From a virus, in IMG/VR virus record IMGVR_UViG_3300010412_000004, positions 15,013 to 79,012 of that record: DNA of 64,000 bases; one strand, given 5' to 3'. The translations under genes and the position numbers were made by a program. The number at the start of each line of letters is the position of its first letter. Positions within the stretch are counted from its first letter, which is position 1. Below, one piece after another: positions 1 to 64,000 of this stretch. The notes under the pieces were generated by a model. That model searched no databases. It was not told the DNA's origin and saw only the letters and a program-made list of their open reading frames with translations.

Positions 1-159
1 TTTGTATTTGGGTTTAGGTGGTTCAGATTTAACTGATTCAGAGTAGGCCGTAGCTGTCTCTTTAGGAGTAGGTTCAGCGGTGTCTTGTGAAGACTCCTCT
101 ATGGCAGTTTCTTGTGGAGGACTCTCTTCTGATGAGGTTCTCCTTCTTAGTAGAACCAT
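1..159 (-). CDS. Partial ORF running off the window edge (hypothetical, acidic/Pro-rich N-terminus)
   Basis: ATG at 159 preceded by AAGGAGG; reads MVLLRRRTSSEESPPQE... with no stop before position 1. Confidence 0.55.
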   Translation of the reverse strand, partial: MVLLRRRTSSEESPPQETAIEESSQDTAEPTPKETATAYSESVKSEPPKPKYK

Positions 160-171
160 AATTTCCTCCTT

Positions 172-1242
172 TTACTTATTAAGTTGTTCAGCCTTTAGAG
201 CACAATCATCCCATACTTTACAGGTACCACAATGGGACAGTTGTTCAATATCTACTCCAAAAGTGCCTCCTCCTGGACATTCAGTATCCGACGAGGATTT
301 CTCTTTTGGTTCTTCCTTGTTTACAGGCGGCTTTCGTGGCCTTCGAGTAGGAGCCTCTTCTTTGGTATCTTCATGCCATGGAGGAGAATCCTCTTCCTTT
401 TTTGTGGGTTCTGATTTAGGAATCCTTCTCCTTTTGGTATCCACTCTATCTGAGGTAGGTTCTGGACTCTCATCTCCTGTTTCGGTTCGTGAAGGCATCC
501 TTCTACCCCAATACATTTTTTCCAGCTCTTCATAGGACAATACTTCGATGTAATCATCAAGACTAATACCTTCATCAAGCGTTTCGTCCGCAATGGTATA
601 GTCCCTATCTAAAAACTGGTGTGCTACAAATTCTGTATTGGTTTGTCCTGTCCCCTTTCTTTTGAAGTATATTTGTTTTCCTTCATCTGGATCAGCGAAA
701 AGGACAAACCCTCCTGACCTAGGTTTTTTAGCCAATTCAGCTATGTGTTTTTCCATAAAGAAGTGAGCAACGTCCCATATTTGAACTCCTTTTTCTTCCT
801 CCGCTGAACTATCATAGCATACAATTTGGTAAATACTTCTTCTCTTAGGGGAGATATCCTTTATAGAGTCATCAGAAAAGGACTCGTCCTTCCTCTTTTC
901 GTTAATGTCCTCACAGATAGGGCAGGGTTTACCATAATTTCGTGAAGGGCATACAATGGTATTCTCGTCTGGTCCTATTCCCCTATGGACCCATACGTCA
1001 AGAACATATACCAATTCACCTTTTACTACATCAGGATAGTTCTTAGTTGGATAATTATCTCCTGACAACCAGGGTATAATGTCAATGGTATGCTCTCCTT
1101 CTCCACACTTCCAAAACTTCAACCTTTTGTCGGTTGTTTTGAAGATATTGCCAAACCTTCCTGAGTCATCTTTTTTATCGTAACTCTCTTGGCTTCTCTT
1201 CAATAGGTCATCCCTTAAGGATTTTCTACTTCTAATTGACAT
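172..1242 (-). CDS. Single-stranded DNA-binding protein, T4 gp32-like
   Basis: FWK..IDIIP, VCP..YGKPCPICE Zn motif, VQIWD, FxDPxEG, acidic tail; replication context; strong RBS. Confidence 0.75.
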   Translation of the reverse strand: MSIRSRKSLRDDLLKRSQESYDKKDDSGRFGNIFKTTDKRLKFWKCGEGEHTIDIIPWLSGDNYPTKNYPDVVKGELVYVLDVWVHRGIGPDENTIVCPSRNYGKPCPICEDINEKRKDESFSDDSIKDISPKRRSIYQIVCYDSSAEEEKGVQIWDVAHFFMEKHIAELAKKPRSGGFVLFADPDEGKQIYFKRKGTGQTNTEFVAHQFLDRDYTIADETLDEGISLDDYIEVLSYEELEKMYWGRRMPSRTETGDESPEPTSDRVDTKRRRIPKSEPTKKEEDSPPWHEDTKEEAPTRRPRKPPVNKEEPKEKSSSDTECPGGGTFGVDIEQLSHCGTCKVWDDCALKAEQLNK

Positions 1243-1252
1243 GATTTCCTCC

Positions 1253-1771
1253 TTACTTTGTGGTTTTGAGTTGTCGCCTTCTCAGTCTTGGATTATTTTG
1301 TAACCCTTCTCTTGTTGCTTGTGATACTTGTTTTTCTAAAAATTCTTCCTTTTGTCTATCTGTTACATGAACATCCTCGGCATAATAATTTGCCAGAAAT
1401 AATCTGGTAAGATACTCTAGACTTGATTTCTTATGTTGGGCGGCCCATACCGCTCCTTGTAATATATTTACAGCTCTTTCGGCCTCATTTAATTGATTTA
1501 GTGAGTCTTGGTACTCAGATTGTGTTATAGCTTTACTTAGAATAGAGGCATCAGTGAGCTTTCCCATATCATATGAGTGGGGGTTTACCCTGATGTCCTC
1601 CATTATTTCAGACCGCCTAAGATCAAATTTAGCCTTCAGTTTATCCCTTTCTCTTATTGCATCTGCCAGCTTCATTGAATAATTAAAGTAGAGTCTAGGC
1701 TGCCTCATCCACTCTTCATCTAAATTATTTTTGTCTACGTCTAAATCATCATATATCATTTCAAATTCCAT
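1253..1771 (-). CDS. UvsY-like recombination mediator (coiled-coil)
   Basis: DLDVDKNNLDEEWMRQPRLY..helical pattern, adjacent to SSB. Start moved from 1858 to 1771 because the upstream 29 codons overlap a structured element. Confidence 0.6.
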   Translation of the reverse strand: MEFEMIYDDLDVDKNNLDEEWMRQPRLYFNYSMKLADAIRERDKLKAKFDLRRSEIMEDIRVNPHSYDMGKLTDASILSKAITQSEYQDSLNQLNEAERAVNILQGAVWAAQHKKSSLEYLTRLFLANYYAEDVHVTDRQKEEFLEKQVSQATREGLQNNPRLRRRQLKTTK

Positions 1772-1781
1772 TTTTAAAATC

Positions 1782-1857
1782 TGACAGGGTTCCTGGTCAC
1801 GGTCCCTCTGATGGCCCGTATCCCCGGAACGGGTAGTTCCAACAGTGAACCCTATCA
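1782..1857 (-). ncRNA. Candidate structured RNA element (unclassified)
   Basis: GC-rich 76 nt closed by an 11-bp stem TGATAGGGTTC/GAACCCTGTCA (one U-G on minus strand) plus internal CCCGT/ACGGG hairpin. Confidence 0.4.
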
Positions 1858-2064
1858 TTCCTTTTTGAGTTGAGTAAATTTGAGAAAAGATGCTCCATTA
1901 ATTTCTATTGATACATTACCATCTTCGATTTTGACCTCAAACATACATCGTGGAAAATATAATTGATGGTTTTCTTTTATCACTCGAGTTAAGGACATAG
2001 GATAGTTAAAGATCTCTACACATCCTTCTCCTACTAAATTGTATCTATTATAGGGCATCTTCAT
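1855..2064 (-). CDS. Hypothetical protein
   Basis: ATGA overlap with upstream clamp-loader gene. Confidence 0.55.
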   Translation of the reverse strand: MKMPYNRYNLVGEGCVEIFNYPMSLTRVIKENHQLYFPRCMFEVKIEDGNVSIEINGASFLKFTQLKKE

Positions 2065-2993
2065 AGTTTACATGCCAAATAAAGGTTGACAGTTACCCCA
2101 GCCAGTTTGCCATGATTGAAACTGGGATCTAAGAATAAGGTTATCATCTCAGCTATTCTATCACTTGGTTTGTTGAGCATCACAGTGGTTAGATAATTAA
2201 GTATACCAACCCTAATTTGTTCCTGCTCTGCATCTACATATTTAAGTAATTTTGCCATCTCTTTAAATTTGTCACCACCAGGAGCGATTAATAATTGACA
2301 TATATCCCTTAAGGAGGTATCTGAGATGTATCCATCTTGGACACCTTTGAGCCTATCTTCAGGTTTAAGATCAATGATTTGATCTAAGGTTCTAACCGCA
2401 CATCTACAACTTCCCTCACTCACCCTAGCTATCTCTCTTAATACTTCATCATCTATATCTGCCTTTTCTTTAGAGCATATATCTCTGAGAAGTTTAATGA
2501 TTCTAAAGCTAGGTAAGGATTTCATCTCGAAGGTATGACACCTACCTCTAATTGTGTCCAACAACTTTTGAGGATCAGTGGTGCAGAGAGCAAAGTAGAC
2601 AAATGAAGGAGGGTGCTCAAGTAAACGTAGGAGGGCGTTTTGGGCATCATTAGTTAGTTTATGACACTCATCCAATATATAGAATTTTACATTTCCTCCC
2701 ATTGGTCTGAAGTTTACTTTCTGTCCTATTTCTCTAATGGTATCTATGCCTCTCGTGTTGGCTGTATCATAAAATTTAAAATCTATTTCGGCACACCCTA
2801 ACATAGACTTTATGATTAAAGCCATTGTGGTTTTTCCTGTTCCACTTGGTCCTGTAAACAGAAGAGCATGGGGTAGACCTTTTTCTCTCTCCATAATAGC
2901 CTTTATGGATTTAACCACAGTTTCGTTGCCTATTATATCATCAAGTGTTTTAGGTCTATGTCTAACTTGTAAGCTATACTCTTCTGTAAACAT
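2061..2993 (-). CDS. Clamp loader AAA+ subunit (DnaX gamma/tau / RFC-like)
   Basis: RHRPKTLDDIIG, Walker A GPSGTGKT, Walker B ILDECH, AQNALLRLLE, TIRGRC (SRC-like). Confidence 0.9.
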   Translation of the reverse strand: MFTEEYSLQVRHRPKTLDDIIGNETVVKSIKAIMEREKGLPHALLFTGPSGTGKTTMALIIKSMLGCAEIDFKFYDTANTRGIDTIREIGQKVNFRPMGGNVKFYILDECHKLTNDAQNALLRLLEHPPSFVYFALCTTDPQKLLDTIRGRCHTFEMKSLPSFRIIKLLRDICSKEKADIDDEVLREIARVSEGSCRCAVRTLDQIIDLKPEDRLKGVQDGYISDTSLRDICQLLIAPGGDKFKEMAKLLKYVDAEQEQIRVGILNYLTTVMLNKPSDRIAEMITLFLDPSFNHGKLAGVTVNLYLACKL

Positions 2994-3083
2994 TATAAAT
3001 CCCTCAAAATTAAAGTCAATAGTGCTTCGATATTCAAACTATTTTTAAAAACTAATGTATTTGTATGCGTTAATTTTTTCCGT

Positions 3084-3536
3084 TTATATGAGCCTTCTAA
3101 TACCTAACAATCTTTCTCTATGATAAGGAGCCACGCTAACTCCATCAGATTGATTCCCACCAAGCACCCAAATTTTGTTTTCTTCTAATCCAGAAAAGAA
3201 TCCAACATGACCTGGAGCATCAAGCACCTCTGGACCTACACTACCATCCCCGCCACCTCTTTTTAGAATAACTACATCGTTTTTGGCCTCTGCTTTAATA
3301 GAGAGTATTGGTATGCCTACTGTTAACCAACTTCGAGCTCTCAGTGATTTAGATCTTGGAAGTCTAAGTAACCAAGCTATATAATTCACAAAAGCTGAGC
3401 ACCATGGCACCTCATCATGTTCTGGCCAATCACCATCAAGTTTGAGCATGGATAGAATTTGAGGATTGTCCTTCTTTCCAGGTATTTCTTGGATTCCCAT
3501 AAAACGTAATGCCAAGTCATAGGCTGTTATTTCCAT
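3084..3536 (-). CDS. TIGR02594-type NlpC/P60-like peptidoglycan hydrolase (putative endolysin)
   Basis: DEVPWCSAFVN, ARSW, GHVGF, LGGNQSD motifs. Confidence 0.8.
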   Translation of the reverse strand: MEITAYDLALRFMGIQEIPGKKDNPQILSMLKLDGDWPEHDEVPWCSAFVNYIAWLLRLPRSKSLRARSWLTVGIPILSIKAEAKNDVVILKRGGGDGSVGPEVLDAPGHVGFFSGLEENKIWVLGGNQSDGVSVAPYHRERLLGIRRLI

Positions 3537-3602
3537 TATTTAATCCTCCTTGAGAATAAGATCATCTATTTCTACCTTTATAAATTTATAGTAATTATTA
3601 AA

Positions 3603-4166
3603 TTATTTTTCAAGATAATAATACAACTGCCTTACAAGTCTACAATCATACATGGCGTCATGAAGAGCTGTTTTATCAGGAATTATTCCACAGGCTTTGA
3701 GTACCGTTTCAAGTTTGAAGTTGGGAAGGAGTGATCTTTTATCTGCTAATGCCCATGCCATAATGGACATCATATCAAGATAGGGCCACCAGAAGAAAGA
3801 GTTGAAGAAGTTGTCACCATGAGTGATCCAAAGTGTTCTACAGAAGTTGTAATCAAATTTGGCATTATATGCGATAAAGAGCATCTTGTCTTCTTTATTA
3901 AATTTGTCTACTCTCTCCTCAAGCCACGCACCAAATAATTCTTTAAGTTCTATTTGGGATAAAGGGAAATCTCTTATTTGTCTATCAGTATATGGACACA
4001 GTTTTACGGCCTCTGGATCTATTTTTGCATCTTTTGGAGGTCTGGCTTTTTCATTGAACATTCCTCTGTATTTACCATCTTCATCATAGATAGCTGATAA
4101 CTGCCAAATGTGATAATCCCTATCATTCTTTCCTGTCGTCTCTACGTCTATGAAGCAGAGTTTCAT
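3603..4166 (-). CDS. DEDDh 3'-5' exonuclease (DnaQ-like)
   Basis: IDVETTG, AYNAKFDYNF, HDAMYD motifs. Confidence 0.9.
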   Translation of the reverse strand: MKLCFIDVETTGKNDRDYHIWQLSAIYDEDGKYRGMFNEKARPPKDAKIDPEAVKLCPYTDRQIRDFPLSQIELKELFGAWLEERVDKFNKEDKMLFIAYNAKFDYNFCRTLWITHGDNFFNSFFWWPYLDMMSIMAWALADKRSLLPNFKLETVLKACGIIPDKTALHDAMYDCRLVRQLYYYLEK

Positions 4167-4329
4167 CTGATATCTCCTTTATTACCTCCAAAAGATAGTA
4201 GTGAAAATCTCCCTCAGGTCCTACCCAGAAGTAAGACATCATTCTAGGAGCCTTAAGGGAATTTAGGAATTGTATTCTTTCTCTTCCAGGTTTACCATGT
4301 CCTGGATTACCTGCTAAATATAATATCAT
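4123..4329 (-). CDS. Small protein, TGT/DpdA N-terminal-like mini-paralog A
   Basis: MILYLAG...RMMSYF pattern shared with three other small ORFs. Confidence 0.6.
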   Translation of the reverse strand: MILYLAGNPGHGKPGRERIQFLNSLKAPRMMSYFWVGPEGDFHYYLLEVIKEISDETLLHRRRDDRKE

Positions 4330-4508
4330 AAGGGTGTAGAAAGAATGCGGCGAATATGATGAGCAATATAATCAATATGGTCATCTAACCACTCTGCATA
4401 TTCTTCTATTACAGCCTTGTCGTCTTGAGTCAAAGGGATATCCTCCTCCTCACAATGACGGTAAAAATCTGCAAGGAGATCCATAAATTTTTTCATCCTT
4501 ATTCCTCC

Positions 4509-7139
4509 TTAATAATTTAAATCATAAATTTTGTTACTCTTTTTACCTACCCATTCCTCTTCTTTCCTAATTACTTCTTCCTTCAAATACCAATTTCCAT
4601 TAATAGGAGTGAACTCAAACTCCATTTCAAGTGGTACTATTATCCATTTATATTTATCCCTTATATCTTTAGTTGCTACCTGTTCTATTGTTTCACATAC
4701 CATATCTTGTTCTGGTGGGTATGTGTCCGTTATCATACTATCATGTATTTGTCCAGGTTGTCCACTCTCCCATCCCTCTTCTATGGATATTTGGTCAATC
4801 TTATTACATGACCAAAGTAGACAATGGAATGCCGTACCTTGAATAGGGGTGTTGATTATGATATTTCTGGTTAAATATCCAGACCTTCTATGACCAAAGA
4901 AAGTTTCTACATATCCTGTTTGTAGATATTCTTTAATTACCTTTTCCTGCCATCTTTTAGTATATTTATATTTGTCCCAGTAGGCTTTTTCTACTTCTTT
5001 ACAATGATCCTCAAATCTAGGATATGTACCTATATTTTTTGACATTAGGTGGTCTAACATTGGCTGACCTTCTGTTGTGGTCAGTCCTCCTTCAACTACA
5101 TTTCTCCATAGATTTTCAGCACATGCCTTGTACCAAGATCCATAGAGTTGAGGGAATGTCCAATTATTTTTTCCATAGAATCTAACCTTAGAGTCCACAA
5201 GTTTTGGTAGAAGTAGAAATAATTCACAGCATACGTCTCTGTGCATATCCGTACCTTTTTGGTAAAGATATTTTATCCACTCAGGATCTTCTGTGTAGCA
5301 CCCAGCTATTCTAACTTCCATGGAGGAATAATCACTCTCTATAAATCTAAAATCCTCCGAGGGTTTAATTCCTGACCTGCAATATTCTTTTGCTTCCTCA
5401 TCTCTCACAGGGATATTGTGGATATTAGGATCACTTGAGCTACTTCTAAAAGTTCTAGCTGTTGTAAGATTATAAAAGGGATTGATTTTGCCCTCGAACT
5501 CCTCTTGGAAGAATTGATGGAGGTAGGTGTCTCGTATTTTTTTAAGTTTTCTCCACTTTAGTATTAGATTAGTAAAGTTTGAATTTATTGCAGAAAGGGA
5601 CTCTTCATCAGTAGAGTATCCCTTTTTAGTTTCTCTGGTAGGTTTGTATTTGAGTAGGTCATATAGAAGATATTGGAGGTCTTTGCTAGAGTTATGATTT
5701 ATAGGCTTTCCTGTGGAGGTTCTAAATTTATCAGCCTCGTTAGATTTGCTAATTAAACCATCTATCAAATCCATCCTTTTGGTTATGCCCTCTTTGATAT
5801 CATTTAGATAGTTTGTGTCTACATTAAATCCTCTTAGTTGCATATGGTTAAAAGTGTGAATGGCATCATGAAATAATTCGTAGGCCTCTAATAGATGAGG
5901 ATCTTTTTGTATTGTTGCCTTTTGTCTTAGGGTGAGGCTTTTACAAAATTTGGAATCCAGTCCACAATATAACATTGTTTCGTGAGAAGGAGCATCTTGA
6001 ATTTTGTTGTATTCCTCATTTTCTGTTTTAAGGAAAGGTTCAACTTCGTCTTCATAACCTTCTATTCCAAAGTTAATATAGGTTTGAAATTTGAGTCCTT
6101 TAGTTTCCTGTCTTGAGTCAATTATGTGGGAGGCTATCATTGAGCACCAGTCCACTCCTTTAGGATCACATCCAAGTATTACCTTAGACCAGAGCATTTC
6201 AAATGCCATATTGTGGGCACTCTTTTTTATTCTGTCTTCTTCCCAAATTTCTATCAGCATTTTAGTTATTATATTAAGCTCTTCATTTTTCCAATATCCT
6301 GGTTTTTGAAAAGGGAAGGAGAAGGTATCTGTATTAGTAGATATACTAGCATAGTATATTTTATGGTCAGGTTTGAATGGTTTTTTGCCTGTGGTTTCAT
6401 AATCAATCGCAATAGAAGGTTTATGTATCAATACGTTTCTAAGACTTTCCTCAACTTCATTTAGATTAGTGAGTACTCGAACTTTTTTTTCCATATTCTC
6501 ATAATCGGGAAATTTATCTATCTTACTCCATTCTACAGCGTTATCCAAATCTCTAAGATAAGTGGTCCAGAGGTTATCATTCTTTGAGTCCCTATAAGGA
6601 GCCGAAGGGTGATACAGAGGGATTATGTATGATTTAAATTTTTGATCTGGTATATTATATCCTCTCCATCTTGTGATGTTCCTTTTTTTGAATCTATACA
6701 TAAAAAAGGATTTGGTCGCCGCACTACCCATCAACCAGATGTATTTAGGTTTAGTATCCTCAATGGCTTTTAATACCCAGGGCCTACAGAATTTTATCTC
6801 CCTCTCTAATGGGGTTCTGTTCTTAGGTGGTCTACAGTTTATGGCATTAATCTTATTACAGTCCTCATGAAGATTAATTCCTCTTTCCTCGAGCAGGCGT
6901 TCAAAAAATTGTCCTACATCCCCTACGAGCTCGTCGTTTAGGGAGTCTTCAGTGGCTCCTGGACTTTCGGCTATTATTAATATATCTCTGTAACCTTTAC
7001 CACCCACAGGTATTTTAGGACTTTTTACATTCTTATTCAAACCACATTTATTGCAATCTGGTTCTCCAGGTTTATCGTAAAGTATTTGGTCCTTGCTCCT
7101 AGGAGCTTTTTCTCTTTTGAATTTGAAGAATGTTTTCAT
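4509..7139 (-). CDS. Family A DNA polymerase with N-terminal family-4 uracil-DNA-glycosylase-like domain and 3'-5' exonuclease
   Basis: UDG: CxxC, AESPG, NCRPPKNRTP, HPSA; exo: IDYETTG, AHNMAFE, YCGLDS; pol: RSSSSDPNIHNIP, SDYSSMEVR, FPQLYG, IHDS. Confidence 0.92.
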   Translation of the reverse strand: MKTFFKFKREKAPRSKDQILYDKPGEPDCNKCGLNKNVKSPKIPVGGKGYRDILIIAESPGATEDSLNDELVGDVGQFFERLLEERGINLHEDCNKINAINCRPPKNRTPLEREIKFCRPWVLKAIEDTKPKYIWLMGSAATKSFFMYRFKKRNITRWRGYNIPDQKFKSYIIPLYHPSAPYRDSKNDNLWTTYLRDLDNAVEWSKIDKFPDYENMEKKVRVLTNLNEVEESLRNVLIHKPSIAIDYETTGKKPFKPDHKIYYASISTNTDTFSFPFQKPGYWKNEELNIITKMLIEIWEEDRIKKSAHNMAFEMLWSKVILGCDPKGVDWCSMIASHIIDSRQETKGLKFQTYINFGIEGYEDEVEPFLKTENEEYNKIQDAPSHETMLYCGLDSKFCKSLTLRQKATIQKDPHLLEAYELFHDAIHTFNHMQLRGFNVDTNYLNDIKEGITKRMDLIDGLISKSNEADKFRTSTGKPINHNSSKDLQYLLYDLLKYKPTRETKKGYSTDEESLSAINSNFTNLILKWRKLKKIRDTYLHQFFQEEFEGKINPFYNLTTARTFRSSSSDPNIHNIPVRDEEAKEYCRSGIKPSEDFRFIESDYSSMEVRIAGCYTEDPEWIKYLYQKGTDMHRDVCCELFLLLPKLVDSKVRFYGKNNWTFPQLYGSWYKACAENLWRNVVEGGLTTTEGQPMLDHLMSKNIGTYPRFEDHCKEVEKAYWDKYKYTKRWQEKVIKEYLQTGYVETFFGHRRSGYLTRNIIINTPIQGTAFHCLLWSCNKIDQISIEEGWESGQPGQIHDSMITDTYPPEQDMVCETIEQVATKDIRDKYKWIIVPLEMEFEFTPINGNWYLKEEVIRKEEEWVGKKSNKIYDLNY

Positions 7140-7399
7140 CTCACCGCGCTCAGAGTTTTAATGGATACATATTTAGGAAGAATTATCACTTTTACCTTAG
7201 GATCCTTAAGTCCTTTTTTTAATTGTTCTACTGTTTTTTTAAGATATTGTATAGGAACATCTTTTGAAAATTGGACTATAATTTTGTCCTTTGGATAGAG
7301 TTTTATTACATCTCCTAAAAGGAGAGAACCATTTAGATCTCTTACTTCGAACTCATTTACTTTTTCATCAATCATTGTCTCTTGTTCTTCTGATGTCAT
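7136..7399 (-). CDS. Hypothetical protein
   Basis: ATGA overlap with polymerase start. Confidence 0.55.
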   Translation of the reverse strand: MTSEEQETMIDEKVNEFEVRDLNGSLLLGDVIKLYPKDKIIVQFSKDVPIQYLKKTVEQLKKGLKDPKVKVIILPKYVSIKTLSAVR

Positions 7400-7556
7400 C
7401 TTCAGATATCTCCGCCCTTTTGTAATATTTAAGTGTTATTACGGCCTTTTTAGTATAAAAGAAGGCAATAAATCTGTTCTTTATTCCTTCCTTATATAGA
7501 GTTTTTTCCCTTTTGGATTGTAGTCCAGCAGGAACTCCTGCAAAATAGATTATCAT
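7368..7556 (-). CDS. Small protein, TGT/DpdA N-terminal-like mini-paralog B
   Basis: MIIYFAG...NRFIAFF. Confidence 0.6.
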   Translation of the reverse strand: MIIYFAGVPAGLQSKREKTLYKEGIKNRFIAFFYTKKAVITLKYYKRAEISEDDIRRTRDND

Positions 7557-7559
7557 AAC

Positions 7560-8582
7560 TTAAGATGGTAATGCTATAACGTGGTTAAACCCTTTTCTGG
7601 AGAATTTAGCTACATTCTCTCCAATAACCATTACCGTTGCTTTCTCTAATATTTGACTCAGAAATATTGGATTAATATCAAAGTTAAATGAACCTTTGTC
7701 CAATTTTTCCACGTCTATAATTTTATTAATCCATCCAATATCTTTCTTTGCCCTTACTCGTATTTGGTTCTTAGATACTTCAATCTTAACTTGCTTATCT
7801 ATATCATGTTTTCCATCCGTCATGAAGGTAATAGAATCAATGTTTGTTTTTAGGTCCATTGGCATTTCTACATCAATCCCTTCTACTTCTAAATATTTCT
7901 CAACTTCAGGATACTCTCCCTCCATGGTTCGTGATGAAAAGGTTACTCCGTCCTCTGTCTTGAAGTGAGCCCATCTGTCCGAAATGTGGAAGTACTTGAG
8001 GTTCTCATAGTTAGTGAGCTCTTTAATATTTCTTGCAGGAATGAGGGTGTCCATTGAGGTTTCTTTATTAAGGGTATATTTGCTAATTCTTGATTCATCA
8101 CTACTAACTAAAGAGTCTCCTTTGATTCTCACACAGGTTGCAATTCCAGAAGTCATATCAGTGGAGGCCGAAAACATACATAGGGACATACCTTCAAGGA
8201 AGTCCTTAGGCAATTCTTCCCATTTTCCTTCAAGGGATCTTAGGTTGAGAAGTTGTATCATTTCTTCTGCCTGCCCTCCAGCCATTATAGATATGCCGGC
8301 CTCCGTTTTAGAAGTTCTAATAGAGAGCTCGTCCTCCTTTTTTTCCATCGTTACTGTGGCTTCTCCTTGGATACTCATAAGAGTTTTATAGAGCTCCTCC
8401 GCCGACACACTACATTGGAAGTCTGTTTTGAGAGGATGACTGATACAGATTTCATCATTGTATGTCATTACTTCACTTCCAGTAAAGATAAAATGGGTGA
8501 ACTGCTCAATAATATCTCTTTTAGCCAATCCTGGCTTGACACTTTGAAATACCTTAACTAAGTTAGATTTTTCTGCTATCAT
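7560..8582 (-). CDS. DNA sliding clamp, beta (DnaN)-like
   Basis: 340 aa; three-domain pattern incl. SSDESRIS, FSSRTMEGEYP, FDINPIFLSQIL; clamp loader nearby. Confidence 0.75.
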   Translation of the reverse strand: MIAEKSNLVKVFQSVKPGLAKRDIIEQFTHFIFTGSEVMTYNDEICISHPLKTDFQCSVSAEELYKTLMSIQGEATVTMEKKEDELSIRTSKTEAGISIMAGGQAEEMIQLLNLRSLEGKWEELPKDFLEGMSLCMFSASTDMTSGIATCVRIKGDSLVSSDESRISKYTLNKETSMDTLIPARNIKELTNYENLKYFHISDRWAHFKTEDGVTFSSRTMEGEYPEVEKYLEVEGIDVEMPMDLKTNIDSITFMTDGKHDIDKQVKIEVSKNQIRVRAKKDIGWINKIIDVEKLDKGSFNFDINPIFLSQILEKATVMVIGENVAKFSRKGFNHVIALPS

Positions 8583-8787
8583 TCTTTCTCTCCTTCTCCT
8601 TTGAAAGGTTGAACATTACTCTGTCAAAAGGTTCTCCTGTAAGACCTTCCCAACTTTTTCTTCTAAATTGAAATCCTCCTAGGTCAAGATCAAAATAGGA
8701 AAAGAGCACATTTCTTTGTTTTCCTTCGGAGGCATTTATATGAGCTTCCCAAAGGTCAGAACCTACAGCCGCGAAATATATTATCAT
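8563..8787 (-). CDS. Small protein, TGT/DpdA N-terminal-like mini-paralog C
   Basis: MIIYFAA...NVLFSYF. Confidence 0.6.
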   Translation of the reverse strand: MIIYFAAVGSDLWEAHINASEGKQRNVLFSYFDLDLGGFQFRRKSWEGLTGEPFDRVMFNLSKEKERKNDSRKI

Positions 8788-8999
8788 GGGAGTATAATTC
8801 CGCCCTTTGTTCTTTTCATAGTATTAAAGGCCTTAACCTTTTCTCCTTTTCTCAAGGCCTTTAATACTTCATTTACTGAGTGTAATTGTCTTCCATCAGA
8901 TTGTCTTACTACTACTGCTCCGTTTTTTAAATCTCTACTTATTTTATTTATCAGATTTACTGCATCTATTGTCTCCTGGTCCGAAGGTTTTTTCATCAT
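8784..8999 (-). CDS. Hypothetical protein
   Basis: Overlapping operon ORF with AAGGAG RBS. Confidence 0.5.
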   Translation of the reverse strand: MMKKPSDQETIDAVNLINKISRDLKNGAVVVRQSDGRQLHSVNEVLKALRKGEKVKAFNTMKRTKGGIILP

Positions 9000-9162
9000 G
9001 CATCTCCTTTACCTTCAATATATTTACCGCTCCTTTATTATGAAAAAAGGACACCAGGCGGTAATATCCTGGGTAGCCTTTCTTAAATACAAATTCTTTC
9101 ATCTTCTCCTCAGCTTTAAGATTGTTCATTTGAGGGAAGTTACCTGCTTGGTAGATTATCAT
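8944..9162 (-). CDS. Small protein, TGT/DpdA N-terminal-like mini-paralog D
   Basis: MIIYQAG...RLVSFF; ATGA-coupled to the transglycosylase stop. Confidence 0.6.
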   Translation of the reverse strand: MIIYQAGNFPQMNNLKAEEKMKEFVFKKGYPGYYRLVSFFHNKGAVNILKVKEMHDEKTFGPGDNRCSKSDK

Positions 9163-10406
9163 TTGAATAAATCAAATTTTTCTTGTTTATGTTGTTTGAA
9201 GGCCCAAGGCCACTTTGGCACACTATTTTGTAGGTCTATATAGTACATGATATTGAGCTCATCCCTGAGTTTGTAGCTGTTGGCGAGTCCTTTTTCTATT
9301 ACTATTTCTATTTCTCTGGATTTATCTCCCTTTTTGCCTTTAATCCATCTTTCATTCTCTCCAAGTGTATAGTCTCCTGGAACAACTTTGTATTCTGATT
9401 TTCCAAGTTTATATCCTTTTTTATTGAAGTAATCTAAGATGTATAACCGTTCCGCCTTGGAGTAGGTAAGAATATGTTTCCCTTCAATCTCCTTCTTTTG
9501 AGGAGATCTATCTGATACGGTAACATTGTGAGCATTTCTGGCATAATCAAATTTACCGCCTCTGGTTTTTGGTACACATACGATCCCATATTTACCAAAT
9601 TTAACCCAACTGGTACTGTCAACACTATACCAAGGGTACCTTGTAAGTAATCCTGCCGAAGTAACTGCAAATCCATGAACTTTAACTTTTGGCATTCCCA
9701 TGTCATCTGTGAGCATCTCACTCCATATCTTATCTAATCCTTGGTATATCACATTTTCTGGATTAGGTATAATTCCTCCTATGGCAATATAATCATGTCC
9801 CCTATCTAGATACATTTTTAACCATTCTGGGGAATTACCAAAGTGCCATACTGGAATAGGTTTTAGTCCTTTGCTTTCCATATATTGTTGGTTGTACCAA
9901 GTTTCTTCTGCATTATTGATCACATCTAGGTTAGCGTAGACTTCTATATAAGGGAGGTATTTTTTGATGAAAAGAACATACTGCCTTCTATATTTGATAT
10001 AATGATCAGATTTTAGATAAGAGTAATCATCATTCTTTCTGTCACCAAGGAAACTTCCCATATAGGTATGTGCTCCTCCCTTATGGGACCTCATGTGTTT
10101 ATTATAGAGGCTAGGTGCTCCACTATCTACGAATATTTTAAGGTCTTTTGGAGTAGTTACGGAGTCAGGTTTTAATTGAGATACTTCATTTTCTACCGTT
10201 CTTATTTTTTCTGGAACTGTTCCTTTTTCCACCATTACCCTCATATCATATTTTTGAATTGTTTTGATGTAATCTCCGGTTCTATCAAACCTTATACCAA
10301 GGTCTAGTACTCTTTTTACCTCATCAGTACTTGGCCAAATATTACTTCTCCCGGCGTGTTCTCTGGAGAATCCTCTAGGATATATCTTCATAGTGCTTTT
10401 ATACAA
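9159..10406 (-). CDS. TGT-fold base-exchange transglycosylase (DpdA-like, 7-deazaguanine insertion into DNA)
   Basis: FVDSGA, ANLDVI, PIPVWH, IAIGG, VHGFA, SVDSTSW: TGT barrel with catalytic Asp positions; clustered with folE/queD/queE. Confidence 0.78.
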   Translation of the reverse strand: MYKSTMKIYPRGFSREHAGRSNIWPSTDEVKRVLDLGIRFDRTGDYIKTIQKYDMRVMVEKGTVPEKIRTVENEVSQLKPDSVTTPKDLKIFVDSGAPSLYNKHMRSHKGGAHTYMGSFLGDRKNDDYSYLKSDHYIKYRRQYVLFIKKYLPYIEVYANLDVINNAEETWYNQQYMESKGLKPIPVWHFGNSPEWLKMYLDRGHDYIAIGGIIPNPENVIYQGLDKIWSEMLTDDMGMPKVKVHGFAVTSAGLLTRYPWYSVDSTSWVKFGKYGIVCVPKTRGGKFDYARNAHNVTVSDRSPQKKEIEGKHILTYSKAERLYILDYFNKKGYKLGKSEYKVVPGDYTLGENERWIKGKKGDKSREIEIVIEKGLANSYKLRDELNIMYYIDLQNSVPKWPWAFKQHKQEKFDLFK

Positions 10407-11410
10407 TCCAACATATTTTTAATGGCTTGACTTCCATCTAAAATCATTTTATTTTGTAGTTTATTAAGATATTTTCTAAAGTATTTCTCCTGTTTTTCAT
10501 CTCTTAATATATTAATGATTTTATCCACACACTCGTCAAAGGTTTTGAATCTAAAAGGTCGTGGATATAATTCTTCATAACTCAGTCTATTAGGAACTAA
10601 AGGGATACAACCAGACATCACCGATTCCTGCATAGCTATTCCCCAGGTTTCCTGTCTGGAAAAAGATACAGCTATTTTTGATGCCTGTAGTATATCATAA
10701 TACTTCTCTTTGGTATTACATATCAACTTAGTTTTTACAAAATCATAATGAGGGAAAATAGGTTTAATTGTCTTCTCTAAGGCGTCAAAATAGGAGGGTT
10801 CTTTTTCAGGATCTAGTCTATGAGGAAATACAATCATATTCATTTTATGGGTATCTACTAACCACTCTGGGTATATTGGCAGACCGGTAACTGCTATTTT
10901 ATGACTCAACACTTCTCTTTTTTCCATTAACAATCTTTTATGAAAATCAGTAGCCACAAAAATTTTGTCAACAAGAGTTGTCCATCCTTTTTCTATATGA
11001 GATGCCCAGTAGTCCATCCCCATTCTATGTAGAAAATCATGTTCATCATATGTGCCTGCATGAAGTATTCCACATATATTTATATCCAATCTTAAAGCAT
11101 CTCTAATGTAGGCCAACATTTCAATTCCAGGAAACCATAAATCATGAAATAAAAAGGTATCCTTATCTCTTATTACTCCCTTATCAATTAACCTACATAT
11201 TTCTCTGAGTTGGGCGGCCTTAAATAAGTTCGTTCCTATAATGTCAAGAAAAGATCCTTGCCGTATTTTGTGTGTAATAGGGTCAGGGTAAATAGTGATA
11301 TAATCTTTTTCTACCTCGAGCCCATTTGCTTGGAACTCTCTTGGGAACCATTTATTCCACTGAGCAGAGTATCTTTCCTCTAAACTTTCTATGGGCACAT
11401 TAATTATCAT
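10388..11410 (-). CDS. GT-B (GT4-like) glycosyltransferase in DNA-modification locus
   Basis: FPHRLDPEK, QETWGIAMQES (E-x7-E), PNRLSYEEL. Confidence 0.85.
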   Translation of the reverse strand: MIINVPIESLEERYSAQWNKWFPREFQANGLEVEKDYITIYPDPITHKIRQGSFLDIIGTNLFKAAQLREICRLIDKGVIRDKDTFLFHDLWFPGIEMLAYIRDALRLDINICGILHAGTYDEHDFLHRMGMDYWASHIEKGWTTLVDKIFVATDFHKRLLMEKREVLSHKIAVTGLPIYPEWLVDTHKMNMIVFPHRLDPEKEPSYFDALEKTIKPIFPHYDFVKTKLICNTKEKYYDILQASKIAVSFSRQETWGIAMQESVMSGCIPLVPNRLSYEELYPRPFRFKTFDECVDKIINILRDEKQEKYFRKYLNKLQNKMILDGSQAIKNMLDCIKAL

Positions 11411-11473
11411 AATTCGCCTCTTTGTTTCAATTAAACACTAAACTCATTGAAATTACAAGATAAATTTTTAGGT

Positions 11474-12835
11474 TTAAATTATTCTTAACCTAGCACATAT
11501 GGCATAGAATATAGCCGCATCTTCTATGGGGAGATGGTAATCTTTAGTATCCTCCTTAATTGCCTCAGCGATCTTCCATCCATTTCTATTGCTTAAATAT
11601 GTCATCATATATTCAATGTAGATACTTTTTAATTTATAAAGTTGAAACCATTTTATATCCTCCTCTTTTATGTCCCTTTTCGTATGTATTCTATCAAGCA
11701 AAAAAGAGTCAGGCATAAAACTTGGTATTAGTCTCATCGGTCTATTGTTTAGGGTATGTCCTTTGAGGTGAGAGGTTTCATAAATCTTTGTTCCATGATA
11801 TACCTGAAAGAATTGACCAAGACCTCCTTCGGTTCCATTTGTTTGTACTCTTCCATAAAGGTCATTCATTTTAAACCCATATTTAGATAAGAATTCCCCA
11901 GTGGTGTTTAAAGTCTTTAACGTTTCACCAGGATAGAATGTCATGGTTAACCAAAAGATGGGCACATCACACTTCTCAGCCAAATCTATGCATCGTGCGA
12001 CAGGTGACTTACCCATATCACTTCCTAGGTTCTTATCAGCAGTTTCCAGACCTACCTCGATTAATCTTACTCCTGCATCATGAAGTATTTTGGTACCATA
12101 CATAGAGATAAACCTATTTACTGTGGAAACTTCTCCTAAGGCTATGAAATTGAAGCCACCCATTTGGTATGCCCAATGTAATATGTTGTATGCCCTTTGA
12201 GTATCAAAAAAGAAATCTTCATCAGTGAAATGAATATTGTGGTATCCAAAATATTTACACCTTACGAGCATAGTGTGGATTTGTTCTAAATCCAAAACTA
12301 TTCTTTTTCTGTTTGTATTTACTGTGGAAGGACAGAAGGAGCAACCTCTTGGACATCCATATGAAGTAAAGAGAGGGTATACCTTTCCCGAATATTTTCT
12401 CAAGTGCATATCACAATCGCTCAACGTGAGGAATCTTAAATATTGATATGTATAAGGATAGTAGAACATTCCATCTTTAATCATATAATCTTCCACCTTA
12501 AACATATCTAAATCTAGACTTTGGATGAGGGGATAGTATCCAAAAAAGCTGGGTTTAACAGGTAGAAATTTATCAAGCATTTTGCAGAGTTCGATTTGAG
12601 GGTAGGACCATAGAGCTACTAAATAATTATTAGATTTTGGTAGGTCATCTATTCCTGCCATGGTGAAATTTTCTTCTAACCATACAATCTCTTCTTCTTT
12701 ATTCATTAGGTAATAATTGTAGAGTATATAAGGTAAGTAGCAAAAACTACCCCTATTGACTTCAGGAGAGGTTGGGTCAATTATTACTATATCCGCCTTA
12801 GTAGGGCGTATCCTCCCATTCTGCTCCATTTTCAT
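11474..12835 (-). CDS. Radical SAM enzyme with probable N-terminal cobalamin-binding domain (class B-like)
   Basis: TSYGCPRGCSFC (CxxxCxxC), FTDEDFF, VGLET, FYPGET; about 150-aa Rossmann-like N-terminus. Confidence 0.8.
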   Translation of the reverse strand: MKMEQNGRIRPTKADIVIIDPTSPEVNRGSFCYLPYILYNYYLMNKEEEIVWLEENFTMAGIDDLPKSNNYLVALWSYPQIELCKMLDKFLPVKPSFFGYYPLIQSLDLDMFKVEDYMIKDGMFYYPYTYQYLRFLTLSDCDMHLRKYSGKVYPLFTSYGCPRGCSFCPSTVNTNRKRIVLDLEQIHTMLVRCKYFGYHNIHFTDEDFFFDTQRAYNILHWAYQMGGFNFIALGEVSTVNRFISMYGTKILHDAGVRLIEVGLETADKNLGSDMGKSPVARCIDLAEKCDVPIFWLTMTFYPGETLKTLNTTGEFLSKYGFKMNDLYGRVQTNGTEGGLGQFFQVYHGTKIYETSHLKGHTLNNRPMRLIPSFMPDSFLLDRIHTKRDIKEEDIKWFQLYKLKSIYIEYMMTYLSNRNGWKIAEAIKEDTKDYHLPIEDAAIFYAICARLRII

Positions 12836-13139
12836 TATCCTCCATAACTCTTACATAACAGGCCTTAAATTGCTCAGCTAATTGTTTACATATCATTTCA
12901 CAACTGGTTCTGCCGAGAAATCTATCCCAATAGGTTATCATGATGAAATCGTCTACCTGTCTCTTCATTTCAATAAATTCTATGTCCCTATCATCATGGT
13001 GAACCTCCCATTTCATCCTTACATGGAAGATGTGACGGTGTGGATATTTTAAATGAGATTGAGTTTCTATGGGACATTCTGGCCAATGATGTGTAGCTGT
13101 AAAACTTGTATTGATTACAATTTTAGTGGACATCCACAT
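12798..13139 (-). CDS. dpdL: T-fold QueD paralog, DpdL-type (putative CDG decarboxylase)
   Basis: LKYPHRHIF matches the LxxxHRHxF signature I recall for DpdL (vs CxxxHGH of QueD); DRDIEF, SCE, EDNENGA. Confidence 0.68.
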   Translation of the reverse strand: MWMSTKIVINTSFTATHHWPECPIETQSHLKYPHRHIFHVRMKWEVHHDDRDIEFIEMKRQVDDFIMITYWDRFLGRTSCEMICKQLAEQFKACYVRVMEDNENGAEWEDTPY

Positions 13140-13311
13140 ACTCCATAATGATTGTAAGAGCTCTGTTATAATCGCCAGACTTGAGAATCTTTTTAATCAT
13201 TTCTTCCGCCCGCTCCTCTTGACCTGCCTTTTTTAGAGCTTTACTCGCCAAGCCCATAAGGTTGAAAATATTTCCATTTTTACCTACTAGCTTGCATTTT
13301 GGTTTTTCCAT
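13123..13311 (-). CDS. Conserved small phage hypothetical protein
   Basis: KLVGKNGNIFNLMG..AL motif common in phage/MGE proteins; GGAGG RBS. Confidence 0.6.
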   Translation of the reverse strand: MEKPKCKLVGKNGNIFNLMGLASKALKKAGQEERAEEMIKKILKSGDYNRALTIIMEYVDVH

Positions 13312-13312
13312 T

Positions 13313-13894
13313 TTATCCTCCCATTATTAAGGACATTTCAATCCATCTCATGGCTTCATCACGAGCTTTAAGGTCATCCATTAAAACTCCACTCAAAGCT
13401 GAAGTTGTCATACCAGACCCACTTTGTTGTTTAACCCCTCTACATCTCATACAACCGTGGATAGCTCGCATGGCCACTATGGTACCATATGGTTTAATGT
13501 GACGGTCAAATTGTTTGATTACATCATCACATAATGTTTCCTGTAGTTGTGGTCTAAGGGAGTAATGATTGATTAGGCGTGCAGGTTTTGATGCACCTAC
13601 GAGAAGTTCTTTAGGTATGTATCCTAACCACGCTTTTCCTTCAAAGGGTAGAAAATGGTGGGAACACCATGATACAAAGTGTATGGTGTCGAACATGATA
13701 AGTTGCTTGTAATCTCGATCATTTGGGAAGGCTTTGAAATCTGTAAATTCCTTCCCTACATTCGCAAATATTTCTTGGTACATTCGCTCAAGTCTTTGGG
13801 GTGTTTCACGAAGGTTGGGGTCAGATAAATCCAACCCCAACTCTTCGCTGATGACTTTACTGAAGTACCAAGCCATCGACTGGCTCATGGTCAC
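13313..13894 (-). CDS. folE: GTP cyclohydrolase I
   Basis: ETPQR, SWCSHHFLPFEG, RPQLQE, HGCMRCRGV, TTS. Confidence 0.93.
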   Translation of the reverse strand: MTMSQSMAWYFSKVISEELGLDLSDPNLRETPQRLERMYQEIFANVGKEFTDFKAFPNDRDYKQLIMFDTIHFVSWCSHHFLPFEGKAWLGYIPKELLVGASKPARLINHYSLRPQLQETLCDDVIKQFDRHIKPYGTIVAMRAIHGCMRCRGVKQQSGSGMTTSALSGVLMDDLKARDEAMRWIEMSLIMGG

Positions 13895-13897
13895 CTC

Positions 13898-14407
13898 TTA
13901 CTTGGCGTCTTCTTCCTCAGTGGTTGGTTCCGGTTCACCTTTTTCCTTGGCGATCCGTTTCTTGGCAATGTTGATGTAGATTGCGATCCGTTTCTTGATG
14001 AATTCTGTATCAGCCTGACCCCTCTCGTTGTAACGTTTGGAGAAGGCTGCCGCGATTTCATCCTCGGACTTGCCCGCCAAAACCATGTCGTAAGCCAGTT
14101 TTTCATTGGAAGGACCAGAAGGCCGTGTGGACTTCTTCTTTTTCTTTGCCTCCATCTTTTCGATTTCCTCAGGGGAGGGGTCCTTCCCTTCCACGATGCC
14201 GTTGTAGAAGACAACAACGGTTTCAGGCAGTTTTTTCTCCTCTTCACTTCCTTCCGCGACGGATTCTACTGCCTTCAGGAAACTCTCGACCAGGTCTTCC
14301 TTCTTGACCCCAACGGTCTTGAGCTTCACGGGGATGGCACCACTAGAGTTCAGGATACCAATCTCCTTTCGCAGGTCGTTAGCATTTACGAATTGTGGAC
14401 TTAACAT
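13898..14407 (-). CDS. Hypothetical charged protein, probably highly expressed
   Basis: Own promoter, AAGGAGGT RBS, locally higher GC codon usage. Confidence 0.7.
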   Translation of the reverse strand: MLSPQFVNANDLRKEIGILNSSGAIPVKLKTVGVKKEDLVESFLKAVESVAEGSEEEKKLPETVVVFYNGIVEGKDPSPEEIEKMEAKKKKKSTRPSGPSNEKLAYDMVLAGKSEDEIAAAFSKRYNERGQADTEFIKKRIAIYINIAKKRIAKEKGEPEPTTEEEDAK

Positions 14408-14466
14408 AAATTACCTCCTTGTTCCATAAAAGATTAATATTATAGTGTTCTCCAGCCTATGCACAT

Positions 14467-14500
14467 ACTATAGAACAATTTAAAAGGTATTGCAAGATAA
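14467..14500 (-). promoter_or_regulatory. Sigma70-type promoter
   Basis: TTATC-TTGCAA-17 bp-TATAGT. Confidence 0.65.
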
Positions 14501-14542
14501 AAGTGTGTTAATTGGTGATATTTTTTAGGAGAACTATCCTGA

Positions 14543-15190
14543 TTATTTTTCTTCCTTTATATGTGCCAGTTTATGTAGCTGGAGATTTATCTGAACCATA
14601 TATAGTTTGTCTTTCCTCATCCAGGTCATTAGGTCATTTACGTTTAAACCAGGAGTTACTGGACTAAAGGCTATTCTTGGAGGACAATTTTTGGATTCCT
14701 CGTAAACATGTTTTACTATTGATCTCGCCTGTTTGTAATCGCTAAAATTGGTAATTACAAATTTAAGAAAGTCCTCCGCGAGCATACTGTCTAACCATTT
14801 ATTATCAAATTTCATACCTATTTTATAATCAACCACCCAGCAATCTACATATTCAAATATTTCCTCATTTTGTGGTAGTAATGATCCATTTGTCTCGATA
14901 GTGATATTATGATCATTACTTTTTAATTGTTTCAAAAGAGGTAAAAGGTCCTCCTGCAGTAAAGGCTCTCCTCCTGTGAGTGTAACTTCGATTACACCTA
15001 ATTTATCTACCTCATGGACAACCTGACTTACTCCCACTTCCTTACCACTATCTACACCCCAAGCATATTTAGTATCACAATAAGGACAACTGAGATTACA
15101 ACCAGCAAATCTAACAAAAGTAGCCCACACACCTTGACCAAGATAGTTTACTTCCCCTTGAATGGATGAAAAAATACTATATACTCTCAT
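14543..15190 (-). CDS. queE: 7-carboxy-7-deazaguanine synthase (radical SAM)
   Basis: FSSIQGE, FVRFAGCNLSCPYCDT, TGGEPL, ETNGS, LQLHK. Confidence 0.93.
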   Translation of the reverse strand: MRVYSIFSSIQGEVNYLGQGVWATFVRFAGCNLSCPYCDTKYAWGVDSGKEVGVSQVVHEVDKLGVIEVTLTGGEPLLQEDLLPLLKQLKSNDHNITIETNGSLLPQNEEIFEYVDCWVVDYKIGMKFDNKWLDSMLAEDFLKFVITNFSDYKQARSIVKHVYEESKNCPPRIAFSPVTPGLNVNDLMTWMRKDKLYMVQINLQLHKLAHIKEEK

Positions 15191-15564
15191 TTGAAATTTA
15201 CCTCCATATAAGAGTTTTCAGTTTCCCATAATCTTAATCTGGTTATACAACTGATATTTATCACTTTAGGAAGGTCACCATAAAGTCTTTCGGTTATCCA
15301 CATGAGTATGTTCTCACCTGTAGGATTTTCTATCTTTGTGTTTATACAGGAGTGATCAAGTTGGTCTATAATCATTTCTTGTACTGCCTTTTTGAGGTTA
15401 GAAAGGTCGGTAACCATTCCCTTCTCAGGAGTCTCTGTTTTCTGTATCCCCCCTTCCACCTCTACCTCTAATTTGTAGCTGTGCCCATGTAACTCTTTAC
15501 ATTTACCTTCATGGTGTGGTAGATGGTGTGCCGCCTCAAATCTAAAAATTCTTCCTATTTTCAT
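15187..15564 (-). CDS. queD: 6-carboxy-5,6,7,8-tetrahydropterin synthase
   Basis: FEAAH, CKELHGHSY, LDH, PTGENI, LWET. Confidence 0.93.
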   Translation of the reverse strand: MKIGRIFRFEAAHHLPHHEGKCKELHGHSYKLEVEVEGGIQKTETPEKGMVTDLSNLKKAVQEMIIDQLDHSCINTKIENPTGENILMWITERLYGDLPKVINISCITRLRLWETENSYMEVNFK

Positions 15565-15576
15565 CTTTATTCCTCC

Positions 15577-15741
15577 TTATCCTTGAATTTGGTAGGATTC
15601 TTGTTTCTCGCATCTGCTACAAATCTTATACCCCCAGGTTACAGATATTGTATTAGGATATTCTGCAGGATGATTACCCAGATATACATAGAAATAATTA
15701 TGTCCAACTATCCAACAGATAAATTTTCTTATATATATCAT
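15577..15741 (-). CDS. Small Cys/His protein (54 aa)
   Basis: Read manually: MIYIRKFICWIVGHNY...CSRCE; ATGA overlap with helicase stop. Confidence 0.5.
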   Translation of the reverse strand: MIYIRKFICWIVGHNYFYVYLGNHPAEYPNTISVTWGYKICSRCEKQESYQIQG

Positions 15742-17276
15742 TCTTCCTCCTCTCTGTTCATCCCTACATAGTAAAATCCATCTAAATAAGGTTGACCTAA
15801 TTCAAGTTGTTGAAGGGTTACTATTTGAGTAAAATCATCAAAATATTTATGTCGATGGGCTAGTATTCCCATCCTCATTATCTTTTTTCTCTTCTCAGTT
15901 TCAGTTTGATTAAGGGTAGCCATTATATCTACGTGAGCCAGCTTCCGTATATCCTCCCCTGTCTGTGTCTTCTTTACATTTTTAGATTCAAAACTCTGCC
16001 TATTAGACTGTGTGGCAGTTACCCAAAGACAGTTCCTCTCTTGAGCTATACCTTTAGCTTTTTTCCAGGTCTCGTTAATTGCGTCTCTACCTACCAGGCG
16101 TGAATCTTCAGATTTAAGTAGGTCCATATAGTCAAGTATAATTACATCAGGCACAAATTCCTGAGAAAATTCAAGTATTTCTAAATCTCTGAGTATATCA
16201 CTTATATTTACAGTTCCAATTGGGTAGGATATTGTCCTAAGGTTTCCTTCTCCATACATATTTTGAAAACCTTTTGAAGATCTTGATGTTAACGAGTAAC
16301 TTAGTAAAGGCCTCCTTTCCATTACATACCATATGGCAGGTAAATAATTTCTGTCTGGATGTCCTTTACAGTAAGTACATACCCTATATCTTATGTTAGG
16401 TGTAAACTTAGGAATCCTCCCTAAATTATCAGCAAGTTTTTCTGTTTGGGTTTTCTCTTTTTTATCGCAATCCCCTTTTTGGTTTCTTTGGCAGTCAAAT
16501 ATAGGTATGATAAAGTTTCCCTGTCTGTTTTCATTAGAGGAGGTGAGTCTTTTATAAGTTCTTAGGTTAGTCTCTGTCTTATCCATTTCTAATGATATCT
16601 CTACAACTTTTAACCTGTTGGTTAGAGCCGCAAATTTGAACTCTTCTAACCACCAAGTTTTCCCCCTTTTCATAGGACCCATTAGTGAAACAAGCCATTT
16701 CCTTTTGAGCGATCCTAAGAAGTCACCTAATATACCAGGAAGTAATAGAAGGTACTCTTCTTCTCTGAGTAACGTGGATTCTATTTCTTGAGGCTCAAAA
16801 GGATTTGTCCATTTAGATGTAACAAGAGAAACCTTTCTATAATTTGCTACCTCTAACTCAGCCTCATCCACCTTATTTAAATCTATTAATGAACTAATCT
16901 TTTCTCTATGTTCTAATAAAGCCCTTTTCTTGAGGTAAACTACAGCTCTATCTAAGAAGTAGTCCACATTGTAGTTGGACATATCTTCGTACATCTGATT
17001 TAGGTCAATAAGGAACTCCGCTATTACCTCAGATAGGTCTTCCTCTAACTCCTCCTTCTTTATATTGTAAATGCTTTGAATATGTTCTTTTGGAGCCTCA
17101 TCATACTCTTTAAAGTAATTTATACACCATTTAGATATTTCTTTAGAGTACTTAGATTGTAGATATGTAGGTTTCAATATTTCTATAATTGACCTTAAGA
17201 ATCTAGTGGAGGTTATCATCCCTATAATTAGATTCTTTTCATCTACTAGGTCAATTCTTTTTCTTTGAATTCTCAA
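15738..17276 (-). CDS. DnaB-like replicative helicase
   Basis: GPMKRGKT, ISLEM, IILDYMDL, VTATQSNR, EDIRKL. Confidence 0.88.
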   Translation of the reverse strand: MRIQRKRIDLVDEKNLIIGMITSTRFLRSIIEILKPTYLQSKYSKEISKWCINYFKEYDEAPKEHIQSIYNIKKEELEEDLSEVIAEFLIDLNQMYEDMSNYNVDYFLDRAVVYLKKRALLEHREKISSLIDLNKVDEAELEVANYRKVSLVTSKWTNPFEPQEIESTLLREEEYLLLLPGILGDFLGSLKRKWLVSLMGPMKRGKTWWLEEFKFAALTNRLKVVEISLEMDKTETNLRTYKRLTSSNENRQGNFIIPIFDCQRNQKGDCDKKEKTQTEKLADNLGRIPKFTPNIRYRVCTYCKGHPDRNYLPAIWYVMERRPLLSYSLTSRSSKGFQNMYGEGNLRTISYPIGTVNISDILRDLEILEFSQEFVPDVIILDYMDLLKSEDSRLVGRDAINETWKKAKGIAQERNCLWVTATQSNRQSFESKNVKKTQTGEDIRKLAHVDIMATLNQTETEKRKKIMRMGILAHRHKYFDDFTQIVTLQQLELGQPYLDGFYYVGMNREEEE

Positions 17277-18433
17277 AACAGGTCCCTTCTGTCCTCTATT
17301 ATACCTTCTTTGTATAGATAGGTTGGTAGTCTTTTAGAGAAAGTAAAGTCAGAGCATAAAAATCCTGGTGTTATATCATAGGTTATACTATTATCTTTTT
17401 CTATACATTCCCAGAGTATGTCTGTAAAATCTTCAACCGAAAAAATACCAAACATTTCTAGGTTCATATAATCTTTATTTTTTTGATAGAACTCTGTAAG
17501 TTTATTAGATGCCGTGATAAACTTAATATCCTCATGTGGAGGGAAACCATTTGGAGGTTCTACTCCTCCAAGTATCTTTTGTATATATATACTTTTAATT
17601 CTTTGGGTTACTTTGGGATCCTTATCTTCTTCTAGGTGTAGTGGGTGGGAATGTACAAGTTTTAATTCTTTAGAGAGAAAATCTATAAATGGGCTCTTTT
17701 TTGAGAAATCGTCCCATATAAAAACATCTAATGCCTTTCCCTGTAGACGTTTTTGGTGGGGTGTTCCGTTTATAGGGAAATAATTTGGGTCTAATGCAGA
17801 TAGGGAAAATTTTTTAATGCTCTCTTTCATCTCTTCATAGGAATACTTTTTGTCACTTATAGGTATCCATCCTAATCTAGCCTTTCGTATATTTTGAATA
17901 GACCTTTCCCATATTTTTGTTCCTTCATTACATTTTCTCAAACCTAGTGCATTCCAGAACTCTATTACTGATAGTATGTCCTTAGTAGGTTTAATTAGTT
18001 CCTTTTTAGTTTTGGTGTATGAGGGAATAACTACCGTCTGGTACCTTATTTTATCAGCCTTGCTTATCTTCACTCTTTTAACTCGGCTGGCAGGCCGAGT
18101 AGATTCACTAAGGACAGATTCTTTATTAGATATATTATTATTAGTATTATCTACTAAAGTAGATAATACAGATGATGATGTATGTAATGAAGGATTAGGA
18201 CTTAGTGAACATATATATTTATTTTGCTTGGCCTGGTCAAATAATTCCTTTTGATTTTCCCTTTCAGTATCAATGAATAAATTACATAATAGATAAACTA
18301 GGAATTTCTCAACCTCTTCTTCATCTACTTTCAATCTGAAGGACAGTTTTCTTATTAGTTTTTTCAAGTCAGACATAGAAACGTACCTTATGAACGCCGC
18401 ACTAGAACGCTGAATTCTGTACGAACTATACAT
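17273..18433 (-). CDS. Putative replication initiator / helicase loader-like protein
   Basis: Between primase and helicase; low-complexity S/N linker followed by VIEFWN helical domain; start uncertain. Confidence 0.4.
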   Translation of the reverse strand: MYSSYRIQRSSAAFIRYVSMSDLKKLIRKLSFRLKVDEEEVEKFLVYLLCNLFIDTERENQKELFDQAKQNKYICSLSPNPSLHTSSSVLSTLVDNTNNNISNKESVLSESTRPASRVKRVKISKADKIRYQTVVIPSYTKTKKELIKPTKDILSVIEFWNALGLRKCNEGTKIWERSIQNIRKARLGWIPISDKKYSYEEMKESIKKFSLSALDPNYFPINGTPHQKRLQGKALDVFIWDDFSKKSPFIDFLSKELKLVHSHPLHLEEDKDPKVTQRIKSIYIQKILGGVEPPNGFPPHEDIKFITASNKLTEFYQKNKDYMNLEMFGIFSVEDFTDILWECIEKDNSITYDITPGFLCSDFTFSKRLPTYLYKEGIIEDRRDLF

Positions 18434-18506
18434 TAGACATAGTTACTACAGCATAAATTTTTTCCTCAAGTAGAATTAAAAAAGAAGTGTTGGTCCCTTG
18501 CTGGAT

Positions 18507-18613
18507 TGTTGAAGAGGATAGAAGACTGGGTAATCGGGAAATTCCAGGCAGTGAGGGACCTTCACTCGCCAAAGAAGGGAGGGCCGTTACCCAGCCTTCT
18601 ATCCCCTCCAACA
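18507..18613 (-). ncRNA. Long hairpin leader element (unclassified cis-regulatory RNA candidate)
   Basis: About 30-bp imperfect stem whose mismatches are mostly G-U on the minus strand, plus inner hairpin GGCGAGTGAAGG/CCTCACTGCC. Confidence 0.5.
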
Positions 18614-18669
18614 TTATGTTTACAACATAACACATACCAAAATGTTTTAAAAGATATTTTTTCTTCTGT

Positions 18670-19578
18670 TTAAGTATAATCAAATATCTCTCTTTTTAGC
18701 TGTATCGCCTCCTCTGGCGATAATTTAGCAGGATCTTTTACTCCTAAACCTGTTAGTATATTCACATCAGGTATTACACTTGCAAGGTTTCCTCCTATCT
18801 TATCTGCTCTTATTTGTGCCTCTGGCTCATCATCATAAAGTATGAAAACTCTATATACTCCATGGTCGTGGAGGAATTTAACTTGGCTATCAGAACATTT
18901 TAAACCAAACATGCAGATTGCTCCATCCCCCATTCTCCAAACATCTGTGGGACCTTCTACTATTAATGCCGTATGAACTAATGAGTCCCCATTATAGATC
19001 CACTCGCTTTGTGGCAGTACACCCTCCTCTGGTCTGCAATTTTTGTACCTGTATTCTGATTTATCAGTAACATCCCTTGATGTAAAACCTACAATTTTGT
19101 GATTCATAATCACAGGTATAATTATTCTAAATTTATATCTACCTAAATTGTAACAGGCTCTAATATCATACCTATTTATTAGGTCTTGTGGATCAAAATT
19201 TCTACTTTTTAGGTACTCTATGTGAATGTCAGGAAAATCTGTAGTGCTTTCTTTTGGAAGGCTCTGATAACTCAGAGGTTTGTGCCTTATTGCCTTTGTA
19301 TATTTCTCTAAGGTTTGGAACTCCTCAATTATTTCTCTAGCCTTACTCTCTCCTGTGTCCTCAATTTTTCTCACAAGTTTTTGAGGAGGTCCTTTTTCTC
19401 CACATATCCAACAATTAAAGAACTTTGAAGATAGGTTGATGCCTAGGTGGTTAGAGTCATCTCCACACCATAAACATCTTATATTTACCCAACCTTCAGA
19501 TACGTTCTTTCCAGAGGTAGAATATTCCACCCCTCTGCTCTCAAGATAGGATATTATATCGAACAGTTCGATTGTCAT
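18670..19578 (-). CDS. DNA primase (Zn finger + TOPRIM)
   Basis: CLWC..CWIC, RIIIP, GFTSR, IVEGPTD, YDDE, KDP. Confidence 0.88.
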   Translation of the reverse strand: MTIELFDIISYLESRGVEYSTSGKNVSEGWVNIRCLWCGDDSNHLGINLSSKFFNCWICGEKGPPQKLVRKIEDTGESKAREIIEEFQTLEKYTKAIRHKPLSYQSLPKESTTDFPDIHIEYLKSRNFDPQDLINRYDIRACYNLGRYKFRIIIPVIMNHKIVGFTSRDVTDKSEYRYKNCRPEEGVLPQSEWIYNGDSLVHTALIVEGPTDVWRMGDGAICMFGLKCSDSQVKFLHDHGVYRVFILYDDEPEAQIRADKIGGNLASVIPDVNILTGLGVKDPAKLSPEEAIQLKREIFDYT

Positions 19579-19949
19579 ATAAGAGAGTCAAAACTTGATG
19601 CTTGGGTGTCTGCCTTAAGTTCAACCTCTTCTCTGAAATCACATTTAGAGCAGGTGACCACCGCCGTGGTCATTGCACCATAGAATTTTTTCATCCCTTG
19701 TCCTTTTCCCTCTGTCCTTTCTACTGAGAAAACATCTCCTTCCTCAATTTCAAGATCTTCGGCGTGTTCATGTTCTACCTCAGCGTCGGTTACCTCAGGA
19801 TAGGATTCCTCAAGTTCTTCTCCACACTCATTACATCTTTTTATCACCCTGAAGATAGCCGTAATCTGTCCCTCATTTATGTCAAGGAGATCTATTTCAG
19901 GGTCATCCACGTTGATTGCCACAAATTTATTGCATTGGGGACATCTCAT
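19575..19949 (-). CDS. Cys-rich Zn-binding hypothetical protein
   Basis: Three CxxC pairs; operon overlap. Confidence 0.6.
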   Translation of the reverse strand: MRCPQCNKFVAINVDDPEIDLLDINEGQITAIFRVIKRCNECGEELEESYPEVTDAEVEHEHAEDLEIEEGDVFSVERTEGKGQGMKKFYGAMTTAVVTCSKCDFREEVELKADTQASSFDSLI

Positions 19950-20337
19950 TTTTTCTGCTCCTTTCTTCTATGGCAAGTGATCGAGCTACTCTAGCCTGTT
20001 TTAGTTTTCTATCTAATATGGTTATCTGTCTATTTTTTCTCGCTATGAATCCTGATAGTGCTTCCTCTTTTGTAGGATAGGCATATTTTTTTCTCGACTC
20101 TTTGCTTATCCATCTTTTCTCAATAATTGACTCTTCTGATATAGGGGATAGAACCATAGGAATACGTTTATTAGATATTGAATATTCTTTACTGGGATAT
20201 TTTGATATCCAATATCCTTTGGTAGTTTCATTAATAAGTTCAAATTCTATTAAATAAATAGACACCCTTCCTGGTTGATTGAAACGGTAGTCCCAATCCA
20301 TTAACATATCTTCATATCTATAAAATTTCATATCCAC
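19927..20337 (-). CDS. Hypothetical phage protein
   Basis: ETTKGYWI...YAYPTKEEAL..F pattern; operon context. Confidence 0.6.
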   Translation of the reverse strand: MDMKFYRYEDMLMDWDYRFNQPGRVSIYLIEFELINETTKGYWISKYPSKEYSISNKRIPMVLSPISEESIIEKRWISKESRKKYAYPTKEEALSGFIARKNRQITILDRKLKQARVARSLAIEERSRKNEMSPMQ

Positions 20338-21842
20338 CCCTTATCACAATAAATGCTGAGTCTTTCACCAAAATGGTCTACAAACCATCTGGCATTATTG
20401 TCAAAAAAGTCAACTATTATACCGTGTTCCTTCCCTTCAAAGGCTGTAAGACATCTGCTCGCGGACTGTATCGTGGTGGTTTCAGATTTACCCCCAGCCG
20501 CGTTTATCAGTACATTCAGCGAAGGGATATTGACACCTTCGTTCCATATTGTGGTTACAATTATACACTTAATCCTCCTTTCGTGCAAGAGTTTTCTGTA
20601 TTGATGTCTTTCAATACTTCCCTTTTTTATCTTTGCTTCGATATCCCTATAAATATCAAGTTCCTTTTGTACTTCTTGGATGCTCTTTTGTCCTTTAATT
20701 TCTCCAACAGTACGATATTGATCTATTTTATTTTTTAACCTTCTGATTTCCTTTTGGGTCTCAGCATCTAATCCACCACATAAAAATGGTACTTCATATT
20801 GTGGTAGCAGTTTATCAAACATATCTTTGAGGTTAAATCCATGCTCTACTCTTCTAACTATAATTAAAACAGTCATATTTTGTTCAAGATATTCCTGTGC
20901 CGTCTTCATCACTCTTCTATTTCTAATTCTATTCCTCACTACTCCTTCAAGGTATGCATCATGATAGGAGGAGAAATTTTTGATGTAAGGTTGAGCAGGT
21001 ATTTTTACTATTCTTATTTTGGCAGGACTTATCACTTGAGTTTTCAAGGCTTCCTCCTGGGTAACTTCTCCAATAGAAGGTCCTAATAGACCTTCTAGGG
21101 ATAACTCAGATTCTATATCAGTAGGTGGTGTGGCCGTAAATCCTATCCTATATGGAGCCAGCATCCTAGAGAGTATGGACCCATAGTTGGAATTTAGGGA
21201 GGCTACATGGTGACATTCATCTACTATGACCAGGTCAAAGTAGGCACTGTATTGGAGTGGGTCTATCCTTATAAAACTTTGATGGAGTGCTATGGTTAGG
21301 GGGGATATTTCACCTTTTCTGCCATCTCCTATCAGAGAGATGGGAAACAAACCTACTTTGGTAAATTCCTCAAATGTTTGATAGAAAAGGTCTTTGGTGT
21401 GACATAGGAAGAGAGCCTTTACGTCCTTTAAGGATGCAATGATTCCTGCCGCCGTAATTGTTTTTCCATATCGTGCAGGAGCTGTCAACACTCCTCTCTT
21501 TTTTTCTATGGCAGATAAAATTAAAGCTAACTGTCCTTTCCTAAACTCTATATCTTTGAGTCTTGGATCTATAAGAGGCAGTTTTTTTCTCTCATAGTTT
21601 GGACTCGTCCATTTAATCTTCTTATTGAGTAGTTTGGCTTTATCCTTTATTCTGGTTTTAAATCCAGTTAGGAATACTGCATCTGACGTTACTAAGGTTT
21701 TTTGGTATGTGATGTGTTTCCCGCCATAGGCTTGTTTTTTGTAATAGGTCTTCTCAAAGGTGAGTATCTGTCTCACAAAATTTCTCGACTCTTCATTTTG
21801 TGCTCGGGTGTAAACAGCATTTTGTTCAGTATAATGTAACAT
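20328..21842 (-). CDS. SF2 DNA helicase (UvsW-like)
   Basis: APARYGKT, VDECHH, GFTATP, EGVNIPSL, IQSASR. Confidence 0.88.
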   Translation of the reverse strand: MLHYTEQNAVYTRAQNEESRNFVRQILTFEKTYYKKQAYGGKHITYQKTLVTSDAVFLTGFKTRIKDKAKLLNKKIKWTSPNYERKKLPLIDPRLKDIEFRKGQLALILSAIEKKRGVLTAPARYGKTITAAGIIASLKDVKALFLCHTKDLFYQTFEEFTKVGLFPISLIGDGRKGEISPLTIALHQSFIRIDPLQYSAYFDLVIVDECHHVASLNSNYGSILSRMLAPYRIGFTATPPTDIESELSLEGLLGPSIGEVTQEEALKTQVISPAKIRIVKIPAQPYIKNFSSYHDAYLEGVVRNRIRNRRVMKTAQEYLEQNMTVLIIVRRVEHGFNLKDMFDKLLPQYEVPFLCGGLDAETQKEIRRLKNKIDQYRTVGEIKGQKSIQEVQKELDIYRDIEAKIKKGSIERHQYRKLLHERRIKCIIVTTIWNEGVNIPSLNVLINAAGGKSETTTIQSASRCLTAFEGKEHGIIVDFFDNNARWFVDHFGERLSIYCDKGWI

Positions 21843-21919
21843 GATTACTAAAAATCCTGCTTAAGATCCGCGTGAATTCTGCACGAACTTCTGTCAATTA
21901 ATATGTTTATATGCGTTAT

Positions 21920-22621
21920 TTAACTGCCTTTTTTGTTGTATTCCCTTACTCTCCAATCCGCCGTTACTTTTCCTTTTTGCATACCTGTCATTATCTTGTT
22001 GACTTGTTCCTGGGTGCCTTTATCTTTAGGGTTTATTCTATTTATCTCGCTGAGGTGTATTTCTAGGTCTGATATCTTTTTATTGGCTCTTTTGATATCC
22101 TCCTCTTTTTCTTTTATTTTCTCTTCGAGATCTTTATTCTTTTTAATCGACTCTTGGTTTTCTTCTCTTGAGATAGTGAAGGCTTTATCTAGTTCTTTAT
22201 TTTTACTCTCAAGAGATTTTATCTGCTCATAAAGAATTTTTTCCCTCTCTTCGAGTGATTTTCCTCGAAGATACCCATTTATTACCTCCTTCGCAAACAT
22301 TTCTACAGTGATTGGAGGTTGGGGTTGTTCTTCTTTATCTGGGGATGTGCTGGGAAGATCTTCGAACAGCCAGCCATAAATCTCTAAAATCTTTTGTCTA
22401 TTAATAATGTAGGTTTGTACCTGCCCTTTACCAAAGGATCCTTTTTTCTTCTTTGGTCTAAGTATACCTTTTTCTATCATTTTTTGTATTTGGGTTTGTG
22501 ATTGCTTGTAAGATAGATTCAGGATTTCGGCTAGGTAGGATGCCTCAAATTCATCCCCTTTTACTAGATGGTATAAAGCTACTGCCACGGTTCTGTGCAT
22601 TATCCTTTTTTTTGATTTCAT
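21920..22621 (-). CDS. Putative winged-helix DNA-binding protein with coiled coil
   Basis: ASYLAEILNLSYKQSQTQIQKMIEKGIL wHTH-like; heptad K/E region. Confidence 0.5.
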   Translation of the reverse strand: MKSKKRIMHRTVAVALYHLVKGDEFEASYLAEILNLSYKQSQTQIQKMIEKGILRPKKKKGSFGKGQVQTYIINRQKILEIYGWLFEDLPSTSPDKEEQPQPPITVEMFAKEVINGYLRGKSLEEREKILYEQIKSLESKNKELDKAFTISREENQESIKKNKDLEEKIKEKEEDIKRANKKISDLEIHLSEINRINPKDKGTQEQVNKIMTGMQKGKVTADWRVREYNKKGS

Positions 22622-22622
22622 T

Positions 22623-22904
22623 TTATTTCCTCCCTTCCCTTTCTATTTTTATTTTAGGTTTAGTCCCCCTTTTATTGAAATAGTATTTTTGGGTTGGACT
22701 TAGGTTGTATCTATTATCACGTATTATCACGGTGGATTTTTCTCTATTTTTGTCCTCTATGCTTTTATAGATTGTGATTTGGTGATTAGAATTTTCTGGG
22801 TAGGAAATAATGTTTCTGCCTTCTTGAATATTATCAGGACCCTCAGACCATACTAAGGATCCTGATAATACCAGAAGAGATATTACAAATATGGTTTTTT
22901 TCAT
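22623..22904 (-). CDS. Small exported protein
   Basis: MKK + hydrophobic signal-peptide-like N-terminus. Confidence 0.55.
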   Translation of the reverse strand: MKKTIFVISLLVLSGSLVWSEGPDNIQEGRNIISYPENSNHQITIYKSIEDKNREKSTVIIRDNRYNLSPTQKYYFNKRGTKPKIKIEREGRK

Positions 22905-23083
22905 ACGTTCATCTCGGTATTGTAAGACCTGGCATGACGGCAGAGCAAATAGAAACTCTCCAGTTCTCTCTTTTTCATCCTTTTAAGACCTTTTCTTGCA
23001 TTGGTCCAGTAAAAGTGGTGTTTACCGTAGATGTTATCTTTAATTCTGGACAGTATTTCGTCGATGAGTTTCTCTTTATCCAT
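22901..23083 (-). CDS. Hypothetical protein
   Basis: GAGGT RBS, ATGA overlap. Confidence 0.55.
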   Translation of the reverse strand: MDKEKLIDEILSRIKDNIYGKHHFYWTNARKGLKRMKKRELESFYLLCRHARSYNTEMNV

Positions 23084-23103
23084 TTTAGCACCTCTTTAAT
23101 TGT

Positions 23104-23138
23104 AAAGTGGAGGAGAAAGGTTTTCTCTCCTCCACTTT
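23104..23138 (-). terminator. Hairpin, probable intrinsic terminator or processing site
   Basis: 13-bp stem AAAGTGGAGGAGA/TCTCCTCCACTTT just after the DUF932 stop. Confidence 0.55.
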
Positions 23139-23142
23139 CTTA

Positions 23143-23961
23143 TTAGTTGTAGAGGCTCTTTCTGATTCGTGTTTCCAGATCGAATCTTCTTACTTCACTT
23201 TCAATTCTGTGAGTGGTGAATTGAGTTAAGATATTGAAGAATGTCCACAATGAGAGGTCCTGTGCCTCCTTCACATAATCACCTCCCATTTCCATCAGTG
23301 CAAGCCATCTATCCAGCGTCCACATCGTAGAGGTTTCTGGCTCCTCTAACAAGAGATTTGTCTCTTTCTTGTTAAGGTCGAGGTTCTTGAGTGTATTCTC
23401 GTAGGCTTTCATAACGAGAGGAGTGTTGGACCAGTTTTTCCACTCAATAGCCTGCATTTGGATTCCTTCTACACCTTCCTTAATTTTGTCTTTGGACTCT
23501 CTCAAGTCAAGGGCGGGGAGGTGCCTCTTGCTTAATTTTGCGAAGGTTTCTCCGACCACAGCTCCGTTAGAGCAAACGAGTCGGTATGCTCCTAACATAA
23601 CTGTGAACTTCCAGCCTAAATCGTAGCTGTTGAATATCTCCAGTGTGGGATTAATGAGGTCACCCTTTTTTCTCTCCCCTACTTGGAACTTGACTTCAGA
23701 GAAGAGGTAGCGGGCTCTCATCCTGGCTCCGTGGTTATGGAGAGCTACTGTCCTTGAAACTTTACCAAGGTCAAGGGATGCCAAGGCATCTTCAGCATTT
23801 TCCAGGACGTCCTCATGTTTTACCAGCTTATACTTGTCGCTGGCAATGGCGAAGACCTCTTCAGTTTCTGGATTTCTCACGGCTTTGTATCCATTTACCT
23901 CGAGGTCTCCGACATACACCGGAGCAAGCTCAACAGCAGGAAATTTGACTTCCTGATGCAT
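23143..23961 (-). CDS. DUF932/DUF945 family protein
   Basis: ASDKYKLVKH, IFNSYD, GAYRLVCSNG, LWTFFNILT; start set at 23961 by AAGGAGG RBS. Confidence 0.85.
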   Translation of the reverse strand: MHQEVKFPAVELAPVYVGDLEVNGYKAVRNPETEEVFAIASDKYKLVKHEDVLENAEDALASLDLGKVSRTVALHNHGARMRARYLFSEVKFQVGERKKGDLINPTLEIFNSYDLGWKFTVMLGAYRLVCSNGAVVGETFAKLSKRHLPALDLRESKDKIKEGVEGIQMQAIEWKNWSNTPLVMKAYENTLKNLDLNKKETNLLLEEPETSTMWTLDRWLALMEMGGDYVKEAQDLSLWTFFNILTQFTTHRIESEVRRFDLETRIRKSLYN

Positions 23962-23974
23962 AGTACTTGCCTCC

Positions 23975-24439
23975 TTATTTCTCGACGGTGATTCGACCTT
24001 TGTCGTCGATTTTGATCTTCCAGTTCTTGTTGGCACGAAGGTCAGCGATCGTTCCAGATACAGCGGCCTTATTTTTGTCAACAGGCCATTCCTCTGGATT
24101 CTTTTCGTGCAGGGCTTCAGCCAGTGTAGCGGTGTCCCAGATACCTTCTTGGATCGCCTCGATGATCAGTGATCTCCTTGAAGGCATTCCGTTTTTGGTG
24201 CGTGTCCCCATTTCTTCTGCTGGGGTGGCTTCACCTTTTTCCTCTACAGGATCCTCCACAACCTCCTCGGCGTTTTCTGAGGTGTTGATTTTGCAGAACT
24301 GATCATGGAGTTTTTCGATGAGGTCCTTCTTGAGGTAGCGTGTGGGTGGACGTGTTTGGAACGTCTTTTCATAGAGTTCCTGGAGCGTAGGTACCTTCTG
24401 TCCCTGAAGGTGTTTGAGGTAGTCTTGATTTGTCATCAT
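23975..24439 (-). CDS. Hypothetical DNA-binding-like protein (paralog of 32585-33031 C-terminal domain)
   Basis: SRRSLIIE...NKxAVxGTxxDLxxNK; start refined by RBS. Confidence 0.65.
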   Translation of the reverse strand: MMTNQDYLKHLQGQKVPTLQELYEKTFQTRPPTRYLKKDLIEKLHDQFCKINTSENAEEVVEDPVEEKGEATPAEEMGTRTKNGMPSRRSLIIEAIQEGIWDTATLAEALHEKNPEEWPVDKNKAAVSGTIADLRANKNWKIKIDDKGRITVEK

Positions 24440-24500
24440 TTTACCCTCCCTTCTCATTGTTAATGGGTTAATAAAGTTGCTTTCCTCTGCCTACAGTTAT

Positions 24501-24535
24501 AATATAATAGAAGAAAAGTGCAAAGTCAAGAGAAA
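24501..24535 (-). promoter_or_regulatory. Sigma70-type promoter
   Basis: TTGACT-17 bp-TATATT. Confidence 0.65.
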
Positions 24536-24554
24536 TATTTGGTAAAAATTTAGT

Positions 24555-24872
24555 CTATCTTTCTCTGATGAGCTCTTCTAGGGCTTCCTTAAGTGGTCTG
24601 TGGCTACGTTTTTTAATCTCTTCACATATCGCGTTGAAGATTTTATTGTGGTCAGGATGATTAAATCCTACCATTTGTGTAGCCTCATCAAATACTCTAT
24701 CACCTATTAGGTCTTTTAAGGTATCCTTGTCAGAAAACATATTATCTGCCTCCACATCTCTTTCCCCAGGTGATAGGTATTCCTCTGATTGTGAGTAGGA
24801 GATATCTTCTATCGCATTTACCAACCAGTTGTAGGAATCCTTCGCCGCTTTTTTAATTTTCTCGGTGTTCAT
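24555..24872 (-). CDS. Hypothetical early protein
   Basis: TAATG coupling to upstream ORF. Confidence 0.55.
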   Translation of the reverse strand: MNTEKIKKAAKDSYNWLVNAIEDISYSQSEEYLSPGERDVEADNMFSDKDTLKDLIGDRVFDEATQMVGFNHPDHNKIFNAICEEIKKRSHRPLKEALEELIRER

Positions 24873-25114
24873 TACATTTTTCCCAAAGGTTTCAAATGTC
24901 CTGGCAATAGTGCCATTATGACCCATCCTCTGGCGTCTAAAGGGAAGGGTCTACCAAACATCGGTGCTTTATCATCATACAGCCATACGAAACTCATTGT
25001 GGGCAATATTCCAATGGCTTGAAATACAGCATCTACCCAGTCTTGTGGAAGAGCATAATCAAAGGTCATATCTTCCATTCCTAATTGCTTTATGATTCCG
25101 CCTTTTGTAATCAT
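24872..25114 (-). CDS. Hypothetical early protein
   Basis: AAGGAGG RBS and promoter upstream. Confidence 0.6.
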   Translation of the reverse strand: MITKGGIIKQLGMEDMTFDYALPQDWVDAVFQAIGILPTMSFVWLYDDKAPMFGRPFPLDARGWVIMALLPGHLKPLGKM

Positions 25115-25134
25115 GTGATCCTCCTTTTTCGTAT

Positions 25135-25170
25135 AATATAGTAAGGATGGCCAAAGAAATCAAGATAATT
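25135..25170 (-). promoter_or_regulatory. Sigma70-type promoter
   Basis: TTATC-TTGATT-17 bp-TATATT. Confidence 0.6.
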
Positions 25171-25177
25171 TTTTGAG

Positions 25178-25501
25178 TTATTCTTTCTCTATCTCCATCG
25201 TAGCCATTGGATAGATATCCCAGTTTGATTCGTCAGGATTGATGGACATAGTATTTCTGAATCTTTCCTGAGCTTGCTCTGTGAGGTCATCCCAATATAT
25301 CTCGAACGTCTCGGTTTTTATCCTTTCATTATACTCTTTCTCTGCTTGTTTCCATCCTTCTTCCCAGTCTTTAGCGTAGATATCAGATCCCCAGAAGTGT
25401 TTCTGATGGTTAAGGTATGGATTTACATCATTTGGATCTTCTCCTGGAGAGAAGGCATTTCTACCTTCTCTTCTTCTCCCTGAAGGTGTGTTGTTTCCCA
25501 T
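25178..25501 (-). CDS. Hypothetical protein with Rmf/CrpP-like N-terminal motif
   Basis: EGRNAF..G....NPY......DWEEGWKQA. Confidence 0.5.
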   Translation of the reverse strand: MGNNTPSGRRREGRNAFSPGEDPNDVNPYLNHQKHFWGSDIYAKDWEEGWKQAEKEYNERIKTETFEIYWDDLTEQAQERFRNTMSINPDESNWDIYPMATMEIEKE

Positions 25502-25514
25502 AATTCCTCCTTTC

Positions 25515-25709
25515 TTAAAACATCTCTACCACACGGTAGTTGAAGGAAGCAGGAGAGAAGGAACATATCATCTGATCTTTTAAATCTTGAGCTTTCTTCT
25601 CGGCCTCTTCCTTGTTAGGGGTCTCGTATATTTTATCATCCTCCTTAAGCCAAGCCTGACGGGATCCTGTAATCCCTCCCCAAACGTAACATCTAATTCT
25701 GTATATCAT
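25515..25709 (-). CDS. Hypothetical early protein
   Basis: AAAGGAGGTGA RBS. Confidence 0.6.
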   Translation of the reverse strand: MIYRIRCYVWGGITGSRQAWLKEDDKIYETPNKEEAEKKAQDLKDQMICSFSPASFNYRVVEMF

Positions 25710-26135
25710 TTTTTCTCACCTCCTTTCTCTAAAGTATTTGGGTCTGGGCTCATTCCCTCCGTTTGAACCCAGAGCCAAATTCTTTAGAATGCCATTGCCA
25801 TTAGCATTAATATGAGTAAAATAGAAACCATAAGTAGGAAACCAAAGGTAACTTTTATGTAATGAGCGATCTCCTCTATCTTTGGCATTATTTTCTCAAG
25901 TAATGCGGTTAAAAATTCATCTCTGCTCATCATTCTGAAATAGTCCTCCAATCTTTATCCTTTTCCATGGTCCTTCATTATTTTATTGGTTAATTTTATG
26001 CACTCAGAGTACCTACATTTATATGCAAGTTCTTTGGCTTTTTCCCAACGGGGATCTTCAAGGTATCTCTGAGTTCTGTCCTTTTCGGGTAATCTCCATA
26101 AAGGGGTGTTTCTTTTTATCACTTTTGTCCTCCTT

Positions 26136-26432
26136 TTAGATCACTTCTACCTCTGCATAAGGAACACAGAAAAGATAGGGACGCCGAGATTTGAGACCTT
26201 CCCCATAAAATCCTGCGTATCCCATTCCTGCCATACGTGAATCCCAAGACCCATACTCCAGTCGTCCATTTGCGTGGGCAATGGGATCAAAGATCATTTC
26301 ATGATGTTCAAATAGATGTTCTTCTTTGGAATGATATTTGACAGGATTTTCTACAGATACTATCTTGTTGCGGCACATGGTGGCACGGAAGAGTATTCCG
26401 CTGGTCCCTGCTTTGATCTTGAATAGCTTCAT
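26136..26432 (-). CDS. Hypothetical early protein
   Basis: GGAGGTGA RBS at refined start. Confidence 0.6.
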   Translation of the reverse strand: MKLFKIKAGTSGILFRATMCRNKIVSVENPVKYHSKEEHLFEHHEMIFDPIAHANGRLEYGSWDSRMAGMGYAGFYGEGLKSRRPYLFCVPYAEVEVI

Positions 26433-26481
26433 AAATATCACCTCCCTCCCCAGGTTGGCTATATTTAGATCCTTTTTATTA

Positions 26482-26520
26482 AGCATAACACTGGTTAAAC
26501 GTGTAAAGCAAGATAAATTT
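26482..26520 (-). promoter_or_regulatory. Sigma70-type promoter (extended -10)
   Basis: TTTATC-TTGCTT-18 bp-TGnTATGCT. Confidence 0.5.
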
Positions 26521-26525
26521 TATGG

Positions 26526-26903
26526 TTATTTTTTGCTTCCGTGTCCACAATCAATAGTAGATTTCTGTCCAGGTGCAAATACCCACTCATGGTCACATGA
26601 GTATTGCTTGATTGTTGGGTAAGGATCGTTTGGATCCTCCATTGCGTTAAGGATTTCTCGTAGTTTGGTCAAGCCATACTCTGTGGTGCATCCATCCTTA
26701 TTGCTTCCCAGGTAGAGATCCACTCTTAACCAGTGAAGGTTCTCATCAACGTCAGCTTTGGAAGGAACTTTTTCGATTCTCCTTTTGAAAATCCAAGAGA
26801 GTATATCCTCACTTTGGTTGTCACCGAATATGGTGCGACAGTACGGGCATTTACTGTGACCAGTGGCTCCACACTTTCTGCATACAATGTTGGAATGAGA
26901 CAT
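26526..26903 (-). CDS. Cys-rich hypothetical early protein
   Basis: CxxC..CxxC; AAAGGAGGTGA RBS. Confidence 0.6.
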   Translation of the reverse strand: MSHSNIVCRKCGATGHSKCPYCRTIFGDNQSEDILSWIFKRRIEKVPSKADVDENLHWLRVDLYLGSNKDGCTTEYGLTKLREILNAMEDPNDPYPTIKQYSCDHEWVFAPGQKSTIDCGHGSKK

Positions 26904-26979
26904 TTTTCTCACCTCCTTTCTCTTTTGGATTATACTTCCCAAGGAGCATTAATCCTCCCGTTTAATGCTCCTTAAGAAT

Positions 26980-27201
26980 TTAACCCAGTTCTACTTCGTC
27001 ACAGTAGGTGTAAGCCTCTGGGTGAATTGAGAAAGGATCCTTTCCTTTTTCTACCCTTAATATGTTGATTCTTTTGATACAGGGCTCACAGATTGGGTCT
27101 CTCGTGCCTTTTTCATTGTACCATGAAGGTACCTTCTTTGGATTAAAAGTGAATGGCCTCTTGCAAACTAAACAAGGAGAAATCACAAAAGCATATCCCA
27201 T
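26980..27201 (-). CDS. Zn-finger hypothetical protein
   Basis: CLVC..CEPC; RBS. Confidence 0.6.
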   Translation of the reverse strand: MGYAFVISPCLVCKRPFTFNPKKVPSWYNEKGTRDPICEPCIKRINILRVEKGKDPFSIHPEAYTYCDEVELG

Positions 27202-27207
27202 ATTTTA

Positions 27208-27384
27208 TCACCCCCTTCTCAATGATTTTACTATCTTCTCACACTTTGGACACTTGAAGGTCAGAACGTCCCTTCCAAAGAAATCCTCTTCGATTCCTTT
27301 GAATTCTACCGTATCTTCATCAAATTGCTCATTACATTCGGAGCAGGTGACATAGATAGGTCTTGGAGCAAAGAACTTTCTCAT
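27208..27384 (-). CDS. Zn-ribbon hypothetical protein
   Basis: CSEC..CPKC; AAAGGAGG RBS. Confidence 0.6.
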   Translation of the reverse strand: MRKFFAPRPIYVTCSECNEQFDEDTVEFKGIEEDFFGRDVLTFKCPKCEKIVKSLRRG

Positions 27385-27653
27385 TTTGCCTCCTTTCTCT
27401 TGCAAATTGGGCATAACTGTGAGCTTTTTTTGCGGTTCTTGAGTTTTCTCTCAAAGTTCCTATCCACCTCATGCCAAATCCTTGCAATCCTGAAGCTGAT
27501 CCCTGCTTCAGTAACTACCTCCAGAAGACGAGCACCACGTCCATTTCGGTGACGCTCTATTCTCCCATCTAAATCTCCATTTTCACAGTATCCAATATAA
27601 TGGCGGGCATGGTGGTAGGGCTTTTCAAAGTGAAGTAAGTAGACTTTTCCCAT
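27381..27653 (-). CDS. Small GIY-YIG nuclease-like protein
   Basis: VYLLHF...HYIGY...RIERH..G.GA; ERKLK. Confidence 0.75.
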   Translation of the reverse strand: MGKVYLLHFEKPYHHARHYIGYCENGDLDGRIERHRNGRGARLLEVVTEAGISFRIARIWHEVDRNFERKLKNRKKSSQLCPICKRKEAK

Positions 27654-27726
27654 CTTGGTAGTCCCAATTTTAGTGGGTTAGTGTTCCAGACTTCACTCTC
27701 CCTCCCGAAGAGTGAAGTCCAAGTCA

Positions 27727-27939
27727 TCAACTCACTTTGACCAGGACACCTTCTTTCAAGGTTCCTTTTGCATACCATCTGTGAGGTTCAGGATAGTGCG
27801 GTCCTTCCAGGTATACCGTTCCGTCTTTCGGAAGACTGCTGGAGAAAGGACCAGGTTGGTAGACTTCAATCCTTTTCCCACTTGCCAGGGCTTCTTTCAA
27901 AGCCTTCTTGGTCTTAAAGTTTATCGTGGTATAAGCCAT
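27727..27939 (-). CDS. Conserved hypothetical phage protein
   Basis: NFKTKKALKEA...EGPHYPEPHRWYA; strong RBS. Confidence 0.65.
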   Translation of the reverse strand: MAYTTINFKTKKALKEALASGKRIEVYQPGPFSSSLPKDGTVYLEGPHYPEPHRWYAKGTLKEGVLVKVS

Positions 27940-27988
27940 CTTTTCTCACCTCCTTTCTTATATTTTCTCAGCTTTTCTCAACCTAAAT

Positions 27989-28267
27989 CTACTCTTTGTG
28001 AAGGATATCTCCTTCGGTTAAAACTTTGATGGCATACTCCATCACGGTTGCGAGTGTATAGAAATGAGCACTAAACCATCCATTCCATACTTCATGTACC
28101 TCTTTTAAGGGATCTGTAAACAGGGAAGAGATGGGGTAACTCACAATGCTGTAGGGAAAATCAGACATCGTTGGGTCACCAATTCTCTCTACTGAAAATA
28201 CTCCCTCCTCAGTCAAAGATACGATACAGATATACCCGTTGTATCTGCTTACGGTTCTGTGGTCCAT
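27989..28267 (-). CDS. Hypothetical early protein
   Basis: GGAGGTGA RBS. Confidence 0.55.
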   Translation of the reverse strand: MDHRTVSRYNGYICIVSLTEEGVFSVERIGDPTMSDFPYSIVSYPISSLFTDPLKEVHEVWNGWFSAHFYTLATVMEYAIKVLTEGDILHKE

Positions 28268-28348
28268 TCTTTTTCACCTCCCTTCCCCTTCTAAGTTCTG
28301 GTCATTGGGCTTATGTTCCTCCCTCCACATAAGCCCAGCAATCATAAC

Positions 28349-28489
28349 TTAGTTAGAGGCGACCAGCACCTGAGTGCAGTCCTTCCACCTATTGCTCAGC
28401 TTGCTGATCCCTTTGCGCCCGAGCGCCTTTCTCCTTGCCATCTTCCAGCTGTTTTTAACCATCCACCTTTTTGCCGTCTTCTTTTTCAT
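28349..28489 (-). CDS. Small basic Lys/Arg/Trp-rich peptide (46 aa)
   Basis: Read manually: MKKKTAKRWMVKNSWKMARRKALGRKG...; GAGGGAGG RBS. Confidence 0.55.
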   Translation of the reverse strand: MKKKTAKRWMVKNSWKMARRKALGRKGISKLSNRWKDCTQVLVASN

Positions 28490-28494
28490 CTCGA

Positions 28495-28719
28495 CTAACC
28501 CTCCCTCTTGGATTTGCATTGACTACATACAATGCCATTGGGTCTTCCGTTTTCATCAAAAGTTACGTTTGGTAGAAGATGACTAAAGTTTAAGAATCTT
28601 CTCCCACACTCACTGCAAACAGTTACGTGGTCATATTCTCCTATCGCTCTCTGCATCAATTTATGGGTAGTGTGTGAGCAACTATTTGTGAAGTATTGAC
28701 CACAACTGCATCTTATCAT
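28495..28719 (-). CDS. Cys/His-rich hypothetical protein
   Basis: Multiple CxC/CxxC; AAGGAGGTGA RBS. Confidence 0.55.
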   Translation of the reverse strand: MIRCSCGQYFTNSCSHTTHKLMQRAIGEYDHVTVCSECGRRFLNFSHLLPNVTFDENGRPNGIVCSQCKSKREG

Positions 28720-28863
28720 CTTTTCACCTCCTTCCTTTTGGTCTACTACGGGAAAAACTTGTGCTTGTCTGCGTATGCTTCATTAATAATATAAGCAAAT
28801 TCAACTGATAAAGCACGATAAGTTTATGATATTTGTTTTTCTCAATAGCAGTTATGGACATTC

Positions 28864-29079
28864 TCAATCCTTGATAAACTCAAAACACTTGTCCATGGCT
28901 TTTTCTAATGCTTTTGCCAAATCCACAGCATCTTCCAAATTGTCAAAGAGCCATCCAATGTCACCATTTAAGAAACTCACTTCAAAGTAATTCGGGCTGT
29001 TCTTGTCTGGGTCATATTCGAGTGAGACCACCAGATTTAGATCGTCTTTCCCATATGTCTTCAATTCCATGCTGTCCAT
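28864..29079 (-). CDS. Acidic hypothetical early protein
   Basis: GGAGGTGA RBS. Confidence 0.55.
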   Translation of the reverse strand: MDSMELKTYGKDDLNLVVSLEYDPDKNSPNYFEVSFLNGDIGWLFDNLEDAVDLAKALEKAMDKCFEFIKD

Positions 29080-29290
29080 CTTTTTTCACCTCCCTTCTCT
29101 TCGTATTTGACTCAAGTTGTTCTTCCAAGTCGCACTCGCTTCCTCCCTCCCTTGCCAGTGCGACTCAGAAGCTCAACTCTTTACATTGGTAATCTGTCCA
29201 TTACCTCCATTACCGTTTGCAACAGTTTGTGCATCGTCCAAAGCATTAGTAATCCAAAACCAATAGACAGTATTAATCTTGCTTTTACCA

Positions 29291-29704
29291 TTAGAACCTC
29301 CTCCATACGACTCTTAATTTAATGTAGTGGTGTGGTCCGGGTGTGAAGTTACAGCTACCAATCTCCATCTCCCATTGTACATATGGGATCATGTAGCATT
29401 TTACGGGAAACTTGAGCTCCAGTTTTTCTGCTAATACCACTGCCTTCTCTGCATCTACTACTAAAATACTATACCCTTTCAGTCCTTGAAGTTTGTCATT
29501 ATACACTCTTCCCAGCGATTCAAACTTCATAGCATTCCTAATTTCTGACCTTTCTTCAGTTGTCAAAGGTCTGTAACAGCAGGGGAGGACTTCTTTGGGA
29601 GTTTTGCGACGGGCAAACTCTTCTTTTGGGTCAACCTTCAAAATTTCCTTCCATACCCACTCTTTCCTTTTTCCTAAAATTTCATTGTACTGTTCCTGGT
29701 TCAT
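29291..29704 (-). CDS. Hypothetical early protein
   Basis: AAAGGAGGTGA RBS. Confidence 0.6.
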   Translation of the reverse strand: MNQEQYNEILGKRKEWVWKEILKVDPKEEFARRKTPKEVLPCCYRPLTTEERSEIRNAMKFESLGRVYNDKLQGLKGYSILVVDAEKAVVLAEKLELKFPVKCYMIPYVQWEMEIGSCNFTPGPHHYIKLRVVWRRF

Positions 29705-29741
29705 GGTCTCTTCACCTCCTTTCTCTTTTTATTTATTTCAG

Positions 29742-30074
29742 TTAACTCAGTACCTCCATCATATCATCGTATGTATCAAATTTCTGTTTTTCCCTGCCCA
29801 CTTCCTTCCAGTTTTCCCTTACGAACTTTTCGTAGTTTCTGCAGGCGGTGAGGATTTCTTCTGGGGAATACTCAAGGTCAAAGCAAATTATGTCCCAGTC
29901 TGTGTTATCAATAATGCAACCAAATTCCTCCTGCTCGTCAATATACAGACTTACCCTGCTGGGTCCTTCTGTGTTGGGTCTGTGAAATATGACGGTACGC
30001 CATGGTTTTCCGTCTTTTTCAACTTCCCAAATCCTGTATCCCTTCTCATAGTCTATTTTTACCGTTTTAAACAT
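29742..30074 (-). CDS. Hypothetical early protein
   Basis: AAAGGAGGTGA RBS. Confidence 0.6.
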   Translation of the reverse strand: MFKTVKIDYEKGYRIWEVEKDGKPWRTVIFHRPNTEGPSRVSLYIDEQEEFGCIIDNTDWDIICFDLEYSPEEILTACRNYEKFVRENWKEVGREKQKFDTYDDMMEVLS

Positions 30075-30177
30075 TTTTTTTCACCTCCTTTCTCTTCTTA
30101 TTTGCTTCAGTTTACCCTCCAGGTCCCACAGAAGCCCTCCCGTATCTTCTTGCGGGACCTAAAGCGTAAACTTGAAA

Positions 30178-30399
30178 TTACCTTCTTACACTCGACATAA
30201 TTACCAGAAATCCCCATCGTGTCAACTTGCTTGTTTTGTTGCACTCTTCGCAAATTCCCGAAGTGTAAAGCAAGTTTGGTTCTGAAAATACTTGACGGGC
30301 TCCACAATGGGCGCAAGTAAACTTCGCGTACCACGTGTGTCCTTCTTCAAGTAATTTCAACAGCATTGGTTCTAACTCGTCGTATGTCTTATCCGCCAT
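30178..30399 (-). CDS. Zn-ribbon hypothetical protein
   Basis: CAHC..CEEC; AAAGGAGGTGA RBS. Confidence 0.6.
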   Translation of the reverse strand: MADKTYDELEPMLLKLLEEGHTWYAKFTCAHCGARQVFSEPNLLYTSGICEECNKTSKLTRWGFLVIMSSVRR

Positions 30400-30437
30400 T
30401 TCTCTTCACCTCCTTTCTCATTAAATTTTTCTGCTTT

Positions 30438-30773
30438 CTAACAGTCGTCTCTGACCACTTCTCCGTACCTTGCAATATACACTAATTGCATGAAGTCTTT
30501 TAGGGTGTCTATGCCTGGGATATTCCCTGTGACTTCCCCAGTTTCGGGATCACAATTTGCATACTGCTTGGTTTCTCCATAATAGTCATCCATTAAATGC
30601 TCTTCTTTTCTGCAAATGTCAATATGCTCTGGGAAGTAACTTTCATGGACTATTGTGATAAAAATGTCTTCTCGTACTTTGTATCCCGTTATCGCATGAC
30701 TCGAACCAGCATTAAATCTGTCTTCTTTTCTGTAAATGTCAAGAAAAATATCTGGTATTCTATTTTGTCCCAT
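30438..30773 (-). CDS. Hypothetical early protein
   Basis: AAAGGAGGTGA RBS; promoter upstream. Confidence 0.6.
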   Translation of the reverse strand: MGQNRIPDIFLDIYRKEDRFNAGSSHAITGYKVREDIFITIVHESYFPEHIDICRKEEHLMDDYYGETKQYANCDPETGEVTGNIPGIDTLKDFMQLVYIARYGEVVRDDC

Positions 30774-30833
30774 ATCTTTTTCACCTCCTTTCCCATAGTA
30801 AATTTTCTGTCATACTTCATATTTTCTAAACAT

Positions 30834-30870
30834 AATATAACAGTTACAAGAAGATAATACAAGATAAATT
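30834..30870 (-). promoter_or_regulatory. Sigma70-type promoter (extended -10)
   Basis: AATTTATC-TTGTAT-17 bp-TGnTATATT. Confidence 0.65.
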
Positions 30871-30934
30871 ACACAACATCCATGATTTTCTCGCCATAAA
30901 AATTTCCCAGAAATTTCTCACAAAAATTTCTCAG

Positions 30935-31402
30935 TTAAATTCTCTCCCTCCAAAGTTCACTCAATATCCCTAAAATATCTCCCATTACTGTCTCTGAAAA
31001 TCTTTCCCTTGTAATCACTCTTACCTCATTCCAGTATGCCAGCAGTCTCAATCGTTTAATCTCCTTACCCTCTTTCCAACTTACTTCTATCTCACCTTTA
31101 TTATACCAATCAACTGTATAATCTACCTTACCTCTCTTTACTGTCCATTTACTCTTTAATATCCACGTCTCGACCATCCCATCATAATCAATCACTATTT
31201 TGCCTTTAGTCTCAATCTTTTTAACTCTTGCCTTTGAACCTTTCCTACTTCCATCCGTCAAACATCCTTCTATTTCAACCGAATCATTTTTAATCTGGAT
31301 ATTTGTTATTGACTTTAACCAAAGCTCGCTCGAATCAGGTAGAAATTCATTTAAGTAATTAACCATATCTTCCTCAGTCTCCTTAACTATATCTCTTTTC
31401 AT
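30935..31402 (-). CDS. First gene of the left arm, hypothetical
   Basis: AAGGAGGTGA RBS before ATG 31402; strongly C-poor coding strand. Confidence 0.65.
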   Translation of the reverse strand: MKRDIVKETEEDMVNYLNEFLPDSSELWLKSITNIQIKNDSVEIEGCLTDGSRKGSKARVKKIETKGKIVIDYDGMVETWILKSKWTVKRGKVDYTVDWYNKGEIEVSWKEGKEIKRLRLLAYWNEVRVITRERFSETVMGDILGILSELWRERI

Positions 31403-31490
31403 TATATCACCTCCTTCCCTTTTAAATTTAATTCCAATCATCAATTCATACTCGTGGGTATGGTGCTTTGTGTAGTGTGTATATATGCGT

Positions 31491-31527
31491 AATGTAAGTG
31501 GAGATGAGTGATAGTGCAAGATAAATT
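31491..31527 (-). promoter_or_regulatory. Sigma70-type promoter heading the left arm
   Basis: AATTTATC-TTGCAC-17 bp-TACATT. Confidence 0.6.
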
Positions 31528-31777
31528 GATGATATATTATTGTCTTGGTAGATTAGGAGGTGGACTTGATTGAATTGTTTTAGGTCTGGCGGCGGCTATT
31601 GAGTGGATTAATGGGAGGTGTAGGATTGTAAATGATATGGGTGGCTGGCAGGGAGGCTTTGGTATAGAATGGGAGGTTAATCAATCATTCTTATCCTCAT
31701 CTTTATTTCATTAAATGGATGAATTGATGTGGGAGGAGTGTAGGGAAGAGTTGAAATGGGAGATAATAATCAAGGTA

Positions 31778-31794
31778 GGGGTGGGGTGGGTGGG
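31778..31794 (+). other. Canonical G-quadruplex-forming motif
   Basis: GGGGTGGGGTGGGTGGG. Confidence 0.6.
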
Positions 31795-32118
31795 ATGTGA
31801 CGACCACCTGAGTATGGAAATGGTGGTCTGGCATACGAAACTTGAATCAATTTATCCAGCCCACCTTCCACTCATACCATTCCAATTCGAAATACTGGAA
31901 CCACGAAGGGACGAGAAGGGTTGGGTCAGCCCAAACCTGACCTTCCCGTTGATGATATGGGAGACCGACCAGGTGTACCGAACCTTCCGCATCGCTCAGT
32001 TTGACCAGACCGCCCCATATGTAGCCAGACCATACCAGCTCAACCCATACCGAATCATATTTATTAAATATTATAAATTTACTAACTATTAGTAATTTAT
32101 TAAGTATGTTGTATTTAC

Positions 32119-32205
32119 TTACTAAATAGTATTTAGTAAATATCATTTAGTAAATACTTGTATATTTACTAAATATTATAAAATTTAATAAATGTTATTT
32201 AGTAA
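32119..32205. repeat. ATTTAGTAA(A) repeat cluster, left
   Basis: Five copies in both orientations at 32119, 32131, 32145, 32165, 32197. Confidence 0.75.
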
Positions 32206-32230
32206 TTAAATAAATTAAAATTACTTAATT

Positions 32231-32355
32231 TATGACAAAAAAAGTCATACTTTTTGACAAAAAATGTCAAAGCATTTATGTAATAATAACAAGTATTTAA
32301 CTAAAATTAAATACTTATTTAGAAAATAAATTGCCTCTTTTGACAAAAAAAGTAA
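32231..32355. promoter_or_regulatory. Operator-like palindromes TGAC-N7-GTCA
   Basis: 32231-32249, 32253-32271 and a partial copy near 32339-32355. Confidence 0.55.
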
Positions 32356-32584
32356 TTAACTTATTTATAGCCATAAAATTATTTTTAAAATAATATGTAA
32401 TTATCTTAAATACTTATACAATTTAAGACTTTGTTTTGTACTTTGTGCATACTTTTTGCAATAGTTATTAGCATGTCAAAGTCAACAGCTATATTAATAT
32501 TGCTCGCTTGCTATAGTGCTTTCGTGCTTGCATTACTTGACTTCTTTACAGTCTACGCGAAGTAGACAGAAAGTGAAGGCAACT

Positions 32585-33031
32585 ATGTTAAGACACGAAA
32601 ACACAATACAGAAAGTCTATGCAATGTATATTGACAAAGCAACGACTTTTAATGAAAAAGAAATTGCTTTACGCAAGTTACATAAACTTTGTGAAAAACA
32701 CAAAGTCAACTTGCATAGACTTGTTAGTGACTGTACTTTAAATATTAACTATGCAGACAAAGTACAGTCAAAAGCTACTTCAAATGCTATGTATGAAGCA
32801 GACAAAGCAAAAAGCAGACGTAGTTTAATAATTGAAATGTTACGTCAAAACATACATAGTAAGGACAGTATTGCAGAAGTACTGTCTGAAGTCTACGAAA
32901 TTGCAGACTTCAAGACAAATAAGAAAGCAGTTGCAGGGACTTTGTATGACTTGCAGACTAACAAAGCATACTTTGACTATAAAGTATGTAAAGACGACAG
33001 ACTTTCTTGCAATTTCAATGTGACTGTCTAA
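32585..33031 (+). CDS. Isolated gene: DUF2786-like N-terminus plus domain paralogous to 23975-24439
   Basis: ATG 32585 after GAAGG; NEKEIALRKLHKLCEKH; SRRSLIIE..NKKAVAGTLYDL; followed by terminator. Confidence 0.75.
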   Translation: MLRHENTIQKVYAMYIDKATTFNEKEIALRKLHKLCEKHKVNLHRLVSDCTLNINYADKVQSKATSNAMYEADKAKSRRSLIIEMLRQNIHSKDSIAEVLSEVYEIADFKTNKKAVAGTLYDLQTNKAYFDYKVCKDDRLSCNFNVTV

Positions 33032-33063
33032 TTGTTAAAAGTAGCACGAAAGCACTTAGCATA

Positions 33064-33104
33064 AAAAAATAAAACACTTTGAAGTCTAAAGTGTTTTATT
33101 TTTT
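33064..33104. terminator. Intrinsic (possibly bidirectional) terminator
   Basis: AAAAAATAAAACACTTT-loop-AAAGTGTTTTATTTTTT. Confidence 0.7.
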
Positions 33105-33144
33105 GCTTGTTTACTGAAGCAAATTTATTTAATAAATAAATAAT

Positions 33145-33209
33145 ATTTAGTAAGTATATAATATTTAGTAAACCCCCCTCAATTTAGTTTATGAAGACCA
33201 TTTAGTAAA
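33145..33209. repeat. ATTTAGTAA(A) repeat cluster, right
   Basis: Copies at 33145, 33163, 33200. Confidence 0.7.
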
Positions 33210-33373
33210 CAGCTACAGAGGGTCTGCCACAATATTCTGAGTAGAATTCATGAGGTCCTCAAAACCAATTCTTCCCGCCCTCCTCCACACTCAAATAATC
33301 TACTTGACAACCCTTTTACAGGTGTGTTACTTGTCTATTTCATTACCCTTACGCCTACGAAAGGAAACCTACC

Positions 33374-33973
33374 ATGCGAGATACCGAGATGTATAAGCCA
33401 GTCCCAACCAAAGGCACTACCAAAGAGGGACTTAAGATTATTATGTTTGATGCCGTACAAAACTGCAGGGCTGAACAATGTCCAATATTCAATGACTGCA
33501 AATACCTCAAGACCGGAAGGTGCACGGTTGAGATTAATTACCTCCGCGCCGTCTTTGACTCCGTTAACGATATGGTAGGGAAGGACACTACACAGGGAGT
33601 CCTCAATAAGGTCACCCTCCACCTTCTACCCCTATTCCATCAGCTCATCCGTTTCCAAATCTACGCCTACTCCGTGCAAGATGTCTGCTACACTACTACA
33701 AGAGGGCAGATAAGGGCTCATCCAATATTCAAAGAGATAAGGGACACCCTCAGGTCCATTGAGAACACCCAAGCCTCAATGGGGATTGATGGAGAATACA
33801 TCCGAGCCTTGGGCTCCCTCGGGAGTGGGAGAAAGGGAAGGAGAGCCATTGAGGATGCCGTAAAGTATGGGGAGGACGGATTCAGGGAGAGGTGGCAGAA
33901 AGAGAACTTTGATGGTTCGGTGTTTCCTGAGGGAAGGGCTACCCATCCAAAGCGTTCCGCGAGAGGAGGATAA
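33374..33973 (+). CDS. Putative terminase small subunit
   Basis: Position upstream of TerL; RGQIRAHPIFKEIR resembles TerS K.HP motif; Cys-rich N-terminus. Confidence 0.55.
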   Translation: MRDTEMYKPVPTKGTTKEGLKIIMFDAVQNCRAEQCPIFNDCKYLKTGRCTVEINYLRAVFDSVNDMVGKDTTQGVLNKVTLHLLPLFHQLIRFQIYAYSVQDVCYTTTRGQIRAHPIFKEIRDTLRSIENTQASMGIDGEYIRALGSLGSGRKGRRAIEDAVKYGEDGFRERWQKENFDGSVFPEGRATHPKRSARGG

Positions 33974-34252
33974 ATGCTCAGATATTTATTGGTGTTATTC
34001 ATACTGCTGGCGAATCCAGTGATCTTACATTTGAAATGGACTACCCAAGCTCATTATGACAGGTATGAAGTGAGGGTCATGGATGACAGCGGGGTGCTTG
34101 ACATATACCCTACAGACCTAGAAGAACTTGATTTAGACCTAAGAGACGATAGGATTTATGAGTTCACTATCGAAGGATATACCAATGGATCATGGGATAC
34201 CCTCATGTTCATGCGCTGGCATAGTGGATCGAAGGTTCTTCGGATAAAATAA
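33974..34252 (+). CDS. Small exported beta-rich protein
   Basis: Signal-peptide-like N-terminus; GAGGAGG RBS. Confidence 0.55.
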   Translation: MLRYLLVLFILLANPVILHLKWTTQAHYDRYEVRVMDDSGVLDIYPTDLEELDLDLRDDRIYEFTIEGYTNGSWDTLMFMRWHSGSKVLRIK

Positions 34253-34333
34253 ACGCATATAACGTATGTATTGACATAAAATCGTTTAAAATTCATTGAA
34301 TCAGCCTGTGGGCTTTTATAAGGATTTTTCACT

Positions 34334-36211
34334 ATGTTACAACGTGCAAATAGGTTTGAGGCAAGAAAGCCAATCCGTTTTACAGACGGTGCGGAGGGGA
34401 TGATAAAGTGGGTGGAGGATTTTGTCTACCTCCCCATCTATCCCTATGTTAGTGAAGAGGATGAGATAGCACCAGTGGAGGCTTGGGTAAGGGTAGCTGA
34501 TCTCCCAAAAGATCCTAATCCTAAGACTGGTCGCTCATATTGGAATATGTGGGATAACCAAAAGGAGATCCTCCGCAGAGCCCTTGTAATGGAGGGGGGT
34601 AGGTTCATATATAGGTTGATAATTCTATGCTGGATGCGTGGGGAGGGAAAGAGTTTGTTGGCCTGCCTCATTCAGCTTTGGAAGTTCTTCAACTGGACTC
34701 GCCAGAAAATTATGCTTGGAGCTAACAGTAAAGATCAGGTAAAGTTCGTTCATTATGATATCATGAGGGATATCATTCTAAACAGCCCCGAATTGATAGG
34801 GGTGGTCGGGGAGAGAAACGTCCAGGAGAAAGAGATTAGGATCTTGGATAGGAACACTGGAGGGGTGGACTGTTTAATCAGGAGCATATCCACCGCCAGT
34901 GGTATTGTAAGTAACATCACCGGATACACTTTCTCTGAAATGTTTGCGATGAAGAACCCGACCTTCTTCGTGCAACTTGATGGAAGTATCAGAAATATAC
35001 CAAACGCTCTTGGAGTGATTGACAGCACGGTATCTGATAAAGTTCACATATTGCATCAAATGTATAAGAACTGGGTGAAGGGGAAACTCAGGACCTGTTT
35101 CTACAGCTATAGATACACAAAGGAGGCTGATCCTAATAGGTACTGGAACCCTAATATGGATGATGACCAACTCAATGATTACCAAGTAAAGTTCCCATTT
35201 GGAGAATTTGATAGATACTTTTTGAACCTGTGGGAGGCTGGAACAGTTAGAGTATTTAGTGAAGTTGATGTGAGAGCCACTGGGTATATTGGAGCGGAGG
35301 GATCCTATTTTAATCACAACTCAGTGAAAAATCTGTTGGAGGAGATCGTCAAAAAAGAGGAGGTTTTGAGTGATACTAAAGGAAAAGGGTGGGTGGAGAG
35401 TAGCTTAAATGAAAGGAAAAGAATAGATGAGTTAGAGAAATCGCTCATCCCTGTGGAGAACTTATACAGTCTTAAATCAGGAATGGACCGCCAATTCTAT
35501 TGCCCATTAGAGGATTTAATAAAAGTTGGAGATTTATTCGATACTGATTGGGCTATATTGTTTGGTTTAGATATGGGTGACCCTACCGCCATTAGAGGAC
35601 AGGCTAGGAGCATTTTAGTAGGGTTGGCTAAGGGATTGATAGGTTCACGTACCAATCCTTGGGCGGATACACTCAAAATACCTGACCTTAAGTTCATTTA
35701 TCTGCTTATATTATTCACTAACGTGGAGAATCACAGCACAGATATGATTAAGAAGATAGTTGATGAGGCTAATGAGGAATATGATGGAATAGATACGTTC
35801 TGTGCAGAAAGATATGGAACGTGGGATATGACTCAATGGTGTGAGGAAAGGAGCATCAACTTCGAGCCTACTTATCCTAATTATGGACGCCAAAGGGATG
35901 CCTTCAAAGAGGCCTATACCGTGGTAAAGGAGGGAAGGTTTAAAACTCCTGATATACCTGTGGCGGGATCTAAAACAGATAATTTATTCCTAGAGGAATT
36001 AAGTATATTTGATCATGATCCTATTAAGAAATGGTTTGGTAGCCCTGAAAAAGAAGAGAAAGGAGGGACACAGGACGATTCGGTATATAGCTTAGGATGG
36101 TGTATGTATGGAGGACGTATGTTAGGACCTCAGGACTTTAGAGTTCGAAAAAATGTATCCAGCTTTGGAATGTTCATACCTGCCACTGGATTAGTCGGAA
36201 AATATACTTAA
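34334..36211 (+). CDS. Terminase large subunit
   Basis: Q-motif NQKEIL, Walker A MRGEGKS, ANSKDQ, nuclease GLDMG and QDDSVYS; precedes portal. Confidence 0.88.
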   Translation: MLQRANRFEARKPIRFTDGAEGMIKWVEDFVYLPIYPYVSEEDEIAPVEAWVRVADLPKDPNPKTGRSYWNMWDNQKEILRRALVMEGGRFIYRLIILCWMRGEGKSLLACLIQLWKFFNWTRQKIMLGANSKDQVKFVHYDIMRDIILNSPELIGVVGERNVQEKEIRILDRNTGGVDCLIRSISTASGIVSNITGYTFSEMFAMKNPTFFVQLDGSIRNIPNALGVIDSTVSDKVHILHQMYKNWVKGKLRTCFYSYRYTKEADPNRYWNPNMDDDQLNDYQVKFPFGEFDRYFLNLWEAGTVRVFSEVDVRATGYIGAEGSYFNHNSVKNLLEEIVKKEEVLSDTKGKGWVESSLNERKRIDELEKSLIPVENLYSLKSGMDRQFYCPLEDLIKVGDLFDTDWAILFGLDMGDPTAIRGQARSILVGLAKGLIGSRTNPWADTLKIPDLKFIYLLILFTNVENHSTDMIKKIVDEANEEYDGIDTFCAERYGTWDMTQWCEERSINFEPTYPNYGRQRDAFKEAYTVVKEGRFKTPDIPVAGSKTDNLFLEELSIFDHDPIKKWFGSPEKEEKGGTQDDSVYSLGWCMYGGRMLGPQDFRVRKNVSSFGMFIPATGLVGKYT

Positions 36212-36245
36212 TCTAAATAAAATCCAGCGGTGCGGCAAAATTTAC

Positions 36246-36275
36246 TTGACAGCCCTTTGCCTTTTCTGTTATACT
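36246..36275 (+). promoter_or_regulatory. Sigma70-type promoter upstream of portal
   Basis: TTGACA-18 bp-TGnTATACT. Confidence 0.6.
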
Positions 36276-36313
36276 TGGTATTATCATTATTCTTTTTGTA
36301 GATAGAGGATATT

Positions 36314-37918
36314 ATGGCAGAAAAGGATGCTCTCCTTGATGAAACCGTAGTTCAATATCTCCAGAAAATTCCTGATGACGTTTTATCCCATATTGCCTTC
36401 AGCGTTCCATGGCAACATGGTGTGAGTGATTATGGAGGACTCGAATCTTCTACTGATGAAGATGGGTTTCCTGTTCTACCTGTTGAAGGAGGGAAGGAAA
36501 CTCCTAATACCATTAGGAAGATACTCCAAAGCACCTGTTGGGATAAGGCTCATGATAATCCTCATATCAATACTTCTGTGAGAGGATTGGTAGGTAGAAT
36601 AACAGGATGGGGATTTGAGACTACAAGTGAGAGTCTTAAGGTGCAAAGGGCTATAGAAGAGATAGAGCTTGATGAGAGAAATCGGCTCTATTATTTTTGG
36701 CCTAAATACATAGCAAGACTACAGATAGAAGGAGAGCTCTATGTATGTCTTACCCTCCATGCAGATGGATTCGTGGAGATAGATTTTATTGATCCTTCCA
36801 CAGTTGATGGTAGTGTAGGCGGTAACTGTGGAATAATTTTCCATCCAAATAAAACATTGATGCCATTGATGTATAACATTCGAAAGAATGGTGTCAACCA
36901 TCAACAGATTCCCTCCATTTTTTGTGCAAGATACCCTGAATTACTAGCATTAGCGGCAGAAGATGACCAATTTGATGCCAAATTACAGGGAAAAAGCAAG
37001 TCTCGAAAGCAGGTTTTCAGTAGGTTTAAGGGTTATAACAAGTTCATCGTCGGTTTTGATAAGGGATTCGTGACTAAAAGAGCGGTTTCCTACCTCAGAA
37101 CAACTTTGCAGTGGATCAACCATTACGAAAATCTTAAGAAATATGAAATAGATCATAAGAAGTCCGCAGGCTCCTACCTATGGATTTTTAAGATAATAGA
37201 CCCAAAGAGCTTCAAACTTTGGTTGAGCTTGTCTGATGAAGACCGTAAAAAGACGGGAATAATGGCAAAGAAAAGTCCTGGATCCTCTCTAGTTCTACCT
37301 CCTGGTATGGAGGTAGAAGTTGTAAATCCTACCTTAACTTCTATTAAAGATCAGGATACTGATGTATTGGAAATGATAGGTAGTGGACTGAATGAGCCTG
37401 GAGACGTTTTAACGGGCACTCCAAGAGGTCCTTATGCCTCAGTAAAGGCCTCTAGAGGACCTATGTCAGATAGAGTGTCTGATGAAATTGCGTATTTTGA
37501 TCGTTGGTATAAACATCATTTCTGGAGTTCTATCTTTTTTTTAAAGTCCTCTGTATCCAATTTTCCAAGTAGTATTACAGTGGAGGAGGCTACTGAGTTT
37601 GATGGGGGAGAGCCGAAATTTGAGAAAGTTAAGAGACGGCCTGAACAACTCATTGACGTTTCTTACCCATCATCCGAGGTAATTGATTTGGAATCAAGGT
37701 CAAGGGCTTTATTGGGGGTAAAGCACGGACCTATGAGCGAACAACTCGGTATTCCAAATAGTGAGGTAGCACGTAGAATAGGTATTGGAGGATATGCTCG
37801 TATGAGATTGAGGAAGGCTACCGAAGATAAGAAATTTCCAGAATTGGTATATGAGGCAGGTGTTGATACGGAGTCTGTTCAAGAGTCCGTGGAGGGGGAA
37901 CCAGGTAAAAAAGAATAG
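36314..37918 (+). CDS. Portal protein
   Basis: Size and position between TerL and protease; IEGELY, FIDP, LVLPPG patterns. Confidence 0.78.
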   Translation: MAEKDALLDETVVQYLQKIPDDVLSHIAFSVPWQHGVSDYGGLESSTDEDGFPVLPVEGGKETPNTIRKILQSTCWDKAHDNPHINTSVRGLVGRITGWGFETTSESLKVQRAIEEIELDERNRLYYFWPKYIARLQIEGELYVCLTLHADGFVEIDFIDPSTVDGSVGGNCGIIFHPNKTLMPLMYNIRKNGVNHQQIPSIFCARYPELLALAAEDDQFDAKLQGKSKSRKQVFSRFKGYNKFIVGFDKGFVTKRAVSYLRTTLQWINHYENLKKYEIDHKKSAGSYLWIFKIIDPKSFKLWLSLSDEDRKKTGIMAKKSPGSSLVLPPGMEVEVVNPTLTSIKDQDTDVLEMIGSGLNEPGDVLTGTPRGPYASVKASRGPMSDRVSDEIAYFDRWYKHHFWSSIFFLKSSVSNFPSSITVEEATEFDGGEPKFEKVKRRPEQLIDVSYPSSEVIDLESRSRALLGVKHGPMSEQLGIPNSEVARRIGIGGYARMRLRKATEDKKFPELVYEAGVDTESVQESVEGEPGKKE

Positions 37919-37926
37919 GAGGTAGT

Positions 37927-39597
37927 ATGCCTTGGGCGGTAGGAGATGTTGATAGGCACAAGAAGGGCCTTACTCCTGCACAGAAGAAAAAGTGGGTATC
38001 TATCGCCAATGGAGTTCTAAGGAGTTGCCAATCCTCTGGAGGTTCGGATTGTGAAGGTAAGGCTATAAGAATTGCAAATTCTAAATTTATGCTTTTGAGT
38101 GAAGGTTCTCCCTGGACGGTAAATGATTTGGAAGAACATTATGAGTTTTTCCAGATTATGGAGGGGGAAAATGATATTCAGAGCTTGCAACGTTCTTCTA
38201 GTAGAGATAGACCTGGAGGATCAAACGCTGGAAGATACAAAACTAAAGGACCTTATTGTGGACCTTCAGGAGGTGCACCGGCAGGGACTTATCCTGTTAA
38301 TACGAGAGCGAGAGCGAGAGCCGCTGTTAGTTATGCCAGGCATGCACCCAATCCGTCTGGGATAAAAAAATGTGTGTGTAGACATTGGCCTTCTTTACCT
38401 TCATGTAGAAAAAACAAAGGGAGTGATACAATGGAACAAAAAATACCGAAAGGAGCACTAAGATTTGTTGACCAAGGCTGCCACGCCCATGTGGAGTTAC
38501 AAGATGCAGGGGAAGGCAAAACTAAACCTAAAATGAAGATGACGGCCTATACCGGAGGTATTATTAAAGGTCATTGGTACTGGGGGGATCTGGCAATCGA
38601 CCTTGAAGGATTGAAATTTGATCAATCAAGGTATCCAATTTTAGAGGATCACAATACAGCGAGAAAGATAGGCCATATGTCTAAGCCTAGTATAGAGGAA
38701 GGGAAATTGACTATTCCTGAGGATGTGGTGTTTCTGGACAACGATGCGGCGAATGAGTTTATTAAGAATACTACTACTAAACCTCCCTTTCCTTATCAGG
38801 CTAGTATTTATGCTAAGCCTATTGCTGTTGAACGGTTAGAAGAAGGCGCCAAGGCAAAGGTTAATGGATTTGATATGAAAGGTCCTGGTTCCATTTGGAG
38901 GTCGGCTATTTTTAAGGAGGCCTCGGTTTGTGTTTTTGGATGGGATAGTAAAACCAGTGCCTCCGCCTTTTCTAAAGAGGAGATGGAGGATGTGGACTTT
39001 GAGGAAGAGGAAGTCGTCTCCATCGAGGAAAAAATTCAATTAAAACGTAGGAAGGAGGTGAAAACAATTATGAACCTGGAAGAACTCAAAGAACAATACC
39101 CTGATCTCTTTGAGGAGGTTACTCAGTTGGGAATTGCCCAAGCCAAAGAGGAATTCAAAAAAGTTGAGAATTCCTTTACGGTTAGTATGAAAGCCCTTGA
39201 AGAGAAAGTGGAGAAACTGTCGGTCAGGAATTTGGATTTGGAGAAAAAGGACATCGAGAGAAGTGAGAAAGAGCTCAAAGCTCGTTCCCGTGACGTATGG
39301 ATGAACAAGCTCTCCAGTAGTGCCATTCCTGAGAGGTACTTCGATAAAATCATGGCCCATGTTGACCATAACAAGTTCGTCAGTGAGGGTGTTTTTGATG
39401 AAGCTAAGTTTGTTGAGGCCGTAGTGGCGGAAATCAAAGATTGGGAAGATCGAGGTATCACACAGACAGTTCTGGGATCCGGGTTTTCGGAGAGACAAGT
39501 CGGTGATCAGAAAACAGGTAAGGCAGACAATACTGATGTAAAGTCTACTACCGCTCGTCTTCTGAGCCATGTGGGTCAAAAGCCCAAGCAAGAATAA
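37927..39597 (+). CDS. Prohead protease/scaffold polyprotein with extra N-terminal domains
   Basis: AYTGG, PILEDH, QASI, EASVCVFGWD; coiled-coil C-terminus. Confidence 0.8.
   Translation: MPWAVGDVDRHKKGLTPAQKKKWVSIANGVLRSCQSSGGSDCEGKAIRIANSKFMLLSEGSPWTVNDLEEHYEFFQIMEGENDIQSLQRSSSRDRPGGSNAGRYKTKGPYCGPSGGAPAGTYPVNTRARARAAVSYARHAPNPSGIKKCVCRHWPSLPSCRKNKGSDTMEQKIPKGALRFVDQGCHAHVELQDAGEGKTKPKMKMTAYTGGIIKGHWYWGDLAIDLEGLKFDQSRYPILEDHNTARKIGHMSKPSIEEGKLTIPEDVVFLDNDAANEFIKNTTTKPPFPYQASIYAKPIAVERLEEGAKAKVNGFDMKGPGSIWRSAIFKEASVCVFGWDSKTSASAFSKEEMEDVDFEEEEVVSIEEKIQLKRRKEVKTIMNLEELKEQYPDLFEEVTQLGIAQAKEEFKKVENSFTVSMKALEEKVEKLSVRNLDLEKKDIERSEKELKARSRDVWMNKLSSSAIPERYFDKIMAHVDHNKFVSEGVFDEAKFVEAVVAEIKDWEDRGITQTVLGSGFSERQVGDQKTGKADNTDVKSTTARLLSHVGQKPKQE
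39070..39597 (+). CDS. Nested in-frame scaffolding protein
   Basis: Internal AAGGAGGTGA RBS before in-frame ATG (MNLEELKEQYP). Confidence 0.65.
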   Translation: MNLEELKEQYPDLFEEVTQLGIAQAKEEFKKVENSFTVSMKALEEKVEKLSVRNLDLEKKDIERSEKELKARSRDVWMNKLSSSAIPERYFDKIMAHVDHNKFVSEGVFDEAKFVEAVVAEIKDWEDRGITQTVLGSGFSERQVGDQKTGKADNTDVKSTTARLLSHVGQKPKQE

Positions 39598-39651
39598 TCC
39601 TAAAAAGTTTTACGGCCATATTAACTCCTAAATGGAAGGAGGTGAATAAGT

Positions 39652-40347
39652 ATGACATTAATTCGTGGAGGGGATACCCCTCATGTTCTTCATGGTGTAG
39701 CCAAGGACTATAAACGTCTTTACTATTCAGACCATCTGGCTGCCTTAAGAGTTGATGTTACTCTTCAGGCTGGCTATGGTCTGGTAGAACAAGGTTCTGC
39801 TCTAGCTATGAACATTTCAGCCGCTGGTAATATTGGGAAGTTGGTTCCGTACAATCCTACTTCCTGGGATTTTTCCTCACTCCATCCAGGTCGTGCCTTC
39901 CTTGTTGCCAATACTGGAACAACGGATAAATTCGTCTATGTGGCGATGGAGGACAGTTATAAATTCGCTATTGGGGATGATGTTATCCTTAATGATAACA
40001 CAACCTCGGCTGAAAACAAAGGTGCGATCACAGCTATTGATAGAACCTCTGAGGTTCATCGGGCTAAGATCACCTTTACCGCGGCAATTGGTGGTACAGC
40101 TTTCTTGACCACCCGTTATGCGTATCTTGCCGTGGAGGCAGGAGATAATACCAACAATTATTCAGATTGTGTTGGTATTCTGGAGAAATCAGTTGACACC
40201 GGCGCTGGTCAATACGCCAAAGGTGCCAACGCCACCTTGATCATTGGTAACGCGGTCCTTTATGAGGGTCTGCTCACCAATGTTGACTCGGCGGCAAAAA
40301 CAGACCTGTCCGCTGGTTCATTTGGACAGTACCTTTATATGAGATAA
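39652..40347 (+). CDS. Head decoration protein
   Basis: Directly before MCP; VTLQAGYG..GSAL, VGIL (gpD-like) with inserted domain. Confidence 0.7.
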   Translation: MTLIRGGDTPHVLHGVAKDYKRLYYSDHLAALRVDVTLQAGYGLVEQGSALAMNISAAGNIGKLVPYNPTSWDFSSLHPGRAFLVANTGTTDKFVYVAMEDSYKFAIGDDVILNDNTTSAENKGAITAIDRTSEVHRAKITFTAAIGGTAFLTTRYAYLAVEAGDNTNNYSDCVGILEKSVDTGAGQYAKGANATLIIGNAVLYEGLLTNVDSAAKTDLSAGSFGQYLYMR

Positions 40348-40375
40348 AAATTCACTACGGAAGGAGGTGAAAAAT

Positions 40376-41704
40376 ATGCCAAGAGGTGCTTCCGACATTC
40401 CAGAACTGAGGTTGGAGGTTTTACAGGATTTCATGGAAACCTTCATGACTCCTCCCAACTTCGTTCTGCAAAATATGTTTCCTACTCGTCAATCGCCGTC
40501 GAGTACCATTAAGTGGGAAAGTCGTAGAGGAGGAAGAGGTTTAACACCCTTTGTTCCTCCAGGTGCTCCTGCACCACAGACGGCACCGCTCGGTGTTGCA
40601 CAACATCAAGCGGAGGCGGCATACTGGAAGGAGAAAATGCCGTTCGACGAGGAATTTCTTAATAACCTACGTAGACCAGGTACCACGGTAGAGCATCAGT
40701 CGGCGGAACAAACGCTGGCTGAGAATTTGGCGAGTCTTAAAAATAGGTCTAGTCGTAGAAAAGAGTGGATGTTCGCTCAGATGCTCTTCAATAATGGTTT
40801 CAGCTATAAGGTGAAGCAGGGATATATGGCGTCGGTGGATTATCAAATTCCATCTGTCAACCGTGTAACCCTAGCTAGTGCTCGAAACTGGAACAATGGA
40901 GGTAGTAAAAACATTCTGGAGGACATTCAATCAGGTAAGCAGGTAATTCATGATGCTTGTGGTGCGAAGGTGAATATCGCCCTTTTTAACTCGAGTGTCT
41001 TAAAACTGCTCGCCAACGATTCGGCTATCCAAACCCTTTTGAGAAAGGATGCTTTCGGTCTTGGTAACCTTTATGGTAACCTAGCGGCCAACGTCCACGA
41101 CATCATTGGGGTGAACGCTGCCGTGCTGGGAGCCTTGCTTGATATTGATCAATTCATAGTTTATGATGAGCAGTATGAGATTCAAGCCTGGCTGACCGCC
41201 GCCGTAACAGGCGGATCCACTACCTGGGTTTCAGTTGACTCTTCCCAAGATTTTGAGGCTGGAGGAGTTCTTAAAATCCATGATCAGAGCACTGGTGATT
41301 GGGAGGAAAGGGTAATTCTTTCTGTGAGTCAGGAAACTCAAAGAATCCAGATTGAGTATCCTACCACCTATAATTACCTGCCAGGTCAGGATTTTGTCCG
41401 TATGGCTAAGAAGTACGTCCCGGATGACAAATTCGTGATGATGGCCACACGAGTAGATGGTCAACCCATTGCCCAATACTATGAGGCTCCCTTTGGGAGG
41501 GCTCGTAGATGGGGACAGTATGTGGACCAGAGTGAAGATTGGGATCCTGAAGTTGTTTGGATCCGCGTTCAAGATAAAGGCCTCCCTGTTCTAATGCAGA
41601 GAGATGCCATGTATGTCCTCACGGTGTGGACACCGCCTGAGTTAGCGGCTACGTCAACCACAACCACTACTTCTTCAAGTAGTACGACCACGACCACCGC
41701 GTAA
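40376..41704 (+). CDS. Major capsid protein (lambda E-like) with C-terminal Ser/Thr tail
   Basis: LTPFVPPG, RRKEWMFAQML, VDYQIP, DP..WIRVQ.KGLPV; strong RBS. Confidence 0.88.
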   Translation: MPRGASDIPELRLEVLQDFMETFMTPPNFVLQNMFPTRQSPSSTIKWESRRGGRGLTPFVPPGAPAPQTAPLGVAQHQAEAAYWKEKMPFDEEFLNNLRRPGTTVEHQSAEQTLAENLASLKNRSSRRKEWMFAQMLFNNGFSYKVKQGYMASVDYQIPSVNRVTLASARNWNNGGSKNILEDIQSGKQVIHDACGAKVNIALFNSSVLKLLANDSAIQTLLRKDAFGLGNLYGNLAANVHDIIGVNAAVLGALLDIDQFIVYDEQYEIQAWLTAAVTGGSTTWVSVDSSQDFEAGGVLKIHDQSTGDWEERVILSVSQETQRIQIEYPTTYNYLPGQDFVRMAKKYVPDDKFVMMATRVDGQPIAQYYEAPFGRARRWGQYVDQSEDWDPEVVWIRVQDKGLPVLMQRDAMYVLTVWTPPELAATSTTTTTSSSSTTTTTA

Positions 41705-41732
41705 TAGTGGCTGGTTGGAAGAGGATCAATCG

Positions 41733-41990
41733 ATGAATATCGAAAAGGTAATAATTAAGGTTACACTTAAAGGTGTTTCTAATCAATGGGAAGAAGGGGA
41801 GGTGTTATTTCCTCCCCTTCCCCAGGAAATTTTGCAAGAAATTGACCTAGGTAGGGATACCGTTGAGGTAGTAAAAATGGATGAAATTCCAAATAACATA
41901 ATAGGATTACCTTCAATTACTACCTTAGTAAAAACCAAATCTACTTTGAAAAGAGAGGAAACCCGTATAAAGAGAGTCAGGAGAATGTAA
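41733..41990 (+). CDS. Hypothetical head-associated protein
   Basis: Position after MCP. Confidence 0.5.
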   Translation: MNIEKVIIKVTLKGVSNQWEEGEVLFPPLPQEILQEIDLGRDTVEVVKMDEIPNNIIGLPSITTLVKTKSTLKREETRIKRVRRM

Positions 41991-42442
41991 TGGAAAGAAC
42001 TATGTTTATTCTTGAACTCAAACAAAGGGTAAAAGGTCTTTATAAGTATCTAGATAAAGTAGATTATGATAATGCTTTAGATGATGCCTCCAGAGAAACT
42101 GGATGGACATTTCCTGTTTCTGAGGATATTAAAATACTTTGGATTTTAAAAAGAGCCACAAGGCATCTTTATTCATATTTATTATCTGAATCTGCCCATA
42201 AGTTTAAATATGAACAGATTAACCTTCAACAAAGATATGAACATTACCGACAACTTGTAATAGATTTTGATAAAGAGTTCACTATATTTGTAGAGGAAAG
42301 GATTGATTTATTCGCAGGAGTTGATCCTTTTAAAATGTTTGCAACCAAAATAGATGCTGGATTCTCTTATGACATAGTAGGTAATGAAGATACATATAAT
42401 AAAAATAATGAGGTAATATTTACCCCTACTGAGAATGATTGA
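41990..42442 (+). CDS. Putative head-tail adaptor
   Basis: Helical, position in neck module. Confidence 0.5.
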   Translation: MERTMFILELKQRVKGLYKYLDKVDYDNALDDASRETGWTFPVSEDIKILWILKRATRHLYSYLLSESAHKFKYEQINLQQRYEHYRQLVIDFDKEFTIFVEERIDLFAGVDPFKMFATKIDAGFSYDIVGNEDTYNKNNEVIFTPTEND

Positions 42443-43116
42443 TGACCATTGGACCTGATATAAAGGAAGCTATTGTAGAGATAGGAACCTTATTTACAAT
42501 AGAAAGGGAATCTGGGGATATCACAGGGGAATACCTTAGTTATAAATCTAATGCTCAGGTTACCAAACCGTTCATTAGAGAATTCTTTTTAGATGCAGAA
42601 CTATGTTATGATACGGAGGGTATTGGTGGGGATATAATCAAGTTCAATGCTACTGGAACTCGATATATCATCATGAACCGTACCCCAATTCAGTTTGAGG
42701 ATACCGTAATTAAGTGGGAGACCACTTTATATAAATCCAATACTCTCATTAATGTATATAGGCAATCATTAGTGAGAAACAGTCAAACCTATAGAATGGA
42801 TGTTACTTGGTCTCTTGTAGAATATAATAGATATGCCCTTATAACATCTCCACTCTATGGTATAGACCTTGAAACTGATGAACAATTAGGATTGTTGGGA
42901 TTACAGGTACATGAGATGTATGTTCCAACATCCTATGATATTAAAGCACATGATCGGGTTCTTGTAATTGGGGAAAATGAGTATTTTAGGGTAGAGGCTG
43001 TAAAGAAGAGAAGATATGAAGGTGTGAATGTCCTTGAAATTGGTTATGATACAAGAGCCACTTCCACCACTACTTCCTCCTCAACTTCAACCTCTACAAC
43101 CACTACCACAGCTTAG
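42442..43116 (+). CDS. Putative head-closure/neck protein with C-terminal Ser/Thr tail
   Basis: Beta-rich, DRV..YFRVEAV; ends STSTTTTTA. Confidence 0.55.
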   Translation: MTIGPDIKEAIVEIGTLFTIERESGDITGEYLSYKSNAQVTKPFIREFFLDAELCYDTEGIGGDIIKFNATGTRYIIMNRTPIQFEDTVIKWETTLYKSNTLINVYRQSLVRNSQTYRMDVTWSLVEYNRYALITSPLYGIDLETDEQLGLLGLQVHEMYVPTSYDIKAHDRVLVIGENEYFRVEAVKKRRYEGVNVLEIGYDTRATSTTTSSSTSTSTTTTTA

Positions 43117-43160
43117 GGGTTCAATTTTGGGATCTTTTTTCAGTATAGGAGAATATACTG

Positions 43161-43358
43161 ATGCCAACTAGTATTTATCAAGACTTTTGTCCAATCTGTA
43201 AGACGAGCACTTCTATATGGAAGGAGGGTAGGAAGATAACCTTGATGTGTCCTAGATGCAATCAAATTATCGCTGTTTATGAAATTCAAAATGATGTAGG
43301 TCATGGGAGTTTGCCTAAGGGAGAGTCTGTCCCTATTAATCCTAGTCACATCACTTGA
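43161..43358 (+). CDS. Small Zn-ribbon protein (Com-like)
   Basis: CPIC..ITLMCPRCNQII. Confidence 0.5.
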   Translation: MPTSIYQDFCPICKTSTSIWKEGRKITLMCPRCNQIIAVYEIQNDVGHGSLPKGESVPINPSHIT

Positions 43359-43801
43359 AATTTCATGTTTTTGTACTGAGATCAAATAGGCCAAATTCTA
43401 ACTTACCTAGGACCATCGAGTCTTTCTTAGGATTTGCAGATTGTATTTGGAAAGTCAGAAATTCTACCGAAATAAATTTTTTAAGTGTCCGAAGTGATTG
43501 GTTTGGTATTTTTTATGATAATGAATATATAGACGATGTCCTTAAAAAGTCTCTTGAAGAGTTTTTTGACAGGATGGAAGGAAATTCAAAAAAAGACCCT
43601 GTTCAAAGTGTGTTACTTTATAAAAGAATTCTAACTCCTAACATAGCGGCTTTTTCTGGTACACTTAGAATTTTTGGTAGAGATGTATGGTTAAAACCAG
43701 ATTTTATCCCTTTTTGTTCCTATACAATGCTATCCACAGAGGTTATTTTTAGAGGTAATATAAGAGAGCATGGCTTTTGTTTTCAATATTCAAGATTTTA
43801 G
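43355..43801 (+). CDS. Truncated/degenerate GT-A (GT2-like) protein
   Basis: LPRTIESF, SDWFGIFYDNEYID resembling DWxxxLDADE. Confidence 0.4.
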   Translation: MKFHVFVLRSNRPNSNLPRTIESFLGFADCIWKVRNSTEINFLSVRSDWFGIFYDNEYIDDVLKKSLEEFFDRMEGNSKKDPVQSVLLYKRILTPNIAAFSGTLRIFGRDVWLKPDFIPFCSYTMLSTEVIFRGNIREHGFCFQYSRF

Positions 43802-44288
43802 AAGGTGGCAAACCGCCACAGTTCGTATCATAAGGAAAATGATAATAGAGAAAAATGATTTCCCTATGAGATGTGCCGTAGGGTATGTTAATCGTGTTCG
43901 TAGTGATATAGATAGACAGACCTACTCTGGTTATTACGCTCCTTATAATGATCGATATGCAAAATGGAAACAGAAACATTTTCCAGAATCTGAAGGGTTT
44001 TGGCATTTGAGAGGATTTCTTAAAGGTAATTTAAGACCCTTCAAAGTAAGGGAGGGATGGTTTGGAGGAATTTCTGGAGACATTATAGTTCCAGGTTCTT
44101 CTTGGTTTGGGGATGGATTTAGTGGGAGGCCTGTTAGTTTAGCCCTATATGGATATTGGGGAGAATATGGAAGAACAGGACAACCTCCACGTCCATTATT
44201 TAATCCTGCTCTTGAAGAGTTTAAAAGGAATGAATGGCAGGATGAAATAACCACAACTATGCGTAAAATCAGAGAGGCTTGGATATGA
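43770..44288 (+). CDS. Tail completion/neck protein (HK97 gp10-like)
   Basis: YAKWK, EYG..GQPPRPLFNPALE. Confidence 0.7.
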   Translation: MAFVFNIQDFRRWQTATVRIIRKMIIEKNDFPMRCAVGYVNRVRSDIDRQTYSGYYAPYNDRYAKWKQKHFPESEGFWHLRGFLKGNLRPFKVREGWFGGISGDIIVPGSSWFGDGFSGRPVSLALYGYWGEYGRTGQPPRPLFNPALEEFKRNEWQDEITTTMRKIREAWI

Positions 44289-44521
44289 GGATAATTGATG
44301 TGTATCAAAAGGACACCTTTGTAGTTTTAGAACTTTCCTTAATACAACTCGAACATCTTGTTAAATGGATGAGCAGGGCGGAGAGTTCCTATGATGGAGA
44401 GAAAGAACCAGAAATGAGGATCGCAGGCGATTATGTAGTTAAGGAATTCTATAGGGGGTTATTAGATCTAGGCGAAAAAATAAAGCCTGGATTTATGGCA
44501 AATGTTGAAAGGGGTACTTAG
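44285..44521 (+). CDS. Hypothetical protein
   Basis: ATGA overlap. Confidence 0.5.
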   Translation: MRIIDVYQKDTFVVLELSLIQLEHLVKWMSRAESSYDGEKEPEMRIAGDYVVKEFYRGLLDLGEKIKPGFMANVERGT

Positions 44522-44600
44522 TACTAGTTTTTAAAATTCGTGTAGAATTCAGCATTTCAGCACATACATTTTTTAGCTCAATTAAGGAGCACAACACAAA

Positions 44601-45077
44601 ATGTCACTAGACCCTACAGCCAGACGTTCTAATATAAAAGATAGTGTTAAAAAGCATTTTGTGGATAATGTTGAGACAATAGAAGGAATTCCTGTTCTTT
44701 TTGATAGGTCCCTCATTTCTCCTGACCTTCAAGATAGATCAGTACATAGATGGGTTACAGTGGTTATGGGAGAGATGGAGATATCAGACCTTTCGGATAT
44801 ATTAATTGAGGTGTATTGTTGCACAAGGCAGGATCCTGAAGGATTTAAGCTCGCACAGGTAGTAGATAAAGTAATGACTCATTTATCAGTGGACCCTACA
44901 ACCTCTCCTACCAGTCTTAAAAGAATTCCTTTTTATCGTAGTTATTTCGATCAACCATGGGAAGAGATAGGTTCGCTCATTGTCCAACAAGTAATGGAAT
45001 CTGCAGAATTAAATGCCTCGGACGAGACTACATATAAGATATTAACTGTAAGGTTAAGAACTCCTTCTAAGGTGTGA
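44601..45077 (+). CDS. Putative tail terminator
   Basis: Size, position before major tail protein, AAGGAG RBS. Confidence 0.55.
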   Translation: MSLDPTARRSNIKDSVKKHFVDNVETIEGIPVLFDRSLISPDLQDRSVHRWVTVVMGEMEISDLSDILIEVYCCTRQDPEGFKLAQVVDKVMTHLSVDPTTSPTSLKRIPFYRSYFDQPWEEIGSLIVQQVMESAELNASDETTYKILTVRLRTPSKV

Positions 45078-45078
45078 T

Positions 45079-45375
45079 ATGGGCAGAAAATTCTTTTATT
45101 GTAGGAAATGTGGGAAAAAGTTGATACAGAAGATGCCAAATGGTCTTTGGAGATTCATATTTGGAGTATATAAGGAGGAAGATAAAAATCAATTTAACAT
45201 TCCAGATGGTGAGCCTCCTATTGAAATGCTCGTATATGGTTCTATTAAGATGAGATGTTTTAGGAAGACTTGTAGAGAGTGGAATACTCTGCATTTTTTT
45301 CCTTCTTCAGATGTATTCAATCTTGTTGGAGAAGAAAAAGGTAGTTCAATCAGAGATGAAGTTCTGGCTAAATAA
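45079..45375 (+). CDS. Zn-ribbon protein (Mu Com-like)
   Basis: CRKCGKKL...IKMRC...CREWN. Confidence 0.5.
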   Translation: MGRKFFYCRKCGKKLIQKMPNGLWRFIFGVYKEEDKNQFNIPDGEPPIEMLVYGSIKMRCFRKTCREWNTLHFFPSSDVFNLVGEEKGSSIRDEVLAK

Positions 45376-45405
45376 TATTTTATAATAGAAAGGAGGTGAA
45401 AAAAT

Positions 45406-46032
45406 ATGCCACGTTATGGTCCTGTTACTAAAGATACCACCACAGTAGCTCTAGGTCTTGCTCAGATTCGTGTTGGTGCATCGGCGGCTAATATCACAAA
45501 GATTTACCCTATATTAGCCTCGGGAGCCTCTATTGGAGCCTTAGCCAATACGAAATTTACTGGCAATACTGAGTTTTTCAGATTGGAGTCTGGTTTTCCA
45601 TTGTTAGAGGATGCTATTTTTCCTTTAAGGGAGGCCGCGGCTCTCGAATGTGCTTTTAAGGAACTTACCCCCGCCAATGTTGCCTTGGCGAAAGGGTTGG
45701 ATCCTGCTTCATATTCTGAAGTCCATACTGGTTCTGTTCCTTTAGGAACCATTGCGGCTCCTACAGTACTCAGGATGGAAGCTATTTATACCTATCCTGA
45801 TCAAACGAACACCATGAACATTATCTTCCCCAGGTGTCAGGTTGCGGCTTCTATTGAAATGGAATTTGCCGCGGAGGAACCTGCCGCCGTTGCCATCGTA
45901 ATTGAGGCTAAGAGGGCGGATAGTGAAATTACTGGAGGTAATGCAGTTTGGGATGCTATGCCTCTAGGACGTATTGTTTGGGATGATGGTACTGGGTTTA
46001 CCACTACCTCAACCACAACCACCACCGCTTAA
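45406..46032 (+). CDS. Major tail (tube) protein with C-terminal Thr tail
   Basis: Strong RBS; ELTPANVALA, IIFPR; precedes chaperones and tape measure. Confidence 0.78.
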   Translation: MPRYGPVTKDTTTVALGLAQIRVGASAANITKIYPILASGASIGALANTKFTGNTEFFRLESGFPLLEDAIFPLREAAALECAFKELTPANVALAKGLDPASYSEVHTGSVPLGTIAAPTVLRMEAIYTYPDQTNTMNIIFPRCQVAASIEMEFAAEEPAAVAIVIEAKRADSEITGGNAVWDAMPLGRIVWDDGTGFTTTSTTTTTA

Positions 46033-46052
46033 TTGAGGGGAGGATTAGTAAG

Positions 46053-46532
46053 ATGCCAGAAAGAGTAGAAGATAGAAAACTCAACCCTCAGATTGTGGAT
46101 ATCTATGTTGGTAAACGCAATCTGAGGGAAATCTCTATTTATCCCTTGTCCTTAGGCGATCAAAGGAAATTGACTGGTATCATTTCTGAGGCTATTAATA
46201 GTTTCTTTTCGATGCACTCTGGAGAAATAAATGATATTGATCCTCAATTCATAGCTTTCTGCTTGGGGTTGATTGATAAGAACATTGAGAATTTGTCGGA
46301 AATGATAACAGATGAGGGAGTGGAGATTCTTGATGAAATAACTAATGATCAACTATCTAAAATTATTGAGATTGTATATACACAGAATTATGATAAACCT
46401 GTAAAAAACGTGTTACGCCTCTTCGAGAAGTCACAGAAATCAGTATCGGAGAGGCCATCACAACCGTCTGTGAGTCCTACGGCTACAGGCTCTCCGACTT
46501 CTACCAGAAGAGTTTCAAGGAAGGAGGATTGA
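46053..46532 (+). CDS. Tail assembly chaperone (gpG-like)
   Basis: Between tube and tape measure; contains slippery heptamer. Confidence 0.75.
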   Translation: MPERVEDRKLNPQIVDIYVGKRNLREISIYPLSLGDQRKLTGIISEAINSFFSMHSGEINDIDPQFIAFCLGLIDKNIENLSEMITDEGVEILDEITNDQLSKIIEIVYTQNYDKPVKNVLRLFEKSQKSVSERPSQPSVSPTATGSPTSTRRVSRKED

Positions 46533-46765
46533 CCTTAGGTCAACTTGAAGTTCTATATGATGACTGCCAAAAAAGACTCTACAGCCATTTAAGATTCCTT
46601 GCCGCATTACAAGGAGTAGATTTAGATAAGGAAACTCGGGAAAAGGAGGAGGAACAACTTACATTATTCAAAGATCCTAAAGAATATACCCACCTATCCC
46701 CAGAAGAGGCTACTCAACTCACTCAAGAGATGTTAAAGCGGCATAGGAAAAAGTTAGGAGAATAA
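46403..46765 (+). CDS. -1 frameshift extension of tail chaperone (gpGT-like)
   Basis: In-frame A AAA AAC at 46403-46409; the -1 frame is open from there through the 46529-46765 ORF. Confidence 0.72.
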   Translation, partial: KKRVTPLREVTEISIGEAITTVCESYGYRLSDFYQKSFKEGGLTLGQLEVLYDDCQKRLYSHLRFLAALQGVDLDKETREKEEEQLTLFKDPKEYTHLSPEEATQLTQEMLKRHRKKLGE

Positions 46766-46770
46766 GGGAT

Positions 46771-49700
46771 ATGCCAGATAGGTCTCTTAATCTGGGTACT
46801 ATATTCACTGCTAATATTGATGACTTTATCGCCAAAGTAAGAACCTTAAGAAGTACTCTTGGAAGTCTCAATGAAGCATACAGTAGGGCGGGATCATCAA
46901 GTGAAAAAGCCTTTAAACAAACCGCCGCAGGAGTAGATAAGGTTGGAACTTCTGTAAAAAGAAGTTCAGGAAATATACTTGAATATAGTAAACAGATAGG
47001 AAAGGTTGAAGGAGCCTGGAAACGTGTATTGGCTGCCATGAAGGTCACCGCATCATATGGCCTGGCAGCCTCTGCCATTTTTAGCCTAGTTCAGGCATTT
47101 AAGGCAGGTGCCAAGGAAATCGTAGATTACGATCAGGCTCTTAAGAACTTGCAAGCCATCACTCGTTCTACTAATGCTGAAGTAACAGGGATGGGTGAAA
47201 CAATAAAGAGTGTGGCCTCCGAAACTAAATTCTCCACTGGTGAAGTAGCCGAGGGAATGGTTTTATTAGGTCAAGCAGGTTTCTCCGCTACTGAGTCGAT
47301 GCAGAGTATGCAATCAGTAGCTGACCTAGCCACAGGAACTTTAACAGATTTAGGAACAGCCTCTGATTTAGTTACTACTACCATTAGAGCATTTGGTCTT
47401 AGCACTATTGAGTCTTCTAGAGTAGCTGATGTTATGGCCAATGCTGTTAACCGATCTAAACTAACCATAGACAAATTAAGAACTGCTTTTAACTATGTTG
47501 GTGCGGCGGCGTCTCAAACTGGTCTATCGCTGGAGGAAACTGCCGCATCAATGATGGTTCTTGCCAATAATGGTTTGAGAGCTAGTACGATAGGTACAGG
47601 TCTCAGACAAGTTCTCGCCAGACTTCTTGCACCCAACAGAAACCTCAGAGAAGAATTTGAAGCTCAAGGGATTGCCTTAGAGACGGTCAATCCTAAATTG
47701 GTAGGTTACCAAACTGCCATGAAGAATATGACCAGTGTTATATGGGATAATGCGAGAGGTGTGGTAGATATGACCAAAGCCTACCGCCTGTTTGGTCTTA
47801 GAGGTGCTCAGGCCGCTGCCGTGTTAGCAAGAGCCTTCGCAGGAACAGGTCCTGGTAGTTTTGATGATATGCTCAACAAGACCTATGAGATAGGATCTGC
47901 GGCAGATATGGCAGGTACGCAGATGGAAGGTCTTGGTGTTAAAATTAAGAACTTAGCAGATAGGGCTAAGTTGATAGCTGTGGCCTTTGGTGAAGGAGGA
48001 GCCATAAGTGCCCTTAAGGTATTTATTGATGCCTTAAGAGGTTTAGCCAAGGTGATGGCTGATTTCTTGAGTACTGATTTAGGTAGAATCATTACTTCCT
48101 TTGGTGTGTGGTCTGTTACTATTGGACTAACCACCAGAGCCATAGTAGCATTAATTCCTGTGATGAAGAGTTTAGCCGCCGTAATCTCCTTAACTCGTAT
48201 AGCCACATTTGCCGTAGAACTTATAAAGGTTTCTCAGGCTGTAGGTTTAGTTAGGGCGGCTATGTGGGCTTTACAAGGAGCCATGGTAGGAGCATTAGGT
48301 CCTATTGCTCTTGTAGCTGTGACACTTGGTGGTATTATTACGGCTATAAGATGGTATATGGGGTCTACCCAAAGAGCCATAGATTCTACTGTTAAGTTGA
48401 CTCAGGCTTCGGCCACAGCGGCGGATACGCTCAAGGTATATGAGGCCTCCCTTAGAGATATTGCATCTAAAAAAGAGCAGGGCATTGATGTTACTCGAGA
48501 ACATGCCGCTCAAATTAGGAGGTTAGTGGTAGCTTATGGACCTCTTAAAGGGAAGGTAGACGAATCAACTGAGTCATTAGAGAAGAATATTGAGGCGGTT
48601 AGGAAAGCATATGGAGAGGAAGTACAAAAAAGATTAGAACAAAATACTCGTTTAGTTGAGTTATATGCACAAAGGTTGAAGGAAGTAGAACTTAGGTATG
48701 GAATTCTTAAGGTTTCTCAAGATATTTTAGGGACTTCAGTAGATTGGCTGATAGATAAGTATATCAGATTGTTAAATCTATTGGCCAGAGTTGTAACATT
48801 TTTTCCAAGGTTAATACTGAGTATTCTTTCTTACGTTCCTGTTGTAGGCACCGCAATTGGTAAATTAAGTGAGGAGATAGATGAATTATTAAGTAATTGG
48901 GGGGATAAAGTAAGGGTGATTGGTAAGGATACCAAAGAGTTTAAAGGAGTAATGGAGGAGCAAACCAATGCCTTTGTTGAGATGGCTAAAATTCTTAAGT
49001 CTGAAAAAGGAGAATCTATTGAGGGGATTACCAAACGATTACAAGCGATGGGAGCCACTACAGATCAGATAGATGCAGTTACCTCCGCTCTTACTGCTCA
49101 AGGTGTTGCCGCGGAGGAAGCTCGAATTAAAATGGAATCTGAGGTAGCTAACCTTCCTAATATGTTCAAGGATTATTATGATAAATTGGATGCGAGACAA
49201 AAGGCGGCTTTTGCAGATACTCTATCTAATATAGATAAGGAAATTGCGGCTTTTAAGAAAAAGGCGGCAGAGATAAAAGGTATGGGTGTATCAGAGTGGG
49301 CGAGTATTGAAGCTATTAGGGCAGAGCATTTGGCTAAATTTATTGATGATCAGAATAAAGAGAAGATGGAGTTTGAGGAGTTAGCCAAACTTAAGATAGA
49401 TATTATTAGTGGACAAAAGGATAAAATTGAGGAAGAGTATAATGAGATAACTCGAGTTAGAATGAATCAATATCTTAGAGAAACAGGGTTAGCTCAAGAG
49501 AATAAAGACCAATTATTGAAATTAGAACAAAAATTTAATGCAGATTTAGAGACTGAAAGAACGGCGGCCTCTCTTCGTATGCAAGGAGTAGAGGTAGCGA
49601 TTGCTCGGCAAACAGAACTACTTAAAATGGAGTTGGCTAAGAAAACAGCCGAAGAGCAGAAAGCCTTTATGAAGGATGTATTAAGTGGTCTTCAGCAGGA

Positions 49701-51972
49701 GAGTAAAAATGTAGAGAAAGAAAGAGATAGATTAAGTAAGGCTCTCGAGAAGGCCAATCAAGATTATGAGAAATCTGTTAGGACGGCTCGTGAAAAGGGA
49801 CTCACTGATGAACAAAAGTATTATGAAAGATTGAGTGAATATGATAACTTGATGAATATGGCTCGTGCTCAACATAGTGAGGAATATTATGAAAAGGCTC
49901 GAGAAATAGCGGAGCAATTGGGCAATGAGGTGAGAGATGAGAATAATAACATAGTAGTAAGTAGTCAGGTGGCGGCCCAGAGTTCTGCCAATATGCTCGA
50001 AGACATACATAGGGAACTCACTACTATGTTACAACAAGGAATTGATGAGCAGGCGGCCGCCTCCGAAAGACTCAAAGATAGTATTAAGACGGTGGAGGAG
50101 GAGTTAGATAGGGTTCAGGAGAGAATAAAAGGGGTAAACAGTGAGAAGCTCAATCTTCAAACCGAGGAATCTATTAATAAGCTAATGGATACAAATGAAG
50201 AATTGACGGATCTTAAATCTAAGTGGGATTCCTTGAAGAGCAAAGAGATTGTACTTACTATTAGATACAATCAAGTTGGCAAGGGTCCAGAAGGAACAGA
50301 AATAACTCAAGATTATGTTCCAGTAGAGCACCTCACAACCTATGAAAAAAATAAGATAGACACAGGGGAATGGAAAAAAGGAGGACTAGTAAGAGATAAG
50401 GATTTACCTAAATCTAAGTATAGAAAGGGTGGAATTACCGAGAGAATTATAAGTAAGATTATAACCAACAATTTTAGAGAAGGCGGTAGGGTAAGTAAAA
50501 TTGTAGACAAGGGTAAAAGGTTTATTGAGAGGACGAGTTATAGGCTTAGGGAAGGCGGTAATGTAGAAAGAGTAATCAATAATTCTATAATCCATAAATT
50601 CAGAGAGGGTGGAGACGTTCGTAAAATATCTCATACCATGGATAGATTAAGAAAGATTGAAAGTAAAAAAGAAGGAGGATTGGTAAGAGATCAGGTATTT
50701 ATACAGGATCATTATAAGGAAGGTGGTAAAGTAAGTAGTATAATAGATAGAGGTAGAGATTTTATTGGTAGATCAATTTATAGATTTAAGGAAGGCGGTA
50801 AGATAGAAAAGGTAGTAAAAGACTCTACAACTCAAAGATTTAGAGAGGGTGGGTACGTTCAAAAGATATATCATACCGTGGATAAATCTAGTGGTATTGA
50901 AACAGTATCTAGATTTAGAGAAGGAGGAATGGTTGAAAGAATTATTGGTAGTATTGTTACTAATAGTTTTAGGGAAGGCGGTAAGGTGAGTAAAGTAATA
51001 GACAAGAGTAAAAATTTTATTGAAAAAACAAGATATAAACTTAGGGAGGGAGGAAATGTAGAGAAGATAATTAGGGACTCTATAGTTCAGAAATTTAGAG
51101 AGGGAGGAAATGTTCAACGAATATTACATACCATTGATAGATCTGGGAGAATTGAGAGAGTATCACAATTTAGAGAGGGAGGGAAGGTTTATAGCAGTAC
51201 CCATGTTATTCGAGATTCCCAAAGATATAAAGAAGGAAAATCAGTCCAAAGAGAAACCTCTAAACTGTCCACATTCAAAGAAACGATTAAAAGGAAAATT
51301 GGTGGTTTTACGGGGAAGCTCCTTTTGGCAGGAGGTAGATTGCTAGGATTTGGTGGTGGAGATATTATTCCTGCTATGGTAGAGCCTGGGGAATGGGTAA
51401 TAAGGAAAGAGGCTGTTCTAAAGTACGGTTCTGAACTTTTTGATAAACTCAATAGCCTTAAAATAGATACTAAACCAGTGGACGTGAGTGTTTCCACTCC
51501 TACTGTGGATAGTTCAGAATCAGGGGAAGGTGAAGGGGAATCTGGAGTTGTGGCTCGATGGGGTGGAATTATATCTAAGGCGTTAAAGAAAAATCAATCT
51601 TTAAGGTCTTTTAAAATTAAAAAGTATCAAACCGGAGGGTTTGTAAATATAGCTAGGACGTATGGAGATAACATAAAGAAATCTATTAATTCCCATAATT
51701 CTATCATAAGCTATGTCAAACCTGTATATGCTCAGGTAGGAGGCATGTTCAGTCCATACCAATATAGGAAGACACAAATTCAGGGACCTACCCCTTATGG
51801 TGCACAATGGTACCGTCCAGAAGATGTTGCTACTAATGCTCAAGGAGGAGGCGGAGGAGGCGTAGTTGTAAATTTGTCCCCTACTTTTTTAATGGGGGAT
51901 AAGAGAAGTGCTCAGGCCGCCGCCGAAGTAATAAGAAAAGAACTTGAGGTTTATTATCATAGAACGAGGTAA
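46771..51972 (+). CDS. Tape measure protein (TP901-type core)
   Basis: 1733 aa; ETKFST.EVAEGM..LGQAG, LANNGLRAS.IGTGLR, DIIPAMVEPGEWVIRKEAV. Confidence 0.93.
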   Translation: MPDRSLNLGTIFTANIDDFIAKVRTLRSTLGSLNEAYSRAGSSSEKAFKQTAAGVDKVGTSVKRSSGNILEYSKQIGKVEGAWKRVLAAMKVTASYGLAASAIFSLVQAFKAGAKEIVDYDQALKNLQAITRSTNAEVTGMGETIKSVASETKFSTGEVAEGMVLLGQAGFSATESMQSMQSVADLATGTLTDLGTASDLVTTTIRAFGLSTIESSRVADVMANAVNRSKLTIDKLRTAFNYVGAAASQTGLSLEETAASMMVLANNGLRASTIGTGLRQVLARLLAPNRNLREEFEAQGIALETVNPKLVGYQTAMKNMTSVIWDNARGVVDMTKAYRLFGLRGAQAAAVLARAFAGTGPGSFDDMLNKTYEIGSAADMAGTQMEGLGVKIKNLADRAKLIAVAFGEGGAISALKVFIDALRGLAKVMADFLSTDLGRIITSFGVWSVTIGLTTRAIVALIPVMKSLAAVISLTRIATFAVELIKVSQAVGLVRAAMWALQGAMVGALGPIALVAVTLGGIITAIRWYMGSTQRAIDSTVKLTQASATAADTLKVYEASLRDIASKKEQGIDVTREHAAQIRRLVVAYGPLKGKVDESTESLEKNIEAVRKAYGEEVQKRLEQNTRLVELYAQRLKEVELRYGILKVSQDILGTSVDWLIDKYIRLLNLLARVVTFFPRLILSILSYVPVVGTAIGKLSEEIDELLSNWGDKVRVIGKDTKEFKGVMEEQTNAFVEMAKILKSEKGESIEGITKRLQAMGATTDQIDAVTSALTAQGVAAEEARIKMESEVANLPNMFKDYYDKLDARQKAAFADTLSNIDKEIAAFKKKAAEIKGMGVSEWASIEAIRAEHLAKFIDDQNKEKMEFEELAKLKIDIISGQKDKIEEEYNEITRVRMNQYLRETGLAQENKDQLLKLEQKFNADLETERTAASLRMQGVEVAIARQTELLKMELAKKTAEEQKAFMKDVLSGLQQESKNVEKERDRLSKALEKANQDYEKSVRTAREKGLTDEQKYYERLSEYDNLMNMARAQHSEEYYEKAREIAEQLGNEVRDENNNIVVSSQVAAQSSANMLEDIHRELTTMLQQGIDEQAAASERLKDSIKTVEEELDRVQERIKGVNSEKLNLQTEESINKLMDTNEELTDLKSKWDSLKSKEIVLTIRYNQVGKGPEGTEITQDYVPVEHLTTYEKNKIDTGEWKKGGLVRDKDLPKSKYRKGGITERIISKIITNNFREGGRVSKIVDKGKRFIERTSYRLREGGNVERVINNSIIHKFREGGDVRKISHTMDRLRKIESKKEGGLVRDQVFIQDHYKEGGKVSSIIDRGRDFIGRSIYRFKEGGKIEKVVKDSTTQRFREGGYVQKIYHTVDKSSGIETVSRFREGGMVERIIGSIVTNSFREGGKVSKVIDKSKNFIEKTRYKLREGGNVEKIIRDSIVQKFREGGNVQRILHTIDRSGRIERVSQFREGGKVYSSTHVIRDSQRYKEGKSVQRETSKLSTFKETIKRKIGGFTGKLLLAGGRLLGFGGGDIIPAMVEPGEWVIRKEAVLKYGSELFDKLNSLKIDTKPVDVSVSTPTVDSSESGEGEGESGVVARWGGIISKALKKNQSLRSFKIKKYQTGGFVNIARTYGDNIKKSINSHNSIISYVKPVYAQVGGMFSPYQYRKTQIQGPTPYGAQWYRPEDVATNAQGGGGGGVVVNLSPTFLMGDKRSAQAAAEVIRKELEVYYHRTR

Positions 51973-51975
51973 GAT

Positions 51976-52722
51976 ATGTCCTACATTAAACTATTTACTT
52001 ATAACATCTTAGAGCTAGGGACGGTTACAGTTACAGGTACTCCTGATACTGGATTTCCTGAGGAAAGACTTTATGATAGATCTATTGGATTTTATTGGAA
52101 ATATACGAATACCGGAGATATATCTATCGAGGTAGATCAAGGAGCATCTGGCAATCTGGCTGTAGATGCTTTGATAATAGATAAACATAATTTTAATGGT
52201 AGAACGATGCATTGGGAATATTCAGATAATGGTAGTGATTGGACTCCTGCTGTAACGAGCTGGGCTCAAGGGGATAATAATCAGATAGTTAAAACATTGT
52301 CCGCGGCTATTACACATAGGTATTGGAGGGTAAGGGTAATTTCAGCGGTTAACCCACAATGTACTGAGGTATATATTGGTTATGGGTATCCTTTTCAAGT
52401 TAGATTTGATGAGCCGCCAGAAGAATCTGATTTAGATAATGTAGTTTGGGAAGAAACGATTGGTGGATTGGAGAACTCTAACAAGTTGGGGGAGGAAAGA
52501 AATTTGAGGTCTTATTCTGTATTCTTAGATGATGGCATAGGTTCTTCACTTACTTTATGGAAAACTGCCAAAAGTTATTTAGATAGTTATTCCAAACCTT
52601 TTTATCTTAAAGATCATGAGGATAATTATAAATTCAGTAGATTTGCAACTATACCAAGGCTTCAATTTATAACAGGTGTTCAGGTTTTATCTAGATGGGA
52701 ATTTAGGGAGATGCTTGGATGA
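51976..52722 (+). CDS. Distal tail protein-like
   Basis: Directly after tape measure; RYWRV galactose-binding-like fold. Confidence 0.55.
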   Translation: MSYIKLFTYNILELGTVTVTGTPDTGFPEERLYDRSIGFYWKYTNTGDISIEVDQGASGNLAVDALIIDKHNFNGRTMHWEYSDNGSDWTPAVTSWAQGDNNQIVKTLSAAITHRYWRVRVISAVNPQCTEVYIGYGYPFQVRFDEPPEESDLDNVVWEETIGGLENSNKLGEERNLRSYSVFLDDGIGSSLTLWKTAKSYLDSYSKPFYLKDHEDNYKFSRFATIPRLQFITGVQVLSRWEFREMLG

Positions 52723-55283
52723 GAACTTTTTCATCTTTTAATCAAATTGCACTTGATGGATCTAATTATATACCAATAAAGTTGGGTAAGATAGAATTTG
52801 ACGGTCTTACTCTTTTTGTTTGTGATAGAATGTTTGGGGATCCTGGCAGTGAGAATACTTGGCAAGGAAATATCTATGAGCCTGTCATTATTAGTTGGGG
52901 ACAGGTATCAGGTGGATCTTTAAATCCAATAACTTTTGATTTTGAGAATACTGAGTGTTCTATTATTCTAAATAATTCCAAACCTATCGGAGGCTTTCCT
53001 AAATTTACGTCCATATTAACTTCCTACCATTTGAGTTATACTAAGATAACCATATCTGAAATATTTGAAGGAGCATCTGCCTCAGAAGATGAAATAGATA
53101 GATTTATAGGGTATTTTGAAGATGTAACTGAGATGAATCAAATTTCCGTTACGGTGAACTGTGTAGGGATAGAGCTTGGGATAAAGAATAAATTTGTAAA
53201 AACTATAATTGATAAGGATAATTATGTAGGAGCAGATCCAGATGAATTTGGTAAGATGTTACCTATTGTATATGGGGATTGTAAAAGAGTTCCTTTTAGA
53301 GCTGTAGATGCTGGAAGTATTACCACATTAGAGTCTGAGTTAGATGAAAGTTCCTCGGTTATTTTCCTTACTGATGCTTACCAGTTTCCCTCAAGTGGGG
53401 GTACCATACAAATAGATTTAGAACAAATAACCTACACCGCGGTTTCGGGAAATACATTAGTAGGATGTTCCAGAGGAGCAAATGATACCACCGCCGTAGT
53501 TCATAATGTAGGAGCGATTGTAGCTGAGATACAATCCTCATATATTTATATCATAGATCACCCAGTGAGTTCTATAGATGCTGTATATGTAATTAACCGA
53601 AATAATGATGAAAATATACTTCAAACCGCGAATTTTGTAGTCTATACTGGTAAGCCTGGGGATCAACATGGGTCCTATCCAGGTAAAGCGGTCATAGAGT
53701 TTACTCTTTTGCCCTCAATAACTCAGCAAGTTAATCTTGAAGTTGATGATACTATAGATGTAGATGATGCTATAGAAATATATGAGCCTGGTCATGCCCA
53801 TACTACTGATCCTGGTTCTACAGAGACCACATTATGGAAATATGATGATGCATACTTTACGATAGGGGATGATGGTGTTTTTGGAGGAGATAGTCTCCAA
53901 TATTTTGTGGATGGTAATATTGTTTCTTCAGGATACTTGTTTGGTCAAGGCACCACGGTTAAATTACAGAAAACATTTTATGAAGAACCCCCTAATCAAA
54001 CGATTAGTATTCGAATCTGTATGCACGTTAATTTTTTAGATTCGAATACTACTGTTAGGGCATATTATGGAGCGGGTGCTCCAGGTACTGGATGGGTAAG
54101 TGTACCTGGAACTACTAAGATAGGTTGGTGGAATGTTCTTGATTGGGAAACACTTAATTCCACATTGGTTACTATAGAAAGAGGAGGGAGTAACCCTTCG
54201 GGATATGCAGGGGTAGGTTTAGTATGGCTTGAGGTTAGGTATGTAACATCTGCTGGAAGTACGGCTTATGTAACTAAGGTAGATACGGTATATAAGACAG
54301 GAACTGTGGAATTAACAGGTAATAGTGTGGCAGACACGGTGATTGGTGGTGCAGTTTCAGCAGATGTTAAAGGATGGGTAGCTGATGATTCTGGTAATTA
54401 TGGAACAGAAGGAGAATTGGTAAACAGACCTGATTATATATTAAAACATTTTTTTGTAGAGTATTGTGGATTGAGTATATCAGAAAATATAGGTAGTTCT
54501 TATAGTTCTGTAGGTACTACTTATTCAGATGAGAATATCACTCTTAATATAGTGATAGAGAGTGTTCCTGATGTTTTAGAATTAGTAAAATTTTGTTTAG
54601 TTCAATCTAGATCTCTTGGATGGTGGGATAACAGTCAACACAACCTTAAATATATACCCTATACTGAATCTTCAGTTAAGACCATCGAGGCTAATCGTAT
54701 AAATCTAAAATCTATTAGGGTATCCTATACCCCTAGGGTGGATATACTTAATTCTTTATCAGCACTTTACCATAAAGAGTGGGTAGGGGCTTTTGATGAA
54801 CCTGAGGAATTTTATAGAGATATTGTAAAAGCCAGTTCCTCTACGAGTCAGGGTATGTTTGGTGTATTAGAGGGAGAACAATATGAGCTTGATTTTGTAG
54901 GTAATCAATCTCAGGCAGAAAGGGTGCTGAGTTGGCTATTAGATGAACGATCCTTCCCTAGATTAATTATAGAATTCTCTGGTAGTTTAAACCTTTCTGA
55001 TTTACAAATTGGGGACTCTGTGGATTTTTCTTTTGATGCTGATAGTCAACTCGATAAGGCCTTTCTAGGATTGGTAACTAGTGAGGTAAGTATATTTAGA
55101 ATAATAGAATGGAAAAGTATGGAAAAGGGAGAGTTTTGGATAAGAGGGATCTCTGTGGTTCCTTCAACCTCTGATTCAGGATCATTTGCATCTACCGAGG
55201 ATGGATACACCCAGGGATCTAACTTTTATGATGATACGTTGGCTATACCAATTGGGGATTATACTGGGAGTCCTGTATATTAA
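52719..55283 (+). CDS. Tail tip/hub protein
   Basis: GKMLPIVYG, RGANDT.A..H, LQIGD patterns. Confidence 0.65.
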   Translation: MRTFSSFNQIALDGSNYIPIKLGKIEFDGLTLFVCDRMFGDPGSENTWQGNIYEPVIISWGQVSGGSLNPITFDFENTECSIILNNSKPIGGFPKFTSILTSYHLSYTKITISEIFEGASASEDEIDRFIGYFEDVTEMNQISVTVNCVGIELGIKNKFVKTIIDKDNYVGADPDEFGKMLPIVYGDCKRVPFRAVDAGSITTLESELDESSSVIFLTDAYQFPSSGGTIQIDLEQITYTAVSGNTLVGCSRGANDTTAVVHNVGAIVAEIQSSYIYIIDHPVSSIDAVYVINRNNDENILQTANFVVYTGKPGDQHGSYPGKAVIEFTLLPSITQQVNLEVDDTIDVDDAIEIYEPGHAHTTDPGSTETTLWKYDDAYFTIGDDGVFGGDSLQYFVDGNIVSSGYLFGQGTTVKLQKTFYEEPPNQTISIRICMHVNFLDSNTTVRAYYGAGAPGTGWVSVPGTTKIGWWNVLDWETLNSTLVTIERGGSNPSGYAGVGLVWLEVRYVTSAGSTAYVTKVDTVYKTGTVELTGNSVADTVIGGAVSADVKGWVADDSGNYGTEGELVNRPDYILKHFFVEYCGLSISENIGSSYSSVGTTYSDENITLNIVIESVPDVLELVKFCLVQSRSLGWWDNSQHNLKYIPYTESSVKTIEANRINLKSIRVSYTPRVDILNSLSALYHKEWVGAFDEPEEFYRDIVKASSSTSQGMFGVLEGEQYELDFVGNQSQAERVLSWLLDERSFPRLIIEFSGSLNLSDLQIGDSVDFSFDADSQLDKAFLGLVTSEVSIFRIIEWKSMEKGEFWIRGISVVPSTSDSGSFASTEDGYTQGSNFYDDTLAIPIGDYTGSPVY

Positions 55284-56686
55284 TGCCAGATACTTCTTAC
55301 ATATATTTTCCTAATGTGGCCATACCTCCTTCTTCGTTTATTAAATCTGCTTTTATTGTATTTAGATCATATTTGGACCTTGAGAGTGCAGATGTAAATG
55401 TTAATATATACTTTGCAGATGAAGATAATCCCAGTGTTCCTACATCTAAGAGTGATGTAGATAATTATCCTAGAACTTCAGGCATAAGTTGGACCAATAT
55501 AGACACTTGGCAAGATAACTATGTTTATAGGACTCCTAATCTTAAGGATATACTTCAGGAGGTTATTGATAGACCAGGATGGGTATCTGGTAATTCCATA
55601 TTAGTATTATTAGAGAATAATGGTAGTAACTCTAATTCAAATAGACTATTCTCCGCATTAGAGTATAGGGCAGGATCAGAGAAAGCTAATTTGATGGTAG
55701 ATTGGATAGAGCCATCTACTTTGAAGGCTCCAGATATATCTTTAAATTCAGGAAATTACTATGATAAACAATTAGTTACCTTAACTTGTTATCCAAGTGA
55801 TGGAGATATTAGGTACACCCTGGATGGGAGCGATCCAACCGAGAGTTCTATCTTATATAGTTCTCCTTTCTATATTGGAACTACTTGTACCTTAAAGGCC
55901 AAAGCCTTTAAAAGTTACTGGAACCCAAGTAGTATTTCCACTCGTAATTACTATTTTAGGGAAAAGGCCGTATATACGGTAAATTATGGGGGTAGAGGGA
56001 CTTATTACATCACTGCTGAGAGACCTACTGGGTACTCCTTTGTTGGTCTAAATTGGTATTCAGGTGTTTTGCCTTGGGTTTTTTCTGCTCGTGCTATCAG
56101 ACAGTGGTACTCTACTGGGGAAGATAATTATTATCAATATTTTACGGCCGCAGTTCTTAGGTTTGACAATATACAGATAGATAATAGTCAGGAGATAGCC
56201 TATGCGAGTGTAAATTTAGGTTATACGGAGAGCTCTAATTGGGATGAGGTAATTCCAAATTGGGCTAATTCTATTTATTTATATTCAGTACAACAGGGCA
56301 ACCCATCATTTCCTTCCAATATATCTCAATACATGACTCTAAGGTCGAGTTTTGGAACAGGGATATTAACAGGTATAAGACAAATATGGGGAGGAAGTTT
56401 GTATTACACCTCTTTGAATATATCGTCAGATATTCAAAGTATTCTAAATTTACCAGCATGGGCAAAAGGTAATTCAATAATTCTATGTATAGAATGTGCT
56501 CCATATCCTTTGGATAACCCACGAACAGGTGTTCAACAATATGTATATCAACATTGGAGAGATGATCCTAAAACCTTTGAAATTTGGGAGGAATTTCGAA
56601 CTGCTGAGTTAACGATAGAGTTCAGTGTAAATAGTGTGACAACAACCACAACAACCACAACAACCACAACAACCACAACGGCATAA
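55283..56686 (+). CDS. Tail-associated protein: repeated beta-sandwich domains plus chitobiase/FN3-like domain, poly-Thr C-terminus
   Basis: F.NV.IP..I..A, QEVIDRPGW..GN, IRYTLDGSDPT; ends T14-A. Confidence 0.65.
   Translation: MPDTSYIYFPNVAIPPSSFIKSAFIVFRSYLDLESADVNVNIYFADEDNPSVPTSKSDVDNYPRTSGISWTNIDTWQDNYVYRTPNLKDILQEVIDRPGWVSGNSILVLLENNGSNSNSNRLFSALEYRAGSEKANLMVDWIEPSTLKAPDISLNSGNYYDKQLVTLTCYPSDGDIRYTLDGSDPTESSILYSSPFYIGTTCTLKAKAFKSYWNPSSISTRNYYFREKAVYTVNYGGRGTYYITAERPTGYSFVGLNWYSGVLPWVFSARAIRQWYSTGEDNYYQYFTAAVLRFDNIQIDNSQEIAYASVNLGYTESSNWDEVIPNWANSIYLYSVQQGNPSFPSNISQYMTLRSSFGTGILTGIRQIWGGSLYYTSLNISSDIQSILNLPAWAKGNSIILCIECAPYPLDNPRTGVQQYVYQHWRDDPKTFEIWEEFRTAELTIEFSVNSVTTTTTTTTTTTTTTA
56639..56674 (+). 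repeat. Tandem 9-bp repeat (ACAACAACC)x4 encoding poly-Thr
   Basis: Directly visible. Confidence 0.85.
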
Positions 56687-56688
56687 AG

Positions 56689-64000: not shown

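Follow-up and report, generated by a model that had tools for sequence, protein, structure and literature searches.

The hallmark enzyme of 7-deazaguanine DNA modification is DpdA, which exchanges guanine in DNA for a 7-deazaguanine base. Phages use this modification as one of their major defenses against restriction and CRISPR, and the efficiency of DpdA spans 0.1% to 100% of G. The single-chain DpdA1 of Escherichia phages (CAjan, 9g, Queuovirinae) and the bacterial DpdA of S. Montevideo (PDB 7UI4) belong to the same superfamily as the enzyme described here. They share its catalytic core, with the DSGA strand and the conserved Asp, His-Gly and Asp residues, and the gene neighborhood folE, queD, dpdA, clamp and DNA polymerase is common to both. 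The single-chain enzymes contain beta1-alpha1-beta2 within the same polypeptide, and annotations list no free copies next to their genes. In contrast, our virus and most of its uncultivated clade have a core gene without this unit and one to five free paralogous units nearby. The structure of the bacterial DpdA has insertions at beta1/alpha1 and beta2/alpha2 that are specific to DpdA. They are located at the DNA-binding face or next to the active site, and the authors suggested that they play a role in sequence recognition (PMC10164549). Distinct target motifs are known for phage DpdAs (PMC7544227, PMC10484667).

We analyzed a stretch of 64,000 nucleotides (the window) from a 79-kb virus record. 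Its dpdA gene lies on the minus strand and most likely starts with the ATG at 10391, which overlaps the stop codon of a glycosyltransferase gene and gives a protein of 410 aa (the gene-caller form, P0006), rather than with the TTG at 10406. The core (9159..10136, residues ~86-410) extends from the DSGA strand (barrel beta3) through the C-terminal domain. Family phrog_887 matches residues 90-322 at 1.2e-37, the protein is ~31% identical to the DpdA of Queuovirinae, and D89, D156, H239-G240 and D258 are invariant in 115 homologs. A phmmer search of DpdA against the PDB sequences gave no significant match and a profile search reached 7UI4 only weakly (E 0.031). Since sequence searches of the PDB gave nothing better, a fold comparison was needed. 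TGT structures aligned to the window DpdA with Z 14-15.6 and an rmsd of ~4 Å over 250-270 residues; for the core and QTRT1, the values were Z 15.6 and 4.1 Å over 263 residues. The AF2 monomer model of the core has a pLDDT above 90, and the 410/415-aa protein is predicted to adopt a TGT-like TIM-barrel fold with the conserved catalytic Asp and His-Gly residues. A search of the genome for a second DpdA-like core found none.

The original prediction had pointed to four mini-paralogs with shared start and internal motifs, and their coordinates, strand and sequences all checked out. These ORFs, termed m1 to m4, are located on the minus strand. The start codon of m4 (8944..9162, 72 aa, 'AGNFPQM...YRLVSFF' subfamily), the presumed cognate trans-acting beta1-alpha1-beta2(-alpha2) unit of DpdA, forms an ATGA overlap with the dpdA stop codon, in agreement with the proposed translational coupling of one mini to the transglycosylase. 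Its conserved core comprises residues 1-52, and its tail overlaps the next ORF (8784..8999, minus strand, 71 aa). The latter starts inside m4, shows no family match, and its stop overlaps the start of m3 (8563..8787, 74 aa, 'AAVGSD...LFSYFDL.LG.FQFR..SW' subfamily), again as ATGA. m3, m2 and m1 are extra N-unit paralogs. m2 (7368..7556, 62 aa, 'AGVPAGLQ..RE...RFIAFFY.KKA.ITLK.YK' subfamily) starts 4 nt past the stop codon of a sliding-clamp-like gene (7560..8582, minus strand, 340 aa). This gene had no match in a Pfam search and is syntenic with the 'DNA polymerase beta subunit' gene adjoining dpdA in CAjan and R7M. The start of m1 (4123..4329, 68 aa, 'AGNPGHGK.G...MSYFWV..GDF' subfamily) forms an ATGA overlap with the stop of a small ORF (4326..4496, minus strand, 56 aa). 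As predicted, the other minis are interleaved with replication genes, m2 between the clamp and polymerase genes and m1 between the polymerase and exonuclease genes. All four minis lack a Shine-Dalgarno sequence of their own, and each runs 20-56 nt into the start of the following gene. Neither Pfam nor PHROGs yielded anything meaningful for the four minis or for three small ORFs in their neighborhood. In the lineage of the window, m1-m3 lie dispersed over the replication genes, and the upstream gene to which each is coupled differs; this could mean another role.

The minis are real genes and constitute a previously undescribed family of ~50-aa proteins. A family HMM built from 75 foreign members, with the window sequences excluded, was run against 946 window ORFs and recovered m1 (E 5e-14), m2 (1e-13), m4 (5e-9) and m3 (3.5e-6); the next best window ORF scored 0.47. 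A six-frame motif scan of the window identified exactly these four, as did a profile search of the whole record. At the DNA level, they are alike over no more than ~24 nt at the start codon, with unrelated sequences upstream. Therefore, m1-m4 are diverged paralogs and not recent DNA repeats. A repeated DNA element, such as a common promoter/start cassette, was also considered and rejected, since what is shared is the coding start and half of it is forced by the ATGA overlap.

We subsequently aligned the mini profile (74 sequences) with a profile of full-length DpdAs, including those of CAjan, R7M and Erebus. The profile alignment proposed with the original prediction gave a clear result: hhalign placed mini residues 1-41 on DpdA residues 1-43, i.e., on the N-terminal beta1-alpha1-beta2, with a probability of 97.4% (E 1.1e-11). 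The minis are thus homologous to the first ~43 residues of the single-chain DpdAs. In the 74 minis, Y4, A6, R28, L29 and S31 are conserved in at least 90% (R-L-x-S motif), and in the canonical N-terminus of 15 full-length DpdAs, A6, L38 and S40 are invariant and Y41 is conserved in at least 90%. The near-invariant residues of the minis (Y4, A6, R-L-x-S) coincide with those of the DpdA N-terminus (A6, L38, S40, Y41). In m3, Ala replaces the usual Gly after A6, outside the conserved positions. The start pattern given for full-length DpdAs in the original prediction is also borne out by the CAjan protein, which reads MNVFMAAV...ILESYHYV...FLDSGAF.

The family search returned 84 cluster representatives with E < 1e-3, of which 76 have a length of 39-86 aa. 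Family members are so far confined to contigs of uncultivated phages. A tblastn search with a typical mini (P0127) against 50,697 cultured-phage records gave no match at E up to 1, and megablast of the region against cultured phages gave none either. Units are found beside dpdA, on the same strand, in 72 of 82 related viral loci (1-5 units each), and each subfamily is represented about once per locus (for example, 37 members over 36 loci, 11 over 11). Within the window's clade, m4-type units are present in every locus and other types in some. Orthologs of m1-m4 occupy syntenic places in five loci (L009-L013). The m4 ortholog lies immediately downstream of dpdA in L009-L014, L063, L074 and L080, and orthologs of m3 were located in L011 (6908-7066) and L012 (8699-8875). 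For m2 (L009, L011 and L013, at the syntenic place), dN/dS was 0.11-0.32 where computable, and for m1 (same three loci) it was 0.18 relative to L009. Because dS was saturated for most ortholog pairs, we give pN and pS for these: across the orthologs of m1-m4, pN was 0.21-0.41 compared to a pS of 0.65-0.92. Judged by these substitution patterns, purifying selection acts on the orthologs of m1-m4. The minis are not the decaying remnants whose finding would have contradicted the original prediction.

Next to the free units stands a variety of DpdA architectures. Among the 120 closest DpdA homologs, 98 begin within ~15 residues of DSGA and lack the N-unit, 13 have a canonical N-terminal unit, 7 an odd extension like that of the window, and 3 carry the unit at the C-terminus. 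N-terminal fusions include P0034, where the fused unit belongs to the m4 subfamily, and P0069; the C-terminal ones are P0057, P0063 and P0073. We also inspected 38 loci with an N-less DpdA as stop-to-stop ORFs. At least one free unit was found nearby in 34 of these, and with one C-terminal fusion and one divergent candidate, 36 of 38 have a unit nearby or fused. Natural fusions and homologs without the piece hence coexist, as would be expected of a split enzyme. In an exhaustive HMMER search, all long matches consisted of one or more units ahead of a DSGA core, and mid-length matches (99-117 aa) of two units; no other fused domain was noted among the matches inspected.

The N-terminal extension of the window DpdA (10137..10391, minus strand, residues 1-85, MKIYPRG...RTGDY...) had been described as degenerate, and our results agree. 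It reaches an E value of just 1.9 with the family HMM. In the AF2 monomer model, residues 1-80 have a pLDDT of 36-61, with a short strand at residues 2-5 set with low confidence at the position of beta1 and no beta2. Low AF2 confidence alone is no proof that the unit is absent, as the alignment has little depth here. A weak, position-consistent similarity was detected between extension residues 25-41 and residues 22-38 of the P0034 N-unit (E 0.003). The extension is probably a degenerate m4-type unit plus a linker.

The complex of full-length window DpdA and m4 (residues 1-55) was modeled in three runs with controls. These gave ipSAE values of 0.88, 0.83 and 0.88, compared to 0.54 for the best control, with a partner pLDDT of 82-91 and at least 85% of the contacts common to the runs. 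When the tool was calibrated, 58 of 80 solved complexes passed the mark, as did 2 of 110 mismatched pairs; these counts apply only roughly here because custom alignments were used for DpdA-m4. The tightest contacts were between m4 residues 33-39 (beta2) and DpdA 85-89, and between m4 residues 2-4 (beta1) and DpdA 255-257, resulting in the strand order beta8-beta1-beta2-beta3. In this AlphaFold-type check, which had been suggested before, m4 fills the beta1/beta2 slot, and it does so even with the extension of DpdA present. The score may stem from intact TGT/TIM barrels that the network has learned. What the model shows is a resemblance of m4 to the missing piece, and it is not evidence of binding in a cell. 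For m2 alone, the ESM Atlas model was poor (pTM 0.24), and the look-up returned no feature matches and only short, unrelated and meaningless structure matches.

From these data we infer the following. Each mini would be a free first quarter of the DpdA TIM barrel, comprising beta1, the beta1/alpha1 loop, alpha1, beta2 and the start of alpha2. The large gene would supply beta3 to beta8, the catalytic aspartates and the C-terminal domain, so that the first two barrel strands come in trans from a mini-protein. Translationally coupled to dpdA, m4 would be the cognate unit, closing the barrel by filling the gap that separates its last strand from the DSGA strand, and the fused N-terminal extension of DpdA would be a decayed copy of the m4 subfamily. 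The other three minis represent conserved subfamilies that keep the core-facing strands and the strand-end residues but differ in the loops found along the DNA-binding face in the solved DpdA. Most likely, they would occupy this slot in further copies of the core protein. Such docking would generate isoenzymes with different DNA-context preferences and thereby a wider coverage of G. We assign a probability of about 0.6 to this explanation as a whole, i.e., a split DpdA with m4 as cognate unit and m1-m3 swappable in the same slot. Its parts differ in strength. That the barrel is split and completed by m4 is quite probable, and this reading is well supported by computation: the original prediction of an enzyme completed in trans is supported for m4, based on the mostly N-less homologs, the fusions at either end and the modeled slot. 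For m1-m3 it is less likely. As interchangeable modules altering DNA-context specificity they are plausible, but we consider module swapping somewhat less likely than not, and it is slightly more doubtful still that one catalytic core with several quarter-barrel subunits, through their beta1/alpha1 and beta2/alpha2 loops, reprograms the contexts in which G is replaced. The avoidance island at 32-33 kb, which had been brought into connection with different target contexts, is real; its link to the minis is conjecture.

Counting against swapping, there is one core gene with one slot for four units. This also favors a different assignment, in which m4 alone is a DpdA subunit and m1-m3 are paralogs recruited to another job. 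They could regulate or time DpdA by competing for the slot, tether the core to the replication proteins encoded just before them, or together form a separate small beta/alpha domain. Such a job would suit the coupling of each of them to a different gene of the replication module and the presence of the m4 type alone in every locus of the window's clade. Moreover, 26 of 28 related phages with an intact N-unit fused to DpdA still hold free minis, so the extra units are not required merely for barrel completion. Some DpdAs carry 2-4 tandem units in one chain, which makes mutually exclusive docking awkward. In the AF2 model of a natural three-unit DpdA (P0128), the proximal unit alone packs, and units 1-2 have a pLDDT of 33-44 in a region where the 41-row alignment is nearly empty, which makes this model uninformative on where extra units go; a homolog search with this region found just two relatives. 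On the other hand, the invariant residues of the catalytic enzyme's own N-unit are retained in every subfamily, and units are fused to DpdA cores or to each other, with no other domain noted in the inspected matches. By itself, a mini is not predicted to fold. More distant phages have all their units in a tight array directly next to dpdA, away from the replication genes. Taken together, we consider a separate job of m1-m3 rather unlikely.

Far less probable is that the window DpdA is complete and active by means of its own extension, with the minis being dispensable leftovers or neutral duplicates of the 5' end of the gene. The strand at residues 2-5, the weak similarity of the extension to a genuine N-unit, and the missing Shine-Dalgarno sequences and overlapping tails of the minis would fit such a scenario. 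But the extension fails the family HMM that the minis pass, is modeled with low confidence and without beta2, and does not keep m4 out of the slot in the complex model. Furthermore, pN of the orthologous minis is far below pS across phages whose DpdAs are just 35-64% identical, and the 98 close homologs without any N-unit speak against self-sufficiency. It is hardly credible that the minis are decoys that poison the folding or assembly of a host enzyme by imitating the N-terminal quarter of a TGT or, in a bacterial Dpd restriction system, of DpdA. As small phage proteins from the early region, they do mimic part of an enzyme family that hosts employ as well. But they are most closely related to the N-units of the phage DpdA itself, are fused to the phage core and are strictly linked to phage dpdA, and N-less phage cores need such a unit.

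A split DpdA would explain why most DpdA homologs in a large uncultivated clade look N-terminally truncated and would provide a directly testable handle on sequence-context specificity. It would also be a rare natural TIM-barrel enzyme built with a quarter-barrel fragment, of relevance to barrel evolution and enzyme engineering. If swapping is true, a specificity-subunit system made from pieces of a catalytic barrel would be widespread in uncultivated phages, and much broader or even complete genome modification could be allowed. For annotation, the mini genes of ~50 aa are missed by current pipelines, and N-less DpdA genes would be mis-scored as fragments.

Our literature search turned up no earlier account of a split DpdA or of quarter-barrel complementation in nature. 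The archaeal tRNA-guanine transglycosylase is a TGT-family enzyme that is naturally encoded by two genes in its split form. There, the catalytic domain is separated from the C-terminal RNA-binding domains, the barrel is uncut, and multiple alternative pieces are not known. Like the proposed DpdA complex, eukaryotic TGT (catalytic QTRT1 with QTRT2; PDB 7NQ4, 7B2I) is a TGT-family hetero-oligomer of paralogous gene products. But QTRT2 is a whole-barrel paralog pairing with a complete catalytic barrel, whereas the partner here is a quarter-barrel fragment predicted to lie within the catalytic barrel. If swapping is true, a functional analogy exists to HsdS of Type I restriction-modification systems, with one core and alternative small paralogous specificity subunits. 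HsdS is a separate DNA-binding subunit of unrelated fold, whereas the minis would be a piece of the catalytic domain and their specificity switching is putative. In size and assembly, the minis resemble TIM-barrel fragments (HisF/HisA halves, de novo sTIM11 quarters), in which units of (beta-alpha)2 size complete or form a (beta/alpha)8 barrel through non-covalent assembly (PMC13137295 and others). Those fragments are engineered or inferred to be ancestral, whereas a mini is a natural, selected gene product that occurs as several paralogs per genome.

The window covers bases 15013-79012 of a 79-kb IMG/VR virus record. A single long operon on the minus strand, made up of genes for replication and DNA modification, occupies its left third. 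The most upstream of the genes considered here is folE (13313-13894), followed by a queD-like gene (12798-13139), a gene encoding a 453-aa radical-SAM protein (11474-12835), a GT-B-like glycosyltransferase gene with a weak PF00534 match (10388-11410) and dpdA (9159-10391/10406), which encodes the DNA 7-deazaguanine transglycosylase. Directly after dpdA lies m4 (8944-9162), and the operon continues with a 71-aa ORF (8784-8999), m3 (8563-8787), a clamp-like gene (7560-8582), m2 (7368-7556), an 87-aa ORF (7136-7399), a family-A polymerase gene (4509-7139), a 56-aa ORF (4326-4496), m1 (4123-4329) and finally a DEDD exonuclease gene (3603-4166), all on the minus strand. The order folE, dpdA, clamp, polymerase is common to cultured Queuovirinae. 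The polymerase carries an N-terminal UDG-superfamily domain (PF03167, residues 52-198) preceding its 3'-5' exonuclease and polymerase domains. The glycosyltransferase and radical-SAM genes beside dpdA (10388-12835) may serve further hypermodification of the deazaguanine base.

The four short ORFs m1-m4 (minis) were found exactly where and as the original prediction had described them, and neither the window nor the whole 79-kb record contains further ORFs of this kind. The starts of m4, m3 and m1 overlap, as ATGA, the stops of dpdA, the 71-aa ORF and the 56-aa ORF, respectively; m2 starts 4 nt past the stop of the clamp-like gene, and each mini runs 20-56 nt into the start of the next gene. 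The interleaved 71-, 87- and 56-aa ORFs, which have no family match, are part of the same chain of overlapping, translationally coupled genes. At the DNA level, the minis resemble one another only in a stretch of about 24 nt at the start codon, and their upstream sequences differ. This marks them as diverged paralogs and rules out copies of a DNA repeat.

Neither Pfam nor PHROGs recognises m1-m4. When 1.84 billion cluster representatives were searched exhaustively with HMMER, a profile of m1-m4 and three minis of a related contig matched 84 proteins at E < 1e-3, 76 of them 39-86 aa long (consensus MKIYLAG.PG..RE..W....RLLSYWDI..QF.V..AF.LIK). An HMM built from the foreign members only recovered m1 (5e-14), m2 (1e-13), m4 (5e-9) and m3 (3.5e-6) from 946 window ORFs, the next-best ORF scoring 0.47. 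A tblastn search of 50,697 cultured-phage records with a typical mini gave no match. We then scanned 82 viral loci encoding a relative of the window DpdA, counting units of the mini type within 7 kb of dpdA. Between one and five units were present in 72 loci, on the same strand as dpdA and in most cases directly next to it. By BLAST clustering, 214 units fall into separate subfamilies, each found roughly once per locus ('ATW' type, 37 members in 36 loci; m4-type, 11 in 11; others, 10 in 10 and 6 in 6), so that the unit set of a genome is non-redundant and does not consist of recent duplicates. Among the closest relatives, one locus (L011) has m4-, m3-, m2- and m1-type units in the window's order, and two others (L009, L013) have m4-, m2- and m1-type units in that order. 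Between mini orthologs, pN is 0.21-0.41 against a pS of 0.65-0.92, at which synonymous sites are saturated, and dN/dS is 0.11-0.32 in the pairs where it was computable. These values contradict the possibility, raised with the original prediction, that the minis are decaying remnants.

The proposed likeness to the first β-α-β unit of DpdA was borne out by comparing a 74-sequence mini profile with a 15-sequence profile of full-length DpdAs (probability 97.4%, E 1.1e-11), of which it covers positions 1-43. Tyr4, Ala6 and Arg-Leu-x-Ser are near-invariant among mini sequences, and these positions coincide with A6, L38, S40 and Y41 of canonical DpdAs, which are invariant or nearly so. The single-chain DpdA of Escherichia phage CAjan, for example, starts with MNVFMAAV, followed after about 30 aa by ILESYHYV and then FLDSGAF. 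In the Z. mobilis TGT we take the corresponding segments to be FMPVGT (β1), LxNTYHL (β2) and DSGGFQ (β3); on this correspondence, a mini unit represents β1-α1-β2 and the DSGA strand, with which the DpdA core starts, is β3.

The likely start of the window dpdA is an ATG at position 10391. It overlaps the stop of the glycosyltransferase gene and gives the 410-aa form found in the protein database. The N-terminus of this enzyme had been called degenerate, and indeed residues 1-85 fail the family HMM (E 1.9); residues 25-41 bear a weak, position-consistent likeness to α1-β2 of the unit of P0034, an N-fused homolog (E 0.003, single comparison). An AF2 model from a 115-row alignment has pLDDT > 90 for residues 85-410, whereas residues 1-80 (pLDDT 36-61) form a short strand (2-5) and three helices but no β2; because the alignment is shallow there, this predicted absence is only suggestive. 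Compared with TGT structures, the model gave Z 15.6 and rmsd 4.1 A over 263 aligned residues, its residue 1 falling at about TGT residue 40, consistent with the strand mapping. Residues of catalytic type are invariant, namely D89, D156, H239-G240 and D258.

Lack of the N-terminal unit is widespread in this clade. Among the 120 best homologs, 98 begin within about 15 residues of DSGA (e.g. P0010, MEMTLFVDSGAPSLY, 62% identity), 13 have a canonical N-terminal unit, which in P0034 is of the m4 subfamily (AGNFPQL), and seven have an odd extension resembling that of the window DpdA. In three (P0057, P0063, P0073) the protein begins with DSGA and has the unit at its C-terminal end (...WRLYVAGENP...MNRLVSFFY), the arrangement expected from fusion of dpdA with a following mini gene; L015 (6988-8245) and L019 (6937-8245) encode DpdAs of this circular-permutation-like form. 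Stop-to-stop ORFs in the loci ruled out start-codon miscalls as the source of N-less DpdAs. At least one free unit accompanies the N-less gene in 34 of 38 loci; one has a C-terminal fusion and one a divergent candidate unit immediately downstream. In the window's sub-clade, dpdA is always followed directly by the m4-type unit; other sub-clades have a unit directly before dpdA. At three loci (L028, 307-439; L045, about 6790; L018, 231-324) an N-less dpdA is immediately preceded by a unit of the 'AGVPGGG' subfamily, which is normally fused. The frame of these units is lost after about 25 residues, which may be a frameshift between unit and core, whether through sequencing error, through pseudogenisation or as a programmed event. 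Among the 28 N-fused DpdAs of related loci, 24 (including those of L008, L024, L044, L051, L054 and L065) retain a Met located 8-20 residues ahead of DSGA, at the position where N-less genes begin, and several of these have an SD-like purine-rich stretch upstream. This points either to internal initiation, by which N-fused genes might also yield an N-less core, or to a vestige of gene fusion.

We predicted the complex of full-length DpdA and residues 1-55 of m4. Three runs gave ipSAE values of 0.88, 0.83 and 0.88, against 0.54 for the best of three controls, with at least 85% of contacts in common and a pLDDT of 82-91 for m4. The calibration mark was reached by 58 of 80 solved complexes and 2 of 110 mismatched pairs, counts that are only rough since our own alignments were used. 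The tightest contacts are predicted between m4 33-39 (YRLVSFF) and DpdA 85-89 (KIFVD) and between m4 2-4 and DpdA 255-257 (YSVDS strand), which places m4 as β1 and β2, flanked by the last strand of the barrel on one side and the DSGA strand on the other, although DpdA's own extension was in the model. Because the PDB contains intact barrels of both TGT and DpdA, this score may stem from likeness to solved structures. The model is evidence that m4 resembles the missing piece rather than evidence of binding. Overall, we give a probability of about 0.75 to m4 completing a split DpdA barrel.

For m1-m3, the original prediction of interchangeable DpdA modules is a tentative one that we hold somewhat less probable than its opposite. 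In every mini subfamily, the strands facing the core are retained, as are the strand-end residues that the catalytic enzyme conserves. What varies between subfamilies is the β1/α1 loop and the post-β2 segment, of which each subfamily conserves its own version. These variable loops correspond to Ins1 and Ins2 of the solved bacterial DpdA, two DpdA-specific loops on the DNA-binding face or flanking the active site, for which the authors suggested a role in sequence recognition (PMC10164549). Phage DpdAs differ in target motif, CAjan having two and iggy GA only (PMC7544227, PMC10484667). The only fusion partners noted among the search matches read were DpdA cores and other units, and the N-less cores that N-fused genes might yield would also suit exchange. 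However, each core has a single slot, and the window genome encodes one core; phages with an intact fused unit keep extra minis too, m1-m3 are scattered among replication genes in the window's lineage, and tandem DpdAs exist. Long matches of the exhaustive search have tandem units in front of the DSGA core (in the metagenomic P0128, P0131, P0170, P0171 and P0211, two to four, each with a Met start), and the mid-length ones (99-117 aa) have two units each, P0130, P0141, P0148 and P0161 being without a core. In an AF2 model of P0128 only the proximal unit packs, the outer two units having pLDDT 33-44; with an alignment almost empty over them, the model is no guide to where extra units go.

Several distinct words had been described as avoided at 32-33 kb. 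In the island at 32052-33172, a 1.1-kb AT-rich stretch at the GC-skew switch between two gene blocks, GG/CC (6 observed, 36.5 expected), GAT/ATC (3 versus 39.3) and GAG/CTC (2 versus 13.7) are indeed strongly depleted, and GC is enriched 2.1-fold. The avoided G contexts are compatible with more than one target context, but avoidance of host restriction sites would explain them just as well.

The papers defining DpdA1-4 and the DpdA structure make no mention of a split enzyme or small partner ORFs, and our literature search found no description of a split DpdA. The enzyme family itself is known; new are the predicted split within the barrel, the family of free quarter-barrel genes and the presence of multiple paralogs per genome.

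Follow-up and report, generated by a model that had tools for sequence, protein, structure and literature searches.

The phage carries a 1.1-kb island in which the words GG/CC, GAT/ATC and GAG/CTC are nearly absent, a depletion that is real and lies far beyond chance. The ban is under purifying selection, recurs in distant relatives, belongs to a place in the genome and co-occurs with a 7-deazaguanine (dpd) module. From this we infer DpdA as the reader of the banned words, an unmodified state of the island and a reason why that state matters; that the island avoids the contexts modified by the phage's own DpdA has, in our judgment, an even chance of being correct.

Word composition of the island

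All coordinates refer to the window, i.e., the whole 64-kb stretch of DNA analyzed. Between 32051 and 33173, GG/CC was found 6 times versus 36 expected (GG 4, CC 2), GAT/ATC 3 times versus approximately 40 (GAT 0, ATC 3) and GAG/CTC twice versus approximately 13.5 (GAG 0, CTC 2), counts that bear out the depletion over about 1.1 kb claimed in a preliminary description. The island itself (32053-33171) measures 1119 nt at 25% GC, the GC content falling from approximately 40% on entering it. The GG occurrences were located at 32863, at 32936/32937 (an overlapping GGG) and at 32578, within the Shine-Dalgarno sequence GAAGG; CC occurs at 32334 and 32371. As described earlier, the depleted run ends abruptly, at CCCCCC (33173-33178). 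Banned words tolerated in the island were GGC (three times), GGAC (twice), ATC (three times) and CTC (twice). Enrichment of 2-3 fold was found for GC, GCA/TGC and GAC/GTC in 32051-33173, and GC and GT contexts were up 2-3.6 fold within the island.

For these words the island is the most extreme stretch of the whole 79-kb genome. Its GG+CC observed/expected ratio (o/e) of 0.04-0.24 was the lowest among all sliding windows (genome mean 1.25, SD 0.19-0.25; z about −5). The rest of the genome, previously called rich in the missing words, is only moderately so (o/e 1.31 for GG/CC, 1.51 for GAG/CTC and 1.08 for GAT/ATC). The trinucleotide profile of the island correlated negatively with that of the bulk genome (rho −0.45), versus +0.75 ± 0.13 for control windows.

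The island gene and its paralogue

The island encodes a small protein, a paralogue of which is present in the same window:
32585-33031, plus strand: coding sequence (CDS) of 148 amino acids, modeled as a helical hairpin at the N terminus and a winged helix at the C terminus; no Pro or Trp and a single Gly
23975-24457, minus strand: paralogue of normal composition, part of the leftward early module

The CDS is free of CC, GAT, ATC, GAG and CTC and has GG only at 32863 and 32936-32938, exactly as first reported; the computed expectation for GG+CC, 24.5, is higher than the earlier estimate of about 20. The reported residue bias was likewise confirmed at codon level. All 10 Asp codons are GAC (bulk usage of GAC 23%), all nine Glu codons are GAA, and the codons ATC, CTC, TCC, ACC, GCC and AGG are absent. 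Pro, Gly and Trp together occur once versus 17.8 expected (p = 1e-7), the single Gly being the family-invariant one of an A-V-x-G-T motif. When the CDS was recoded synonymously 20,000 times at the codon usage of the bulk genome, 43.7 ± 5.5 banned words resulted (minimum 23), compared with 3 observed.

The paralogue contains 61 GG+CC versus 57 expected, 24 GAT+ATC, 17 GAG+CTC, eight Pro, eight Gly and three Trp. Because this normal copy lies within the same window, the ban belongs to the place and not to the protein. A constraint at DNA level that deprives a foldable and functional protein of three amino acids is rarely seen, and here the normal paralogue provides a natural control. In the closest homologues (P0002-P0004, at protein level), Pro and Trp are absent and Gly is found only at or beside the conserved site. 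The wider family of 42 sequences is bimodal: 17 have at most two Pro/Gly/Trp residues, and in the others these make up 2-13%.

An AF2 model built from 4 sequences was poor (pLDDT 49), whereas 40 sequences gave pLDDT 89, with helices at 78-88, 93-103 and 109-126 and strands at 131-134 and 140-143. The top Foldseek matches in the PDB (Fur/PerR, RbkR, FoxP, MarR and histone H1) were weak (E 0.3-1; TM 0.3-0.35 over the whole model). As far as these best fold matches go, residues 78-143 may be described as winged-helix-like: the model has three helices and a beta hairpin, an arrangement that may resemble those of Fur/PerR, MarR, RbkR and forkhead proteins. No family was found in Pfam, PHROGs, NCBIfam or PDB, and the PDB sequence search gave no meaningful match. 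The N-terminal hairpin (residues 8-42) resembles DUF2786 (PF10979, E 0.015), membership of which was rejected since the score of 15.7 bits is below the Pfam gathering cut-off of 23.9. Scans for the 148-aa family in viral contigs and JGI metagenome contigs gave no match that passed confirmation, and GenBank phages had no match to the island DNA, TerL, the 148-aa protein or its paralogue.

Organization of the cassette

The other elements of the island and the adjoining packaging genes are as follows:
32059-32206, no strand: left array of near-palindromic ATTTAsTAAAT, 14-18 nt spacing (repeat analysis)
32230-32356, plus strand: 19-nt element in three copies containing TGACAAAAAA, two with exact TTGACA (repeat family)
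32515-32528, plus strand: 14-nt leader segment, perfect complement of 33043-33056
32575-32579, plus strand: Shine-Dalgarno sequence GAAGG, 5 nt 5′ of the ATG, containing one of the four tolerated GG
33043-33056, plus strand: 14-nt segment of the 3′ trailer, partner of 32515-32528
33064-33104, plus strand: perfect 17-bp hairpin followed by a T run, free of GG/CC (−18 kcal/mol, z −4.8)
33127-33209, no strand: right array of ATTTAsTAAAT, its last copy (33200) just beyond the depleted stretch
33374-33973, plus strand: conserved open reading frame (ORF) directly 5′ of TerL, kept in all six relatives; by position only, the small terminase
34334-36211, plus strand: large terminase (TerL), used as anchor for finding related loci

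The five exact ATTTAsTAAAT copies of the window all lie inside the two arrays, which form an imperfect inverted repeat (32060-32106 versus 33126-33172, 85% complementary). The 19-nt elements look promoter-like or operator-like, TTGACA at 32254-32259 being followed after 17 nt by TATGTA. The leader and trailer segments could form a stem enclosing the mRNA, and the hairpin is likely an intrinsic terminator. A scan of the island for consensus promoters and terminators gave nothing above chance, and Rfam and tRNA scans in and around it found nothing. The arrangement is best explained as a self-contained transcription unit, with a putative TTGACA leader, ribosome site, predicted winged-helix gene and terminator, bracketed by the arrays. 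The island adjoins the packaging genes, at the point where the leftward early arm meets the rightward late arm. Assembled contigs from four public runs, two of which gave almost no cover, span it on both sides, as they also would in a terminally redundant genome. Runs containing the phage come from marine sediment, mangrove or soil.

Conservation in related phages

At least 18 loci from related phages, deeply divergent with TerL identities of 47-56%, have a stretch of 0.4-1.7 kb containing 0-3 GG/CC, situated 1-3.5 kb upstream of TerL. In each of five whole genomes there is exactly one such GG/CC-free stretch, the next longest run being 60-120 nt. In the relatives taken together, trinucleotides containing GG/CC had an o/e of 0.01-0.05, versus 0.90 for GAT/ATC and 1.02 for GAG/CTC. 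The initial proposal that the missing words are modification contexts is supported in part: all banned words, here and in relatives, have a purine after G, but GAT/ATC and GAG/CTC are depleted in this lineage alone. Lineages differ in dialect: the ban is on GG, GGW or GGT, with GAT and GAG added in this lineage alone, and all of these are of the form G-purine-x.

The islands of L052 and L053 differ by 123 substitutions, random placement of which would create 12.6 ± 3.2 new GG/CC; two were observed, showing that purifying selection maintains the ban in place. The island of L045 obeys it at 41% GC. Because the cargo belongs to three protein families, not linkable by profile-profile comparison, and lies in either orientation, the conserved thing is a rule for the DNA. 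Distant relatives keep a ban of this kind; therefore something in the infected cell, most probably the guanine-modifying enzyme of the phage, reads the banned words. Literature searches did not yield a description of such word-free islands. A second TerL scan gave more islands but did not enlarge the set of informative whole genomes, G011 and G012 being incomplete at the relevant end.

The 7-deazaguanine module

The preliminary description had assumed a guanine-modification system of the phage, and its genes are present in the window:
9159-10406, minus strand: DpdA-like guanine transglycosylase, candidate reader of the banned words (PHROG 887, E 1e-37)
13313-13894, minus strand: GTP cyclohydrolase, FolE-like (PHROG match, 4e-46)
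14543-15190, minus strand: QueE-like radical SAM enzyme (PHROG match, 5e-40)
15187-15564, minus strand: QueD-like enzyme (PHROG match, 1e-19)

With the DpdA-like protein, tblastn matched 241 phage records. The best annotated match was a '7-deazaguanosine inserting enzyme' (E 1e-29), with 32% identity over 62% of the length to annotated DpdAs of Queuovirinae. Its nearest ESM Atlas cluster is named 'queuine tRNA-ribosyltransferase family' (PF23859 on 29% of members, TM 0.79-0.85). Pfam TGT (PF01702) and DpdA (PF23859) gave no match in a six-frame genome search and a protein scan; for PF23859 this negative is weak, as control genomes were not matched either. The PDB contains no sequence relative. 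Judged by sequence, the protein is a distant member of the DpdA system. QueC had no match among the locus proteins scanned, and the three main Pfam families of DNA methyltransferases are absent. The locus also encodes a further radical SAM enzyme, of the B12 type, and a glycosyltransferase-like protein, which together suggest an end product different from that of known systems.

Related phages with and without the locus were compared in six whole genomes. The island and dpdA/folE/queD/queE are found together in 5/5 and both are absent in 1/1; this is a comparison of five lineages with one, with a single DpdA-free genome (Fisher p about 0.17). The four genes occur together in G001, G002, G003 and G005, and are absent from the complete, island-free genome G004. 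Of the ORFs of at least 70 aa in the genome of the present phage, those found in all five island-bearing genomes and absent from G004 are dpdA, folE, queE, queD and one of 78 aa. Pairwise identity among the DpdAs of the lineages sharing the GG ban is only 30-45%, and among these five deeply diverged proteins no link between sequence and dialect was found.

Proposed mechanism

Avoidance of the phage's own modification is the best reading because the island and the module co-occur and because the banned words have the G-purine-x form of known DpdA targets. In short, the DpdA-type transglycosylase would replace guanine by a 7-deazaguanine derivative in short contexts, predicted to be G before G, GAT and GAG in this phage and GG, GGW or GGT in relatives, GG being predicted for G001-G003 and GGA/GGT for G005. 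Up to approximately 44% of the guanines outside the island would lie in modifiable contexts. As the banned words are missing from it, the cassette is proposed to remain unmodified in the virion and for the whole of the infection. Its cargo appears to be a second copy of an early DNA-binding protein, free of Pro, Gly and Trp except for one Gly, so that its likely purpose would be expression or protein binding independent of the modification state. We know of no evidence that 7-deazaguanine templates block transcription, a point against any need for an unmodified cassette.

If the banned words are indeed DpdA targets, the specificity of DpdA-type enzymes could be deduced for many uncultured lineages from their genomes, the prediction here being G before G, GAT and GAG, or approximately 44% of all G. 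Some ordinary DNA, one stretch or more, would then be indispensable to hypermodifying phages, implying an infection step that modified DNA cannot perform. Whether or not DpdA is the reader, a two-letter DNA step is discriminated by something in infected cells; we know of no system that does so.

Alternative explanations

A reader other than DpdA is a real, though unlikely, alternative: a host or phage nuclease, a defense system or a DNA-marking enzyme of 2-3 nt specificity would act on the first-entering DNA before a protective early function is established, with the arrays acting as sites of entry arrest or binding and the 148-aa product as a pre-early factor. The site is suited to this, since it lies beside the packaging genes at the junction of early and late arms and a genome end could lie there; phage CAjan, moreover, has a DpdA and no island. 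We know of no nuclease or defense system with GG/CC-level specificity, however; the differences between dialects keep to a G-purine-x pattern, as would suit DpdA; G004, which has no island, also has no dpdA; and the island gene varies in orientation among relatives. Bracketing arrays recall the repeats at the injection stop region of T5, a phage whose DNA is open to attack by EcoRI and CRISPR only in the part that enters first (10.1101/866236).

In a further, rather doubtful 'stealth leader' reading, never-modified DNA would enter first and be held by the arrays, and its protein would license the modified genome for entry or transcription, or disarm a modification-sensing defense; the DpdA codes of the lineages (GG; GGW; GGT; GGN+GAT+GAG) would be readable from sequence. 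Word-free islands would then be a general route to the specificity of phage DNA-modifying enzymes.

It is improbable that the modifying enzyme cannot reach the stretch, e.g., owing to a packaging or replication complex on the arrays, and that words in need of protection were purged under attack by restriction enzymes or Cas effectors. In three lineages, putative binding-site arrays do stand at either side, and the island is situated just upstream of the terminase genes, but a 1-kb pac or origin region around an expressed gene would be unusual. The whole clade strongly avoids 6-bp palindromes, which indicates high restriction pressure; restriction sites measure 4-8 bp, however, so a total purge of GG that costs the protein three amino acids would be overkill. 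On base composition alone, palindromes with banned words seemed not to be avoided in DpdA-bearing genomes, with an o/e of 1.10 here versus 0.09 in the DpdA-free G004, a contrast that is no independent evidence because it was lost after di- and trinucleotide correction.

Avoidance of CRISPR PAMs (NGG for Cas9, CC for type I-F) in an early anti-defense cassette is very improbable. Although GG and CC are common PAMs and the layout resembles acr-aca units (strong leader, small gene, DNA-binding protein), one cut anywhere kills the phage, leaving a local PAM-free patch without obvious benefit. Furthermore, the GGW, GGT and GAT+GAG dialects correspond to no known PAM sets, and AAG/CTT, the type I-E PAM, is overrepresented in the island (o/e 1.77). 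Also in favor of this explanation, dPreQ0 shields DNA from Cas9 in vitro (PMC10484667).

Finally, recent import from a donor of like composition, named at the outset as a refutation, or a by-product of low GC and protein make-up has practically no chance of being correct: despite the drop from approximately 40% to 25% GC and a trinucleotide profile unlike that of the genome, no known genome-wide signature comes near an o/e of 0.01-0.17 for a dinucleotide, synonymous recodings never came as low as the counts observed, and import is ruled out by the ban being held upstream of the terminase in the at least 18 related contigs, despite TerL identities of about 50% and cargo that is unrelated, by its persistence against substitutions (L052/L053) and at 41% GC, and by the normal paralogue.

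Comparison with known systems

To our knowledge, DpdA specificity has been determined by experiment for only two phages. CAjan DpdA modifies GA and GGC and partly GGT, sites with GC and GT being cut (PMC7544227), and the motif of phage iggy is GA (PMC10484667). In common with them, the present phage has a DpdA homologue, here beside FolE, QueD and QueE, and its banned words show the G-purine-x form of the known targets; its own motif, in contrast, is deduced only from the words missing in the island. For neither CAjan nor iggy has a motif-free island been described. In the CAjan genome no GA- or GGC-free island was found (longest GA/TC-free run 81 nt), so that possession of a DpdA is not sufficient for an island.

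Classical avoidance of restriction sites or PAMs resembles the present case in that selection removes short words read by a DNA-reading enzyme. It is, however, genome-wide, directed at 4-8 bp and partial, whereas the island ban is local (about 1 kb), concerns words of 2-3 nt, is nearly total and, unlike known site avoidance, alters the set of amino acids used (Pro and Trp absent, Gly nearly so). The island does not fit this class, the ban being confined to 1.1 kb and GG/CC elsewhere having an o/e of 1.31.

Natural T5 is without EcoRI sites in its first-step-transfer region. This region is likened to the island by being a short segment at a possible genome end, with small early genes and direct and inverted repeats at its borders. 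The likeness in repeat-array borders appears to be a resemblance only. T5 avoids specific 6-bp sites and not a dinucleotide, and its region measures approximately 10 kb inside a terminal repeat; stepwise entry and terminal position are features of T5, whereas the island is known from contigs alone. Only the first-step-transfer segment of T5 is exposed to restriction and CRISPR (10.1101/866236). Regarding the borders themselves, the islands of L058 and L012 are flanked by other arrays with a periodicity of approximately 18 nt, and one 18-nt unit of the right array described here is polymorphic among environmental contigs.

Word depletion in the island

The depletion of GG/CC, GAT/ATC and GAG/CTC (the banned words) claimed in the preliminary description was real. 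Counts for 32053-33171 were as follows.

GG + CC: observed 4 + 2 (6), expected 36
GAT + ATC: observed 0 + 3 (3), expected about 39
GAG + CTC: observed 0 + 2 (2), expected 13.6

A recount of the 148-aa coding sequence (32585-33031) agreed with that description: CC, GAT, ATC, GAG and CTC were absent, GG occurred only at 32863 and 32936/7, Asp was always encoded by GAC (10/10; share in the rest of the genome, hereafter bulk, 23%) and Glu by GAA (9/9). The depleted run stopped at CCCCCC (33173), the abrupt end reported earlier, and the proposed sliding-window check placed the lowest GG+CC observed/expected ratio (o/e) of the whole genome in the island (0.04-0.24 versus 1.25 ± 0.2). The symmetric di- and trinucleotide profile of the island was the mirror of the genome's (Spearman rho against bulk, −0.45; control windows, +0.75 ± 0.13), with o/e in island and bulk of 0.17 and 1.31 for GG/CC, 2.09 and 0.70 for GC, 3.25 and 0.71 for GCA/TGC, and 2.81 and 0.70 for GAC/GTC. 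Banned contexts held 44% of bulk G versus 4.5% of island G; the sequence after an island G was C, T, AA or AC. In 20,000 synonymous recodings the coding sequence contained 43.7 ± 5.5 banned words (minimum 23) versus 3 observed, and the protein contained one Pro, Gly or Trp residue versus 17.8 expected (p = 1e-7).

Islands in related phages

A TerL search of IMG/VR yielded 80 related loci (L-numbers; 47-56% identity); no TerL relatives were found among GenBank phages. At least 18 of the 80 carried a GG/CC-poor stretch (0-3 GG/CC in 0.4-1.7 kb) located 1-3.5 kb upstream of TerL, and a second scan added the islands of L131, L123 and L137. Examples are listed below.

L012: 1187 nt, GG/CC expected 48
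L074: 1017 nt, GG/CC expected 72
L045: first 962 nt, about 41% GC, GG/CC expected 86

Within the relatives' pooled islands, every GG/CC-containing trinucleotide had an o/e of 0.01-0.05, while GAT/ATC (0.90) and GAG/CTC (1.02) were normal; of the banned set first described, the GG/CC part is common to the relatives and the remainder is not. Narrower dialects (the word set avoided by a lineage's island) were seen in L034 and L039/L042, missing only GGA/TCC and GGT/ACC, and in L036 and L049, missing only GGT/ACC. Among the lineages seen, only that of the window added GAT and GAG, with GG slightly relaxed. Each of the five whole genomes with an island had a single stretch of this kind; the GG/CC-free run next in length was 60-120 nt. 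Islands carried one ORF each of 109-193 aa, in either orientation (L045: none above 70 aa), belonging to three families among which comparison gave no link.

The islands of L052 and L053 are 80% identical, and their 123 substitutions created 2 new GG/CC versus 12.6 ± 3.2 by random placement; the GG/CC ban is under purifying selection. Because the relatives' islands are conserved and the ban is kept under such selection, import from a biased donor, raised beforehand as a possible refutation, was excluded. An artefact as the cause of the depletion was likewise rejected. The observation of a word ban is confirmed, and it extends to a clade of phages in which the ban is conserved and under selection. 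Literature searches found no published description of such islands.

At L045/L130, positions 1-1668 are GG/CC-free over at least 1.67 kb (41% GC, no ORF >70 aa) up to the contig end that cuts the stretch, which may be non-coding or hold several very small genes. At least seven contigs (L007, L032, L036, L045, L049, L055, L117) end in or at the edge of their own island, which suggests assembly breaks caused by flanking repeats, strain-level cargo variation or a physical genome end. Two relatives without a GG/CC-free island have about 1 kb free of AGC/GCT upstream of TerL (L046/L126, 2915-3885; L060/L135, 2678-3819; 16-20 expected), which may be the same phenomenon with another word and another reader.

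The 148-aa protein and its paralogue

Profile searching of 1.8 billion representatives gave a family of 39 members. Close homologues (69-72% identity) share the MLRHENTI start and likewise lack Pro and Trp. Pro/Gly/Trp content of the family was bimodal, with two residues or fewer in 17 of 42 sequences and 2-13% in the others; in the 17, what remained was usually the invariant Gly of A-V-x-G-T alone. AlphaFold modelling from 40 sequences (pLDDT 89) gave a helical hairpin at the N-terminus and a three-helix-plus-wing domain at the C-terminus; the top fold matches were winged-helix DNA binders, all weak. Run on the window, this profile identified a paralogue.

23975-24457, (−): island-gene paralogue, E 5e-27, 39% identical across the C-terminal 76 residues

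Its composition was ordinary (GG+CC 61 versus 57 expected, GAT+ATC 24, GAG+CTC 17; Pro 8, Gly 8, Trp 3), and the word ban is therefore a property of location, not of protein family. The paralogue lies immediately 5′ of a DUF932 gene and is preceded by a promoter-like site, TTGACT-17-TATATT. Weaker possible counterparts were found in relatives' genomes: one in G003 at 48071-48823, matching the second island family (E 2e-4), and one in G006 at 57053-57685, matching the first (E 0.002). More generally, the genes of islands may be Pro/Gly/Trp-free copies of early genes.

DpdA module and possible reader

The genome encodes a homologue of the guanine transglycosylase DpdA (PHROG 887, 1e-37), which matched annotated DpdA of 241 phages by tblastn (best E 1e-29), grouped with viral DpdA clusters in the ESM Atlas, and gave no match to the Pfam TGT and DpdA profiles. 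FolE, QueD and QueE genes adjoin dpdA, as do a glycosyltransferase-like gene and one for a B12-type radical SAM enzyme. Searches of the genome for methyltransferases of the C5, N4/N6 and Dam types found none. At 10388-12835 (−), the glycosyltransferase-like gene overlaps dpdA and is followed by the radical SAM gene; the former had a match in G001 only and the latter in none of the compared relatives. In this lineage the 7-deazaguanine may be decorated further, and the extra GAT/GAG ban could be linked to that.

Six whole genomes, about equally distant mutually (TerL 48-58%, DpdA 30-45% identity), were compared. The dpd module and island occurred together in five of them, four with GG dialects (G000, the genome of the window, and G001, G002 and G003) and one with the GGW dialect (G005); neither occurred in the complete genome G004, the single DpdA-free lineage behind this association. 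In an all-ORF comparison, the sole genes matching the island's presence pattern were dpdA, folE, queE, queD and a 78-aa ORF of no known function.

Every banned word starts with G and then a purine. The DpdA of phage CAjan modifies GA and GGC, and GGT partly, GC- and GT-containing sites being cut (PMC7544227); that of phage iggy modifies GA only (PMC10484667). Our best reading, poised evenly between right and wrong, is that the cassette avoids the contexts targeted by the phage's own DpdA; the dialect of this lineage would be GGN, GAT and GAG. A 'boot island' purpose for such a cassette is a plausible conjecture. CAjan, although it too has DpdA, lacks a motif-free island: no GA- or GGC-free island was found in its genome, the longest GA/TC-free run being 81 nt. 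Avoidance imposed by some unknown reader of the DNA that enters first is a lesser possibility, an unmodifiable, protein-covered region is rather improbable, and PAM avoidance very much so.

Across the clade (whole genomes G000-G006), 6-bp palindromes were very strongly avoided, with median o/e of 0.38 for the genome of the window, 0.31 for G001 and 0.08 for G004 (non-palindromic 6-mers, 0.85-0.91); many, e.g. AAGCTT, GTCGAC, GCTAGC and AGCGCT, had zero copies in 79 kb. For palindromes containing GG, GAT or GAG, o/e was 0.09 in the DpdA-free G004 versus 1.10 in the window's genome, in a test dependent on bulk word bias. This contrast, a single comparison between phages of possibly different hosts, fits protection by modification.

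Organization and occurrence of the cassette

The island lies exactly at the early/late divergence point of the 79,012-bp IMG/VR record (completeness 91%), where local GC falls to 25-28%. The window covers positions 15013-79012 of this record.

To about 31.5 kb, (−): leftward replication/early genes (gp32-like protein, clamp loader, UDG-PolA fusion, sliding clamp, helicases, primase)
32059-32206: left array of the near-palindromic 10-11 nt motif ATTTAsTAAAT
33127-33209: right array of the same motif
From 33.4 kb, (+): rightward packaging/structural genes (conserved ORF, TerL, portal, major capsid)

In the family A DNA polymerase (4509-7139, −), residues 51-197 make up a uracil-DNA glycosylase-superfamily domain, N-terminal to the 3′-5′ exonuclease and polymerase domains.

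The two arrays, one on each side of the island, are imperfect inverted repeats of each other over 47-63 nt and contain all five exact motif copies of the 64-kb window; arrays of other motifs, with about 18-nt periodicity, flank the L058 and L012 islands. Three 19-nt elements with TGACAAAAAA occur in the island, two including an exact TTGACA; because a consensus promoter scan was not above chance, we only infer promoter function for them. The 148-aa ORF is preceded by a ribosome site, GAAGG; downstream of it lies a perfectly paired 17-bp hairpin, followed by a T run (−18 kcal/mol, z −4.8). Leader (32515-32528) and trailer (33043-33056) are perfectly complementary over 14 nt, and their pairing could form a stem around the whole coding region, for processing or stabilising.

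Seven studies provided the public metagenome runs with the phage (contigs only), which came from marine sediment, mangrove, soil and sludge. At 33117-33171, one 18-nt unit of the right flanking array was absent from environmental contigs of soil and sludge runs; the remainder of the island was identical among runs of several habitats.
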